From: a virus
Lineage: Duplodnaviria; Heunggongvirae; Uroviricota; Caudoviricetes
Virus record (IMG/VR): IMGVR_UViG_2939521961_000008
Strand: one strand, 5' to 3'
Length of the DNA: 48,101 nucleotides
The notes under the pieces were generated by a model, which saw nothing but the letters and a program-made list of their open reading frames with translations, was not told where the DNA came from and made no database searches. This document shows, piece by piece, positions 1-48,101 of the stretch (positions are counted from its first letter, which is position 1; each line of letters starts with the position of its first letter). Both the position numbers and the translations under genes were made by a program.

Positions 1-1236
1 CTATGATAACCGCGCATTCAACATGGCTATCTGTTCGTCGTTCATGTCATCAATCCACATACCGTAAATTTCATACACCATCTGCGCAGTTTCATGCCCC
101 ATTTGGCTGGCTATAAATGCCGGGTTCGCTCCTGCCGTCAACAGCCAGCAGGCAAAAGTATGCCGCGTATGGTACGGATTACGGCGGCGAATACCAGCAC
201 GTTTTACTGCTGCATTCCACCTTGCCCCCAAACTGCTTACCGAGTAATAAGGTTTTTGTTTTCCGTTACACACCCTGGGCATGAAAACAAAATGCAGTTT
301 TTGCTTTTCGGTTCTGCCGTACTCCCGATGATAAAAGGTGATTTCGCTTTTGCGATGATGCCCGGTCAGTTTGTATTGCTCCTTCAGTGCTTCAAGAGCA
401 GGCTGCAGTAGTGTTACTGTCCGGATCCCGGCATTTGTTTTTGGGGGACCGAACATATCAAGTATCGTCAGGTTTCTTCTGACATTCACTATTCCCTTTT
501 CGAGATCCACATCCTCCCACGCCAGAGCTGCCAGTTCCCCGTGACGAAGTCCTGAGTAAACTGCAAATTTCCACATGTTCTGGCTCTGTCCTTTTTCACT
601 TTCCATTAATGCATTGAATTCTGTTTTAGATAACGGATCAGGCTTTATTCTGTTTCGCTGTAATTTTTTTACTCCTTCAAATGGTTTGGTTGATATAAAT
701 CCCGACTGATACGCAAAACGTAACAGCGAACAGAGCAGGGCGATATAGTTATCAACTGTGCGCACGGTTCTTCCTTTTTTGTTGGATCTTGGATTATCCA
801 GGTAAAGCGTTTCTCCATGCAGCAGTTCATTCCGGTAGTTTAAGATATCGCTATAACGAATATGTGATATCAGGGTACTTTCACAAATTATTATTCTGAG
901 TGTTTTTAATTGTGATTTCGTTTTCTTCATTGTGTTTGTTGTTAACTCTGTCTCTTTAATTTTTGTCCAGATATCACAAAGCTCTCCGAACGTTTTTATG
1001 ACTCTCGTTGTCACCATTTTTGCCCCAGTGCTGGACTGGGGAAAACGTCTTAAATACTCAAATTCACCGGAGTTTATTTCATGAACTATCAGCGCTCTTA
1101 AATTTCCGGCCTTTTTAATATTACTGTTTGTAATCTCCCAGCCTTTTAATGTTTCCCGACATCGTTTTCCTCGAAACATGAACCAGATGCGAATGTATCT
1201 ACCTCTAATCTCGACACCTGTTGGTAATTTAGACAT
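1..1236 (-). CDS. int: phage tyrosine integrase (Rac IntR-like), 411 aa
   Basis: 411-aa ORF ending at the window edge; C-terminal region RHTFACW...YEIYG fits the tyrosine-recombinase HxxR/Y catalytic pattern; adjacent to excisionase at the prophage end. Confidence 0.9.
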   Translation of the reverse strand: MSKLPTGVEIRGRYIRIWFMFRGKRCRETLKGWEITNSNIKKAGNLRALIVHEINSGEFEYLRRFPQSSTGAKMVTTRVIKTFGELCDIWTKIKETELTTNTMKKTKSQLKTLRIIICESTLISHIRYSDILNYRNELLHGETLYLDNPRSNKKGRTVRTVDNYIALLCSLLRFAYQSGFISTKPFEGVKKLQRNRIKPDPLSKTEFNALMESEKGQSQNMWKFAVYSGLRHGELAALAWEDVDLEKGIVNVRRNLTILDMFGPPKTNAGIRTVTLLQPALEALKEQYKLTGHHRKSEITFYHREYGRTEKQKLHFVFMPRVCNGKQKPYYSVSSLGARWNAAVKRAGIRRRNPYHTRHTFACWLLTAGANPAFIASQMGHETAQMVYEIYGMWIDDMNDEQIAMLNARLS

Positions 1237-1237
1237 A

Positions 1238-1477
1238 TCATGAGTCTTTGATAAACTGATTTATCTTTGGATAGTTGTACCAGATAATCCCTCGTTTGCT
1301 GTCTGGCTTACCTAAAGGAGATACTCGTTTGAAGTGGAAGCCCTCCACCCAACAGTTCTGGCGGTATGCTTCAATTTGTCTGGCCCCCAGACCAGTGCGA
1401 AGCATCAGGCCGTATTCAACCATCCACTCTTCATTAAAGATTACTTGTGCCATCGCATCACCTCTGGCAGGCGCCAA
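1238..1477 (-). CDS. xisR: excisionase-like protein (XisR/YdaQ-like); true start may be the internal Met at 1453
   Basis: 79-aa ORF immediately upstream of int on the same strand; sequence [18 protein letters not shown]... matches my recollection of Rac YdaQ. Confidence 0.7.
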
Positions 1478-1552
1478 TGTTAGACTGAAATTGACGCCCG
1501 ATGTTGATTATTAATAATCAGCTATGAAGTTTTAATTTGAATACAATGCAAT

Positions 1553-1753
1553 TCACGAGGACTGAAGTTTCTCGCAATTAAAATTTATCAGTTTTACTTT
1601 CTGCTCTCTGGAAACGCCTGCTTCTTTTTTACCTGAGAGCATTTTTTCGCATTCTGATTTCGTTAGTTTAGATTTTGAATATCTTGTCCAGTTAGTAGGA
1701 GTGCCACCTTCCTTTTCAATAGTGGCGGTAATTTTATACATGAACACCTCCAT
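1553..1753 (-). CDS. ydaC: small Rac-type protein YdaC-like (start chosen at internal Met MEVFMYK)
   Basis: ORF track 1553..1813; synteny between xis and ralR; overlaps ralR 3' end by about 20 nt. Confidence 0.55.
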   Translation of the reverse strand: MEVFMYKITATIEKEGGTPTNWTRYSKSKLTKSECEKMLSGKKEAGVSREQKVKLINFNCEKLQSS

Positions 1754-1928
1754 TATTATTTCCAGTGGTTCGTTTATTTCATCGTTCGAGTGCTTCTTTT
1801 TCACTTCCACCATAACCGGTTCGGGATTCGCATCCGTTACACTTCGCTCGGTAATATCCTGAAATGGCTTTCACCGTTACTGATGGACAACCACAAAATG
1901 GACATGGTTTAACATTGTCATATCTCAT
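1734..1928 (-). CDS. ralR: restriction alleviation protein RalR/Lar, 64 aa (alternative start at 1940)
   Basis: Hand translation of minus strand gives MRYDNVKPCPFCGCPSVTVKAISGYYRAKCNGCESRTGYGGSEKEALERWNKRTTGNNNGGVHV with CxxC...CxxC; below the 60-aa cutoff of the ORF track. Confidence 0.75.
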
Positions 1929-1983
1929 AATTTTTCTCATAAAAATATTTCAAGTTGGCGGTGCATTACACCGCCAGGCTGAA

Positions 1984-2793
1984 TTATTCCTCTGAATTAT
2001 CGATTACACTGTATTCCCCGGTTAATACAGAGGAATCTGCAGGATCGATTGTCAGTGGTTCCTTTTCATCCATTGATACTGCACGCTGGATCTCAATTGA
2101 TACGGGCAGATATTTGAACAGGCGACGAATAGCCGTTTTCTTTGCCATTTCTTCCCAGTGAGTTACCCACGGCCCGTTATTACCAGCTTTACTCTGGCTG
2201 CGCACCAGCTCAATCTGTTTGCGCGTCATAACTTCAAACTGAGTACCTCCGTCTTTCAGTCTTGCGACAGCATAGACGTGGGTAACAGGGGCATCTTCGT
2301 TTTCTCCTGGGCGGTGTATTAACTTTTCATCAAGGCCAAATTCGAAATTAAACTCGTCACCTTCACGGACAACACGGGCTGACAGGCTGGCGATTTGACC
2401 TGAACGGCGAGCCAGATCAATCATGCCGCGATAGCCAATGATTAGCTGAACGTTTTTTTTACCGCTCTTTTCGTTTTTATTACCAAAAGGCAGTAAATAT
2501 GCATGACCGAGGGCGCTACCGGGCTCAAGTCCGAGCTGTGAACACTGTACGATTGCACTGACAAAACTCATAGTGTCACAGTTTCCTAACGCCGGAACTT
2601 TACGAATTTCTGTGGTGGCGATACGGATCATACGTTCAGCCGTCATATGGCGTGGAAGAGCTGCTGCCAGTTGCTCTTTCATTGATGGCTGGTTAATAAA
2701 ACTAATCACGTCGTTATTTTTAATTGCTGCTGGTGCACGGTTTCCCTGAGTTTTTTGCAGATCGGCTTTTGCGATTGGTGGTTGCTTAGTCAT
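1984..2793 (-). CDS. recT: RecT single-strand annealing recombinase, 269 aa
   Basis: Translation from [25 protein letters not shown]... matches Rac RecT over its length; ORF track extends to 2850 but the Met at 2793 gives the canonical 269 aa. Confidence 0.95.
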
Positions 2794-5386
2794 TTGCATA
2801 TTCCTTAGCCCAGCGGGGCAGTGATAACGTCTTAATAGCTGGCCATTCATCGGTATTGAGGCAGTCAGCCAGGGTTCGCAGATTGCGGTGATATTCCAGC
2901 TGACCTGCCAGTTTTGCTTCTTCGCCCATCATGAAAATTTCAACCGGATAACGTCCGCATTCAATAGTTGTGCTGGCAACCAGAAAAACGAAAGTTGGCT
3001 GCACTCCAAACTGTGCTTCATAACCGTCACTGTAGAATGCATCCTGAACGTGATAGCGGTAGTCGTAATAAGCGGTTTTGAATCGTTGAATATCCGCCGT
3101 AGTTTTCACGTCCATGATCCAGTGAAATTCAGGGATAATTTTGTCCGGACGGCACCGACACAAAATTGCTGTTTCAGGATCTTCCCAGTAAATTGATGAT
3201 TCAGCGTGTCCGGCGCTTTCAACAAGCCATTGCCCCAGCGGCAAAGCCATAACGCTCTGATACATGAGTTCAATTTTCCGGCCTTCTTCGGCAGTGATAA
3301 CCGTTTTTCCTGTGCTTGCGCATTCCCTCAGAAACGCTTTCTCTTCTTCTTTTCCGGAGTTTGTCCGGCGGTTAAATTCAGGTGCTACGATAAAGCGGTT
3401 ACTGAATTCTTCCGGCTCAAGTACCCGGCAGTGGAAAGCGGTTCCTAAATCGAGCGTTTTTGTCTTTGTGGTGTCCACGGGGGCATTTTTACGCCACAAA
3501 TACAGTGCCGGAGTATCAGCAATGTCATCGAGCTGAGACTTACTGACACCGGGACCCGCGTGGTAATTCTCATTCGAAATTCCGTAATAAATACCTGGCT
3601 CTATGTCTTCTACGATTACGGGATCTGCGACTTCGCCAGTTTCATCACTGCAATCGCGATGCGGATCGCTGCCAGCATTCTCATTGTGCGGATGTTCAGC
3701 GCCTTCCATTTCCTCCGGATCATTTTCCTTAGCTTCAACCTGACTCTCTTCATCGAATGTTTCCTGGTATGTTGCGTCGCCCATCACCGCACCACAGTCA
3801 GGGCAGTTATCCCCGCCAGTCTGGCCGCAGGCATTGCAGGCTATTTCCGGTTCCTGTTGCACTATTGGCTCAGGTTGATTCATATCCGGGCTGGTTTTTT
3901 CCGTTTCTGGCTGGTTCTGGTACACACAATCGCGAGTCTGGATCCCCTTTACCCATTTCGGATCGTTCGGGTCGCTAATTCTGTCAACAAATTCACCACG
4001 TGATGCAGCAAGCAATTTATCGGCATCGACAGGATTTTTTGATGGAATGTTTTTCCGGGCTTCATGGAGTTCTGCCCGCAGTTCCTGATATTTCGCATCA
4101 ACAGAATTTACCTGTGACTGAGCATCCAGCGGCTGCGTGTCCTGATGATGTTCAGTTGCGTCCGGTTCCATTGTTTCAGCCTCTCCCTGTTCAACTGCCG
4201 TTGTTCCAGATGGTTGCGGTTTTTCTTCATAATCCTGTTTTCCTTCTTCTGTTACTCGCTGCGGCATCGGGGCAGAGGAGCGACCGCAGGCAATATCCAC
4301 GATTTCCGGATCAGGGTTGGCATGATCGGTTTCAGTCAGTACTTTGTTCAGATATTCAGTGACGTGCGCGGGGATGACCTCGATCCCAATTGGTGCTTCT
4401 TTTACGGACGCAACCACGATGGCGCGGGAATAATCCAGCCCGCCAGGCATGGTGATGAATTTGTCGCGGAAAACAGAAAAGGGCGGTTTATTTTCAGCGA
4501 TAATTTCCTCAATGCGTTTAGCGTGTGCCGGATGAAGGTTATAGATGTCCAGATCCATTGAACGGGCCAGTACGCCAGTGGCTACGTCCCGCGCCAGTGA
4601 CGTCAGATCGTGTACGAAACCTTCGCCGCGATCGGTGAGGTTTCCGCCGCCAGCATTAGCACCGGAAGCCGTGCGAGTGATGTGTGAAACACGATTACCC
4701 TTCATCCACTCTTTTGTCAGCAGTCCTCGATCGGTGTAGTCAGCGTTCAGGTATGCTTCGAAAAAAGCAGTTATCAGTCCCAGGTTTGAATTACCAGGAT
4801 TAGGGAAAACTTTGTCAGTGTCACGAACCAGTTTGTGGAGTTCGCGAATTTCCAGCGGGTCGAGCAGGCTGGTTTTGTGGGAAACAGCCAGGGCAGTAAC
4901 AGCCGGTAGTTCTTCAGCCCGAGCAATGTGTAATGCCTGGAGTCCGTCGCGTGAAACGTGCGTTACCGGTTTTTCGCTGCCGTGTTGAGCAAGCCAACGA
5001 ATGGGCAGTTCCTGGCCAGAAATTGGGAGTAGCATATTCTCCTCAATCTCAGTCATGTCTTCGCCGTTGACGTTGGTATTGCCTTGATAGTGAGCGTTGT
5101 CTGGTGCTGCTCCCGGTTTTAGTTCCCATGTCATGGAGTCTTTGCTGAGTTGATAGCGTTCACTCCAGGTAAAATCGATCTCACCTTCAGCGGGCAGGTC
5201 ATTAACGACAGGAAAATTCGTGGCAACAGCTTTAAAATAGCTGCTCAGTTTTTTACCTGACTTAACGATCAGGTAGTCCAGAGTGGCACAGGTCGATTCA
5301 AAATCGTTGCTTGCCCACAGGACGACGTCAGGTTCACCGGATGATTTTTTCGCTTTCCGTAACAGGAAGAGTGGTTTTGTGCTCAT
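2786..5386 (-). CDS. recE: RecE exonuclease VIII, full-length 866 aa
   Basis: 866-aa [32 protein letters not shown]... with C-terminal nuclease region; 8-bp overlap with recT as in Rac. Confidence 0.95.
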
Positions 5387-5487
5387 TGTTTTTTAACCTC
5401 AACTCAGATTAAAATTCGTTTTGTTCAGTGAATGATCTTGCCGGATACACACTGTTCATAGCCTGCGCCATACGCAGGCTATTTCTT

Positions 5488-5763
5488 TCAGATTTCACCT
5501 TTTAATTTCATTGCAATTAGAGTTGCCAGAAATTCGGCTTTTTTTTCTGCGGGCAGATTCTTTCCGATATGCACCAGGCACATTTTTTTGACACCTTCAT
5601 CAAGTGTTTTTACGTTGCCTGATGGACCATCGATATCAACCACAGTGAATGGGGTTTCTTTATTTTCTGTTTTAATTACGTAGCCAATGCGCTTTCCTTC
5701 CAGATTCACCTCGTGAACAATGTCATCGGTAGTTACAACAGTGGCTTCATAATTGGTAATCAT
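5488..5763 (-). CDS. racC: RacC-like protein, 91 aa
   Basis: Internal Met MITNYEATVVTTDDIVHEVN... of ORF 5488..5811; position upstream of recE. Confidence 0.8.
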   Translation of the reverse strand: MITNYEATVVTTDDIVHEVNLEGKRIGYVIKTENKETPFTVVDIDGPSGNVKTLDEGVKKMCLVHIGKNLPAEKKAEFLATLIAMKLKGEI

Positions 5764-5837
5764 GTTTTTCTCCTTAATTAAGGTTGAGCGAATACCTGCC
5801 ATTTCTGGCATAAATTCAGTTTCGAATAGTCAATTAA

Positions 5838-6008
5838 TTAAAGTTCATGTGCCATCTGGTCTTTTTCGGCACAAGCTTCACTGCAATATTTTCTCGGTTC
5901 GTCTTTTGATAAAATCCCGTGCATGAAGTGAAGCATTCTTTCAATAGCTTTGCTTTCTTCAACGTCTTTTTTGCAAAGGTGGTAAGCACATTTTATTTTC
6001 TTAGTCAT
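5838..6008 (-). CDS. ydaE: YdaE-like small Cys-rich protein, 56 aa
   Basis: Hand translation [56 protein letters not shown]; ATGA start overlap with kilR stop; under 60 aa so absent from the ORF track. Confidence 0.7.
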   Translation of the reverse strand: MTKKIKCAYHLCKKDVEESKAIERMLHFMHGILSKDEPRKYCSEACAEKDQMAHEL

Positions 6009-6229
6009 CACCATGACTCCGCCTTTACAGGTAAACCATCACGACCGAGGAAGACTTTAATCATGCGGTCAGTAATGCATGTTTTTGTGGTCAGGTTACG
6101 AATATATAGTTTTCGCTTTTTAATATTGTTTGCCGAGGCAATATATGTCCGGCCTTCATGAAGAACATAATCGCCAGGAGTCACACACTGACGTGGTATT
6201 TCATCAGTTCCGAAGTGATGTGCAATCAT
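6008..6229 (-). CDS. kilR: KilR cell-division inhibitor, 73 aa
   Basis: [32 protein letters not shown]... from internal Met of ORF 6008..6241; first gene of the leftward operon. Confidence 0.85.
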
Positions 6230-6649
6230 AATTATCTCCATTTTTACAAATGAACTTTGTTGATGCGGTGCCTGGTGCCTCCAGGTGACTGCAACCAGTT
6301 AACAATTACAGTCGGCTTTCCCACCCAAACCAATAAGGACTAACATGACTTTTAACTGTGCCGCGTGCGCTTAGCCGCATTCACCGCATCACAAAATTCA
6401 CTTTAAAAAGGGCGGACATCAGTCGAACTTCAAGAAAAAACTGATGCCGCCAAGACTACACACAGCAGTGTTGTTATTCACAACCGGAGGCGCACTCCCA
6501 CCATTTAAATTTAACAGACAAGACCGACTCTTTATGGATACCGGAAATGCGCCTTCGTGTTGTGCCCGGTTTTATTTCACCACCTCCGGGCTTTGGTGGC
6601 CTCGGCTATACCCCTACAGCAAGAATATTGAATTAATCCAATAAATGGT

Positions 6650-6889
6650 TTAGCTGGTATTTTTGGCAAGCCAGCGACGGGCACCATTTTCGGTTTTAAA
6701 CGTTTTGCTTTTGGTATACGTCATTGCGGTGAACGTGCCGTCCTGGTTTGGAAACACGCCGTACACCAGAGATGCGTTGTTGCCAAGATCGATAGTATCC
6801 ATGCTGACCTCATTTCCCCTTAACGCCGGGGTAGCGGAACAAAAACCTGCTGCATAGTTATTAAAGTTGAACCCTGCCGTCATGTTCAT
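6650..6889 (-). CDS. hypothetical small protein (possible YdaF/YdaG-like); start uncertain
   Basis: 79-aa ORF in the leftward operon between the repressor and kilR; no recognisable domain. Confidence 0.35.
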   Translation of the reverse strand: MNMTAGFNFNNYAAGFCSATPALRGNEVSMDTIDLGNNASLVYGVFPNQDGTFTAMTYTKSKTFKTENGARRWLAKNTS

Positions 6890-7100
6890 ACGCCTCGGGC
6901 TGGCTACTTAACCCCTGACCACTGCCGGGTAACTCGAAGTATTGCCCTGCGTTCTGTGGGGCGGGGTGGGTTGGTAGGTATATAATGTACTTTGTGTTCA
7001 TTGATGTAAAGTACTTTAAGTACATTTTGTGTGTAAAAAAATGAGATGGGATAAAGTGAAGCACAAACCCGGAGGGGGACGCTACCGGATTTATGCTGGT

Positions 7101-7520
7101 TTAAGAGGCTTTTTGTTTTTTCTTTCGTGCTAGCTCTTCGTAAATTGCATTGTACTTCTGTTTTTTCTCCTCAAGAGTTTTTAAAAGTTCATCTGTCTCA
7201 CTGTCAGGGAGCTCGTCCAGAAGGTCAATGATGATTTTTTGTCTTGGATTTAACTCCTGATAGAAACGTACCTGTCCACTTTCTTCTGTATCCTCTCCCA
7301 AAAGATAGGTTGGTGTTGTTCCAATGAGTGTTGCTAATTCCCTTAATTTCTCTCGGCGAGGAATTGTTTCGCCATTAAACCATTTGCTAACCGCTTTTGG
7401 TGTTAATTTCATTCGACGGGCAATTTCTGCCTGCCTTCCATGTTGTTCATAACCAGCGTTTTCACAGGCTAGCGCAAGCCTACTGGCGAACTCTTTACGC
7501 GCTTTATCTTCATGAACCAT
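7101..7520 (-). CDS. prophage repressor, XRE-family HTH without a peptidase domain (RacR/DicA-like architecture)
   Basis: 139 aa; HTH segment GRQAEIARRMKLTPKAVSKWFNGE; divergently arranged with a Cro-like gene across a 79-bp operator region. Confidence 0.7.
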   Translation of the reverse strand: MVHEDKARKEFASRLALACENAGYEQHGRQAEIARRMKLTPKAVSKWFNGETIPRREKLRELATLIGTTPTYLLGEDTEESGQVRFYQELNPRQKIIIDLLDELPDSETDELLKTLEEKKQKYNAIYEELARKKKQKAS

Positions 7521-7599
7521 AAGTTCAATGATATTCGCTCTTGAATGTACTGTCAGTTCTGTTATAGCATGTACTCAAAGTTCACATTGTGAGGGTGAT

Positions 7600-7854
7600 A
7601 TGAACCAGAAAACACTTGAAGATGTAATCAAAACTGTTCGCGTTTCTGTTGTGGCCGACGTTTGTGGTGTCAGCCAAAGAGCAATCTACAAATGGATGGA
7701 TAACGGAAAATTGCCTCGCACAGAATATACCGGCGAAACAAATTACGCTGAAAAAATCGCTCATGCATCAAACGGATTATTTTCTGCTGATGTAATTTTA
7801 ACTATTGGCAGAAATAAAACTACTACGAAAAAGCTGATGGGAGTTGATTCATGA
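7600..7854 (+). CDS. ydaS: YdaS-like Cro-type HTH protein
   Basis: Start at MNQKTLEDVIK with upstream GAGGGTGA; HTH CGVSQRAIYKWMDNGKLP; divergent from repressor. Confidence 0.7.
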   Translation: MNQKTLEDVIKTVRVSVVADVCGVSQRAIYKWMDNGKLPRTEYTGETNYAEKIAHASNGLFSADVILTIGRNKTTTKKLMGVDS

Positions 7855-8273
7855 AAATCAAGCATGAGCACATCGAGTCAGTGTTGTTAGCCCTGGCAGC
7901 CGAAAAAGGGCAGGCATGGGTAGCCAATGCCATTACTGAAGAATATCTGCGCCAGGGGGGCGGCGAATTGCCCCTGGTACCAGGCAAGGACTGGAATAAT
8001 CAGCAGAATATCTATCACCGTTGGTTGAAAGGTGAAACGAAAACGCAAAGAGAAAAAATTCAGAAGCTGATCCCAGCAATTCTGGCAATCCTTCCGCGCG
8101 AGCTGCGTCACCGACTCTGCATCTTCGATACCCTGGAACGCCGTGCATTACTGGCGGCGCAGGAAGCGTTAAGTACGGCAATTGATGCGCATGATGATGC
8201 AGTCCAAGCCGTTTACCGGAAAGCGCATTTCAGCGGCGGCGGGTCTTCCGACGATTCTGTCATTGTTCATTAA
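7851..8273 (+). CDS. ydaT: YdaT-like protein (CII-like position), 140 aa
   Basis: ATGA overlap with ydaS stop; 140 aa as in Rac YdaT. Confidence 0.65.
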   Translation: MKIKHEHIESVLLALAAEKGQAWVANAITEEYLRQGGGELPLVPGKDWNNQQNIYHRWLKGETKTQREKIQKLIPAILAILPRELRHRLCIFDTLERRALLAAQEALSTAIDAHDDAVQAVYRKAHFSGGGSSDDSVIVH

Positions 8274-8285
8274 GCAAAAGTTTCC

Positions 8286-8776
8286 ATGCTGTTTGTGCTT
8301 ATTCTAAGCCACCGGGCAGCATCATACGGGGCAATTATGGCCGCATTACCATACATGCAACTGTACATAGCTGATTACCTGGCTGACACCATGCATTTGT
8401 CAGCAGAGGAGCATGGTGCGTATTTGTTGCTGATGTTCAATTACTGGCAAACAGGAAAGCCAATACCTAAAAACAGGCTGGCAAAAATTGCCCGTCTGAC
8501 TAACGAGCGATGGGCTGATGTTGAACCATCCTTGCAGGAGTTTTTTTGCGATAACGGCGAGGAATGGGTGCATCTTCGGATTGAGGAAGATCTGGCATCA
8601 GTCAGGGAAAAATTAACCAAAAAATCAGCCGCAGGAAAAGCATCTGTTCAGGCCAGAAGAAGCAGAAAGGAAGCAGATGTTCAAACAAAACAAGAGAGAA
8701 ATTTAACAGGTGTTCAAACAGATGTTGAAGTGGTGTTTGAACATGATGTCAACACAAAGGCAACTAATAAAGATAC
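8286..8776 (+). pseudogene. ydaU: ydaU-like (DUF1376) replication gene, N-terminal part, truncated by IS insertion
   Basis: ORF reads MAALPYMQLYIADYLADTMHLSAEEHGAYLLLMFNYWQTGKPIP... and runs directly into the IS inverted repeat at 8777. Confidence 0.6.
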
Positions 8777-8818
8777 TGAACCGCCCCGGGTTTCCTGGAG
8801 AGTATTTTATCTGTGAAC

Positions 8819-9709
8819 TCAGGCTGCCAGATCATTATTTCCGATGGAAGCATAATAAGCTTTTTCTGCTTCTGCCGGAGGAATATGGCCCAGCCTTTCC
8901 AGCAATCGTCGATTGTTATACCAGTCCACCCACGTTAGTGTGGCCAGTTCCACTTCTGTCCGGTTTTTCCAGCTATTACGGTGTATTACCTCCGCTTTGT
9001 AAAGACCATTGATGCTCTCAGCCATCGCGTTGTCATACGAGTCGCCAGTACTCCCTGTTGATGCCAGTAATCCGGCTTCCTTAAGCCGCTGCGTGTAGGC
9101 CAGCGATACATACTGAGAACCTTTATCACTGTGATGGATTGTGCCGGACGGCCGACGGGCCCACAACGCCTGCTCCAGTGCATCCAGCACGAATGTTGTT
9201 TCCATGGATGATGAGACCTGCCATCCCACGATGTATCCGGCGAACACATCAATGATGAACGCCACATAAACGAAGCCCTGCCATGTGCTTACCCAGGTAA
9301 AATCAGCCACCCACAACTGGTCTGGACGTTCTGCCACGAACTGACGGTTTACGCGGTCGCATGCGGCAACGGCTTTCCGGCTGACGGTAGTGCGGACCTT
9401 TTTACCCCGGAGAACACCGGCAAGTCCCATAACTGCCATGAGACGTGCCACAGTGCATCTGGCCACTCTGATACCTTCCCGTAACAACTGACGCCAGACT
9501 TTACGCACACCGTATACCTGGTGATTTTCATCGTATACGCGCTGTATCTCTTTCTTCAGCCAGTCATCGTGCTGCGCACGGGCACTGCGTTTATCCGGAT
9601 GATGTCGCTGTTGCTGACAATGGTAATACGTTGACGGGGCAATATGCAGTTCGCTGCATACCGGTCCGACCCCGTACTGCTCACGCAGCTTATCCAGCAG
9701 TGGCATCAT
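8819..9709 (-). CDS. IS3-family transposase OrfB (DDE integrase domain), 296 aa
   Basis: DDE-type catalytic core (…WVADFTW…, …HSDKGSQY…, …DNAMAES…); overlaps orfA end. Confidence 0.9.
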
Positions 9710-10032
9710 TTTTTCCAGAGGCGGTCGAACTCCGCCTTCGCAAAATAAGCGGAAGCCTGGCGAAGGATATCGTTACTGCGGCGCAGTTCACGATTTTCAC
9801 GTTCCAGCTCTTTCAGACGCTGACGTTCAGCACTGGTGAGCCCACCATCACCGCCCCCGGTATCCCGCTCATGCTGGCGAACCCAGACACGCAGAGTCTC
9901 CGGCGTACAGCCAATCTTTGGGGCAATGGAACAAATTGCCGCCCACTGTGAGTCATATTCATCCTGACTTTCCAGAACCATACGAATCGCCCGCTGACGG
10001 ACTTCGGGGGAAAAACGAGTATTTTTAGTCAT
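9706..10032 (-). CDS. IS3-family transposase OrfA (HTH), 108 aa
   Basis: [22 protein letters not shown]... with leucine-zipper-like C-terminus; ends in GGAAAAAATGA where orfB begins (frameshift window). Confidence 0.9.
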
Positions 10033-10095
10033 CCTGTTTACCTCTTTCTCAGGGAGTTTAGTCTCCAGGATTTCCGGGGCGGTTCATACAGATAA

Positions 10096-10455
10096 AGATC
10101 TAAAAACAGATCCCCCCCTAAATCCCCCCGGGGGAATCGAGGTGTCAAAAAGTTTGACCCTCTGGATATTGCTTTGCCGAACTGGATTTCTGTCTCGCTT
10201 TGGCGTGAGTGGGTTGAATTTCGCCAGGCATTGCGAAAACCGATTCGAACGGAGCAGGGCGCTAACGGGGCGATACGGGAGCTGGAAAAATTCCGCCAGC
10301 AGGGTTTTTCACCTGAGCAGGTGATTCGACACAGCATCGCCAATGAATACCAGGGCTTGTTCGCGCCGAAAGGTGTTCGACCTGAGACGTTACTCCGACA
10401 GGTTAACACCGTCTCGTTACCGGATAGTGCGATCCCGCCAGGCTTCAGGGGGTAA
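10096..10455 (+). pseudogene. ydaU: ydaU-like replication gene, C-terminal part downstream of the IS (different frame from the N-terminal part)
   Basis: Open frame from 10096 giving ...VKKFDPLDIALPNWISVSLWREWVEFRQALRKPIRTEQGANGAIRELEKFRQQGF...; no start codon of its own except TTG. Confidence 0.5.
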
Positions 10456-10461
10456 CTGACC

Positions 10462-11208
10462 ATGAAAAATATTGCGACAGGCGACGTTCTTGAACGTATC
10501 CGCAGACTGGCCCCGTCACATGTAACCGCGCCATTCAAGACGGTAGCGGAGTGGCGCGAGTGGCAACTTTCCGAAGGCCAGAAACGTTGTGAGGAGATCA
10601 ACCGTCAGAATCGTCAGTTGCGGGTGGAAAAAATTCTGAATCGCTCTGGCATCCAGCCATTGCACCGCAAATGCTCGTTTTCGAATTACCAGGTGCAGAA
10701 CGAAGCGCAGCGATACGCGTTGAGTCAGGCGAAATCCATCGCTGATGAACTGATGACCGGGTGTACAAATTTTGCGTTCAGCGGAAAACCTGGTACCGGG
10801 AAGAACCACTTAGCGGCAGCTATCGGGAATCGCCTGCTGAAAGACGGTCAGACAGTGATTGTGGTTACCGTGGCTGATGTTATGAGTGCCCTGCACGCCA
10901 GCTATGACGATGGGCAGTCAGGCGAAAAATTTTTGCGGGAACTATGCGAAGTGGATCTGCTGGTTCTTGATGAAATTGGCATTCAGCGCGAGACGAAAAA
11001 CGAGCAGGTGGTGCTGCACCAGATTGTTGATCGCCGGACAGCGTCGATGCGCAGCGTGGGGATGCTGACAAACCTGAACTATGAGGCCATGAAAACATTG
11101 CTCGGCGAGCGGATTATGGATCGCATGACCATGAACGGCGGGCGATGGGTGAATTTTAACTGGGAGAGCTGGCGTCCGAATGTCGTCCAGCCAGGAATTG
11201 AGAAGTAA
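10462..11208 (+). CDS. ydaV: DnaC-like helicase loader (AAA+ ATPase), 248 aa
   Basis: Walker [16 protein letters not shown] and Walker B LLVLDEIG motifs; follows the ydaU-like gene. Confidence 0.85.
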
Positions 11209-11230
11209 TTTTTACCGGGAGGAAATTTTT

Positions 11231-11992
11231 ATGGAGACTGTTTTTGACGCACTGAAAGCAATGGGAAAAGCCACATCCATAGAACTTGCTGCGCGACTTG
11301 ATATCAGTCGTGAAGAAGTGCTGAACGAACTATGGGAACTGAAAAAAGCTGGTTTCGTTGATAAAAGCGCGTACACCTGGCGTGTGGCTGATAACAACGT
11401 TCAGCAGGAACAGCCAATGCAGGCAGAACTGCCGGAAGAAACCACCACGGCAACAGAAGCGAAAATCTCAGAGTGCGATTTAACCGCGACGATTGAACAA
11501 CGCGGACCACAAACGGCGGATGAACTGGCTACGCTGTTCGGTACAACATCCCGCAAAGTTGCTTCAACGCTGGCAATGGCAATCAGCAAAGGTCGTCTGA
11601 TTCGCGTAAACCAGAACGGTAAAATTCGTTACTGCATACCAGGTGATAATTTACCAGCAGAGCCGAAAGTTGAATCGGTAGCGGAAACTGATGGTAAAGC
11701 CTTTCCTCAGCCAGCCGGTGTTGCGTTACCAGTACAGGAAGCGGCAACACAGGAAGATATTAAAACAGAAACTGTGGCGGACATTGTGCAGTCGCTGCCA
11801 TCGTTTACTGAAACGCAAGCGGATGACCTAGTTTTACCATCGCTGCATATGGCAAACCGCGAACTGCGTCGGGCGAAAAATCATGTCCAGAAGTGGGAGC
11901 GAGTCTGCGCCGCGCTGCGGGAGCTGAACAAGCACCGGGATATTGTCCGACAGATTGTCGATTCCTCCAGTCGTATTGTGTCGGAAAAGTGA
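11231..11992 (+). CDS. hypothetical protein with two winged-helix-like segments and a C-terminal helical region
   Basis: ATG preceded by GGGAGG; segments [30 protein letters not shown] and [32 protein letters not shown]. Confidence 0.55.
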
Positions 11993-12007
11993 TTGCCGGA
12001 GGCGCTT

Positions 12008-12430
12008 ATGGCAAAAGTTTTTACACAGGAAGAGCGTGAAAAAATTAAGGAGCAGGTTGTTGAGTTGGTACGCCAGAGTGGGCGCGAGACGTTAAGGCAA
12101 CTGGAGGCCAAGACAGGTGCGACAAGATATCTGATGAGCATTCTTGCCAGAGAGTTGGTTGCCAGTGGCGATGTATACAACTCTGGCTATGGGTTATTCC
12201 CGTCTGAACAGGCTCGTAAGGATTGGAAAAACGCCCGCAAAAAACTATCCAGGGCAAAGGTGAAAAAAACGGTTGTGGTTGATCCTGACCTTATCTGGTC
12301 ATTACCAGACGGAGAAATACGCCGCTATGACAGGCGTCAGAACATAATTTGTCGTGAGAGCAGGAGGAGCGAAGTTATGCAGCGTGTGCTGGCGTTCTAT
12401 CGGGGAAACTTTCAGGAGGTGATGGAGTGA
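12008..12430 (+). CDS. hypothetical protein
   Basis: ATG at 12008 preceded by GGAGG; ORF track frame 11993..12430. Confidence 0.5.
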   Translation: MAKVFTQEEREKIKEQVVELVRQSGRETLRQLEAKTGATRYLMSILARELVASGDVYNSGYGLFPSEQARKDWKNARKKLSRAKVKKTVVVDPDLIWSLPDGEIRRYDRRQNIICRESRRSEVMQRVLAFYRGNFQEVME

Positions 12431-12723
12431 GGGTGAGAGTTTATATTGCCGGTCCAATGACGGGATATGAAAATTTCAACCGTGAGGCATTTCACAAGGT
12501 GGAAGAGGAACTGAAACGGGAAGGGCATACCGTCTTAAACCCGGCAGTACTTCCGGACGGGCTGACACAGCCGCACTACATGGATATTTGCATGGCAATG
12601 ATTCGTTGTGTGGATGCGATTTACATGCTGAATGGCTGGCAGCGGTCAGCGGGCGCTAAGGCAGAGCTGGCACTGGCGGAGAAACTGGGGCATGCGGTGA
12701 TTTATCAGGAGGTGGCTCAATGA
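12427..12723 (+). CDS. DUF4406-family protein (nucleoside 2-deoxyribosyltransferase-like fold)
   Basis: 98 aa, VYIAGPMTG...NPA motif pattern typical of this family; GTG start overlapping upstream stop. Confidence 0.65.
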   Translation: MRVRVYIAGPMTGYENFNREAFHKVEEELKREGHTVLNPAVLPDGLTQPHYMDICMAMIRCVDAIYMLNGWQRSAGAKAELALAEKLGHAVIYQEVAQ

Positions 12724-13181
12724 GAGAGGTTAACTATGAGGCGCTTCGTGAGGCAGCACAAAACTATCAGTCGACGCTGGCGTGGTATCAGGCTACCCCG
12801 GACAGCCCAAATGCTGAACGGGATTGTGATGCGGCTCTTGCTGCGTTTAAGCGTCATATCCGTCATCGGGAAGCGGATATTATCGCTGGTTTGCTGGATG
12901 GACTGGAAGAAGCAAAATCACAACTCAACGAGCAGCGTGAGTATTACGAAGGCGTTATCTCTGATGGGAGCAAGCGTATTGCTGAACTGGATGCGCGGGA
13001 AGTTCAATTACCGACTCGCTACGACCTTCGATATGGACACCCGATAAATGCAGATGAGCGACATGTCATGATACCTAAAGAAAATGGCAGTTGGCTTTAC
13101 CTGATTGACCTAGAACACGCATTACGCGTCGCTGGCATTCGCATCAAAGGAGAGGAGCATGGAAATAAAACCAGAGGATGA
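12720..13181 (+). CDS. hypothetical protein
   Basis: 153-aa ORF, ATGA overlap with upstream gene, RBS GGAGG. Confidence 0.5.
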   Translation: MREVNYEALREAAQNYQSTLAWYQATPDSPNAERDCDAALAAFKRHIRHREADIIAGLLDGLEEAKSQLNEQREYYEGVISDGSKRIAELDAREVQLPTRYDLRYGHPINADERHVMIPKENGSWLYLIDLEHALRVAGIRIKGEEHGNKTRG

Positions 13182-13515
13182 GTTAAGCAATATCGTTTTA
13201 TTTCCGGTAAAAGAGGATGACCCTCGTAATCAGGTTAATTTTCTTTATGAGCCATCGGAAAGACCATATTGTCATCACGCCTCTGTCCGGGTTGACGAAA
13301 AAGAGCGTCAGGTCCGCTGTAAAATCTGCGGTGCAGTTGTGGAGCCATTTGACTGGATGCTCTCTGTGGCGAAAAGAGAAACTAGGCTGGCAGATGATGT
13401 AAAGCTATTGCGCCAGGAGGAACAGGAAAGGCGGAAAAATATAGAAAAGTTAATTCAGATTGAGCGTAACGCGAAAGCGCGGATACGCAGGGTGACAAAA
13501 TCCAGAACTGAATAA
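13159..13515 (+). CDS. hypothetical protein with possible zinc ribbon (CHH...CKICG) and basic coiled-coil tail
   Basis: 118-aa ORF with GGAGAGGAG RBS. Confidence 0.5.
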   Translation: MEIKPEDELSNIVLFPVKEDDPRNQVNFLYEPSERPYCHHASVRVDEKERQVRCKICGAVVEPFDWMLSVAKRETRLADDVKLLRQEEQERRKNIEKLIQIERNAKARIRRVTKSRTE

Positions 13516-13565
13516 ATAAATTTAGCGCTGTAAATAAAATCTAATCCTTAACTGGAGGTATATTT

Positions 13566-13778
13566 ATGTTAAATACACAGAAAGCCATTAATGCGGAAAA
13601 ATATAACGAGTGGGCAAGAAAATTCTCTGAGCAGATTTTTAAAATTACTGGCGATGAGAATGCGGCAAAAAATGAATTAGAACCGTGGACGCCTGAAGGA
13701 GCCGACCCAAATTATTGCTGGAGGGAGGTTGATCCAGTTGATGCTGCAAATGAAGCTATGAGTTATCACAACGATTAA
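13566..13778 (+). CDS. hypothetical protein, 70 aa
   Basis: RBS CTGGAGGT upstream; followed by a CCGCCC-GAAA-GGGCGG hairpin. Confidence 0.5.
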   Translation: MLNTQKAINAEKYNEWARKFSEQIFKITGDENAAKNELEPWTPEGADPNYCWREVDPVDAANEAMSYHND

Positions 13779-14029
13779 TGTCAGGAGGCCGCCCGAAAGG
13801 GCGGTAATGAATGGTCACATTATTTAGAAAAAATATCCGCGAAAGAGTAGAACAACAGAATTTCTGTTTCTCATTCTGTTTATCGTGTTGATGATACCGA
13901 TATCCCCGTTAATCCTAGTCTGGATAATCGGAAAAATAATTGAGCCAGTTATTGAATTGTATAACGACGTGGTATGGGCGTCATTCAACACACTGCACAA
14001 TAAAATTAATCCGTATAAGGAAAACTGAT

Positions 14030-14293
14030 ATGGCAACTTTGACAAAAAAAGAACGGGCATGGTTGAACGAATTACAGGAAGTTCTTGATCGCTGTCCATC
14101 ACCGAAAAAAATTGGCTTTTACACCATTGGCGATAAAAGCATTTACCTGTATGACCTACGCCGCATGGATGAAATCATGGAGGCTCTTGATAATCGTTCG
14201 TCGATGGATTGGTGTGTTGCTGTTCATGATATGAATGCAGGGTTTGATGAAAAGATTTTGTTCCCCTCATCAGTTGAAAGCACTGCGGGTTAA
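14030..14293 (+). CDS. hypothetical protein, 87 aa (start at MATLTKKERAW)
   Basis: Internal Met of ORF 13940..14293 preceded by AAGGAAAA; same orientation as neighbours. Confidence 0.5.
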   Translation: MATLTKKERAWLNELQEVLDRCPSPKKIGFYTIGDKSIYLYDLRRMDEIMEALDNRSSMDWCVAVHDMNAGFDEKILFPSSVESTAG

Positions 14294-14303
14294 GGAGTAA
14301 CAC

Positions 14304-15173
14304 ATGACCACTATTACCAAAGAACGTATTGAATTGTTCATTAAAAATCCGCTTGAAAACGGGCTTACCCGTGGTGAACAAATGGAACTGGCACGGATTG
14401 CGCTGGCATCGCTGGAAGCAGAGCCGGTGGCAAAGATTATAGCTCATTACCCATTAGGGGTTGACGTAGGCAAACAAAAATTTGTACAGGCCATTAGAGA
14501 GCTTCCTGACTTTGGCGGATATCTATTTGCCGCCCCTCCAGCGCCGATAGTGCCGGAAGAAATGTATTGGCAGGATGCGCCAGTTGAAGGCAGCAGCAAA
14601 GCGGCTGCATACGCTACAGGCTGGAACGATTGCCGCGAAGCCATGTTTCAGTCCGGAAACTTTCGGGAAAATAAAGATTCGTCAACCAATAATTTTCGGA
14701 AAATCCCGGAAGCGTCAACCAGCTCTCCGGTAACTCCGGCTCTTCTGCCTGGTGGTTTCACCATTGAGGAGGCGAAGGAATTACATGAAGACCTGGCACG
14801 CAGCCACATAAGCAAGGCCTTAAGTGGCGAAAAGATGAAAAAGAAAGATCGCGATGCTGATTTGCGCTGGATTCATGGCGTTATAGTTCAGGCAGCGTGG
14901 TTTGTAAAAGCATCACTGGAGCAGAATGCACTATCGGGCAACTATCCGGTAACTCCGGATAGTTGGATAAGCTGTAGTGAGCGAATGCCGGATACCAAAA
15001 CAGCCGTTCTTGTTGCCAGGGATTTTGGCAGGAAAGGTGACTGGCGAATGAAATGGGCGACTTACATCCCGGGGCATCCTGACGCTAATGATGGGTGGAT
15101 AATACCTGGTGCGTCGTGGATACCATCACACTGGATGCCTCTACCAGAACCGCCGCAGGAGGTGCGCCAATGA
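14304..15173 (+). CDS. hypothetical phage protein with C-terminal DUF551-like domain
   Basis: Strong RBS TAAGGAG; C-terminal segment SWISCSERMPDTKTAVLVARDFGRKGDWRMKW...GWIIPGASWIPSHWMPLPEPP. Confidence 0.6.
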   Translation: MTTITKERIELFIKNPLENGLTRGEQMELARIALASLEAEPVAKIIAHYPLGVDVGKQKFVQAIRELPDFGGYLFAAPPAPIVPEEMYWQDAPVEGSSKAAAYATGWNDCREAMFQSGNFRENKDSSTNNFRKIPEASTSSPVTPALLPGGFTIEEAKELHEDLARSHISKALSGEKMKKKDRDADLRWIHGVIVQAAWFVKASLEQNALSGNYPVTPDSWISCSERMPDTKTAVLVARDFGRKGDWRMKWATYIPGHPDANDGWIIPGASWIPSHWMPLPEPPQEVRQ

Positions 15174-15639
15174 ACTGGCCTGAAGCATTTGCAATTACAG
15201 GCGTTGCTATGGCTATCGCTTTTTTAGTATATGTTATTTGTCGGTGAGGGTAAAAACGTTCGCCGGGATTAACACCAAAGGAGGGAATATGTCGGATGAT
15301 ATATCACTGGCAATGGAAGGTGCGCTGGCTGTTGTTGCTGTTGTGGGCGTTTACTGCCTGGTTGTGTTTTTGATGGATCGACTAGGGAACTGAATTCATT
15401 ACGATATGGGAATTCCCATATCGGGTAAAAACGGTTTGCGGGAAAAGGAGAGTTAAGTAGAATTGCTGCGGGTGCTTGAGGCTATCTGTCTCAGGCATGA
15501 ACACCAAAAGGCAGATAGAGAAAAGCCCCAGTTAACATTACGCGTCCTGCAAGACGCTTAACATTAATCTGAGGCCCAATCTATGTCTCACAAATGTAGG
15601 TTAGCCTCTTACGTGCCGAAAGGCAAGGAGAAGCAGGCT

Positions 15640-15795
15640 ATGAAGCAGCAAAAGGCGATGTTAATCGCCCTGATCGTCATCTGTTTAACCGTCATAGTGA
15701 CGGCACTGGTAACGAGGAAAGACCTCTGCGAGGTACGAATCCGAACCGGCCAGACGGAGGTCGCTGTCTTCACAGCTTACGAACCTGAGGAGTAA
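15640..15795 (+). CDS. hokD: Hok/Gef-family type I toxin (HokD/RelF-like), 51 aa; overlapping mok-like frame begins at 15583
   Basis: MKQQKAMLIALIVICLTVIVTALVTRKDLCEVRIRTGQTEVAVFTAYEPEE: single TM helix plus conserved Hok periplasmic tail; longer overlapping ORF in the same frame. Confidence 0.8.
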   Translation: MKQQKAMLIALIVICLTVIVTALVTRKDLCEVRIRTGQTEVAVFTAYEPEE

Positions 15796-15863
15796 GAGAC
15801 CCGGCGGGGGAGAAATCCCTCGCCACCGCTGATGTGTCAGGCATCCTCAACGCACCCGCACTT

Positions 15864-15890
15864 AACCCGCTTCGGCGGGTTTTGTTTTTT
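15864..15890 (+). terminator. rho-independent terminator after hok
   Basis: AACCCGC-TTCG-GCGGGTT hairpin followed by TTTGTTTTTT. Confidence 0.6.
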
Positions 15891-15962
15891 CTGGTCGTTC
15901 TGGTTTACAATCCATCCGTCAGCCTGAACAACTGGCACCTGCTGCGCCAGCAGAGAAAACAG

Positions 15963-16241
15963 ATGGCGCACGATACCAAATTTTACAATTCGGATAACTC
16001 TGCCGCCCCTGCCAGCAGGCACGGGCGGCGTTCCCGCACTTTCAAATCTGACTGGTTCCAGCACCCCCCATGCACTGAAGAACAGGCCGAGTGGCTAATT
16101 CAGTGCTACCGCAGACACGGATACGAGATTAAGAAAGCCCTCAGCCTCGATTATCGTCACTGGATAATCTCCGTCAGGCTTCCTTACTCCGAACGACCAC
16201 CGCGTCCGTCCCGCACATTCCAGCAACGCATCTGGAGGTAA
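15963..16241 (+). CDS. hypothetical protein, 92 aa (start placed after the hok terminator)
   Basis: ORF track frame 15834..16241 contains the terminator hairpin, so the Met at 15963 is preferred. Confidence 0.45.
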   Translation: MAHDTKFYNSDNSAAPASRHGRRSRTFKSDWFQHPPCTEEQAEWLIQCYRRHGYEIKKALSLDYRHWIISVRLPYSERPPRPSRTFQQRIWR

Positions 16242-16242
16242 C

Positions 16243-17292
16243 GTGCGGGTATTACTTCGACCTGTTCTGGTACCGGAACTCGGGCTGGTGATCGTTAAGC
16301 CGGGCCGTGAATCCATGCCGGTATTCCACAATACCCGGGTACTGGTGGAGCCGGAACCGAAAAGCATGCGTAATCTGCCGTCCGGGGTCGTTCCTGCCGT
16401 TCGCCAGCCGCTGGCGGAGGATAAATCACTGCTGCCATTTTTCAGCGATGAGCGGGTGATTCGTGCAGCTGGCGGCGCTGGTGCACTGTCTGACTGGTTA
16501 TTACGTCACGTGAAATCCTGCCAGTGGCCACACGGCGATTATCATCACAGCGAAACCGTTATTCACAGTTACGGTGCTGGCGCAATGGTGTTGTGCTGGC
16601 ACTGCGACAACCAGCTGCGCGACCAGACCTCCGAATCACTTGAGCAACTTACTCAACAAAATCTGACAGCCTGGATGATTGACGTCATACGCCATGTAAT
16701 GAATGGCACGCAGGAGCGGGAATTATCGCTGGCTGAATTATCCTGGTGGGCAGTCTGCAATCAGGTGGTGGACGCATTACCTGAGGCAGTATCGCGTCGC
16801 TCTCTGGGATTACCGGCGGAAAAAATCCGCTCCGTATACCGTGAAAGCGACATCATACCGGGAGAACAGACCGCCACCAGCATACTGAAGCAGCGCACAA
16901 AAAATATTGCGCTACCGCCTCACACCCACCAGCAACAGAACCCACCACAGGAAAAGACGGTGGTCAGCATTGCCGTTGATCCGGAGTCTCCGGAATCCTT
17001 CATGAAACGACCTAAACGTCGCCGCTGGGTAAATGAGAAATACACACGCTGGGTAAAGACACAGCCGTGTGCGTGTTGTGGTAAGCCAGCGGACGATCCT
17101 CATCATCTGATTGGTCATGGTCAGGGTGGAATGGGAACAAAATCCCACGATATTTTCACGCTACCGCTGTGTCGGGAGCATCACAACGAGCTTCATGCGG
17201 ATCCGCTGGCGTTCGAAGAAAAGCATGGTTCCCAGGTTGATTTAATTTTTCGTTTTCTTGATCACGCCTTTGCAACCGGCGTGCTCGGGTAA
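16243..17292 (+). CDS. ydfU: DUF968-family protein (YdfU-like) with C-terminal Cys/His motif
   Basis: 349 aa; GTG start after GGAGG; C-terminal CACCGKPADDPHHLIGHGQGGMGTKSHDIFTLPLCREHHNELH. Confidence 0.7.
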   Translation: MRVLLRPVLVPELGLVIVKPGRESMPVFHNTRVLVEPEPKSMRNLPSGVVPAVRQPLAEDKSLLPFFSDERVIRAAGGAGALSDWLLRHVKSCQWPHGDYHHSETVIHSYGAGAMVLCWHCDNQLRDQTSESLEQLTQQNLTAWMIDVIRHVMNGTQERELSLAELSWWAVCNQVVDALPEAVSRRSLGLPAEKIRSVYRESDIIPGEQTATSILKQRTKNIALPPHTHQQQNPPQEKTVVSIAVDPESPESFMKRPKRRRWVNEKYTRWVKTQPCACCGKPADDPHHLIGHGQGGMGTKSHDIFTLPLCREHHNELHADPLAFEEKHGSQVDLIFRFLDHAFATGVLG

Positions 17293-17304
17293 AAGAGGTT
17301 ACTG

Positions 17305-17679
17305 ATGCGTATAGAGTTTGTTTTGCTTTACCCGCCGACGGTGAACACCTACTGGCGACGTCGTGGCAGCACATATTTTGTATCAAAAGCCGGTGAGCGT
17401 TATCGCCGGGCTGTGGCGCTTATTGTTCGCCAGCAGCGGCTGAAATTAAGCCTGTCCGGAAGGCTGGCGATAAAGATTATTGCCGAGCCACCGGATAAGC
17501 GCCGCCGTGACCTGGACAATATTCTGAAAGCGCCGCTGGATGCGCTGACGCATGCGGGAGTGTTAATGGACGATGAGCAGTTTGATGAAATCAATATCGT
17601 TCGTGGTCAGCCAGTATCTGGTGGACGTCTGGGGGTGAAGATTTACCCCATAATGCTTGAAGGGCTGGTCAAAAAATGA
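17305..17679 (+). CDS. rusA: RusA-type Holliday junction resolvase
   Basis: 124 aa; conserved RRRDLDN acidic catalytic motif and overall RusA length. Confidence 0.85.
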   Translation: MRIEFVLLYPPTVNTYWRRRGSTYFVSKAGERYRRAVALIVRQQRLKLSLSGRLAIKIIAEPPDKRRRDLDNILKAPLDALTHAGVLMDDEQFDEINIVRGQPVSGGRLGVKIYPIMLEGLVKK

Positions 17680-18497
17680 AACTGGAAGATTTACCGAAAT
17701 ACTACTCCCCAAAATCCCCCGGCCTGACTGATGCATCGGCCTCAACGTCGAAAGATACGCTGAGTATCACTGATGTGATGGCCGCGCAGGGCATGACACA
17801 GAATTGGGCTGAGATGGGGTTTTCTGCGTTCCTTGGGAAAATGGGCATTAGTATGAATGACAGAGAGCGGGCAACAGAATTGCTGACAGAATATGCACTC
17901 AGTCGGTGTGATCGCGTGGCGGCGTTAAGAAAACTCCCGGCAGAAATAAAACCGGCAGTGATGCGTATTATGGCTTCGTATGCGTTTGAAGATTATGCCC
18001 GTAGCGCGGCGAGCAAAAAACAGTGCCCCTGTTGTCACGGAAAAAAATTTATTGAAAGCGAGGTTTTTACAAACAAGATCCAGTATCCGGATGGTAAGCC
18101 GCCAGTGTGGGCAAAGTGCACAAAAGGCGTGTATCCGTCTTACTGGGAGGAATGGAAAAAAGTCAGGGAGGTGGTAAAAGTTGCCTGTCCGGAGTGTGGA
18201 GGGAAGGGGGAGGTTTCCACCGCCTGTAAAGATTGTCGTGGGCGCGGTGTTGCCATTCATCGTGAAGAGTCGGTAAAACGTGGTATGCCTGTTATCAGAG
18301 ACTGCCAGCGTTGTGGTGGTCGTGGCTATGAAAGATTACCTTCAACGGAGGCATTTAATGCCATATGTAATGTAACCGATGCCATATCTCTTGATACATG
18401 GAAAAAAACAGTTAAACGTTTTTACGATACGCTGGTGGTGCAGTTTGATATTGAAGAAGCATGGGCAGAACAACAACTGAAAAAGGTGACCAGATAG
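17676..18497 (+). CDS. Q: late-gene antiterminator Q-like protein (Cys-rich zinc-binding type)
   Basis: 273 aa, multiple CxxC pairs (CPCCHGKK, CPECGGKG, CKDCRGRG, CQRCGGRG); immediately upstream of a promoter-plus-terminator arrangement. Confidence 0.65.
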   Translation: MKLEDLPKYYSPKSPGLTDASASTSKDTLSITDVMAAQGMTQNWAEMGFSAFLGKMGISMNDRERATELLTEYALSRCDRVAALRKLPAEIKPAVMRIMASYAFEDYARSAASKKQCPCCHGKKFIESEVFTNKIQYPDGKPPVWAKCTKGVYPSYWEEWKKVREVVKVACPECGGKGEVSTACKDCRGRGVAIHREESVKRGMPVIRDCQRCGGRGYERLPSTEAFNAICNVTDAISLDTWKKTVKRFYDTLVVQFDIEEAWAEQQLKKVTR

Positions 18498-18512
18498 CTT
18501 TGTTGATTTTTC

Positions 18513-18541
18513 CCGAATCTGTGGTAAATTTGCCCTAACGA
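18513..18541 (+). promoter_or_regulatory. candidate Q-dependent late promoter (PR'-like): TTGATT-N16-TAAATT
   Basis: Hexamers 16 bp apart directly downstream of the Q stop codon. Confidence 0.4.
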
Positions 18542-18578
18542 TGGGCGTTTTATGCCTGACGTTAGAAGATTTTTTACA

Positions 18579-18601
18579 CCCGTCGCCAGGCGGGTTTTTT
18601 T
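18579..18601 (+). terminator. rho-independent terminator (tR'-like) downstream of the late promoter
   Basis: CCCGTC-GCCA-GGCGGG hairpin followed by seven T. Confidence 0.6.
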
Positions 18602-18704
18602 ATGACTGAAATCACGCCAGTACAGTAAACGCGCTGGTGGTTGTGAATACCGGTCTTTCAGCTTGCTGGCTTTTTCGACAAGAGTTATTGGTGTGTCACG
18701 TTAA

Positions 18705-19097
18705 CCGGAAAAAGGAAAGTTTGAGAAACGCGATCTGGCACAGGCGGTTATTAATGCTGCCTACCTGGTGGCCTGTGCAGATGGTGAATGTGAGGCTTCC
18801 TAGAAAGCGAAGATCGAACAGGTACTGCGTAATCAGCCTGCGCTGTCCGCGTTTACGTCAGAAATTAATGCGATTAGCGCAACCATTATCGGTCAGCTGG
18901 ATACGAACTTTAAAATTGGTCGTCGTGCGGCGTTACGTGAGATCGAGGATGTGAAACACGATACGCGTGAAGCGGAAGATGTGCTGGATGTGGCGGTGGC
19001 CATTGCGGAGGCAGACGGCGAAATTGAGCCGGAAGAGCGCAAGGTGCTGGAAGAGATTGCCGGTGTTCTGGGTCTTCGTCTGGAGAATCACCAGTGA
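18705..19097 (+). pseudogene. TerB-like domain remnant: no start codon, in-frame amber at 18801-18803
   Basis: Frame translates ...AYLVACADGECEAS*KAKIEQVLRNQPALSAF...DVLDVAVAIAEADGEIEPEERKVLEEIAGVLGLRLENHQ, resembling the two ADG-x-E repeats of TerB/DjlA-N domains. Confidence 0.5.
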
Positions 19098-19261
19098 CGG
19101 TAAAACTGCGCCTGGCTGTGGCTGCACTCCTGCTGTTTCTGGTGGTGATGGTGGATTTCACCAGCAGAATCATGTCGGTGCTGGCGGATGGGGTGCTGGT
19201 CTGCGGCATTGTGGTATTGCTGTGGCCGGTGATAAAAAGAAACAGCCTGCATAATGCTTGA
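19094..19261 (+). CDS. candidate small membrane protein, 55 aa, two predicted TM helices
   Basis: GTG overlapping the TerB-like TGA (GTGA); MTVKLRLAVAALLLFLVVMVDFTSRIMSVLADGVLVCGIVVLLWPVIKRNSLHNA; not in the ORF track (under 60 aa). Confidence 0.35.
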   Translation: MTVKLRLAVAALLLFLVVMVDFTSRIMSVLADGVLVCGIVVLLWPVIKRNSLHNA

Positions 19262-19428
19262 TTTTTTTGTTTACTGTTTATTAAAAATACTACTGCATGG
19301 TGAATCCCCCTGTGCGGAGGGGCAATCAGCAACCAGGTATATGTGATAATCGCGGATTCAGGTGCTGATACTGAATTCACCGGGAGGCACCCGGCACCAT
19401 GCAAGAAAAAGAATGTGCATGCAAACAT

Positions 19429-19452
19429 GCCCCTCTCCGGAGGGGCTTTTTT
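19429..19452 (+). terminator. rho-independent terminator-like hairpin
   Basis: GCCCCTC-TCCG-GAGGGGC followed by TTTTTT. Confidence 0.5.
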
Positions 19453-19667
19453 ATGGGTAAAAAATGCCCGAATGGGTTCGGGCAATAGCATGAGATACTG
19501 ATATTGTTGTGTTGTTATCGTGTGGATTTTAACCAGGGTTTATCAGGCTGCGCAACTGCGTGGCCTTTTTTCATTTCTTGGGCTGTAGTCCCCGTGTGTC
19601 ATTCAGGCTTCCGGACTACAGCCCACTCCATATCTGATTTAATACACTATCCCGGCCGGGAGGAATA

Positions 19668-21518
19668 ATGACATTTAAACATTATGATGTTGTCAGGGCG
19701 GCGTCGCCGTCAGACCTTGCGGAAAAGCTGACACACAAACTGAAAGAGGGCTGGCAGCCGTTTGGGAGTCCGGTGGCCATAACCCCTTATACCCTGATGC
19801 AGGCGATTACAGCAGAAGGTGATGTGGTGGTCAGTGGTGCAACTGAGCCGGAGTGGTACTACGTCATCGTACTGGCCGGGCAGTCCAATGCCATGGCTTA
19901 CGGTGAAGGGCTTCCGCTGCCGGATTCATACGATGCTCCGGATCCGCGCATTAAACAGCTGGCGCGCCGCAGTACAGTGACGCCGGGTGGGGCTGCCTGC
20001 AGATATAACGATATTATTCCGGCCGACCACTGCCTGCATGATGTGCAGGATATGAGTACGCTGAATCATCCGAAGGCAGACCTGAGCAAAGGGCAGTACG
20101 GCTGTGTCGGCCAGGGGTTACATATTGCCAAAAAACTGCTCCCGTATATCCCGAATAACGCGGGGATCCTGCTGGTACCATGCTGTCGTGGTGGTTCGGC
20201 ATTCACCCAGGGCGCGGAGGGGACATTCAGTGCGGACACGGGGGCCAGCCAGGATTCGGCACGCTGGGGTGTGGGTAAACCGTTATATCAGGACCTGATT
20301 GCGCGCACTAAAGCTGCATTACAGAAGAACCCGAAAAATGTGTTGCTGGCGGTGTGCTGGATGCAGGGAGAGTTTGACATGAGCGCCGCCACCCACGCAC
20401 AGCAACCTGCGCTGTTTACAGCCATGCTGACACAGTTTCGTGCTGACCTCTCCGTGTTTAACGCGCAGTGCCATGGTGGCAGTGCTGCAGATGTGCCGTG
20501 GATTTGTGGTGACACGACGTATTACTGGAAAAATACATACGCTACCCAGTACGACACCGTGTACGGCGGGTATAAAAACAGGGAGAGTGAGGGCGTTTAT
20601 TTTGTGCCCTTCATGACAGACGGTAACGGTGTCAATACCGCCACTAACGCGCCGGCAGAAGATCCGGATATTCCGGCATCAGGATATTACGGTGCGGCAT
20701 CGAGAACGAATGGAAACCAGGTATCATCAAACCGCCCGACACATTTCAGTTCATGGGCGCGCAGGAGCATTATTCCGGATCGTCTGGCAACCGCTATTCT
20801 GAACGCAGCCGGGCGCACCTCCGCCTTCATCAGTGGTAAGGCACCGGAAATCAAACCCTCGCCCGGCGGCAACACGCCATCGGGTCCGTCTGCAGATACG
20901 TCCGTTCGCACAATCTCCCTGCTGCCGGCAGCCGGAGAGGCTGCTGCGCAGGGCTGGAGCATTAAGGATGGCGGAATTCAGTTGTCAGATGGTGTATTTA
21001 AGATCACCAAGCAGAGCAATAAAACCTGGTCCCTGACGCATCCGGTGGATGACGCAATTACCCTGCTGACACAGGGCGGCAGACTGACCTGTAAGTTCCG
21101 CCTGTCAGGCGCACTGACCAACAATCAGTTCGGGCTGGGGATTTATCTGTATACGGATGCTCCCGTTCCTGATGGTGTGGCGATGACGGGTACCGGTAAT
21201 CCGTTCCTGATGTCGTACTTCACTCAGACCACTGACGGCAGAGTGAATCTGATGCATCACAGGAAAGCCGGAAACACGAAGCTGGGGGAGTTCGGCGATT
21301 ACGGTAACGACTGGCAGACGCTGGAGCTGGTGTTCACCGCCGGCAGTGCCACGGTTACTCCGAAACTGAATGGAGTGGCTGGCCCGGCATTCCAGGTTAT
21401 AAAAGACAGTCTGACACTGGGACTGAATGCGCTGACGCTGACGGATGTTACAAAAAATGCAGCGTATGGCGTTGAGATAGAAAGTCTGATGCTGGAGATA
21501 AATGCACCGGCAGCATAA
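19668..21518 (+). CDS. nanS: prophage sialate O-acetylesterase (NanS-p / YjhS-like), 616 aa
   Basis: RBS GGGAGG; N-terminal small domain followed by an SGNH-hydrolase-type GQSNA motif (VLAGQSNAMAYGEG); size and position between Q and lysis genes as in Stx-type phages. Confidence 0.75.
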   Translation: MTFKHYDVVRAASPSDLAEKLTHKLKEGWQPFGSPVAITPYTLMQAITAEGDVVVSGATEPEWYYVIVLAGQSNAMAYGEGLPLPDSYDAPDPRIKQLARRSTVTPGGAACRYNDIIPADHCLHDVQDMSTLNHPKADLSKGQYGCVGQGLHIAKKLLPYIPNNAGILLVPCCRGGSAFTQGAEGTFSADTGASQDSARWGVGKPLYQDLIARTKAALQKNPKNVLLAVCWMQGEFDMSAATHAQQPALFTAMLTQFRADLSVFNAQCHGGSAADVPWICGDTTYYWKNTYATQYDTVYGGYKNRESEGVYFVPFMTDGNGVNTATNAPAEDPDIPASGYYGAASRTNGNQVSSNRPTHFSSWARRSIIPDRLATAILNAAGRTSAFISGKAPEIKPSPGGNTPSGPSADTSVRTISLLPAAGEAAAQGWSIKDGGIQLSDGVFKITKQSNKTWSLTHPVDDAITLLTQGGRLTCKFRLSGALTNNQFGLGIYLYTDAPVPDGVAMTGTGNPFLMSYFTQTTDGRVNLMHHRKAGNTKLGEFGDYGNDWQTLELVFTAGSATVTPKLNGVAGPAFQVIKDSLTLGLNALTLTDVTKNAAYGVEIESLMLEINAPAA

Positions 21519-21810
21519 TAAAAAAAGCCAGCGACTGACCTGAAAAAGAAGACGCTGGCTAAAAGGCCTTATATGTTTGTAGAGACTTATTTTTCACAGA
21601 CAGCAATGATGCCTGTCAATATATTATCAATATGCGGATTGTTTCAGTTACAGATGCCTTATTAAGGAAAAAAACAGCCAGCACTGACTTTCGGTGGAGA
21701 GGTGCTGGCTCAAAAGGATAGATGTACTTCACATGTTGCTTCTATATGGCAGTACATTTTCTGACAGACAGTGACGGATGTTGTCAAGATATTGTGTCAT
21801 TTATAACCTG
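21519..21810. repeat. two imperfect direct repeats of about 145 bp, each starting with an A-run plus a GCCAGC...GCTGGC hairpin
   Basis: Copy 1 around 21519-21667, copy 2 around 21668-21810; shared blocks AAAAAAA-GCCAGC-ACTGAC, GCTGGCT-AAAAGG, TTTTC-ACAGACAG, TGTCAA-ATATT. Confidence 0.6.
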
Positions 21811-21965
21811 AATCAGGGGAGGCCGGAATGTTATCTGGCATTTTTAGCAGAGCCTGAATGCCATAATCACGGCTCCCGGCGTTGGCCGTCAGTGGGTGAC
21901 ACTGGCGGCTTTTTTGTTTTTCTTTACTTTCATTTTCTGTCGGCGGTGACGGAGACATACATCAG

Positions 21966-22172
21966 ATGGAAAAAATCACAACAGGTGTGTCATACACCAC
22001 GTCAGCGGTGGGGACGGGATACTGGTTACTGCAGCTGCTGGACAAAGTCTCTCCGTCCCAGTGGGTGGCAATAGGTGTGCTGGGAAGTCTGCTGTTTGGC
22101 CTGCTGACGTATCTGACAAATCTTTATTTCAAGATTAAAGAAGATAAGCGTAAGGCTGCGAGAGGTGAATAA
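21966..22172 (+). CDS. S: class II holin, phage-21 S-type pinholin, 68 aa
   Basis: [68 protein letters not shown] closely resembles S21. Confidence 0.85.
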
Positions 22173-22669
22173 TGTCGCCGTCATTACGCAAGGCTGTTGC
22201 AGCTGCTATTGGTGGTGGGGCTGTTGCCATAGCGTCTGTGCTCATCACTGGTCCAGGTGGTAACGATGGTCTGGAAGGTGTCAGCTACATACCATACAAA
22301 GATATCGTTGGCGTATGGACTGTATGTCACGGACACACCGGAAAAGACATCATGCCCGGTAAAACGTATACCGAAGCAGAATGCAAAGCCCTCCTGAATA
22401 AAGACCTTGCCACGGTCGCCAGACAAATTAACCCGTACATCAACGTCGATATACCGGAAACAACGCGCGGCGCTCTTTACTCGTTCGTTTACAACGTGGG
22501 CGCTGGCAATTTCAGAACATCGACGCTTCTTCGCAAAATAAACCAGGGCGATATCAAAGGCGCATGTGATCAGCTACGGCGCTGGACATACGCTGGCGGT
22601 AAGCAATGGAAAGGGCTGATGACTCGCCGCGAGATTGAGCGTGAAGTCTGTTTGTGGGGGCAACAATGA
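22172..22669 (+). CDS. R: SAR endolysin (lysozyme with N-terminal signal-anchor-release segment)
   Basis: ATGA overlap with holin; hydrophobic Gly/Ala-rich N-terminus [20 protein letters not shown] followed by a lysozyme-like domain. Confidence 0.8.
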
Positions 22670-23103
22670 GCAGGGTAACCGTTATTATCTCCGCTCTGGT
22701 TATCTGCATTATCGCCTGCCAGTCATGGGCTGTTAATCATTACCGTGATAACGCCATCGCCTACAAAGAGCAGCGCGATAAAGCCACATCCATCATCGCT
22801 GATATGCAGAAGCGGCAACGTGATGTAGCAGAACTTGACGCCAGATACACAAAGGAGCTTGCTGATGCTAATGCGACTATCGAAAGTCTCCGTGCTGATG
22901 TTTCTGCTGGGCGTAAGCGCCTGCAAGTCTCCGCCACCTGTGCAAAGTCAACGACCGGAGCCAGCAGCATGGGCGATGGAGAAAGCCCAGGACTTACATC
23001 AGATGCTGAACTCAATTATTACCGTCTCCGAGGTGGAATCGACAAGATAACCGCGCAGGTTAACTACCTGCAGGAATACATCAGGACGCAGTGCTTAAAA
23101 TAA
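22666..23103 (+). CDS. Rz: Rz-like inner-membrane spanin
   Basis: N-terminal TM helix then coiled-coil rich periplasmic region; follows endolysin. Confidence 0.75.
22871..23050 (+). CDS. Rz1: Rz1-like outer-membrane lipoprotein spanin embedded in the +1 frame of Rz
   Basis: [18 protein letters not shown] lipobox followed by Pro-rich segment [16 protein letters not shown]; start codon choice uncertain (22865 or 22871). Confidence 0.6.
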
Positions 23104-23140
23104 TTTTAATTTCACTGAAATTTAACAAGTGACTTTCAGG

Positions 23141-23169
23141 AAAATGCCTCGCAGATGCGGGGCATTTTT
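23141..23169 (+). terminator. terminator-like hairpin after the lysis cassette
   Basis: AAAATGCC...GGCATTTTT with A-run and T-run flanks (potentially bidirectional). Confidence 0.45.
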
Positions 23170-23321
23170 GTACCGGTATTTCACCGCGCACCGCAGCGCA
23201 CAATAAACACCGAACCTGACCCTTTGGAATGGGCCTTTGAGGATACCAGTTAGTGCTGGCGAGCCTCGGTGGGCTGGTTTCCTGTGCGGCAAAGGTTCAT
23301 TTCAAAGAAGCAGGCAACGCC

Positions 23322-23870
23322 ATGAATGAATTAATTGCGAATCATGACTTCGACTTTCGCCAGTTAGTTACCGCAGCAGAAGGTCAACCGGTAACTGACA
23401 CCTTCCAGATTGCCAGGGCATTTGGTAAACGCCATCAGCATGTGATTAGGGCTATTAAATGTTTGAGATGTTCTGAGGAATTCTCGACAACCCATTTTTG
23501 GGCCGTCGAGAAAATCAATGACTTAGGTATTTTTGACAAGAAACAGATTTACTACCGCATGGACTTTAGTGGCTTCGTTATGCTGGTTATGGGATTTAAC
23601 GGGGCAAAAGCCGATGCTGTTAAAGAAGCCTATATCAATGCGTTTAACTGGATGTCAGCAGAACTCCGTAAGTACAGCGAAAGTTATGAAGCAGAACGTA
23701 ACGCCGTAATGCTGGAGTACATGAAAGAGAAGGATGTCGCCAGCATGTCAGGCCGTCTGCTCAATCGCTGGGGGAGAACGAAAAAACCTCAATTGCTTGC
23801 AAAGCTGGAACGTCTGGAGAGACAGGGACAGTTTTTATTACCGGGATTCGATAAAGGTATTCAAGCCTGA
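23322..23870 (+). CDS. rha: Rha-family phage regulatory protein (ORF track begins at GTG 23253)
   Basis: N-terminal segment VTDTFQIARAFGKRHQHVIRAIKCL typical of the Rha/ORF6N domain. Confidence 0.65.
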   Translation: MNELIANHDFDFRQLVTAAEGQPVTDTFQIARAFGKRHQHVIRAIKCLRCSEEFSTTHFWAVEKINDLGIFDKKQIYYRMDFSGFVMLVMGFNGAKADAVKEAYINAFNWMSAELRKYSESYEAERNAVMLEYMKEKDVASMSGRLLNRWGRTKKPQLLAKLERLERQGQFLLPGFDKGIQA

Positions 23871-24057
23871 CACATTATGCGCTGTATCGTCGCCGTATTC
23901 CCGCATTAACCATGACCGTAGCCCGACGGGGAATTCCTTCTGCGTGAGTGTGCGGGAATAATCAAAAACGATGCACACCGGGTTTTACTGTGCTGACAGA
24001 CGCAGGGTTACCCTCATAGTCGCTTTTCCGGTGCGATGGTGGAAGAAACCGGGATGT

Positions 24058-24252
24058 TCATCCATCATCACTTTGGATTGATGTATATGCTCTCTTTTCT
24101 GACGTTAGTCTCCGACGGCAGGCTTCAATGACCCAGGCTGAGAAATTCCCAGACCCTTTTTGCTCAAGAGCGATGTTAATTTGTTCAATCATTTGGTTAG
24201 GAAAGCGGATGTTGCGGGTTGTTGTTCTGCGGGTTCTGTTCTTCGTTGACAT
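24058..24252 (-). CDS. DUF3950/YlcI-like small DNA-binding protein, 64 aa
   Basis: Opposite strand to all neighbours; MSTKNRTRRTTTRNIRFPNQMIEQINIALEQKGSGNFSAWVIEACRRRL resembles small ribbon-helix-helix-type prophage proteins found between lysis and terminase genes. Confidence 0.55.
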   Translation of the reverse strand: MSTKNRTRRTTTRNIRFPNQMIEQINIALEQKGSGNFSAWVIEACRRRLTSEKRAYTSIQSDDG

Positions 24253-24451
24253 GAGGTTGCCCTGTATTCAGTGTCGCTGATTTGTATTGTCTGAAGTTGT
24301 TTTTACGTTAAGTTGATGCAGATCAATTAATACGATACCTGCGTCATAATTGATTATTTGACGTGGTTTGATGGCGTAGATGCACGTTGTGACATGTAGA
24401 TGATAATTATTATCATTTTGCGGGTCCTTTCCGGCGATCCGACAGGTTACG

Positions 24452-24463
24452 GGGCGGCGACCT
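24452..24463 (+). other. cosN cohesive-end site (lambda-type 12-nt overhang GGGCGGCGACCT); cosB lies downstream toward Nu1
   Basis: CGACAGGTTACG|GGGCGGCGACCT|CGCGGGTTTTCGCTATTTATGAAAATTTTCCGG reproduces the lambda right-end/left-end junction as I recall it. Confidence 0.85.
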
Positions 24464-24640
24464 CGCGGGTTTTCGCTATTTATGAAAATTTTCCGGTTTA
24501 AGGCGTTTCCGTTCTTCTTCGCCGTAACCTAATGTTTTTATTTAAAACACCCCCTGAAAAGAAAGGAAACGACAGGTGCTGAAAACGAGCTTTTTGGCCT
24601 CTGTCGTTTCCTTTCTCTGTTTTTGTCCGTGGAATGAACA

Positions 24641-25160
24641 ATGGAAGTCAACAAAAAGCAGCTGGCTGACATTTTCGGTGCGAGTATCCGTACCATTCAG
24701 AACTGGCAGGAACAGGGAATGCCCGTTCTGCGAGGCGGTGGCAAGGGTAATGAGGTGCTTTATGACTCTGCCGCCGTCATAAAATGGTATGCCGAAAGGG
24801 ATGCTGAAATTGAGAACGAAAAGCTGCGCCGGGAAGTTGAAGAACTGCGGCAGGCCAGCGAGACAGATCTCCAGCCAGGGACTATTGAGTACGAACGCCA
24901 TCGACTTACGCGTGCGCAGGCCGACGCACAGGAGCTGAAAAATGCCAGAGACTCCGCTGAAGTGGTGGAAACCGCATTCTGTACTTTCGTGCTGTCGCGG
25001 ATCGCAGGTGAAATTGCCAGTATTCTCGACGGGATCCCCCTGTCGGTGCAGCGGCGTTTTCCGGAACTGGAAAACCGACATGTTGATTTCCTGAAACGGG
25101 ATATCATCAAAGCCATGAACAAAGCAGCCGCGCTGGATGAACTGATACCGGGGTTGCTGA

Positions 25161-25186
<26 letters not shown>
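24641..25186 (+). CDS. Nu1: terminase small subunit Nu1, 181 aa
   Basis: MEVNKKQLADIFGASIRTIQNWQEQGMPVL... essentially lambda Nu1. Confidence 0.95.
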
Positions 25187-28867
<3,681 letters not shown>

Positions 28868-28887
<20 letters not shown>

Positions 28888-30187
28888 TCTCCCGCATATT
28901 GCCAGCATGGCTTTTAATGAGCCGCTGATGCTTGAACCCGCCTATGCGCGGGTTTTCTTTTGTGCGCTTGCAGGCCAGCTTGGGATCAGCCGCCTGACGG
29001 ATGCAGTATCCGGCGACAGCCTGACTGCCGGAGAGGCACCCGCGGCGCTGGCGTTATCCGGTGATGATGACGGACCACGACAGGCCCGGAGTTATCAGGT
29101 CATGAACGGCATCGCCGTGCTGCCGGTGTCCGGTACGCTGGTCAGCCGGACGCGGGCGCTGCAGCCGTATTCGGGGATGACCGGTTACAACGGCATTATC
29201 GCCCGTCTGCAACAGGCTGCCAGCGACCCGATGGTGGACGGCATTCTGCTCGATATGGACACACCGGGCGGAATGGTGGCGGGAGCATTTGACTGTGCTG
29301 ACATCATCGCCCGTGTGCGTGACATAAAACCGGTATGGGCGCTGGCCAACGACATGAACTGCAGTGCAGGTCAGCTGCTTGCCAGCGCCGCCTCCCGGCG
29401 TCTGGTCACGCAGACCGCCCGGACAGGCTCCATCGGCGTCATGATGGCTCACAGTAATTACGGTGCTGCCCTGGAGAAACAGGGCGTGGAAATCACGCTG
29501 ATTTACAGCGGCAGCCATAAGGTGGATGGCAACCCCTACAGCCATCTACCGGGTGATGTCCGGGAAACACTGCAGTCCCGGATGGATGCAACCCGCCGGA
29601 TGTTTGCGCAGAAGGTGTCGGCATATACCGGCCTGTCCGTGCAGGCTGTGCTGGATACCGAGGCTGCAGTGTACAGCGGTCAGGAGGCCATTGATGCCGG
29701 ACTGGCTGATGAACTTGTCAACAGCACCGATGCGATCACCGTTATGCGTGATGCACTGGATGCACGTAAATCCCGTCTCTCAGGAGGGCGAATGACCAAA
29801 GAGACTCAATCAACAACTGTTTCAGCCACTGCTTCGCAGGCTGACGTTACTGGCGTGGTGCCAGCGATGGAGGGCGAAAACGCCAGCGCGGCGCAGCCGG
29901 ACGTGAACGCGCAGATCACCGCTGCGGTTGCGGCAGAAAACAGCCGCATTATGGGGATCCTCAACTGTGAGGAGGCTCACGGACGCGAAGAACAGGCCCG
30001 CGTGCTGGCAGAAACCCCCGGTATGACCGTGGAAACGGCCCGCCGCATTCTGGCCGCAGCACCACAGAGTGCACAGGCGCGCAGTGATACTGCGCTGGAT
30101 CGTCTGATGCAGGGGGCACCGGCACCGCTGGCTGCAGGTAACCCGGCATCTGATGCCGTTAACGATTTGCTGAACACACCAGTGTAA
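28868..30187 (+). CDS. C: prohead protease/scaffold protein C, GTG start, 439 aa
   Basis: GTG-initiated MTAELRNLPHIASMAFNEPLML...; ORF track frame extends upstream to 28733. Confidence 0.9.
29582..30187 (+). CDS. Nu3: scaffolding protein Nu3 (in-frame internal start within C)
   Basis: ATG at 29582 (MDATRRMF...) in frame with C, matching the lambda C/Nu3 nested arrangement. Confidence 0.65.
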   Translation: MDATRRMFAQKVSAYTGLSVQAVLDTEAAVYSGQEAIDAGLADELVNSTDAITVMRDALDARKSRLSGGRMTKETQSTTVSATASQADVTGVVPAMEGENASAAQPDVNAQITAAVAAENSRIMGILNCEEAHGREEQARVLAETPGMTVETARRILAAAPQSAQARSDTALDRLMQGAPAPLAAGNPASDAVNDLLNTPV

Positions 30188-30196
30188 GGGATGTTT

Positions 30197-30529
30197 ATGA
30201 CGAGCAAAGAAACCTTTACCCATTACCAGCCGCTGGGCAACAGTGACCCGGCTCATACCGCAACCGCGCCCGGCGGATTGAGTGCGAAAGCGTCTGCAAT
30301 GACCCCGCTGATGCTGGACACCGCCACCCGTAAGCTGGTTGCGTGGGATGGCACCACCGACGGTGCTGCCGTTGGCATTCTTGCGGTTGCTGCTGACCAG
30401 ACCAGCACCACGCTGACGTTCTACAAGTCCGGCACGTTCCGTTATGAGGATGTGCTCTGGCCGGAGGCTGCCAGCGACGAGACGAAAAAACGGACCGCGT
30501 TTGCCGGAACGGCAATCAGCATCGTTTAA
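30197..30529 (+). CDS. D: head decoration protein D, 110 aa
   Basis: [32 protein letters not shown]... near-identical to lambda gpD. Confidence 0.95.
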
Positions 30530-30549
30530 CCTTACCCTTCATCACTAAA

Positions 30550-30571
30550 GGCCGCCTGTGCGGCTTTTTTT
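30550..30571 (+). terminator. intergenic hairpin plus T-run between D and E (partial terminator or RNA processing element)
   Basis: GGCCGC-CTGT-GCGGC followed by TTTTTTT. Confidence 0.45.
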
Positions 30572-30584
30572 ACGGGATTTTTTT

Positions 30585-31610
30585 ATGTCGATGTACACAA
30601 CCGCCCAGCTGCTGGCGGCAAATGAGCAGAAATTTAAGTTTGATCCGCTGTTTCTGCGTCTCTTTTTCCGTGAGAGCTATCCCTTCACCACGGAGAAAGT
30701 CTATCTCTCACAAATTCCGGGACTGGTAAACATGGCGCTGTACGTTTCGCCGATTGTTTCCGGTGAGGTTATCCGTTCCCGTGGCGGCTCCACCTCTGAA
30801 TTTACGCCGGGATATGTCAAGCCGAAGCATGAGGTGAATCCGCAGATGACCCTGCGTCGCCTGCCGGATGAAGATCCGCAGAATCTGGCGGACCCGGCTT
30901 ACCGCCGCCGTCGCATCATCATGCAGAACATGCGTGACGAAGAGCTGGCCATTGCCCAGGTCGAAGAGATGCAGGCAGTTTCTGCCGTGCTTAAGGGCAA
31001 ATACACCATGACCGGTGAAGCCTTTGATCCGGTTGAGGTGGATATGGGCCGCAGTGCGGCAAACAACATCACACAGTCCGGTGGCACGGAGTGGAGCAAG
31101 CGTGACAAGTCCACGTATGACCCGACCGACGATATCGAAGCCTACGCGCTGAACGCCAGCGGCGTGGTGAATATCATCGTGTTTGATCCGAAAGGATGGG
31201 CGCTGTTCCGTTCCTTCAAAGCCGTCAGGGATAAGCTGGATACCCGTCGCGGCTCTCATTCCGAGCTGGAGACAGCGGTAAAAGACCTGGGCAAAGCGGT
31301 GTCTTATAAGGGAATGTATGGCGATGTGGCCATCGTCGTGTATTCCGGACAGTACGTGGAAAACGGCGTCAAAAAGAACTTCCTGCCGGACAACACGATG
31401 GTGCTGGGGAACACTCAGGCACGCGGTCTGCGTACCTATGGCTGTATTCAGGATGCGGACGCACAGCGCGAAGGCATTAACGCCTCTGCCCGTTACCCGA
31501 AAAACTGGGTGACTACCGGCGATCCGGCGCGAGAGTTCACCATGATTCAGTCAGCACCGCTGATGCTGCTGGCTGACCCTGATGAGTTCGTGTCTGTACA
31601 ACTGGCGTAA
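30585..31610 (+). CDS. E: major capsid protein E, 341 aa
   Basis: MSMYTTAQLLAANEQKFKFDPLFLRLFFRESYPF... near-identical to lambda gpE. Confidence 0.95.
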   Translation: MSMYTTAQLLAANEQKFKFDPLFLRLFFRESYPFTTEKVYLSQIPGLVNMALYVSPIVSGEVIRSRGGSTSEFTPGYVKPKHEVNPQMTLRRLPDEDPQNLADPAYRRRRIIMQNMRDEELAIAQVEEMQAVSAVLKGKYTMTGEAFDPVEVDMGRSAANNITQSGGTEWSKRDKSTYDPTDDIEAYALNASGVVNIIVFDPKGWALFRSFKAVRDKLDTRRGSHSELETAVKDLGKAVSYKGMYGDVAIVVYSGQYVENGVKKNFLPDNTMVLGNTQARGLRTYGCIQDADAQREGINASARYPKNWVTTGDPAREFTMIQSAPLMLLADPDEFVSVQLA

Positions 31611-31651
31611 TCATGGCCCTTCGGGGCCATTGTTTCTCTGTGGATGAGTCC

Positions 31652-32047
31652 ATGACGAAAGATGAACTGATTGCCCGTCTCCGCTCGCTGGGTGAACAAC
31701 TGAACCGTGATGTCAGCCTGACGGGGACGAAAGAAGAACTGGCGCTCCGTGTGGCAGAGCTGGAAGAGGAGCTTGATGACACGGATGACGCAGCCGGTCA
31801 GGACACGTCTGTCAGCCCGGAAAATGCGCTGACCGGACATGAAAATGAGGTGGTATCAGCACAGACGGATACCGTGACTGATACGGCTGCTCTGGTCACG
31901 GTTGTGGCACTGGTGACGCTGCATACCGATGCACTTCACGCCACGCGGGATGAACCTGTGGCATTTGTGCTGCCGGGAACGGCGTTTCGTGTCTCTGCCG
32001 GTGTGGCAGCCGAAATGACAGAACGTGGCCTGGCCAGAATGCAATAA
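31652..32047 (+). CDS. FI: DNA packaging protein FI
   Basis: MTKDELIARLRSLGEQLNRDVSLTGTKEELALRVAELEEELDD... Confidence 0.9.
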   Translation: MTKDELIARLRSLGEQLNRDVSLTGTKEELALRVAELEEELDDTDDAAGQDTSVSPENALTGHENEVVSAQTDTVTDTAALVTVVALVTLHTDALHATRDEPVAFVLPGTAFRVSAGVAAEMTERGLARMQ

Positions 32048-32058
32048 CGGGAGGCGCT

Positions 32059-32412
32059 GTGGCTGATTTCGATAACCTGTTCGATGCTGCCATTGCCCGC
32101 GCCGATGAAACGATACGCGGGTACATGGGAACGTCAGCCACCATGACATCCGGTGAGCAGTCCGGCGCAGTAATACGTGGTGTTTTTGATGACCCTGAAA
32201 ATATCAGCTATGCCGGACAGGGCGTGCGCGTTGAAGGCTCCAGCCCGTCCCTGTTTGTCCGGACTGATGATGTGCGGCAGCTGCGGCGTGGAGACACGCT
32301 GACCATCGGTGAGGAAAACTTCTGGATAGACCGGATTTCGCCGGATGATGGCGGAAGCTGTCATCTCTGGCTTGGGCGTGGCGTGCCGCCTGCCGTTAAC
32401 CGTCGCCGCTGA
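32059..32412 (+). CDS. FII: head-tail connector FII, 117 aa
   Basis: Lambda order and size. Confidence 0.9.
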   Translation: MADFDNLFDAAIARADETIRGYMGTSATMTSGEQSGAVIRGVFDDPENISYAGQGVRVEGSSPSLFVRTDDVRQLRRGDTLTIGEENFWIDRISPDDGGSCHLWLGRGVPPAVNRRR

Positions 32413-32423
32413 AAGGGGGATGT

Positions 32424-33002
32424 ATGGCCATAAAAGGTCTTGAGCAGGCCGTTGAAAACCTCAGCCGTATCAGCAAAACGGCGGTGCCCGGTGCGTCAGC
32501 AATGGCCATTAACCGCGTTGCTTCATCCGCGATATCGCAGTCTGCGTCACAGGTTGCCCGTGAGACAAAGGTACGCCGGAAACTGGTAAAGGAAAGGGCC
32601 AGGCTGAAAAGGGCCACGGTTAAAAATCCGCAGGCCAGAATCAAGGTTAACCGGGGGGATTTGCCCGTAATCAAGCTGGGGAATGCGCGGGTTGTCCTGT
32701 CCCGACGCAGGCGTCGTAAAAAGGGGCAGCGTTCATCCCTGAAAGGTGGCGGCAGCGTGCTTGTGGTGGGAAACCGTCGTATTCCCGGCGCGTTTATTCA
32801 GCAACTGAAAAATGGGCGGTGGCATGTCATGCAGCGTGTGGCCGGGAAAAACCGTTACCCCATTGATGTGGTGAAAATCCCGATGGCGGTGCCGCTTACC
32901 ACGGCGTTTAAACAGAATATTGAACGGATACGGCGTGAACGTCTTCCGAAAGAGCTGGGCTATGCGCTGCAGCATCAACTGAGAATGGTAATAAAGCGAT
33001 GA
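32424..33002 (+). CDS. Z: tail completion protein Z, 192 aa
   Basis: Lambda order and size. Confidence 0.9.
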   Translation: MAIKGLEQAVENLSRISKTAVPGASAMAINRVASSAISQSASQVARETKVRRKLVKERARLKRATVKNPQARIKVNRGDLPVIKLGNARVVLSRRRRRKKGQRSSLKGGGSVLVVGNRRIPGAFIQQLKNGRWHVMQRVAGKNRYPIDVVKIPMAVPLTTAFKQNIERIRRERLPKELGYALQHQLRMVIKR

Positions 33003-33394
33003 AACATACTGAACTCCGTGCAGCCGTACTGGATGCACTGGAGAAGCATGACACCGGGGCGACGCTTTTTGATGGTCGCCCCGCTGTTTTTGATGAGGCG
33101 GATTTTCCGGCAGTTGCCGTTTATCTCACCGGCGCTGAATACACGGGCGAAGAGCTGGACAGCGATACCTGGCAGGCGGAGCTGCATATTGAAGTTTTCC
33201 TGCCTGCTCAGGTGCCGGATTCAGAGCTGGATGCGTGGATGGAGTCCCGGATTTATCCGGTGATGAGCGATATCCCGGCACTGGCAGGACTGATTACCAC
33301 GATGGTTACGCAGGGCTATGAGTATCGTCGTGATGACGATATGGCGTTATGGAGTTCTGCAGATCTGACTTATTCCATTACATACGAGATGTGA
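32999..33394 (+). CDS. U: tail terminator protein U, 131 aa
   Basis: Lambda order and size; ATGA overlap with Z. Confidence 0.9.
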
Positions 33395-33401
33395 GGACGA
33401 T

Positions 33402-34154
33402 ATGGCAACACCAAATCCCCTTGAGCCGGTAAAAGGTGCCGGTACCACTCTGTGGGTTTACAACGGCAAGGGTGATGCTTATGCAAACCCGTTGTCAGAC
33501 GATGACTGGCAGCGACTGGCTAAGGTGAAGGATCTGACGCCGGGCGAGATGACGGCAGAACCCTACGATGATAACTACCTGGATGATGAAGACGCGGACT
33601 GGACCGCGACCGGGCAGGGGCAGAAGTCTGCAGGAGATACCGGTTTTACGCTGGCCTGGAAACCGGGAGAAGAAGGTCAGAAAGGGCTTATAGGCTGGTT
33701 TGAAAGCGGGGATGTGCGGGCCTATAAAATCCGTTTCCCAAATGGCACGGTGGATGTGTTCCGTGGCTGGGTCAGCAGTATCGGTAAGGCCGTGACGGCG
33801 AAAGAAGTGATCACCCGCACGGTGAAAGTGACCAACGTGGGCAAACCTTCTGTAGCGGAAGAACGCAGCAAAATTACGCCGGTCACTGCGATTAAGGTGA
33901 CGCCGACATCCGGTACGGTGGCAAAAGGGAAAACAACCACCCTGACGGTTTCTTTTGAGCCGGAAAGTGCAACCGACAAGACGTTCAGAGCGGTTTCCGC
34001 CGATCCGTCGAAAGCCACCATTAGTGTGAAAGATATGACAATTACGGTAAACGGCGTGGCGACAGGTAAGGTGCAGATCCCTGTGGTGAGCGGAAATGGT
34101 CAGTTCGCCGCAGTGGCTGAAGTCACCGTTACTGAAGCGGGCGCTGCAGGGTAA
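33402..34154 (+). CDS. V: major tail protein V with C-terminal Ig-like domain
   Basis: Strong similarity to lambda gpV core ([10 protein letters not shown]...[20 protein letters not shown]). Confidence 0.95.
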
Positions 34155-34167
34155 ACGGAGGTAATAC

Positions 34168-34599
34168 ATGTTTCTGAAAACAGAACAATTTGAATATAAC
34201 GGTGTGTCCGTCACGCTTTCCGAGCTGTCTGCGCTGCAGCGTATCGAGCATCTTGCCCTGCTGAAACGACGGGCAGAACAGGCTGAAGCCAGCGGTAACC
34301 TGCAGGTGAGCGTGGAAGACCTTGTCAGAACCGGCGCGTTTCTGGTGGCGATGTCCCTGTGGCATAACCATCCACAGAAAACGGAGTCACCATCAATGAA
34401 TGAGGCTGTGATGCAGATCGAACAGGAGGTGCTCACCACCTGGCCTGCTGATGCCATTGCCCGGGCGGAAGACGTGGTGTTGCGTCTGTCCGGGATGAGC
34501 GGGGCTGTTCATGTGGATACGGATATCACCGAAGTGGCGAAAAATAACGCGCTTACTGATGATGATTTTTCTGCGGGAAAGTCTTCGACGGCGAGCTGA
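34168..34599 (+). CDS. G: tail assembly chaperone G
   Basis: Lambda order; contains slippery heptamer near its 3' end. Confidence 0.9.
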   Translation: MFLKTEQFEYNGVSVTLSELSALQRIEHLALLKRRAEQAEASGNLQVSVEDLVRTGAFLVAMSLWHNHPQKTESPSMNEAVMQIEQEVLTTWPADAIARAEDVVLRLSGMSGAVHVDTDITEVAKNNALTDDDFSAGKSSTAS

Positions 34600-35039
34600 A
34601 TTTTGCCCTCAGACTGGCGCGAGAGATGGGGAGGCCTGACTGGCGCGCCATGCTTGCCGGGATGACATCCACCGAATATGCCGACTGGCGACATTTTTAC
34701 CGCACGCATTATTTTCAGGATACCCAACTGGATATGCATTTTTCCGGGCTGATGTACGCTGTACTCAGCCTGTTTTTTTGCGATCCGGATATGCATCCCT
34801 CTGATTTCAGTCTGCTTGTCCCCCGGCATGAGGAAGAGCAGGTGGAGAGGCTGGATGAGGACAAAATGCTGATGCAGAAAGCGGCAGGACTTGCCGGAGG
34901 CGTCCGGTTCGGTGGGGACGGAGGGGGCGATATTTTATCGTCTGCGGATGTGGCGGATGTCATGGTGGATGATGCCGCATTAATGATGGCTTCAGCGGGG
35001 ATTCCGGGAGGTGTGAGATATGTCCCAGCCGGTTGGTGA
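34581..35039 (+). CDS. T: T frame, expressed only as G-T fusion by -1 programmed frameshift at GGGAAAG (34575-34581)
   Basis: -1 frame open from the slippery site to 35039; lambda G-T arrangement. Confidence 0.8.
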   Translation, partial: VFDGELNFALRLAREMGRPDWRAMLAGMTSTEYADWRHFYRTHYFQDTQLDMHFSGLMYAVLSLFFCDPDMHPSDFSLLVPRHEEEQVERLDEDKMLMQKAAGLAGGVRFGGDGGGDILSSADVADVMVDDAALMMASAGIPGGVRYVPAGW

Positions 35040-37599
35040 TCTTATTATTGACCTGAGTCTGGATGCGGTCCGTTTCGATGAGCAGATGAGCCGGGTAAGG
35101 CGTCATTTTTCAGGACTGGATACTGACGCCAGAAAAACCGCCACTGCTGTTGAACAGGGCCTGAGCCGTCAGGCGCTGGCTGCGCAAAAAGCCGGGATTT
35201 CCGTCGGACAGTATAAAGCGGCCATGCGCACCCTGCCCGCACAGTTTACGGATATCGCCACGCAGCTTGCCGGTGGTCAGAATCCCTGGCTGATCCTGCT
35301 GCAACAGGGCGGTCAGGTGAAGGACTCCTTCGGCGGGATGATCCCCATGCTCAGGGGGCTTGCCGGTGCGATCACCCTGCCGATGGTCGGGGTCACCTCG
35401 CTGGCGGTGGCGACAGGTGCGCTGGCGTACGCCTGGTACCAGGGGGATTCCACGCTTTCAGCGTTTAATAAAACCCTGGTTCTTTCCGGTAATCAGTCCG
35501 GACTGACTGCCGATCGTATGCTGACTCTCTCAAGAGCCGGGCAGGCAGCAGGGCTGACGTTTAACCAGGCGAGAGAGTCACTGGCAGCCCTGGTGAATGC
35601 CGGTGTGCGTGGTGGTGAACAGTTTGATGCCATCAACCAGAGTGTCGCGCGTTTTGCGTCTGCATCCGGTGTGGAGGTGGATAAAGTCGCTGAAGCCTTC
35701 GGGAAGCTGACCACTGACCCGACGTCGGGACTGATGGCGATGGCGCGCCAGTTCCGTAACGTGACGGCAGAGCAGATTGCGTATGTTGCACAGCTGCAGC
35801 GTTCCGGAGACGAGGCCGGGGCATTGCAGGCGGCGAACGATATCGCCACGAAAGGCTTTGATGAGCAGACCCGTCGCCTGAAAGAAAACATGGGAACACT
35901 GGAGACCTGGGCGGATAAAACAGGGAAGGCATTCAAATCGATGTGGGATGCCATTCTGGATATCGGTCGTCCGGAATCCTCAGCGGATATGCTCGCCAGT
36001 GCGCAGAAGGCATTTGATGAGGCGGATAAAAAATGGCAGTGGTACCAGAGTCGGAGCCAGCGCCGCGGTAAAACCTCCTCTTTCCGGGCCAACCTTCAGG
36101 GCGCATGGAATGACCGGGAAAATGCCCGTCTGGGGCTGGCAGCGGCCACGCTGCAGTCGGATATGGAAAAAGCCGGTGAACTGGCCGCCAGGGACCGGGC
36201 CGAACGGGACGCATCACAGCTGAAGTATACCGGAGAGGCGCAGAAGGCGTATGAGCGTCTGCTGACGCCGCTGGAGAAATATACCGCCCGTCAGGAAGAA
36301 CTGAATAAGGCCCTGAAAGACGGGAAAATCCTGCAGGCGGATTACAACACGCTGATGGCGGCGGCGAAAAAGGATTATGAATCGACGCTGAAAAAGCCGA
36401 AGTCGTCAGGAGTCAAAGTGTCAGCCGGTGAGCGTCAGGAAGACCAGGCGCATGCTGCCCTGCTGGCGCTTGAAACCGAGCTCCGGACGCTGGAAAAACA
36501 CAGCGGTGCGAATGGGAAAATCAGCCAGCAGCGTCGCGATTTATGGAAAGCGGAAAATCAGTATGCGGTCCTGAAAGAGGCAGCCACGAAACGGCAGTTA
36601 TCTGAGCAGGAAAAATCCCTGCTGACCCATGAGAAAGAGACGCTGGAGTACAAACGCCAGCTGGCTGAGCTGGGAGACAAAGTTGAACACCAGAAACGGC
36701 TGAATGAGCTGGCACAGCAGGCTGCGCGGTTTGAGCAGCAGCAGGGCGCGAAGCAGGCGGCAATCAGTGCCCAGGCGCGGGGCCTCACCGACCGTCAGGT
36801 GCAGCGGGAGTCGGAAGAGCAGCGCCTTCGTGACGTGTACGGTGATAATCCGGATGCGCTGGCGAAGGCCACATCTGCACTGAAGAACACCTGGTCTGCG
36901 GAGGAGCAGCTTCGTGGAAGCTGGATGGCCGGTCTGAAGTCCGGCTGGGGCGAGTGGGCAGAAAGTGCGACGGACAGTTTTTCGCAGGTTAAAAGCGTGG
37001 CCACGCAGACCTTTGACGGTATTGCACAGAATATGGCAGCGATGCTGACCGGCAGCGAACAGAGCTGGCGTGGTTTCACCCGTTCTGTGCTCTCCATGCT
37101 GACAGAGATTTTTCTGAAGCAGGCCATGGTGGGGATTGTCGGGAGTATTGGCAGCGCCATGGGTGGTGCTTTCGGTGGTGGGGCGTCTGCCTCCACGGGG
37201 ACGGCCATTCAGGCTGCGGCGGCGAACTTCCATTTCGCGACCGGAGGATTTACGGGAACCGGTGGCAAATACGAACCTGCCGGTATTGTCCACCGCGGGG
37301 AGTTTGTCTTCACGAAGGAGGCAACCAGCCGGATTGGCGTCGGCAACCTGTATCGTCTGATGCGCGGGTATGCGGAAGGTGGTTATGTGGGCGGTGCCGG
37401 AAGTCCGGCGCAGATGCGGCGGGCGGAAGGCATTAGTTTTAATCAGAACAATCACGTGGTGATTCAGAACGACGGCACCAACGGACAGGCGGGGCCGCAG
37501 CTGATGAAGGCGGTGTATGACATGGCCCGCAAGGGGGCGCAGGATGAGATTCAGGCGCAGATGCGTGATGGCGGCGTCTTTTCCGGAGGCAGGCGATGA
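35020..37599 (+). CDS. H: tail tape measure protein H, 859 aa
   Basis: Long helical, Ala/Gln-rich protein in lambda H position. Confidence 0.95.
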   Translation: MSQPVGDLIIDLSLDAVRFDEQMSRVRRHFSGLDTDARKTATAVEQGLSRQALAAQKAGISVGQYKAAMRTLPAQFTDIATQLAGGQNPWLILLQQGGQVKDSFGGMIPMLRGLAGAITLPMVGVTSLAVATGALAYAWYQGDSTLSAFNKTLVLSGNQSGLTADRMLTLSRAGQAAGLTFNQARESLAALVNAGVRGGEQFDAINQSVARFASASGVEVDKVAEAFGKLTTDPTSGLMAMARQFRNVTAEQIAYVAQLQRSGDEAGALQAANDIATKGFDEQTRRLKENMGTLETWADKTGKAFKSMWDAILDIGRPESSADMLASAQKAFDEADKKWQWYQSRSQRRGKTSSFRANLQGAWNDRENARLGLAAATLQSDMEKAGELAARDRAERDASQLKYTGEAQKAYERLLTPLEKYTARQEELNKALKDGKILQADYNTLMAAAKKDYESTLKKPKSSGVKVSAGERQEDQAHAALLALETELRTLEKHSGANGKISQQRRDLWKAENQYAVLKEAATKRQLSEQEKSLLTHEKETLEYKRQLAELGDKVEHQKRLNELAQQAARFEQQQGAKQAAISAQARGLTDRQVQRESEEQRLRDVYGDNPDALAKATSALKNTWSAEEQLRGSWMAGLKSGWGEWAESATDSFSQVKSVATQTFDGIAQNMAAMLTGSEQSWRGFTRSVLSMLTEIFLKQAMVGIVGSIGSAMGGAFGGGASASTGTAIQAAAANFHFATGGFTGTGGKYEPAGIVHRGEFVFTKEATSRIGVGNLYRLMRGYAEGGYVGGAGSPAQMRRAEGISFNQNNHVVIQNDGTNGQAGPQLMKAVYDMARKGAQDEIQAQMRDGGVFSGGRR

Positions 37600-37925
37600 A
37601 AACATTTCGCTGGAAAGTGAAGCCGGATATGGAGGTGAACTCGCAGCCATCGGTGCGTGAAGTGCGTTTTGGTGACGGGTATTCGCAGCGTATGGCGGCG
37701 GGGCTGAATGCTGACCTGAAAACATACCGTGTGACGCTTTCCGTGACCCGGGAGGAGGCCCGACATCTGGAGGCATTCCTGGCAGAGCACGGTGGCTGGA
37801 AGGCGTTTCTGTGGACACCGCCTTATGCCTGGCGGCAGATAAAGGTGACCTGTGCCGCCTGGTCATCACGGGTTCGCATGCTGCGGGTTGAATTCAGCGC
37901 GGAGTTTAAGCAGGTGGTGAACTGA
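37596..37925 (+). CDS. M: minor tail protein M, 109 aa
   Basis: Lambda order and size. Confidence 0.9.
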   Translation: MKTFRWKVKPDMEVNSQPSVREVRFGDGYSQRMAAGLNADLKTYRVTLSVTREEARHLEAFLAEHGGWKAFLWTPPYAWRQIKVTCAAWSSRVRMLRVEFSAEFKQVVN

Positions 37926-38623
37926 TGCAGGATATTCACGAAGAAAGTCTGAACGAGTCGGTTAAATCAGAGCAGTCACCGCGGGTGGTACTCTGGGAAA
38001 TCGACCTGACGGTACAGGGTGGTGAGCGGTATTTTTTCTGCAATGAGCTGAATGAAAAAGGGGAGGCGGTTACCTGGCAGGGGCGGCAATATCAGGCATA
38101 CCCGATTGACGGCAGTGGCTTTGAGATGAACGGGAAGGGCAGCAGTGCCCGCCCGTCGCTGACGGTGTCGAATCTGTTCGGTCTGGTCACCGGAATGGCG
38201 GAGGACCTGCAGAGCCTGGTGGGGGCCACGGTGGTCCGCCGCCGGGTGTATGCGCGTTTTCTGGATGCGGTGAATTTCGTTGCGGGCAATCCGGAGGCGG
38301 ACCCGGAGCAGGAGCTGAGTGACCGCTGGGTGGTGGAGCAGATGTCGCAGCTGACAGCCATGACGGCCTCGTTTGTGCTGGCTACACCGACCGAGACGGA
38401 TGGGGCGCTGTTTCCCGGTCGCATCATGCTGGCGAACACCTGTATGTGGGATTACCGGGGAGATGAATGCGGGTATAACGGTCCTGCGGTGGCGGATGAG
38501 TTCGATAAACCCACCACCGATATCCGTAAGGACAGATGCAGCAAGTGCATGCGCGGGTGTGAGATGCGCGGCATGGTGGCTAATTTTGGCGGTTTCCTTT
38601 CCATTAACAAACTTTCGCAGTAA
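37925..38623 (+). CDS. L: minor tail protein L, 232 aa
   Basis: Lambda order and size. Confidence 0.9.
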   Translation: MQDIHEESLNESVKSEQSPRVVLWEIDLTVQGGERYFFCNELNEKGEAVTWQGRQYQAYPIDGSGFEMNGKGSSARPSLTVSNLFGLVTGMAEDLQSLVGATVVRRRVYARFLDAVNFVAGNPEADPEQELSDRWVVEQMSQLTAMTASFVLATPTETDGALFPGRIMLANTCMWDYRGDECGYNGPAVADEFDKPTTDIRKDRCSKCMRGCEMRGMVANFGGFLSINKLSQ

Positions 38624-38628
38624 ATCCA

Positions 38629-39372
38629 ATGACACAGACAGAATCAGCGATTCTGGCGCATGCCCGGCGGTGTGCGCCTGCGGAGTCGTGCGGCTTCGTG
38701 ATAAGCACGCCGGAGGGGGAGTGGTATATCCCTTGTGTGAATATTTCTGCAGAGCCGGAGGCGTATTTTCGTATCGCACCGGAAGACTGGCTGCGGGCAG
38801 AGATGCAGGGGGAGATTGTGGCACTGGTCCACAGTCATCCCGGTGGGCTGCCCTGGCTGAGCGAGGCCGACCGGCGGCTGCAGATAAAAAGTGCACTGTC
38901 CTGGTGGCTGGTCTGCCGGGGGGAAATTCATAAATTCCGCTGTGTGCCACATCTGACAGGACGGCGCTTTGAGCACGGGGTGACGGACTGTTACACGCTG
39001 TTCCGGGATGCATACCATCTGGCGGGAATTGATATGCCGGATTTTGAGCGTGAGGATGACTGGTGGCGCAACGGTCAGAACCTTTACCTGGACAATATGG
39101 CGGTCACCGGCTTTTACCGGGTGCCCCTGTCCTCTGCACAGGCGGGCGATATCCTGCTGTGCTGCTTTGGCGCATCGGTGGCCAATCATGCCGCCATTTA
39201 CTGCGGCAACGGTGAACTGCTTCACCATCTGCCTGAACAACTGAGTAAACGGGAGAGGTATTCCGAAAAATGGCAACGACGAACGCATTCTGTCTGGCGT
39301 CACCGCCACTGGCACGCATCTGCCTTCACGGGGATTTGCAACGATTTGGCCGCCGCCTCAGCCTGTATGTGA
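38629..39372 (+). CDS. K: tail tip assembly protein K (JAMM/MPN motif HSHPGG...SEAD plus NlpC/P60-like C-terminal half)
   Basis: 247-aa ORF; JAMM-like motif; overlaps I by about 100 nt as in lambda. Confidence 0.9.
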   Translation: MTQTESAILAHARRCAPAESCGFVISTPEGEWYIPCVNISAEPEAYFRIAPEDWLRAEMQGEIVALVHSHPGGLPWLSEADRRLQIKSALSWWLVCRGEIHKFRCVPHLTGRRFEHGVTDCYTLFRDAYHLAGIDMPDFEREDDWWRNGQNLYLDNMAVTGFYRVPLSSAQAGDILLCCFGASVANHAAIYCGNGELLHHLPEQLSKRERYSEKWQRRTHSVWRHRHWHASAFTGICNDLAAASACM

Positions 39373-39950
39373 ACACGGCAGCGGAAGCCATCCGTGCCCT
39401 GTCGATGCAGATGCCGGGATTCCGCCGTCAGATGAACGAAGGCTGGTACCAGATACGTATTGCCGGTTATGACATGGCACCGGAGGCGGTGTATGCCCGC
39501 CTTCACGAACAACTGGGTGAGGGAACGGTCATCCATATTGTGCCGCGACTGGCCGGTGCAGGGAAAGGCGGACTGCAGATTGTGCTGGGGGCGGCAGCCA
39601 TCGTGGGCTCTTTCTTCACCGCCGGCGCAACGATGGCGTTATGGGGTTCAGCCCTGGCAGCCGGCGGTTTTTCTGCCACCACGATGCTGTTTTCACTGGG
39701 GGCCAGCATGATACTGGGCGGTGTGGCCCAGATGCTGGCCCCGAAGGCAAAGACGCCGGAGTACAAAAGTACGGATAACGGTAAACAGAACACGTATTTT
39801 TCGTCACTGGACAACATGATTGCCCAGGGGAACCCGATGCCGGTGCCTTACGGTGAAATGCTGGTTGGCTCCCGGCGAATCTCCCAGGACATCAGCACCC
39901 GTGATGAAGGTGGTGGCGGGAAGGTGGTGGTTATCGGGCGGCAGGGGTAA
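39270..39950 (+). CDS. I: tail tip assembly protein I
   Basis: Lambda order; Gly/Ala-rich hydrophobic middle segment. Confidence 0.9.
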   Translation: MATTNAFCLASPPLARICLHGDLQRFGRRLSLYVNTAAEAIRALSMQMPGFRRQMNEGWYQIRIAGYDMAPEAVYARLHEQLGEGTVIHIVPRLAGAGKGGLQIVLGAAAIVGSFFTAGATMALWGSALAAGGFSATTMLFSLGASMILGGVAQMLAPKAKTPEYKSTDNGKQNTYFSSLDNMIAQGNPMPVPYGEMLVGSRRISQDISTRDEGGGGKVVVIGRQG

Positions 39951-40195
39951 AGCATAAAAAAATCCCGCAGTGTATGGAGGCTGCGGGAACAGAAAATGAA
40001 GATTAACCACAGGGGGTTTTGTTTTTATTGGCCCGAAAAAACTGTAACGCCCGGGAATGATATCTGCCACGGGGCGTACAGAAAATGTGAAGAAATTCAG
40101 AAATTTTATTCCGTCATGACACAGGCACCCTCCGGGGTGCCTGTCGTTTTTGGGGCATAAACAGATTCAGACATCAGACAGGAGAGGGGGACAGA

Positions 40196-43100
40196 GTGGG
40201 TAAAGGTGGCGGCAGGGCGCACACGCCGGTAGAGGCAAAGGACAATCTTAAGTCCACGCAGATGATGAGCGTGATTGACGCCATTGGTGAAGGGCCGATT
40301 GAAGGTCCGGTGAAGGGGCTGCAGAGTATTCTGGTGAACAAAACCCCGCTGACGGACACGGACGGTAATCCTGTGATACATGGTGTGACAGCGGTCTGGC
40401 GCGCCGGGGAGCAGGAGCAGACACCGCCGGAAGGTTTTGAGTCATCCGGCTCTGAAACCGCACTGGGCGTGGAAGTGACGAAGGCAAAGCCGGTGACGCG
40501 CACCATTACGTCCGCGAACATTGACCGCCTGCGGGTCACCTTCGGGGTGCAGTCACTGGTGCAGACCACCTCACAGGGTGACCGTAACCCGGCATCCGTC
40601 CGCCTGCTGATTCAGCTGCAGCGTAACGGTAACTGGGTGACGGAAAAGGATGTCACCATTAACGGCAAGACCACCTCACAGTTCCTCGCTTCGGTGATTC
40701 TGGATAATCTGCCTCCCCGCCCCTTTAACATCCGGATGGTCAGGGAGACGGCGGACAGCACCACGGACCAGCTGCAGAATAAGACGCTCTGGTCGTCATA
40801 CACCGAAATCATCGATGTGAAACAGTGCTACCCGAACACGGCGATTGTGGGGCTGCAGGTGGATGCGGAGCAGTTTGGCGGTCAGCAGATGACGGTGAAC
40901 TACCATATCCGCGGTCGCATCATCCAGGTACCGTCAAACTATGACCCGGAAAAACGCACGTACAGCGGCATCTGGGACGGCAGCCTGAAACCGGCATACA
41001 GCAACAACCCGGCCTGGTGCCTGTGGGACATGCTGACTCACCCGCGCTACGGCATGGGAAAACGTCTGGGGGCGGCAGACGTGGACAAATGGGCGCTGTA
41101 TGCCATTGCGCAGTACTGCGACCAGACGGTCCCGGATGGTTTCGGGGGCACAGAGCCGCGGATGACCTTTAATGCGTACCTGTCACAACAGCGTAAGGCG
41201 TGGGACGTTCTCAGTGATTTCTGCTCGGCGATGCGCTGTATGCCGGTATGGAACGGCCAGACGCTGACGTTCGTTCAGGACCGCCCGTCGGATGTGGTGT
41301 GGCCGTACACCAACTGCGATGTGGTGGTGGATGATAACGGCGTGGGGTTTCGCTACAGCTTCAGCGCCCTGAAGGACCGCCACACGGCGGTGGAGGTGAA
41401 TTACACCGACCCGCAGAACGGCTGGCAGACCTCCACGGAACTGGTGGAAGACCCGGAAGCCATACTGCGCTACGGGCGCAACCTGCTGAAGATGGATGCG
41501 TTCGGTTGCACCAGTCGCGGTCAGGCCCACCGTGCCGGGCTGTGGGTGATAAAGACCGGACTGCTGGAAACGCAGACGGTGGATTTCACGCTCGGGTCAC
41601 AGGGGCTGCGTCACACACCCGGTGACATTATTGAAATCTGTGATAACGACTATGCCGGGACCATGACCGGCGGACGTATCCTGTCCATCGATGCCGCCAG
41701 CCGCACCCTGACACTGGACCGTGAGGTGACCCTGCCGGAGACAGGTGCCGCCACGGTGAACCTGATTAACGGCAGCGGTAAGCCGGTGAGCGTGGCCATC
41801 ACTGCACACCCCGCGCCGGACCGGATACAGGTCAGCACCCTGCCTGATGGTGTGGAGACATACGGTGTATGGGGACTCTCCCTGCCGTCACTGCGTCGTC
41901 GCCTGTTCCGCTGTGTCTCCATCCGGGAAAACACGGACGGCACCTTTGCCATCACGGCGGTGCAGCACGTACCGGAAAAGGAAGCCATCGTGGATAACGG
42001 GGCCAGCTTTGAGCCGCAGTCAGGCACCCTGAACAGCGTCATCCCTCCGGCAGTGCAGCACCTGACGGTGGAGGTGAGCGCAGCTGACGGTCAGTATCTG
42101 GCGCAGGCGAAATGGGACACGCCGAAGGTGGTGAAGGGCGTGAGCTTTATGCTTCGCCTGACCGTGGTCGCGGATGACGGCAGTGAGCGGCTGGTCAGCA
42201 CGGCCCGGACGACGGAAACCACATACCGCTTCACGCAACTGGCGCCGGGGAACTACAGGCTGACAGTCCGGGCGGTAAATGCGTGGGGGCAGCAGGGCGA
42301 TCCGGCGTCGGTATCGTTCCGGATTGCCGCACCGGCAGCGCCGTCACAGATTGAGCTGACACCGGGCTATTTTCAGATAACAGCGGTCCCGCGTCTTGCG
42401 GTGTATGACCCGACGGTACAGTTTGAGTTCTGGTTTTCGGAAACGCGGATTACCGATATCAGGCAGGTTGAAACCACAGCCCGCTACCTTGGCACGGGGC
42501 TGTACTGGATAGCCGCCAGTATCAATATCAAACCGGGCCATGATTATTACTTTTATATCCGCAGTGTGAACACCGTTGGCAAATCGGCATTTGTGGAGGC
42601 TGTTGGCCAGCCGAGTGATGATGCATCCGGCTATCTGGATTTTTTCAAAGGAGAGATAGGGAAAACCCATCTGGCTCAGGAGTTGTGGACTCAGATTGAT
42701 AACGGTCAGCTTGCGCCTGACCTGGCGGAAATCAGAACGTCCATCACGGATGTCAGTAATGAAATCACGCAGACCGTCAATAAGAAACTGGAAGACCAGA
42801 GTGCAGCGATCCAGCAGATACAGAAGGTTCAGGTTGATACAAATAATAATCTGAACAGCATGTGGGCTGTGAAGCTGCAACAGATGAAGGACGGACGCCT
42901 TTATATTGCGGGTATCGGTGCCGGTATTGAGAATACGCCAGCAGGAATGCAGAGTCAGGTGCTGCTGGCGGCAGACAGGATTGCGATGATTAATCCTGCG
43001 AATGGCAACACAAAGCCGATGTTTGTTGGTCAGGGCGATCAGATATTCATGAACGACGTGTTCCTGAAACGCCTGACGGCTCCCACCATTACCAGCGGCG

Positions 43101-43672
43101 GTAATCCTCCGGCATTTTCCCTGACACCGGACGGAAAGCTGACCGCTAAAAATGCAGATATCAGTGGCAGTGTGAATGCGAACGCCGGGACGCTCAACAA
43201 TGTCACAATTAATGAGAACTGTCAGATTAAGGGGAAACTGTCAGCCAACCAGATTGAAGGCGATATAGTCAAAACAGTGGGTAAGGCTTTTCCGCGGGAC
43301 TCCCGGGCACCGGAGCGGTGGCCATCAGGGACCATTACCGTCAGGGTTTATGACGATCAGCCGTTTGACCGGCAGATTGTTATTCCGGCGGTGGCATTCA
43401 GTGGCGCTAAGCATGAGAGAGAGCATACTGATATTTACTCCTCATGCCGTCTGATAGTGCGGAAAAACGGTGCTGAAATTTATAACCGTACCGCGCTGGA
43501 TAATACGCTGATTTACAGTGGCGTTATTGATATGCCTGCCGGTCACGGTCACATGACGCTGGAGTTTTCGGTATCAGCATGGCTGGTGAATAACTGGTAT
43601 CCCACAGCAAGTATCAGCGATTTGCTGGTTGTGGTGATGAAGAAATCCACAGCAGGCATCAGTATCAGCTGA
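40196..43672 (+). CDS. J: host specificity / central tail fibre protein J, GTG start, 1158 aa
   Basis: Colinear with lambda J over almost the whole length; central part [40 protein letters not shown] differs from what I recall of lambda. Confidence 0.95.
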
Positions 43673-43691
43673 ATTTTATAACCCATATACG

Positions 43692-43715
43692 GGCGCCAGA
43701 AATGGCGCCTTTTTT
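43692..43715 (+). terminator. rho-independent terminator after J
   Basis: GGCGCC-AGAAAT-GGCGCC followed by TTTTTT. Confidence 0.6.
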
Positions 43716-43739
43716 ATTGCAGAAAAGCGAGAGGTAATT

Positions 43740-44339
43740 ATGCGTAAAGTTTGTGCAGCCATTTTGTCCGCAGCCATCTGTCTGGCCGTATCCGGTGCGC
43801 CTGCATGGGCGTCTGAGCAGCAGGCCACGCTGAGCGCGGGGTATCTTCATGTCTCGACGAACGTTCCTGGCAGCGATGAACTGAACGGGATTAACGTGAA
43901 ATACCGTTATGAGTTTACGGACACACTGGGGATGGTGACGTCGTTCAGCTATGCAGGAGACAAGAATCGCCAGCTGACCCATTACAGCGATACCCGCTGG
44001 CATGAAGATTCCGTGCGTAACCGCTGGTTCAGCGTAATGGCGGGGCCGTCTGTGCGCGTGAATGAATGGTTCAGTGCGTATGCGATGGCGGGCGTGGCTT
44101 ACAGCCGTGTGTCGACTTTTTCCGGGGATTATCTCCGCGTAACTGACAACAAGGGGAAAACGCATGATGTGCTGACCGGAAGTGATGACGGTCGCCACAG
44201 CAACACGTCTCTGGCGTGGGGGGCTGGCGTGCAGTTTAACCCGACCGAATCCGTGGCCATTGATATTGCTTATGAAGGCTCCGGCAGTGGCGACTGGCGC
44301 ACTGACGGTTTCATCGTGGGTGTCGGCTATAAATTCTGA
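43740..44339 (+). CDS. lom: Lom outer-membrane protein (Ail/Lom family beta-barrel), 199 aa
   Basis: Signal peptide MRKVCAAILSAAICLAVSGAPAWA; terminal aromatic residue (GVGYKF). Confidence 0.9.
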   Translation: MRKVCAAILSAAICLAVSGAPAWASEQQATLSAGYLHVSTNVPGSDELNGINVKYRYEFTDTLGMVTSFSYAGDKNRQLTHYSDTRWHEDSVRNRWFSVMAGPSVRVNEWFSAYAMAGVAYSRVSTFSGDYLRVTDNKGKTHDVLTGSDDGRHSNTSLAWGAGVQFNPTESVAIDIAYEGSGSGDWRTDGFIVGVGYKF

Positions 44340-44365
44340 TTAGCCAGGTAACACAGTGTTATGAC

Positions 44366-44392
44366 AGCCCGCCGGTTCAGGCGGGCTTTTTT
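44366..44392 (+). terminator. rho-independent terminator after lom
   Basis: AGCCCGCC-GGTTCAG-GCGGGCT followed by TTTTTT. Confidence 0.6.
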
Positions 44393-44403
44393 GTGGGGTG
44401 AAT

Positions 44404-48101: not shown

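Follow-up and report, generated by a model that had tools for sequence, protein, structure and literature searches.

A candidate structured RNA conserved at the lysis/packaging junction of lambdoid phages

The Rz-to-cos interval and its modules

The DNA analyzed here is a 48,101-nucleotide stretch from a virus of the class Caudoviricetes (IMG/VR record IMGVR_UViG_2939521961_000008), referred to below as the window. We studied its interval between the lysis genes, where Rz1 is embedded inside the Rz gene, and the packaging genes (Table 1). The original prediction had spoken of a slot between Rz/Rz1 and cos, which is correct, since the cohesive end begins at position 24452, after Rz.

Table 1. 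Features of the Rz-to-cos interval and its borders (positions in the window)
Feature	Position	Strand	Remarks
Rz (i-spanin)	22654-23103	+	Pfam Phage_lysis, 1.4e-34; final lysis gene, left border of the slot
Intrinsic-terminator-like hairpin	23141-23173	+	Arms 23141-23153 / 23156-23168, then TTTTT; between Rz and rha
rha, orthologue of P22 rha/ORF201	23253 (GTG)-23870	+	Pfam, TIGRFAM, PHROG, P22 identity
IHF-consensus site WATCAANNNNTTR	23513-23525	+	Sole exact match in the 48-kb window; inside rha
Conserved structured element, candidate RNA	23878-24056	+ (late-transcript strand)	179 nt
P1	23884-23890 / 23968-23974		
P2 (repeat, extended)	23896-23906 / 23950-23960		Plus 23909-23910 / 23948-23949
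P3	23917-23921 / 23940-23944		
P4	23922-23924 / 23928-23930		
P5	23980-23982 / 24011-24013		Enclosing 23988-23992 / 24001-24005
P6	24027-24032 / 24048-24053		Conserved 15-nt loop GCGAUGGUGGAAGAA
DUF3950 / YlcI-YnfO gene	24058-24252	-	64 aa; Pfam, NCBIfam, PHROG
cos-proximal noncoding block	24253-24463		Upstream region of the DUF3950 gene, cosQ, cosN
cosQ, GGGTCCT	24422-24428		Also annotated in the 434 record
cosN, 12-nt cohesive end GGGCGGCGACCT	24452-24463		
Nu1 (small terminase)	24641-25186	+	Pfam Phage_Nu1, 3.9e-101; first packaging gene, right border of the slot

In a lambda-cos lambdoid prophage, this interval is the usual segment from Rz to cos. It combines three modules, each assorting among phages independently of the others. 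The first is a P22-type rha gene on the late-operon strand, with a terminator-like hairpin upstream; the second is a noncoding conserved element with sharp ends; and the third is a lambda-type block composed of the DUF3950 (ylcI) gene, cosQ, and cosN. Homology to P22 spans Rz and rha up to ca. position 23773 (91% identity, as also found for the Rz DNA against P22 gene 15), homology to phages 434 and Turner starts exactly at 23878 and continues to cos at 99 to 100% identity, and homology to lambda extends from ca. 24041 to cos. The single island that had been proposed was not borne out, given the three independently assorting modules and the sharp homology breakpoints between them. The exact segment is present in 264 complete Escherichia coli genomes.

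The idea of a variable cargo slot was supported. According to a census of 132 contexts of the conserved element, the interval is variably filled among lambdoid phages, with bor, rha, KilA-N genes, other genes, or none at all. The GC content of the region of rha and the DUF3950 gene was 0.42 to 0.44, versus 0.50 to 0.55 for its neighbors, and both a composition unlike that of the flanks and a variable presence among relatives are marks of a moron. Genes antisense to prophage lytic genes have been described as characteristic of such accessory loci, and lambda bor has been reported to be expressed in lysogens (PMC7067206). The lambda slot that carries bor is the same genomic slot, with variable filling and a composition unlike that of its neighbors. 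However, bor lies on the opposite strand with its own promoter, whereas rha lies here on the late strand, without a promoter-like site of its own.

rha and its upstream hairpin

The assignment of a Rha-family regulator was confirmed, as the open reading frame at 23253-23870 (182 aa if translation starts at the alternative ATG, 23322) matched the family profiles above their curated cutoffs. The protein has an N-terminal Phage_pRha domain (6.9e-21; PF09669, 75.1 bits, cutoff 29.9) and a C-terminal ORF11CD3 domain (4.4e-23), and it matches TIGR02681 (1.8e-20, 73 bits, cutoff 45.95) and PHROG 518, "Rha-like transcriptional regulator" (3e-87, the match beginning at residue 23). It is identical to P22 Rha, the founding member of the family, at 170 of 199 amino acids (85%), and the gene order is that of P22, with rha after Rz in the late operon. 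Its closest known counterparts are P22 rha and, in the same family (PF09669), phi80 rha and ES18 gp79, with the gene likewise directly after Rz/Rz1 and with the same upstream hairpin. The phage analyzed here differs from P22 in the last ca. 25 codons of rha and the sequence downstream, which come from another source; in its lambda cos/Nu1 packaging, where P22 uses pac; and in the presence of the structured element described below, of which P22 has no copy.

Between Rz and rha, within the segment that is 91% identical to P22, there is a hairpin with 13-nt arms that are 92% complementary. Its folding energy was -21.4 kcal/mol (z = -4.7), and none of 200 shuffled sequences folded as well. A simple scan did not list it, but it is a G+C-rich hairpin followed by a U tract, as in intrinsic terminators, and the ES18 record annotates a putative terminator at the same place, in a matching order of Rz, terminator, rha, and element. 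No sigma-70-like site was found upstream of rha in a promoter scan, and the terminator-like hairpin lies upstream of the gene and not downstream, so that rha does not show the promoter and terminator of its own that a moron would bring.

Within rha, we detected an IHF-consensus site that P22 rha has at the homologous position, even though a base of the N4 spacer has changed. This predicted site fits the reported IHF control of rha, a gene of the P22 late operon that inhibits phage growth in IHF-deficient hosts (PMC4936722). As rha is encoded on the strand of the late operon and is preceded by a strong terminator-like hairpin, we regard it as late expressed rather than as obviously lysogenic cargo. 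Its expression would depend on late transcription that passes the hairpin, as reported for P22, and would probably be modulated by IHF. The original prediction of lysogeny-expressed cargo is therefore kept only in part: the variable cargo slot stands, while the lysogenic reading of rha does not agree with its late strand and its lack of a promoter-like site.

The DUF3950 gene

The minus-strand 64-aa gene was also recovered as predicted. Its product matched Pfam PF13132 (2e-20, 72.8 bits, cutoff 25), NCBIfam YlcI/YnfO NF041551 (1.6e-09, 37.6 bits, cutoff 30), and PHROG 949, so that profile searches placed both proteins of the interval above curated cutoffs. The statement that it is the only minus-strand gene in the late region holds at the level of open reading frames: between the lysis genes and the window's end, every other frame of 110 aa or more that does not shadow a larger one is on the plus strand.

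The protein is identical at 61 of 64 positions to the product of an unannotated lambda frame (NC_001416, 48109-48303, complement), as the lambda reference annotation has no ylcI-type frame beside cos, and its K-12 counterpart is ylcI (b4589), in DLP12. In both cases, the frame has the same orientation and is the last one before cos, in a near-identical block. The gene belongs to a block ca. 99% identical to phage 434, and the noncoding DNA from 24253 to 24463 is nearly base for base the same as in lambda, 434, and Turner. The gene is not special cargo of this phage; lambda, 434, and DLP12 all have it in their conserved block beside cos. In lambda and DLP12, ybcW-like and ybcV-like genes lie between this frame and the structured element, whereas here and in 434 the gene directly abuts the element, its stop codon being 2 nt from the 3' end of the latter.

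The original prediction had called the protein DNA-binding type, and we compared it with ribbon-helix-helix proteins (Arc/MetJ/CopG), in which two helices come after an N-terminal beta-strand. An AlphaFold2 model (pLDDT 66) had two helices (residues 19-32 and 34-62), and its monomer contained no strand. The alignment available for this prediction was shallow because the database matches were dominated by contigs of ca. 3.5 kb with error-laden copies of the gene, and with this model Foldseek returned no significant match in the PDB. Sequence searches found no PDB entry and no second Pfam family, and literature searches on DUF3950/YlcI/YnfO returned nothing on the function of the small protein, which might, as a guess, be a ribbon-helix-helix protein. 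In an RNA-seq study, K-12 ylcI is listed as a member of a convergent gene pair whose transcripts overlap (PMC12288877). A crude promoter scan of the minus strand of 24253-24463 found no sigma-70-like site. The gene would be transcribed leftward from a putative promoter of its own, against late transcription, and possibly in the lysogen, as bor is.

A conserved structured element

The original prediction had noted a 10-bp inverted repeat between the two genes, and the repeat is exact: TATTCCCGCA and TGCGGGAATA form a perfect 10-bp pair at 23896-23905 and 23951-23960, with a 45-nt spacer, the earlier "about 23906" being the end of the left arm. The bare repeat is only weakly beyond chance. Such a repeat arose in 7% of dinucleotide shuffles of the 1.35-kb region, the window as a whole contains ca. 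15 distinct ones (32 overlapping 10-mer hits versus a shuffle mean of 3.1), and single-sequence folding energies were unremarkable (z = -1.2 and -0.5). We nevertheless consider it real because it is conserved and covaries in related phages, where it is the central helix (P2) of a 179-nt element and not an operator.

A covariance model of the element found a single copy in the window (195 bits). In the alignment fitted to this model, with 71 distinct sequences and six helices, 96.4% of cells were paired, falling to 34 to 64% when the partner was slid by 1 to 3 columns. Changes on both sides were present in 16 of the 42 pairs, compared with 6.6 ± 1.6 in shuffles (none of 500 reached 16), although the sequences are closely related (77 to 100% identity) and the shuffle controls ignore phylogeny. 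Covariation was also seen in an independent MAFFT alignment, and RNAalifold independently found the same helices, with -84.4 for the forward and -74.6 for the reverse strand. Since G·U cells outnumbered A·C cells (230 versus 43), the fold was placed on the plus, late-transcript strand. The element has sharp ends, with flanks that are unrelated between phages. Together, the compensatory changes beyond controls, the strand-specific G·U pairs, and the noncoding character are those generally expected of a conserved structured RNA. Its single-sequence folding energy was no better than that of shuffles (z = -0.39), and the conservation of the stretch used for gathering is partly circular because loci were collected with a pattern from the element itself. 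An Rfam 15 cmscan of 22900-24700 at an E value of ≤1 gave nothing over 23878-24056 and only weak chance matches elsewhere.

Could the segment instead encode a small protein? Short "hypothetical protein" genes are annotated across it in Sakai (ECs_1218), Turner, ev099, and PhiR40_1, and one frame per strand is open over the 5' half in ca. 75% of copies. These annotated genes conflict in strand and frame, though, no frame is open in all copies, insertions or deletions of 1 and 10 nt occur inside the element, and substitutions have no clear three-base periodicity. We rejected this reading, to which we give almost no credence. A reading of the repeat as a lone hairpin or as a terminator was discarded as well, given the insignificant folding z-scores and the lack of a following U tract; neither P2 nor P6 is followed by one on either strand.

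The same data bear on the proposal that the repeat is a regulatory site common to both genes, that is, an operator between two regulators, Rha and the DUF3950 protein, in an island of lysogeny-expressed cargo. Both frames converge on the repeat, the GC content of the region is below that of its neighbors, the opposite-strand gene resembles bor, and K-12 ylcI is transcribed. However, the arms are 45 nt apart and lie downstream of both frames instead of at a promoter, and their changes are compensatory, with G·U on one strand only, as in an RNA helix and not in a symmetric operator. The repeat and the whole element are found in many phages without rha, without the DUF3950 gene, or without both; the evolutionary partners of rha differ from those of the DUF3950 block; and neither protein matches the PADLOC defense-protein models at an E value of ≤0.01. 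Taken together, we regard an operator island as very unlikely.

Distribution and genomic context of the element

Searches with the model gave matches of 128 to 215 bits in lambda (46868-47035), 434, 21, ES18, SPN3UB, BP-4795, VT2-Sakai, Stx2-86, and DLP12 (K-12, 579009-579177), and none in P22. Among complete E. coli genomes, 4,579 of 5,426 (ca. 84%) carry the element, with a median of 2 copies and up to 11, and its length is 170 to 180 nt. Among the matches listed, the copies have no annotation except for an occasional "hypothetical protein"; the element is unannotated in lambda, K-12, and Sakai and in the carefully curated records of 434 and 21. Outside the phages of Enterobacteriaceae, a pattern scan of genome contigs across species showed none. 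It returned 77 matches, mostly by chance because the pattern specified 17 bases, and the 11 real ones were all in Escherichia, E. albertii, Intestinirhabdus, or evident contaminant contigs.

In all contexts examined, the element follows the lysis genes and whatever cargo comes after them, precedes the first packaging genes, and is oriented as the late operon. Its upstream neighbor in the 132 contexts was Rz (+), Bor (-), Rha (+), KilA-N (+), or another gene, and its downstream neighbor was DUF3950 (-), a ybcV-like gene (-), Nu1 (+), or a terminase gene (+) of either of two further kinds. It is present regardless of the cargo and of the packaging system. On one contig (L023), two copies flank a cargo gene, an arrangement that an additional role of the element as a substrate for recombination would predict. 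Literature searches (ybcV/borD, boundary sequences, DUF3950/YlcI/YnfO) returned nothing about the element, and a preprint on the Pas sRNA mentions none of its flanking genes.

Possible function of the element

Our preferred reading, with a probability of roughly 0.6, is that of a normal three-module Rz-to-cos segment with an RNA element acting on the late transcript, a late rha gene, and a leftward DUF3950 gene. From the comparative sequence data, our best guess is that the element is a cis-acting RNA. It would act as part of the Q-antiterminated late (pR') transcript, most likely in cis, at the lysis/morphogenesis boundary of the long late mRNA, where it could determine processing or stability or could bind a protein or RNA polymerase. 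The conserved unpaired stretches (AAUCAAAAACGAU and GGUGGAAGAA, the latter in the P6 loop) suggest specific recognition, beyond what a plain hairpin would provide.

Lambdoid operons are known to contain cis-acting structured RNAs, such as HK022 put, lambda nut/boxB, and RNase III sites like sib. They resemble the proposed RNA in that they are structured parts of a long phage transcript under antitermination and keep a fixed place relative to gene modules. However, we found no sequence or structural similarity to any of them and no Rfam match at an E value of ≤1. The element is also larger (ca. 180 nt, six helices) and occupies a site of the late operon, after the lysis genes and before the packaging genes, for which the records and literature searched describe no element of this kind.

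A second group of known sequences is that of the "boundary" or linker sequences at lambdoid module junctions, a concept from HK620 and HK97 comparative genomics. Like them, the element is exactly at a mosaic junction, with breakpoints at its ends and, on L023, duplicate copies that bracket a cargo gene. Its conservation might be at the DNA level, as a recombination boundary and/or as a relic or extension of the bor/iss promoter region, with an incidental RNA structure. Along these lines, the 5' half of lambda-type copies has a sigma-70-like promoter on the opposite strand, in bor-adjacent copies only (12 of 12 versus 0 of 103). This sequence, TGGACA-N15-TACAAT on the minus strand, is annotated as a promoter in HK629, and ColV iss loci retain the 5' half of the element. 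The bor-linked promoter and the iss loci indicate that at least part of the conservation could be at the DNA level, and the homology breakpoints, the two copies on L023, and the unexceptional folding energy agree with this. Yet ca. three-quarters of contexts have no bor, and the common variant, to which the copy in the window belongs, has no promoter-like hexamers. The element is also far longer than the linkers, and a recombination linker needs identity and not compensatory changes, so that recombination alone leaves the 16 of 42 pairs and the G·U strand bias unexplained. As a full account, we consider conservation purely at the DNA level unlikely.

The element might also be a trans-acting small RNA or RNA sponge, from the late transcript or from lysogens, targeting host or competing-phage RNAs. 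Its unpaired stretches are highly conserved and purine/A rich, it reaches 11 copies per E. coli genome, and numerous sRNAs bound by Hfq have been reported from the prophages of pathogenic E. coli (PMC4104026). Against this, there is no promoter common to the copies, because the 5' flanks are unrelated, and P6 is not followed by a U-tract terminator. The supplement of the Hfq study gives neither the locus tags nor the coordinates of the Sakai copy, and the anti-sRNAs described there are located 3' of pR', elsewhere than the element (PMC4104026). We therefore dismissed an identity with the known enterohemorrhagic E. coli prophage sRNAs AsxR and AgvB, which lie 3' of pR', and a trans-acting role in general appears quite improbable.

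Returning to the preferred reading of an RNA acting on the late transcript, its boldest form gets from us somewhat less than an even chance. In this form, a functional structured RNA of ca. 180 nt, not described before, would be common to lambda, 434, 21, ES18, the phages with Shiga toxin, and the majority of E. coli genomes and would act at the lysis/packaging boundary of the late transcript. It might be a processing or stability switch, a modifier of the transcription complex, or a binder of a phage protein, and the RNA may double as an exchange point for cargo cassettes.

Implications

The proteins encoded in the interval are unremarkable, and hundreds of genomes already have them annotated. 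What is gained is the element behind the inverted repeat, which is absent from Rfam and unannotated even in the much-studied lambda, whose genetics could test it directly. The element would serve as a landmark in prophage annotation, and its recognition would allow several spurious "hypothetical protein" annotations to be dropped. Should the element prove to be a functional RNA, it would represent an extra regulatory layer in the late operons of lambdoid phages, including those that carry Shiga toxin.

Module structure of the Rz-to-cos interval

The window represents a lambdoid prophage and is in prophage orientation: its left part has an integrase and Rac-like early genes, and its right part has head and tail genes of the lambda type. 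As the original prediction had it, a Rha-family ORF, a minus-strand ORF of 64 amino acids (the DUF3950 ORF) and an inverted repeat occupy the slot between Rz and cos. Since large ORFs tile the plus strand from the lysis genes to the window end, the DUF3950 ORF is the sole evident minus-strand gene of the late region, also as predicted. A further minus-strand ORF precedes both the lysis cassette and a 616-aa esterase-like gene. The longest perfect inverted repeat of the window, between cos and Nu1, probably represents the oppositely oriented terminase-binding repeats of cosB; weak Rfam “microRNA” matches at 24560-24616 were rejected as chance matches to its hairpin.

Features in and around the Rz-to-cos interval (window coordinates)
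Feature	Position	Strand	Remark
193-aa ORF	18910-19491	-	upstream of lysis cassette
Rz	22654-23103	+	last lysis gene
Hairpin, then TTTTT	23141-23168		between Rz and rha
Rha-family ORF	23253-23870	+	alternative ATG 23322
Hairpin, 14-nt arms	23481-23512		in rha coding sequence
IHF-consensus match	23513-23525	+	inside rha
Structured element	23878-24056	+	helices P1 to P6
Inverted repeat, 10 bp	23896-23905 / 23951-23960		perfect
P6 loop	24033-24047		conserved GCGATGGTGGAAGAA
DUF3950 ORF	24058-24252	-	64 aa
TTGYN6TTGY motif	24212-24225	+	inside DUF3950 gene
TTGYN6TTGY motif	24287-24300	+	just upstream of DUF3950 gene
cosQ	24422-24428		
Cohesive end, 12 nt	24452-24463		GGGCGGCGACCT
Inverted repeat, 16 nt	24560-24575 / 24601-24616		perfect
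Nu1	from 24641		

Profile searches confirmed the rha product as a Rha protein (domains Phage_pRha and ORF11CD3, plus TIGR02681 and PHROG 518), identical at 170 of 199 positions to P22 Rha/ORF201, the founding member. The DNA is 91% identical to P22 from Rz into rha, as far as ~23773, including the Rz-rha hairpin (-21.4 kcal/mol; z = -4.7), which folds far better than shuffled sequences. Phage ES18 has the same Rz-rha arrangement, with a putative terminator annotated at the hairpin site. P22 rha has been described as a late-operon gene under IHF regulation that harms lytic growth when the host lacks IHF (PMC4936722). The only exact match to the IHF consensus in the 48-kb window falls inside rha, and this putative site is kept at the homologous position of P22 rha (2964-2976 in the P22 locus, L003). 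The hairpin in the rha coding sequence is directly upstream of it.

The P22-type homology stops within the 3' end of rha, and from exactly 23878 to cos the sequence matches phage 434, Turner and numerous lambda-like isolates at 99 to 100% identity; these carry bor (minus strand) where the window has rha. Lambda is nearly identical from ~24041 to cos. Thus, the single island first proposed resolves into three modules. Strains that carry the exact 1,348-bp segment at 100% identity include O26 and O103 STEC. Matches covering at least 80% of the segment were present in 264 complete E. coli genomes, where it is annotated as “Rha family transcriptional regulator” and “YlcI/YnfO family protein.” Its protein content is already known and ordinary.

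The DUF3950 protein passed the Pfam and NCBIfam (YlcI/YnfO) cutoffs in the profile search that had been suggested; its PHROG family has no assigned function, and no defense-system model matched it. Its lambda counterpart (NC_001416, complement of 48109-48303; L006 3110-3304, minus strand) is identical at 61 of 64 positions, and the counterpart in DLP12 of K-12 is ylcI. Given its presence in 434, Turner, lambda and DLP12, the gene is a conserved part of the packaging-proximal region in this phage group rather than cargo of this prophage alone. The RefSeq lambda record lacks an annotated ORF of this type by cos (only lambdap79, on the opposite strand and further left, is given), unlike that of 434, where the ORF is annotated. 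The 434 record also marks the positions equivalent to the TTGYN6TTGY motifs as CII-binding consensus sites; they are consensus matches only. Genes that run against the late operon are, as a rule, accessory (PMC7067206), and ylcI is among the convergently overlapping transcribed pairs in K-12 transcriptome sequencing (PMC12288877). The 120 listed database “homologues” come mostly from ~3.5-kb contigs, some labeled Staphylococcus or Veillonella; these carry frameshift-like variants and resemble lambda control DNA with sequencing errors rather than real diversity.

A covarying element behind the inverted repeat

Judged alone, the 10-bp inverted repeat is unimpressive: a similar one arises in ~7% of shuffles of the region, ca. 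15 such repeats occur in the window, and folding gives z-scores of -1.2 and -0.5. With the surrounding 175 bases as query, 432 phage records matched (77 to 100% identity), and alignments delimited an element of 166 to 185 nt (TGCGC...GAAGAAACNGGA) with sharp ends and flanks unrelated between phages. Copies were gathered from annotated phages and from IMG/VR, in the latter by a pattern from the most conserved stretch. The element has indels of 1 and 10 nt and no frame open in all copies, and a search of Rfam 15 found nothing matching it. Short “hypothetical protein” CDSs across it (L138 9476-9679, Sakai ECs_1218; L005 2988-3101; L002 3420-3584; L011 1474-1650) differ in strand and frame and are therefore probably spurious gene calls.

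We propose six helices, P1 to P6, of which P2 is the inverted repeat. In an independent MAFFT alignment (60 distinct sequences), standard pairs made up 96.0% of cells, and 13 pairs had changes on both sides, versus 4.1 ± 1.5 after shuffling (0 of 500 shuffles reached 13); sliding the 3' partner by 1 to 3 columns lowered pairing to 36 to 60%. RNAalifold, unaided, returned the same helices. With 71 distinct sequences fitted to a covariance model built from 43, both-side changes affected 16 of 42 pairs (6.6 ± 1.6 when shuffled). For instance, P2 has C to G paired with G to C in lambda and TCC to CAT paired with GGA to ATG in SPN3UB, while one P6 position is G-C (40), U-A (15) or G-U (9). G·U cells far exceeded A·C cells (230 versus 43), indicating that pairing works on the plus strand, the sense of the late operon. 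The stability of the single sequence is ordinary (z = -0.39). The original reading, a moron island expressed in lysogeny whose repeat resembles an operator, is only partly supported: the genes and the repeat stand, but the unity of the island does not, and the repeat is real for another reason, as a helix of a structured element.

The P6 loop contains GATGGTGG, one base off the Chi octamer GCTGGTGG. None of the element variants has an exact Chi at that place; four exact Chi sites occur elsewhere in the window. The near-Chi is oriented as active for RecBCD entering at cos.

Genomic position and distribution of the element

The covariance model found exactly one copy in the window (195 bits), together with matches in lambda (46868-47035), 434, 21, ES18, SPN3UB, BP-4795, VT2-Sakai, Stx2-86 and the borD-ybcV intergenic region of DLP12, and no copy in P22. 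Across 132 contexts, the upstream neighbor was Rz(+), Bor(-), Rha(+), a KilA-N gene(+) or another small gene, and the downstream one was DUF3950(-), ybcV-like(-), Nu1(+), a 933W-type small terminase(+) or another terminase-region gene(+). In all cases, the element was on the strand of Rz and the terminase genes. Thus, whatever the cargo and the packaging type, the element marks a constant place, after the lysis genes and any cargo and before the packaging genes.

It was present in 4,579 of 5,426 complete E. coli genomes (median, 2 copies; up to 11), and the listed matches had no annotation there save an occasional “hypothetical protein” CDS. Beyond Escherichia and Shigella, the copies found were confined to Salmonella phages and a single genome of Intestinirhabdus. 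In the complete E. coli genomes, 695 matches were plasmid borne. The iss (bor homologue) loci of ColV-type plasmids (L136 and L137, each 4001-4096) are lambdoid relics with Rz/Rz1 fragments, iss and the element 5' half.

Possible roles of the element

The data show a fold that is conserved, covaries, is specific to one strand and keeps its place in the operon; it probably acts as RNA inside the Q-antiterminated late transcript. The copies have no upstream sequence in common that might contain a promoter, and no U tract follows P6. Both points make an autonomous gene improbable and leave action in cis at the lysis/morphogenesis boundary as the simplest reading. Such action could mean processing, differential stability, or contact with a protein or the transcription complex; unpaired stretches that hardly vary between copies point to specific recognition. 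We hold this RNA-level reading loosely, given the ordinary stability of the single sequence, the close relatedness of the element sequences and a sampling pattern taken from the element itself.

A further reason for caution is evidence at the DNA level. On their minus strand, lambda-type copies (L006 ~1880-1910, lambda ~46880-46910; L007 1815-1841; L012; L135) have a sigma-70 promoter close to consensus, TGGACA-N15-TACAAT, present in 12 of 12 copies with bor directly upstream versus 0 of 103 elsewhere. This confinement suggests that a likely bor promoter is embedded in the element 5' domain; the promoter is annotated in HK629, and the ColV iss loci keep this 5' half. Moreover, in one viral contig (L023), a single plus-strand cargo ORF in the Rz-to-cos interval has a full copy of the element on either side (5057-5237 and 6007-6187). 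This would be expected of an element that also serves as a cassette-exchange site, and the arrangement looks like the footprint of recombination within the element. Another locus (L050) has one full copy and one truncated. The RNA-level, bor-promoter and cassette-exchange roles are not mutually exclusive.

What the analysis adds is the element behind the repeat, rather than the proteins, which are already known. It is apparently an undescribed, widespread structured element that has phage lambda among its carriers.

Follow-up and report, generated by a model that had tools for sequence, protein, structure and literature searches.

A predicted antisense small RNA gene of the EcOnc22/23/24 family between genes I and J of a Stx1a-type lambdoid prophage

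Organization of the I-J spacer

The DNA analysed here (48,101 nt, referred to as the window) derives from a lambdoid EHEC prophage of the Stx1a type, and positions 39800-40350 are 100% identical to several Stx1a-converting phages. A spacer of 245 bp separates the end of gene I (39950) from the start of gene J (40196), versus 60 bp in lambda (I ends at 15444 and J starts at 15505). Both distances had been given correctly in the initial annotation, the lambda value as about 60 bp, and the comparison with lambda that it proposed as a check confirms that the spacing differs and that the 60-bp lambda spacer is without the cassette described below. Relative to lambda, the insertion consists of this cassette, at roughly 39951-40115. 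Of 5426 complete E. coli genomes, 786 contain the spacer, and carriers have a median of 4 copies; it is unannotated in RefSeq and in all of the top E. coli matches. The window allele is carried by O26:H11 or O103 strains, for example strain 11368 (NC_013361 928586-928830). The 245-nt sequence folds better than its shuffled versions on both strands (z of -3.1 and -2.3). The features of the locus are as follows.

39270/39369-39950, plus strand: gene I, with stop codon TAA at 39948-39950
39956-40050, minus strand: predicted sRNA, an EcOnc22-family allele of about 93-95 nt (5' end inferred from the -10 box), in the order 5'-GCGUUACAGUUUUUU, variable core, GUUAAUCUUCAU, terminator, U7
39956-39988, minus strand: intrinsic terminator of the predicted sRNA (stem 39981-39988/39963-39970, 10-nt loop, U7)
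39996-40007, minus strand: conserved U-rich motif GUUAAUCUUCAU, directly 5' of the terminator (the plus strand reads ATGAAGATTAAC)
39996-40160, plus strand: 54-aa open reading frame, spurious and not a gene
40008-40035, minus strand: variable core, the presumed seed, with an A-rich (ARN-like) block CAAUAAAAACAAAAC at 40016-40030
40036-40050, minus strand: conserved 5' end GCGUUACAG plus U6 (mean column identity 0.80)
40057-40062, minus strand: -10 box TATCAT (5/6 match to TATAAT)
40086-40101, no strand assigned: invariant CRP-like palindrome TGTGA-N6-TCAGA, centred at 40093.5, about -43.5 from the predicted start
40121-40151, plus strand: terminator-like hairpin of 10 bp (7 of them G-C) with a UCCG loop, followed by CG-UUUUU
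40168-40195, plus strand: J leader, with the 7-nt repeat CAGACAT/CAGACAG at 40168-40181 and the Shine-Dalgarno sequence GGAGAGGGGGA at 40181-40191
40196, plus strand: GTG start codon of gene J, as in the RefSeq annotation of an identical O26:H11 locus

A probable small RNA gene on the minus strand

The I-J spacer very probably contains an independent sRNA gene, antisense to the tail genes and predicted for the window as a divergent allele of EcOnc22, EcOnc23 and EcOnc24 of strain Sakai. The hairpin proximal to I (the G+C-rich 8-bp stem TCCCGCAG/CTGCGGGA) had been recognized previously, but it is located at 39963-39988, 10 nt to the left of the interval 39973-39998 first assigned to it, and the run of seven A residues that precedes it on the plus strand (39956-39962) had been missed. 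Because this run reads as U7 on the opposite strand, the hairpin is a Rho-independent terminator on the minus strand only; the promoter and terminator scan overlooked it because of its 10-nt loop. The U-rich motif GUUAAUCUUCAU immediately upstream is identical to that of Sakai at 12 of 12 positions. The module bound by Hfq is known to include a U-rich stretch ahead of the terminator hairpin (Ishikawa 2012, cited in PMC4104026); in the window, the terminator has a 3' U-tail of at least 6 (U7), with UUAAUCUUCAUUUUCUGUU upstream of it. By its sequence, this combination of U-rich motif, terminator and U-tail with an ARN-like A-rich block would be expected of an Hfq client. The predicted fold of the RNA leaves the 5' 60 nt unstructured, followed by the terminator.

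In the alignment column of the -10 box, cassette types C08, C25 and C36 have a perfect TATAAT, Sakai has AATAAT and other types have CATAAT. The promoter has no good -35 box, and it was not called by a consensus promoter scan at a threshold of 9/12. The TGTGA-N6-TCAGA palindrome upstream is the single such site in the 48-kb window. In a lysogen, sigma-70 RNA polymerase would start about 7 nt downstream of TATCAT, near 40050, probably with the help of a dimeric factor (CRP-like, as a candidate) bound to this palindrome in place of a usable -35 box, and would transcribe leftward for about 95 nt to the TCCCGCAG/CTGCGGGA hairpin and its U7 tail (39988-39956).

A further hairpin, at about 40043-40082 of the minus strand, has its arms on either side of the sRNA -10 box, and is terminated by GCGUUACAG plus U6. 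Strong folding is seen in the window type (z about -2.8) and in types C34-C38 (z from -2.5 to -4.1), the arms apparently co-varying (ACAG/CUGU, AGUG/CACU, ACCA/UGGU); in the Sakai type the hairpin is weak or absent. This hairpin could be an insulating terminator against antisense read-in.

Correspondence to EcOnc22, EcOnc23 and EcOnc24 of strain Sakai

Orphan Hfq-binding sites of Sakai include EcOnc22 (in prophage Sp15), EcOnc23 (Sp14) and EcOnc24 (Sp11) (Tree 2014, PMC4104026 Table S2), which are represented by Hfq-CRAC peaks and an ~85-nt northern band and are destabilised in a delta-hfq strain (PMC4104026); a 2021 review (PMC7873438) lists all three as northern- and CRAC-confirmed with no targets assigned. 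All three are located between I and J in their respective prophages and are encoded antisense to the tail genes. The homologous Sakai RNA at the EcOnc22 locus, predicted from sequence alone (NC_002695.2 2902836-2902926; L002), is 91 nt long, slightly longer than the northern estimate; the other two Sakai copies lie at 2676767-2676857 and 2166817-2166907, all three on the plus strand of that record. After a coordinate correction of +135, the Hfq-CRAC peak covers nt 14-74 of this prediction, and the reads GCCTGAAAAATAACTCCATAACGTTAATCTTCA (old coordinates 2902717-2902749), TAATCTTCATCGTTCTCTCCCGCAGCTCCGC and TTCTCTCCCGCAGCTCCGCTAACTCTGCG agree with the antisense prediction at every base; they come from the RNase E-CLASH data of Waters 2017 (PMC5286369, supplementary file 9).

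The correction is needed because five anchors show an offset, which places the Table S2 coordinates on an older version of the genome. The offset is +135 to +139 at AsxR, +137 to +146 at AgvB1, at least +114 at EcOnc04/STnc100 in Sp11, +123 to +130 at StxS against the tR' hairpin in Sp15, and exactly +135 at the EcOnc22 locus according to the CLASH read sequences; the EcOnc47 anchor was uninformative. Both the anchor calibration and the CLASH reads rule out the Table S2 coordinates at face value, which would put the Hfq peak antisense to the hairpin that precedes J. An RNA running from an upstream TAAAAT to the hairpin around the -10 box and its U6 was also rejected, as it requires a shift of +75, against every anchor. 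Relative to the current RefSeq sequence, the Sakai sRNA coordinates of Tree 2014 and Waters 2017 are displaced by +135 at 2.90 Mb, by about +137 at 1.27-1.94 Mb and by about +125 at 2.93 Mb, and features are mis-placed when the published values are used directly.

The predicted sRNA of the window shares with EcOnc22/23/24 the I-J locus, the antisense strand, the promoter architecture, the 5' end, the GUUAAUCUUCAU motif and the terminator stem. It aligns with the Sakai RNA from end to end (65% identity overall, 82% over the terminator plus tail), but the core is only 39% identical to that of Sakai, and the terminator loop and the linker differ as well. One CLASH read from Sp14 (old coordinates 2676722-2676752) is located beyond the U7, antisense to the I 3' end, a sign that the terminator of the sRNA lets some transcription through.

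The element is a divergent member of the EcOnc22/23/24 family, which is absent from Rfam. A search of Rfam up to E = 1 found no match in 39500-40700, nor in the three Sakai copies. The searchable literature was found to contain no explicit gene model, and nothing on the invariant palindrome, tandem arrays, seed diversity or occurrence in E. albertii; these points refine a kind of element that was already known.

Conservation and duplication of the cassette

Two motif scans of IMG/VR returned 149 loci, 132 of them with the cassette. In all 132 contigs it lies between the sequence encoding the I C-terminus and the start of J. The contigs that seemed to depart from this have a spacer whose second terminator is a variant, or an inserted IS. 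At one locus (L106, about 4715-4900) an IS3-family transposase gene stands beside the sRNA cassette, in place of the pre-J segment.

Spacer length rises from about 235 bp for a single cassette, the arrangement in the window, to about 910 bp for four cassettes in tandem. Four were found at L086, L046, L027, L056 and L119, and two or three at L042 and L022. Tandem cassettes within one spacer can differ in core type and have remnants of the I 3' end between them; the resemblance of the cassette junctions to the 3' end of I defines the unit of duplication.

In an alignment of 59 unique cassettes in antisense orientation, the order is AATAAAAWT-TCTGA-N6-TCACA-TTT, 23-24 nt, the -10 box, a variable discriminator of about 6 nt, GCGTTACAG-T6, a variable core with an A-rich block, GTTAATCTTCAT, a linker, and an 8-bp terminator stem enclosing a free loop and followed by T6-9. 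At 95 of 95 sites with the A-run and hairpin (58 unique spacers, with no pre-selection for the palindrome), the palindrome lies 118-134 nt away. Column identities were computed for a subset of 94 loci fetched by a query lying outside the RNA. The most conserved elements are the palindrome half-sites (mean column identity 1.00, 10/10 columns), GTTAATCTTCAT (0.93), the terminator stems (0.89-0.97) and the -10 box (0.82); the variable ones are the core (0.65), the terminator loop (0.57) and the discriminator (0.55).

The main terminator stem has the identical 8 bp under 18 distinct loop sequences, and a second class, TCTCCCGT.../...ACGGGAGA, has a different self-complementary stem with four double changes in register. 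RNAalifold found no consensus structure among the cassettes, since the stems are either invariant or out of register, and the support from covariation consists of the two terminator classes only. The cores fall into at least 7 clusters at 80% identity or more.

A first scan of species-representative genomes for exact matches did not find the cassette. A second, degenerate scan yielded, besides some chance matches, E. albertii and two contigs that are probably contaminants. The copy in E. albertii NBRC 107761 (L154) is plausible and has yet another core type. Complete cassettes are also present on a 460-bp contig of Parendozoicomonas haliclonae (L153) and a 3.4-kb contig of Streptomyces flavalbus (L156), most likely because of contamination of these assemblies by E. 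coli or phage DNA.

A candidate operator

The consensus site for CRP is TGTGA-N6-TCACA, and a class II site is centred at -41.5, about 29.5 bp upstream of the edge of the -10 hexamer. TGTGA-N6-TCAGA matches this consensus at 9 of 10 positions, with the pattern of a dimeric site. Its half-sites are invariant, the right one always being TCAGA, and the N6 between them has at least 7 variants. The distance from the centre of the palindrome to the edge of the -10 box is 31.5 bp in the window and 32.5 bp in most alleles, which puts the centre at about -43.5 in the window and -44.5 in Sakai and most alleles rather than at -41.5. Because this spacing exceeds class II geometry by about 2-3 bp, control of the sRNA promoter by CRP is rated low despite the strong resemblance of the site; it can be proposed only tentatively, with the palindrome as a candidate operator, and the balance is somewhat against it.

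Targets and mode of action

The Sakai homologues exist as RNAs that are bound by Hfq and depend on it for stability (PMC4104026), and they occur in RNase E-associated RNA-RNA chimeras (PMC5286369). The sRNA of the window is accordingly modelled on them as a putative Hfq-dependent RNA that would act in trans by base pairing, with a constant scaffold (the 5' GCGUUACAG-U6, the GUUAAUCUUCAU motif and the terminator) surrounding an allele-specific core that would act as the seed. As the core is shared with Sakai to such a limited extent, the window allele would have targets different from those of Sakai. Chimera partners in the CLASH data are yjbJ, ECs4701, ECs4397 and ECs5349, each chimera being represented by only 1-2 reads. 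In the yjbJ chimera, the Sakai core sequence CCAUAACGUU is perfectly complementary to AACGUUAUGG, a site inside the yjbJ coding region. A scan for duplexes between the sRNA body and the 165 translation-initiation regions of the window found none better than those of shuffled RNAs.

The sRNA might instead be a cis-antisense regulator of the late polycistronic mRNA, in its own prophage or in co-resident ones, either by pairing at the I-J junction, leading to processing (for example by RNase III) and altered J expression or mRNA stability, or by promoter collision. It is perfectly complementary to the late transcript, the RNase E data contain tail-sense reads from the I 3' UTR, and EHEC genomes have several copies (the median of 4 among carriers). 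The fixed I-J position in 132/132 contigs is also in keeping with a role in cis, but is explained equally well by recombination in the conserved flanking genes. The end of the sRNA is about 145 nt upstream of the Shine-Dalgarno sequence of J and overlaps neither coding nor initiation sequences. The earlier suggestion of a regulatory element affecting J expression finds no support here. Dependence on Hfq, ARN and U-rich modules and a constant scaffold with a hypervariable core are what trans-acting sRNAs typically show, and regulation in cis is accordingly considered unlikely.

The predicted sRNA gene may also be one unit of something larger. The I-J junction could serve as an array site for sRNAs, where one to four tandem cassettes with their own promoters and terminators share an operator and a constant scaffold for Hfq binding and have swappable seed cores, although the chance that this is so seems small. 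If it were, prophages would plug different targets in the host or in rival prophages into one shared, possibly cAMP-CRP-responsive, input; in a variant of the same reading, the RNAs would act allele-specifically on the late I-J transcripts of competing prophages.

Features of the plus strand

The hairpin that precedes J, ACAGGCACCC-TCCG-GGGTGCCTGT, was described accurately in the initial annotation as a 10-bp stem with a T-run; it occupies 40121-40144 and continues as CG-TTTTT to 40151. It is the sole terminator-like site on the plus strand in 39500-40700. Only the J-proximal end of the spacer contains it, outside the repeated cassette, and its stem is kept in 23 pre-J variants. The 60-bp spacer of lambda has a smaller counterpart before J (ACCGCC-TGCG-GGCGGT-TTTGTCATTT, a hairpin and T-run), from which the hairpin is considered an ancestral feature of the I-J junction and not part of the insertion. 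By the general biology of lambda late transcription, it would stop polymerase without Q modification before J and would be read through in lytic growth.

The analogous hairpin in lambda, and the quality of the pre-J hairpin as a plus-strand terminator by sequence, might suggest that the spacer is punctuation only, both hairpins being attenuators or mRNA stabilisers that set the ratio of I to J without a separate gene. This is very improbable: the U-run of the I-proximal hairpin is on the minus strand only, the Hfq-bound and CLASH reads of Sakai come from the minus (antisense) strand, and the -10 box, the palindrome and the tandem duplication of the cassette are left unexplained.

The J leader varies on its own account. 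Depending on the prophage, 2, 3 or 4 copies of the 7-nt unit CAGACAT precede the J Shine-Dalgarno sequence, giving a pre-J segment of 93/94, 100 or 106/108 nt (at loci such as L102), and this variation in copy number could change the translation of J.

The 54-aa open reading frame at 39996-40160 is present with the translation originally quoted, but it is no gene. Its length of 54 aa is limited to the exact subtype of the window among related single-cassette spacers with a homologous ATG. A 1-nt indel in the nearest relatives shortens it to 31 aa and changes the C-terminus; elsewhere it is 39 aa (Sakai type), 29 aa or 10-17 aa long, and several alleles have ACG for ATG. The reading frames of the window and of Sakai pass through the conserved 3' block in different frames. 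Neither the window peptide nor a related one matched anything in searches of PHROG and Pfam. The start 'MKIN' recurs because the conserved sRNA motif GUUAAUCUUCAU, read on the other strand, encodes it. That the ORF is a translated protein-coding moron is therefore hardly credible: it has an ATG and the 'MKIN' start is found in many spacers, but neither its length nor its frame is conserved, frame-shifting indels are tolerated, its only Shine-Dalgarno-like sequence sits in a hairpin stem, and no PHROG or Pfam family or RefSeq annotation corresponds to it.

Relationship to morons and to other prophage-encoded small RNAs

The initial annotation had suggested an inserted moron. The cassette is indeed a self-contained unit that enlarges the spacer relative to lambda, but its cargo is a minus-strand sRNA gene, not a peptide. 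Like the morons of lambdoid phages (Juhala et al. 2000; Hendrix), which are expressed from the prophage, it has an inferred promoter of its own and a terminator, and is located between genes that are adjacent in lambda. It differs from them in its cargo, an RNA that is non-coding and lies on the opposite strand, and in its capacity for tandem repetition, up to 4 times.

Regulation of virulence in EHEC and EPEC is increasingly traced to prophage sRNAs, among them AgvB, AsxR, StxS, HnrS and Pas. The EcOnc22/23/24 family now gains an exact gene model, comprising strand, promoter, candidate operator and terminator, which should make it easier to delete copies in a targeted way, to construct promoter fusions and to look for the targets of individual alleles. 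The family is widespread (786/5426 complete E. coli genomes, as well as E. albertii), forms tandem arrays and has at least 7 seed types.

AgvB and AsxR resemble the predicted sRNA in being a prophage-encoded, Hfq-bound family of short RNAs with a constant scaffold (at the 3' end in AgvB/AsxR) and a variable targeting region. They differ in their location at the PR' moron site, convergent with STnc100, and in their length of 51-60 nt versus about 90-95 nt; a sponge function has been shown for AgvB/AsxR. Identity of the I-J sRNA with either was rejected, as there was no sequence similarity and no match to their covariance models (RF02702/RF02703) and they occupy the PR' moron site, not the I-J junction.

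HnrS and the Pas sRNAs (PasA-D) are likewise multicopy sRNAs of the late regions of lambdoid prophages in attaching-effacing E. coli. Their copy number grows with the number of prophages, and none has been reported at I-J. The I-J sRNA is not HnrS, which is EcOnc10/11/12, 66 nt long and at a different locus in Sp9, Sp10 and Sp12 (PMC13502914), nor, by position, is it PasA, PasC or PasD, which are adjacent to Q and the lysis genes (bioRxiv 10.64898/2026.05.13.724894). A machine-learning paper (PMC12711010) deals with EcOnc27 and not with the I-J locus.

Several other known RNA elements are present in the window. STnc100 (19269-19458, plus strand) is convergent with AgvB (19459-19520, minus strand), the RalA antitoxin sRNA is located at 1557-1735 and sok at 15470-15645 (both on the plus strand), and an ALIL/IS3 frameshift pseudoknot is found at 9635-9751 on the minus strand.
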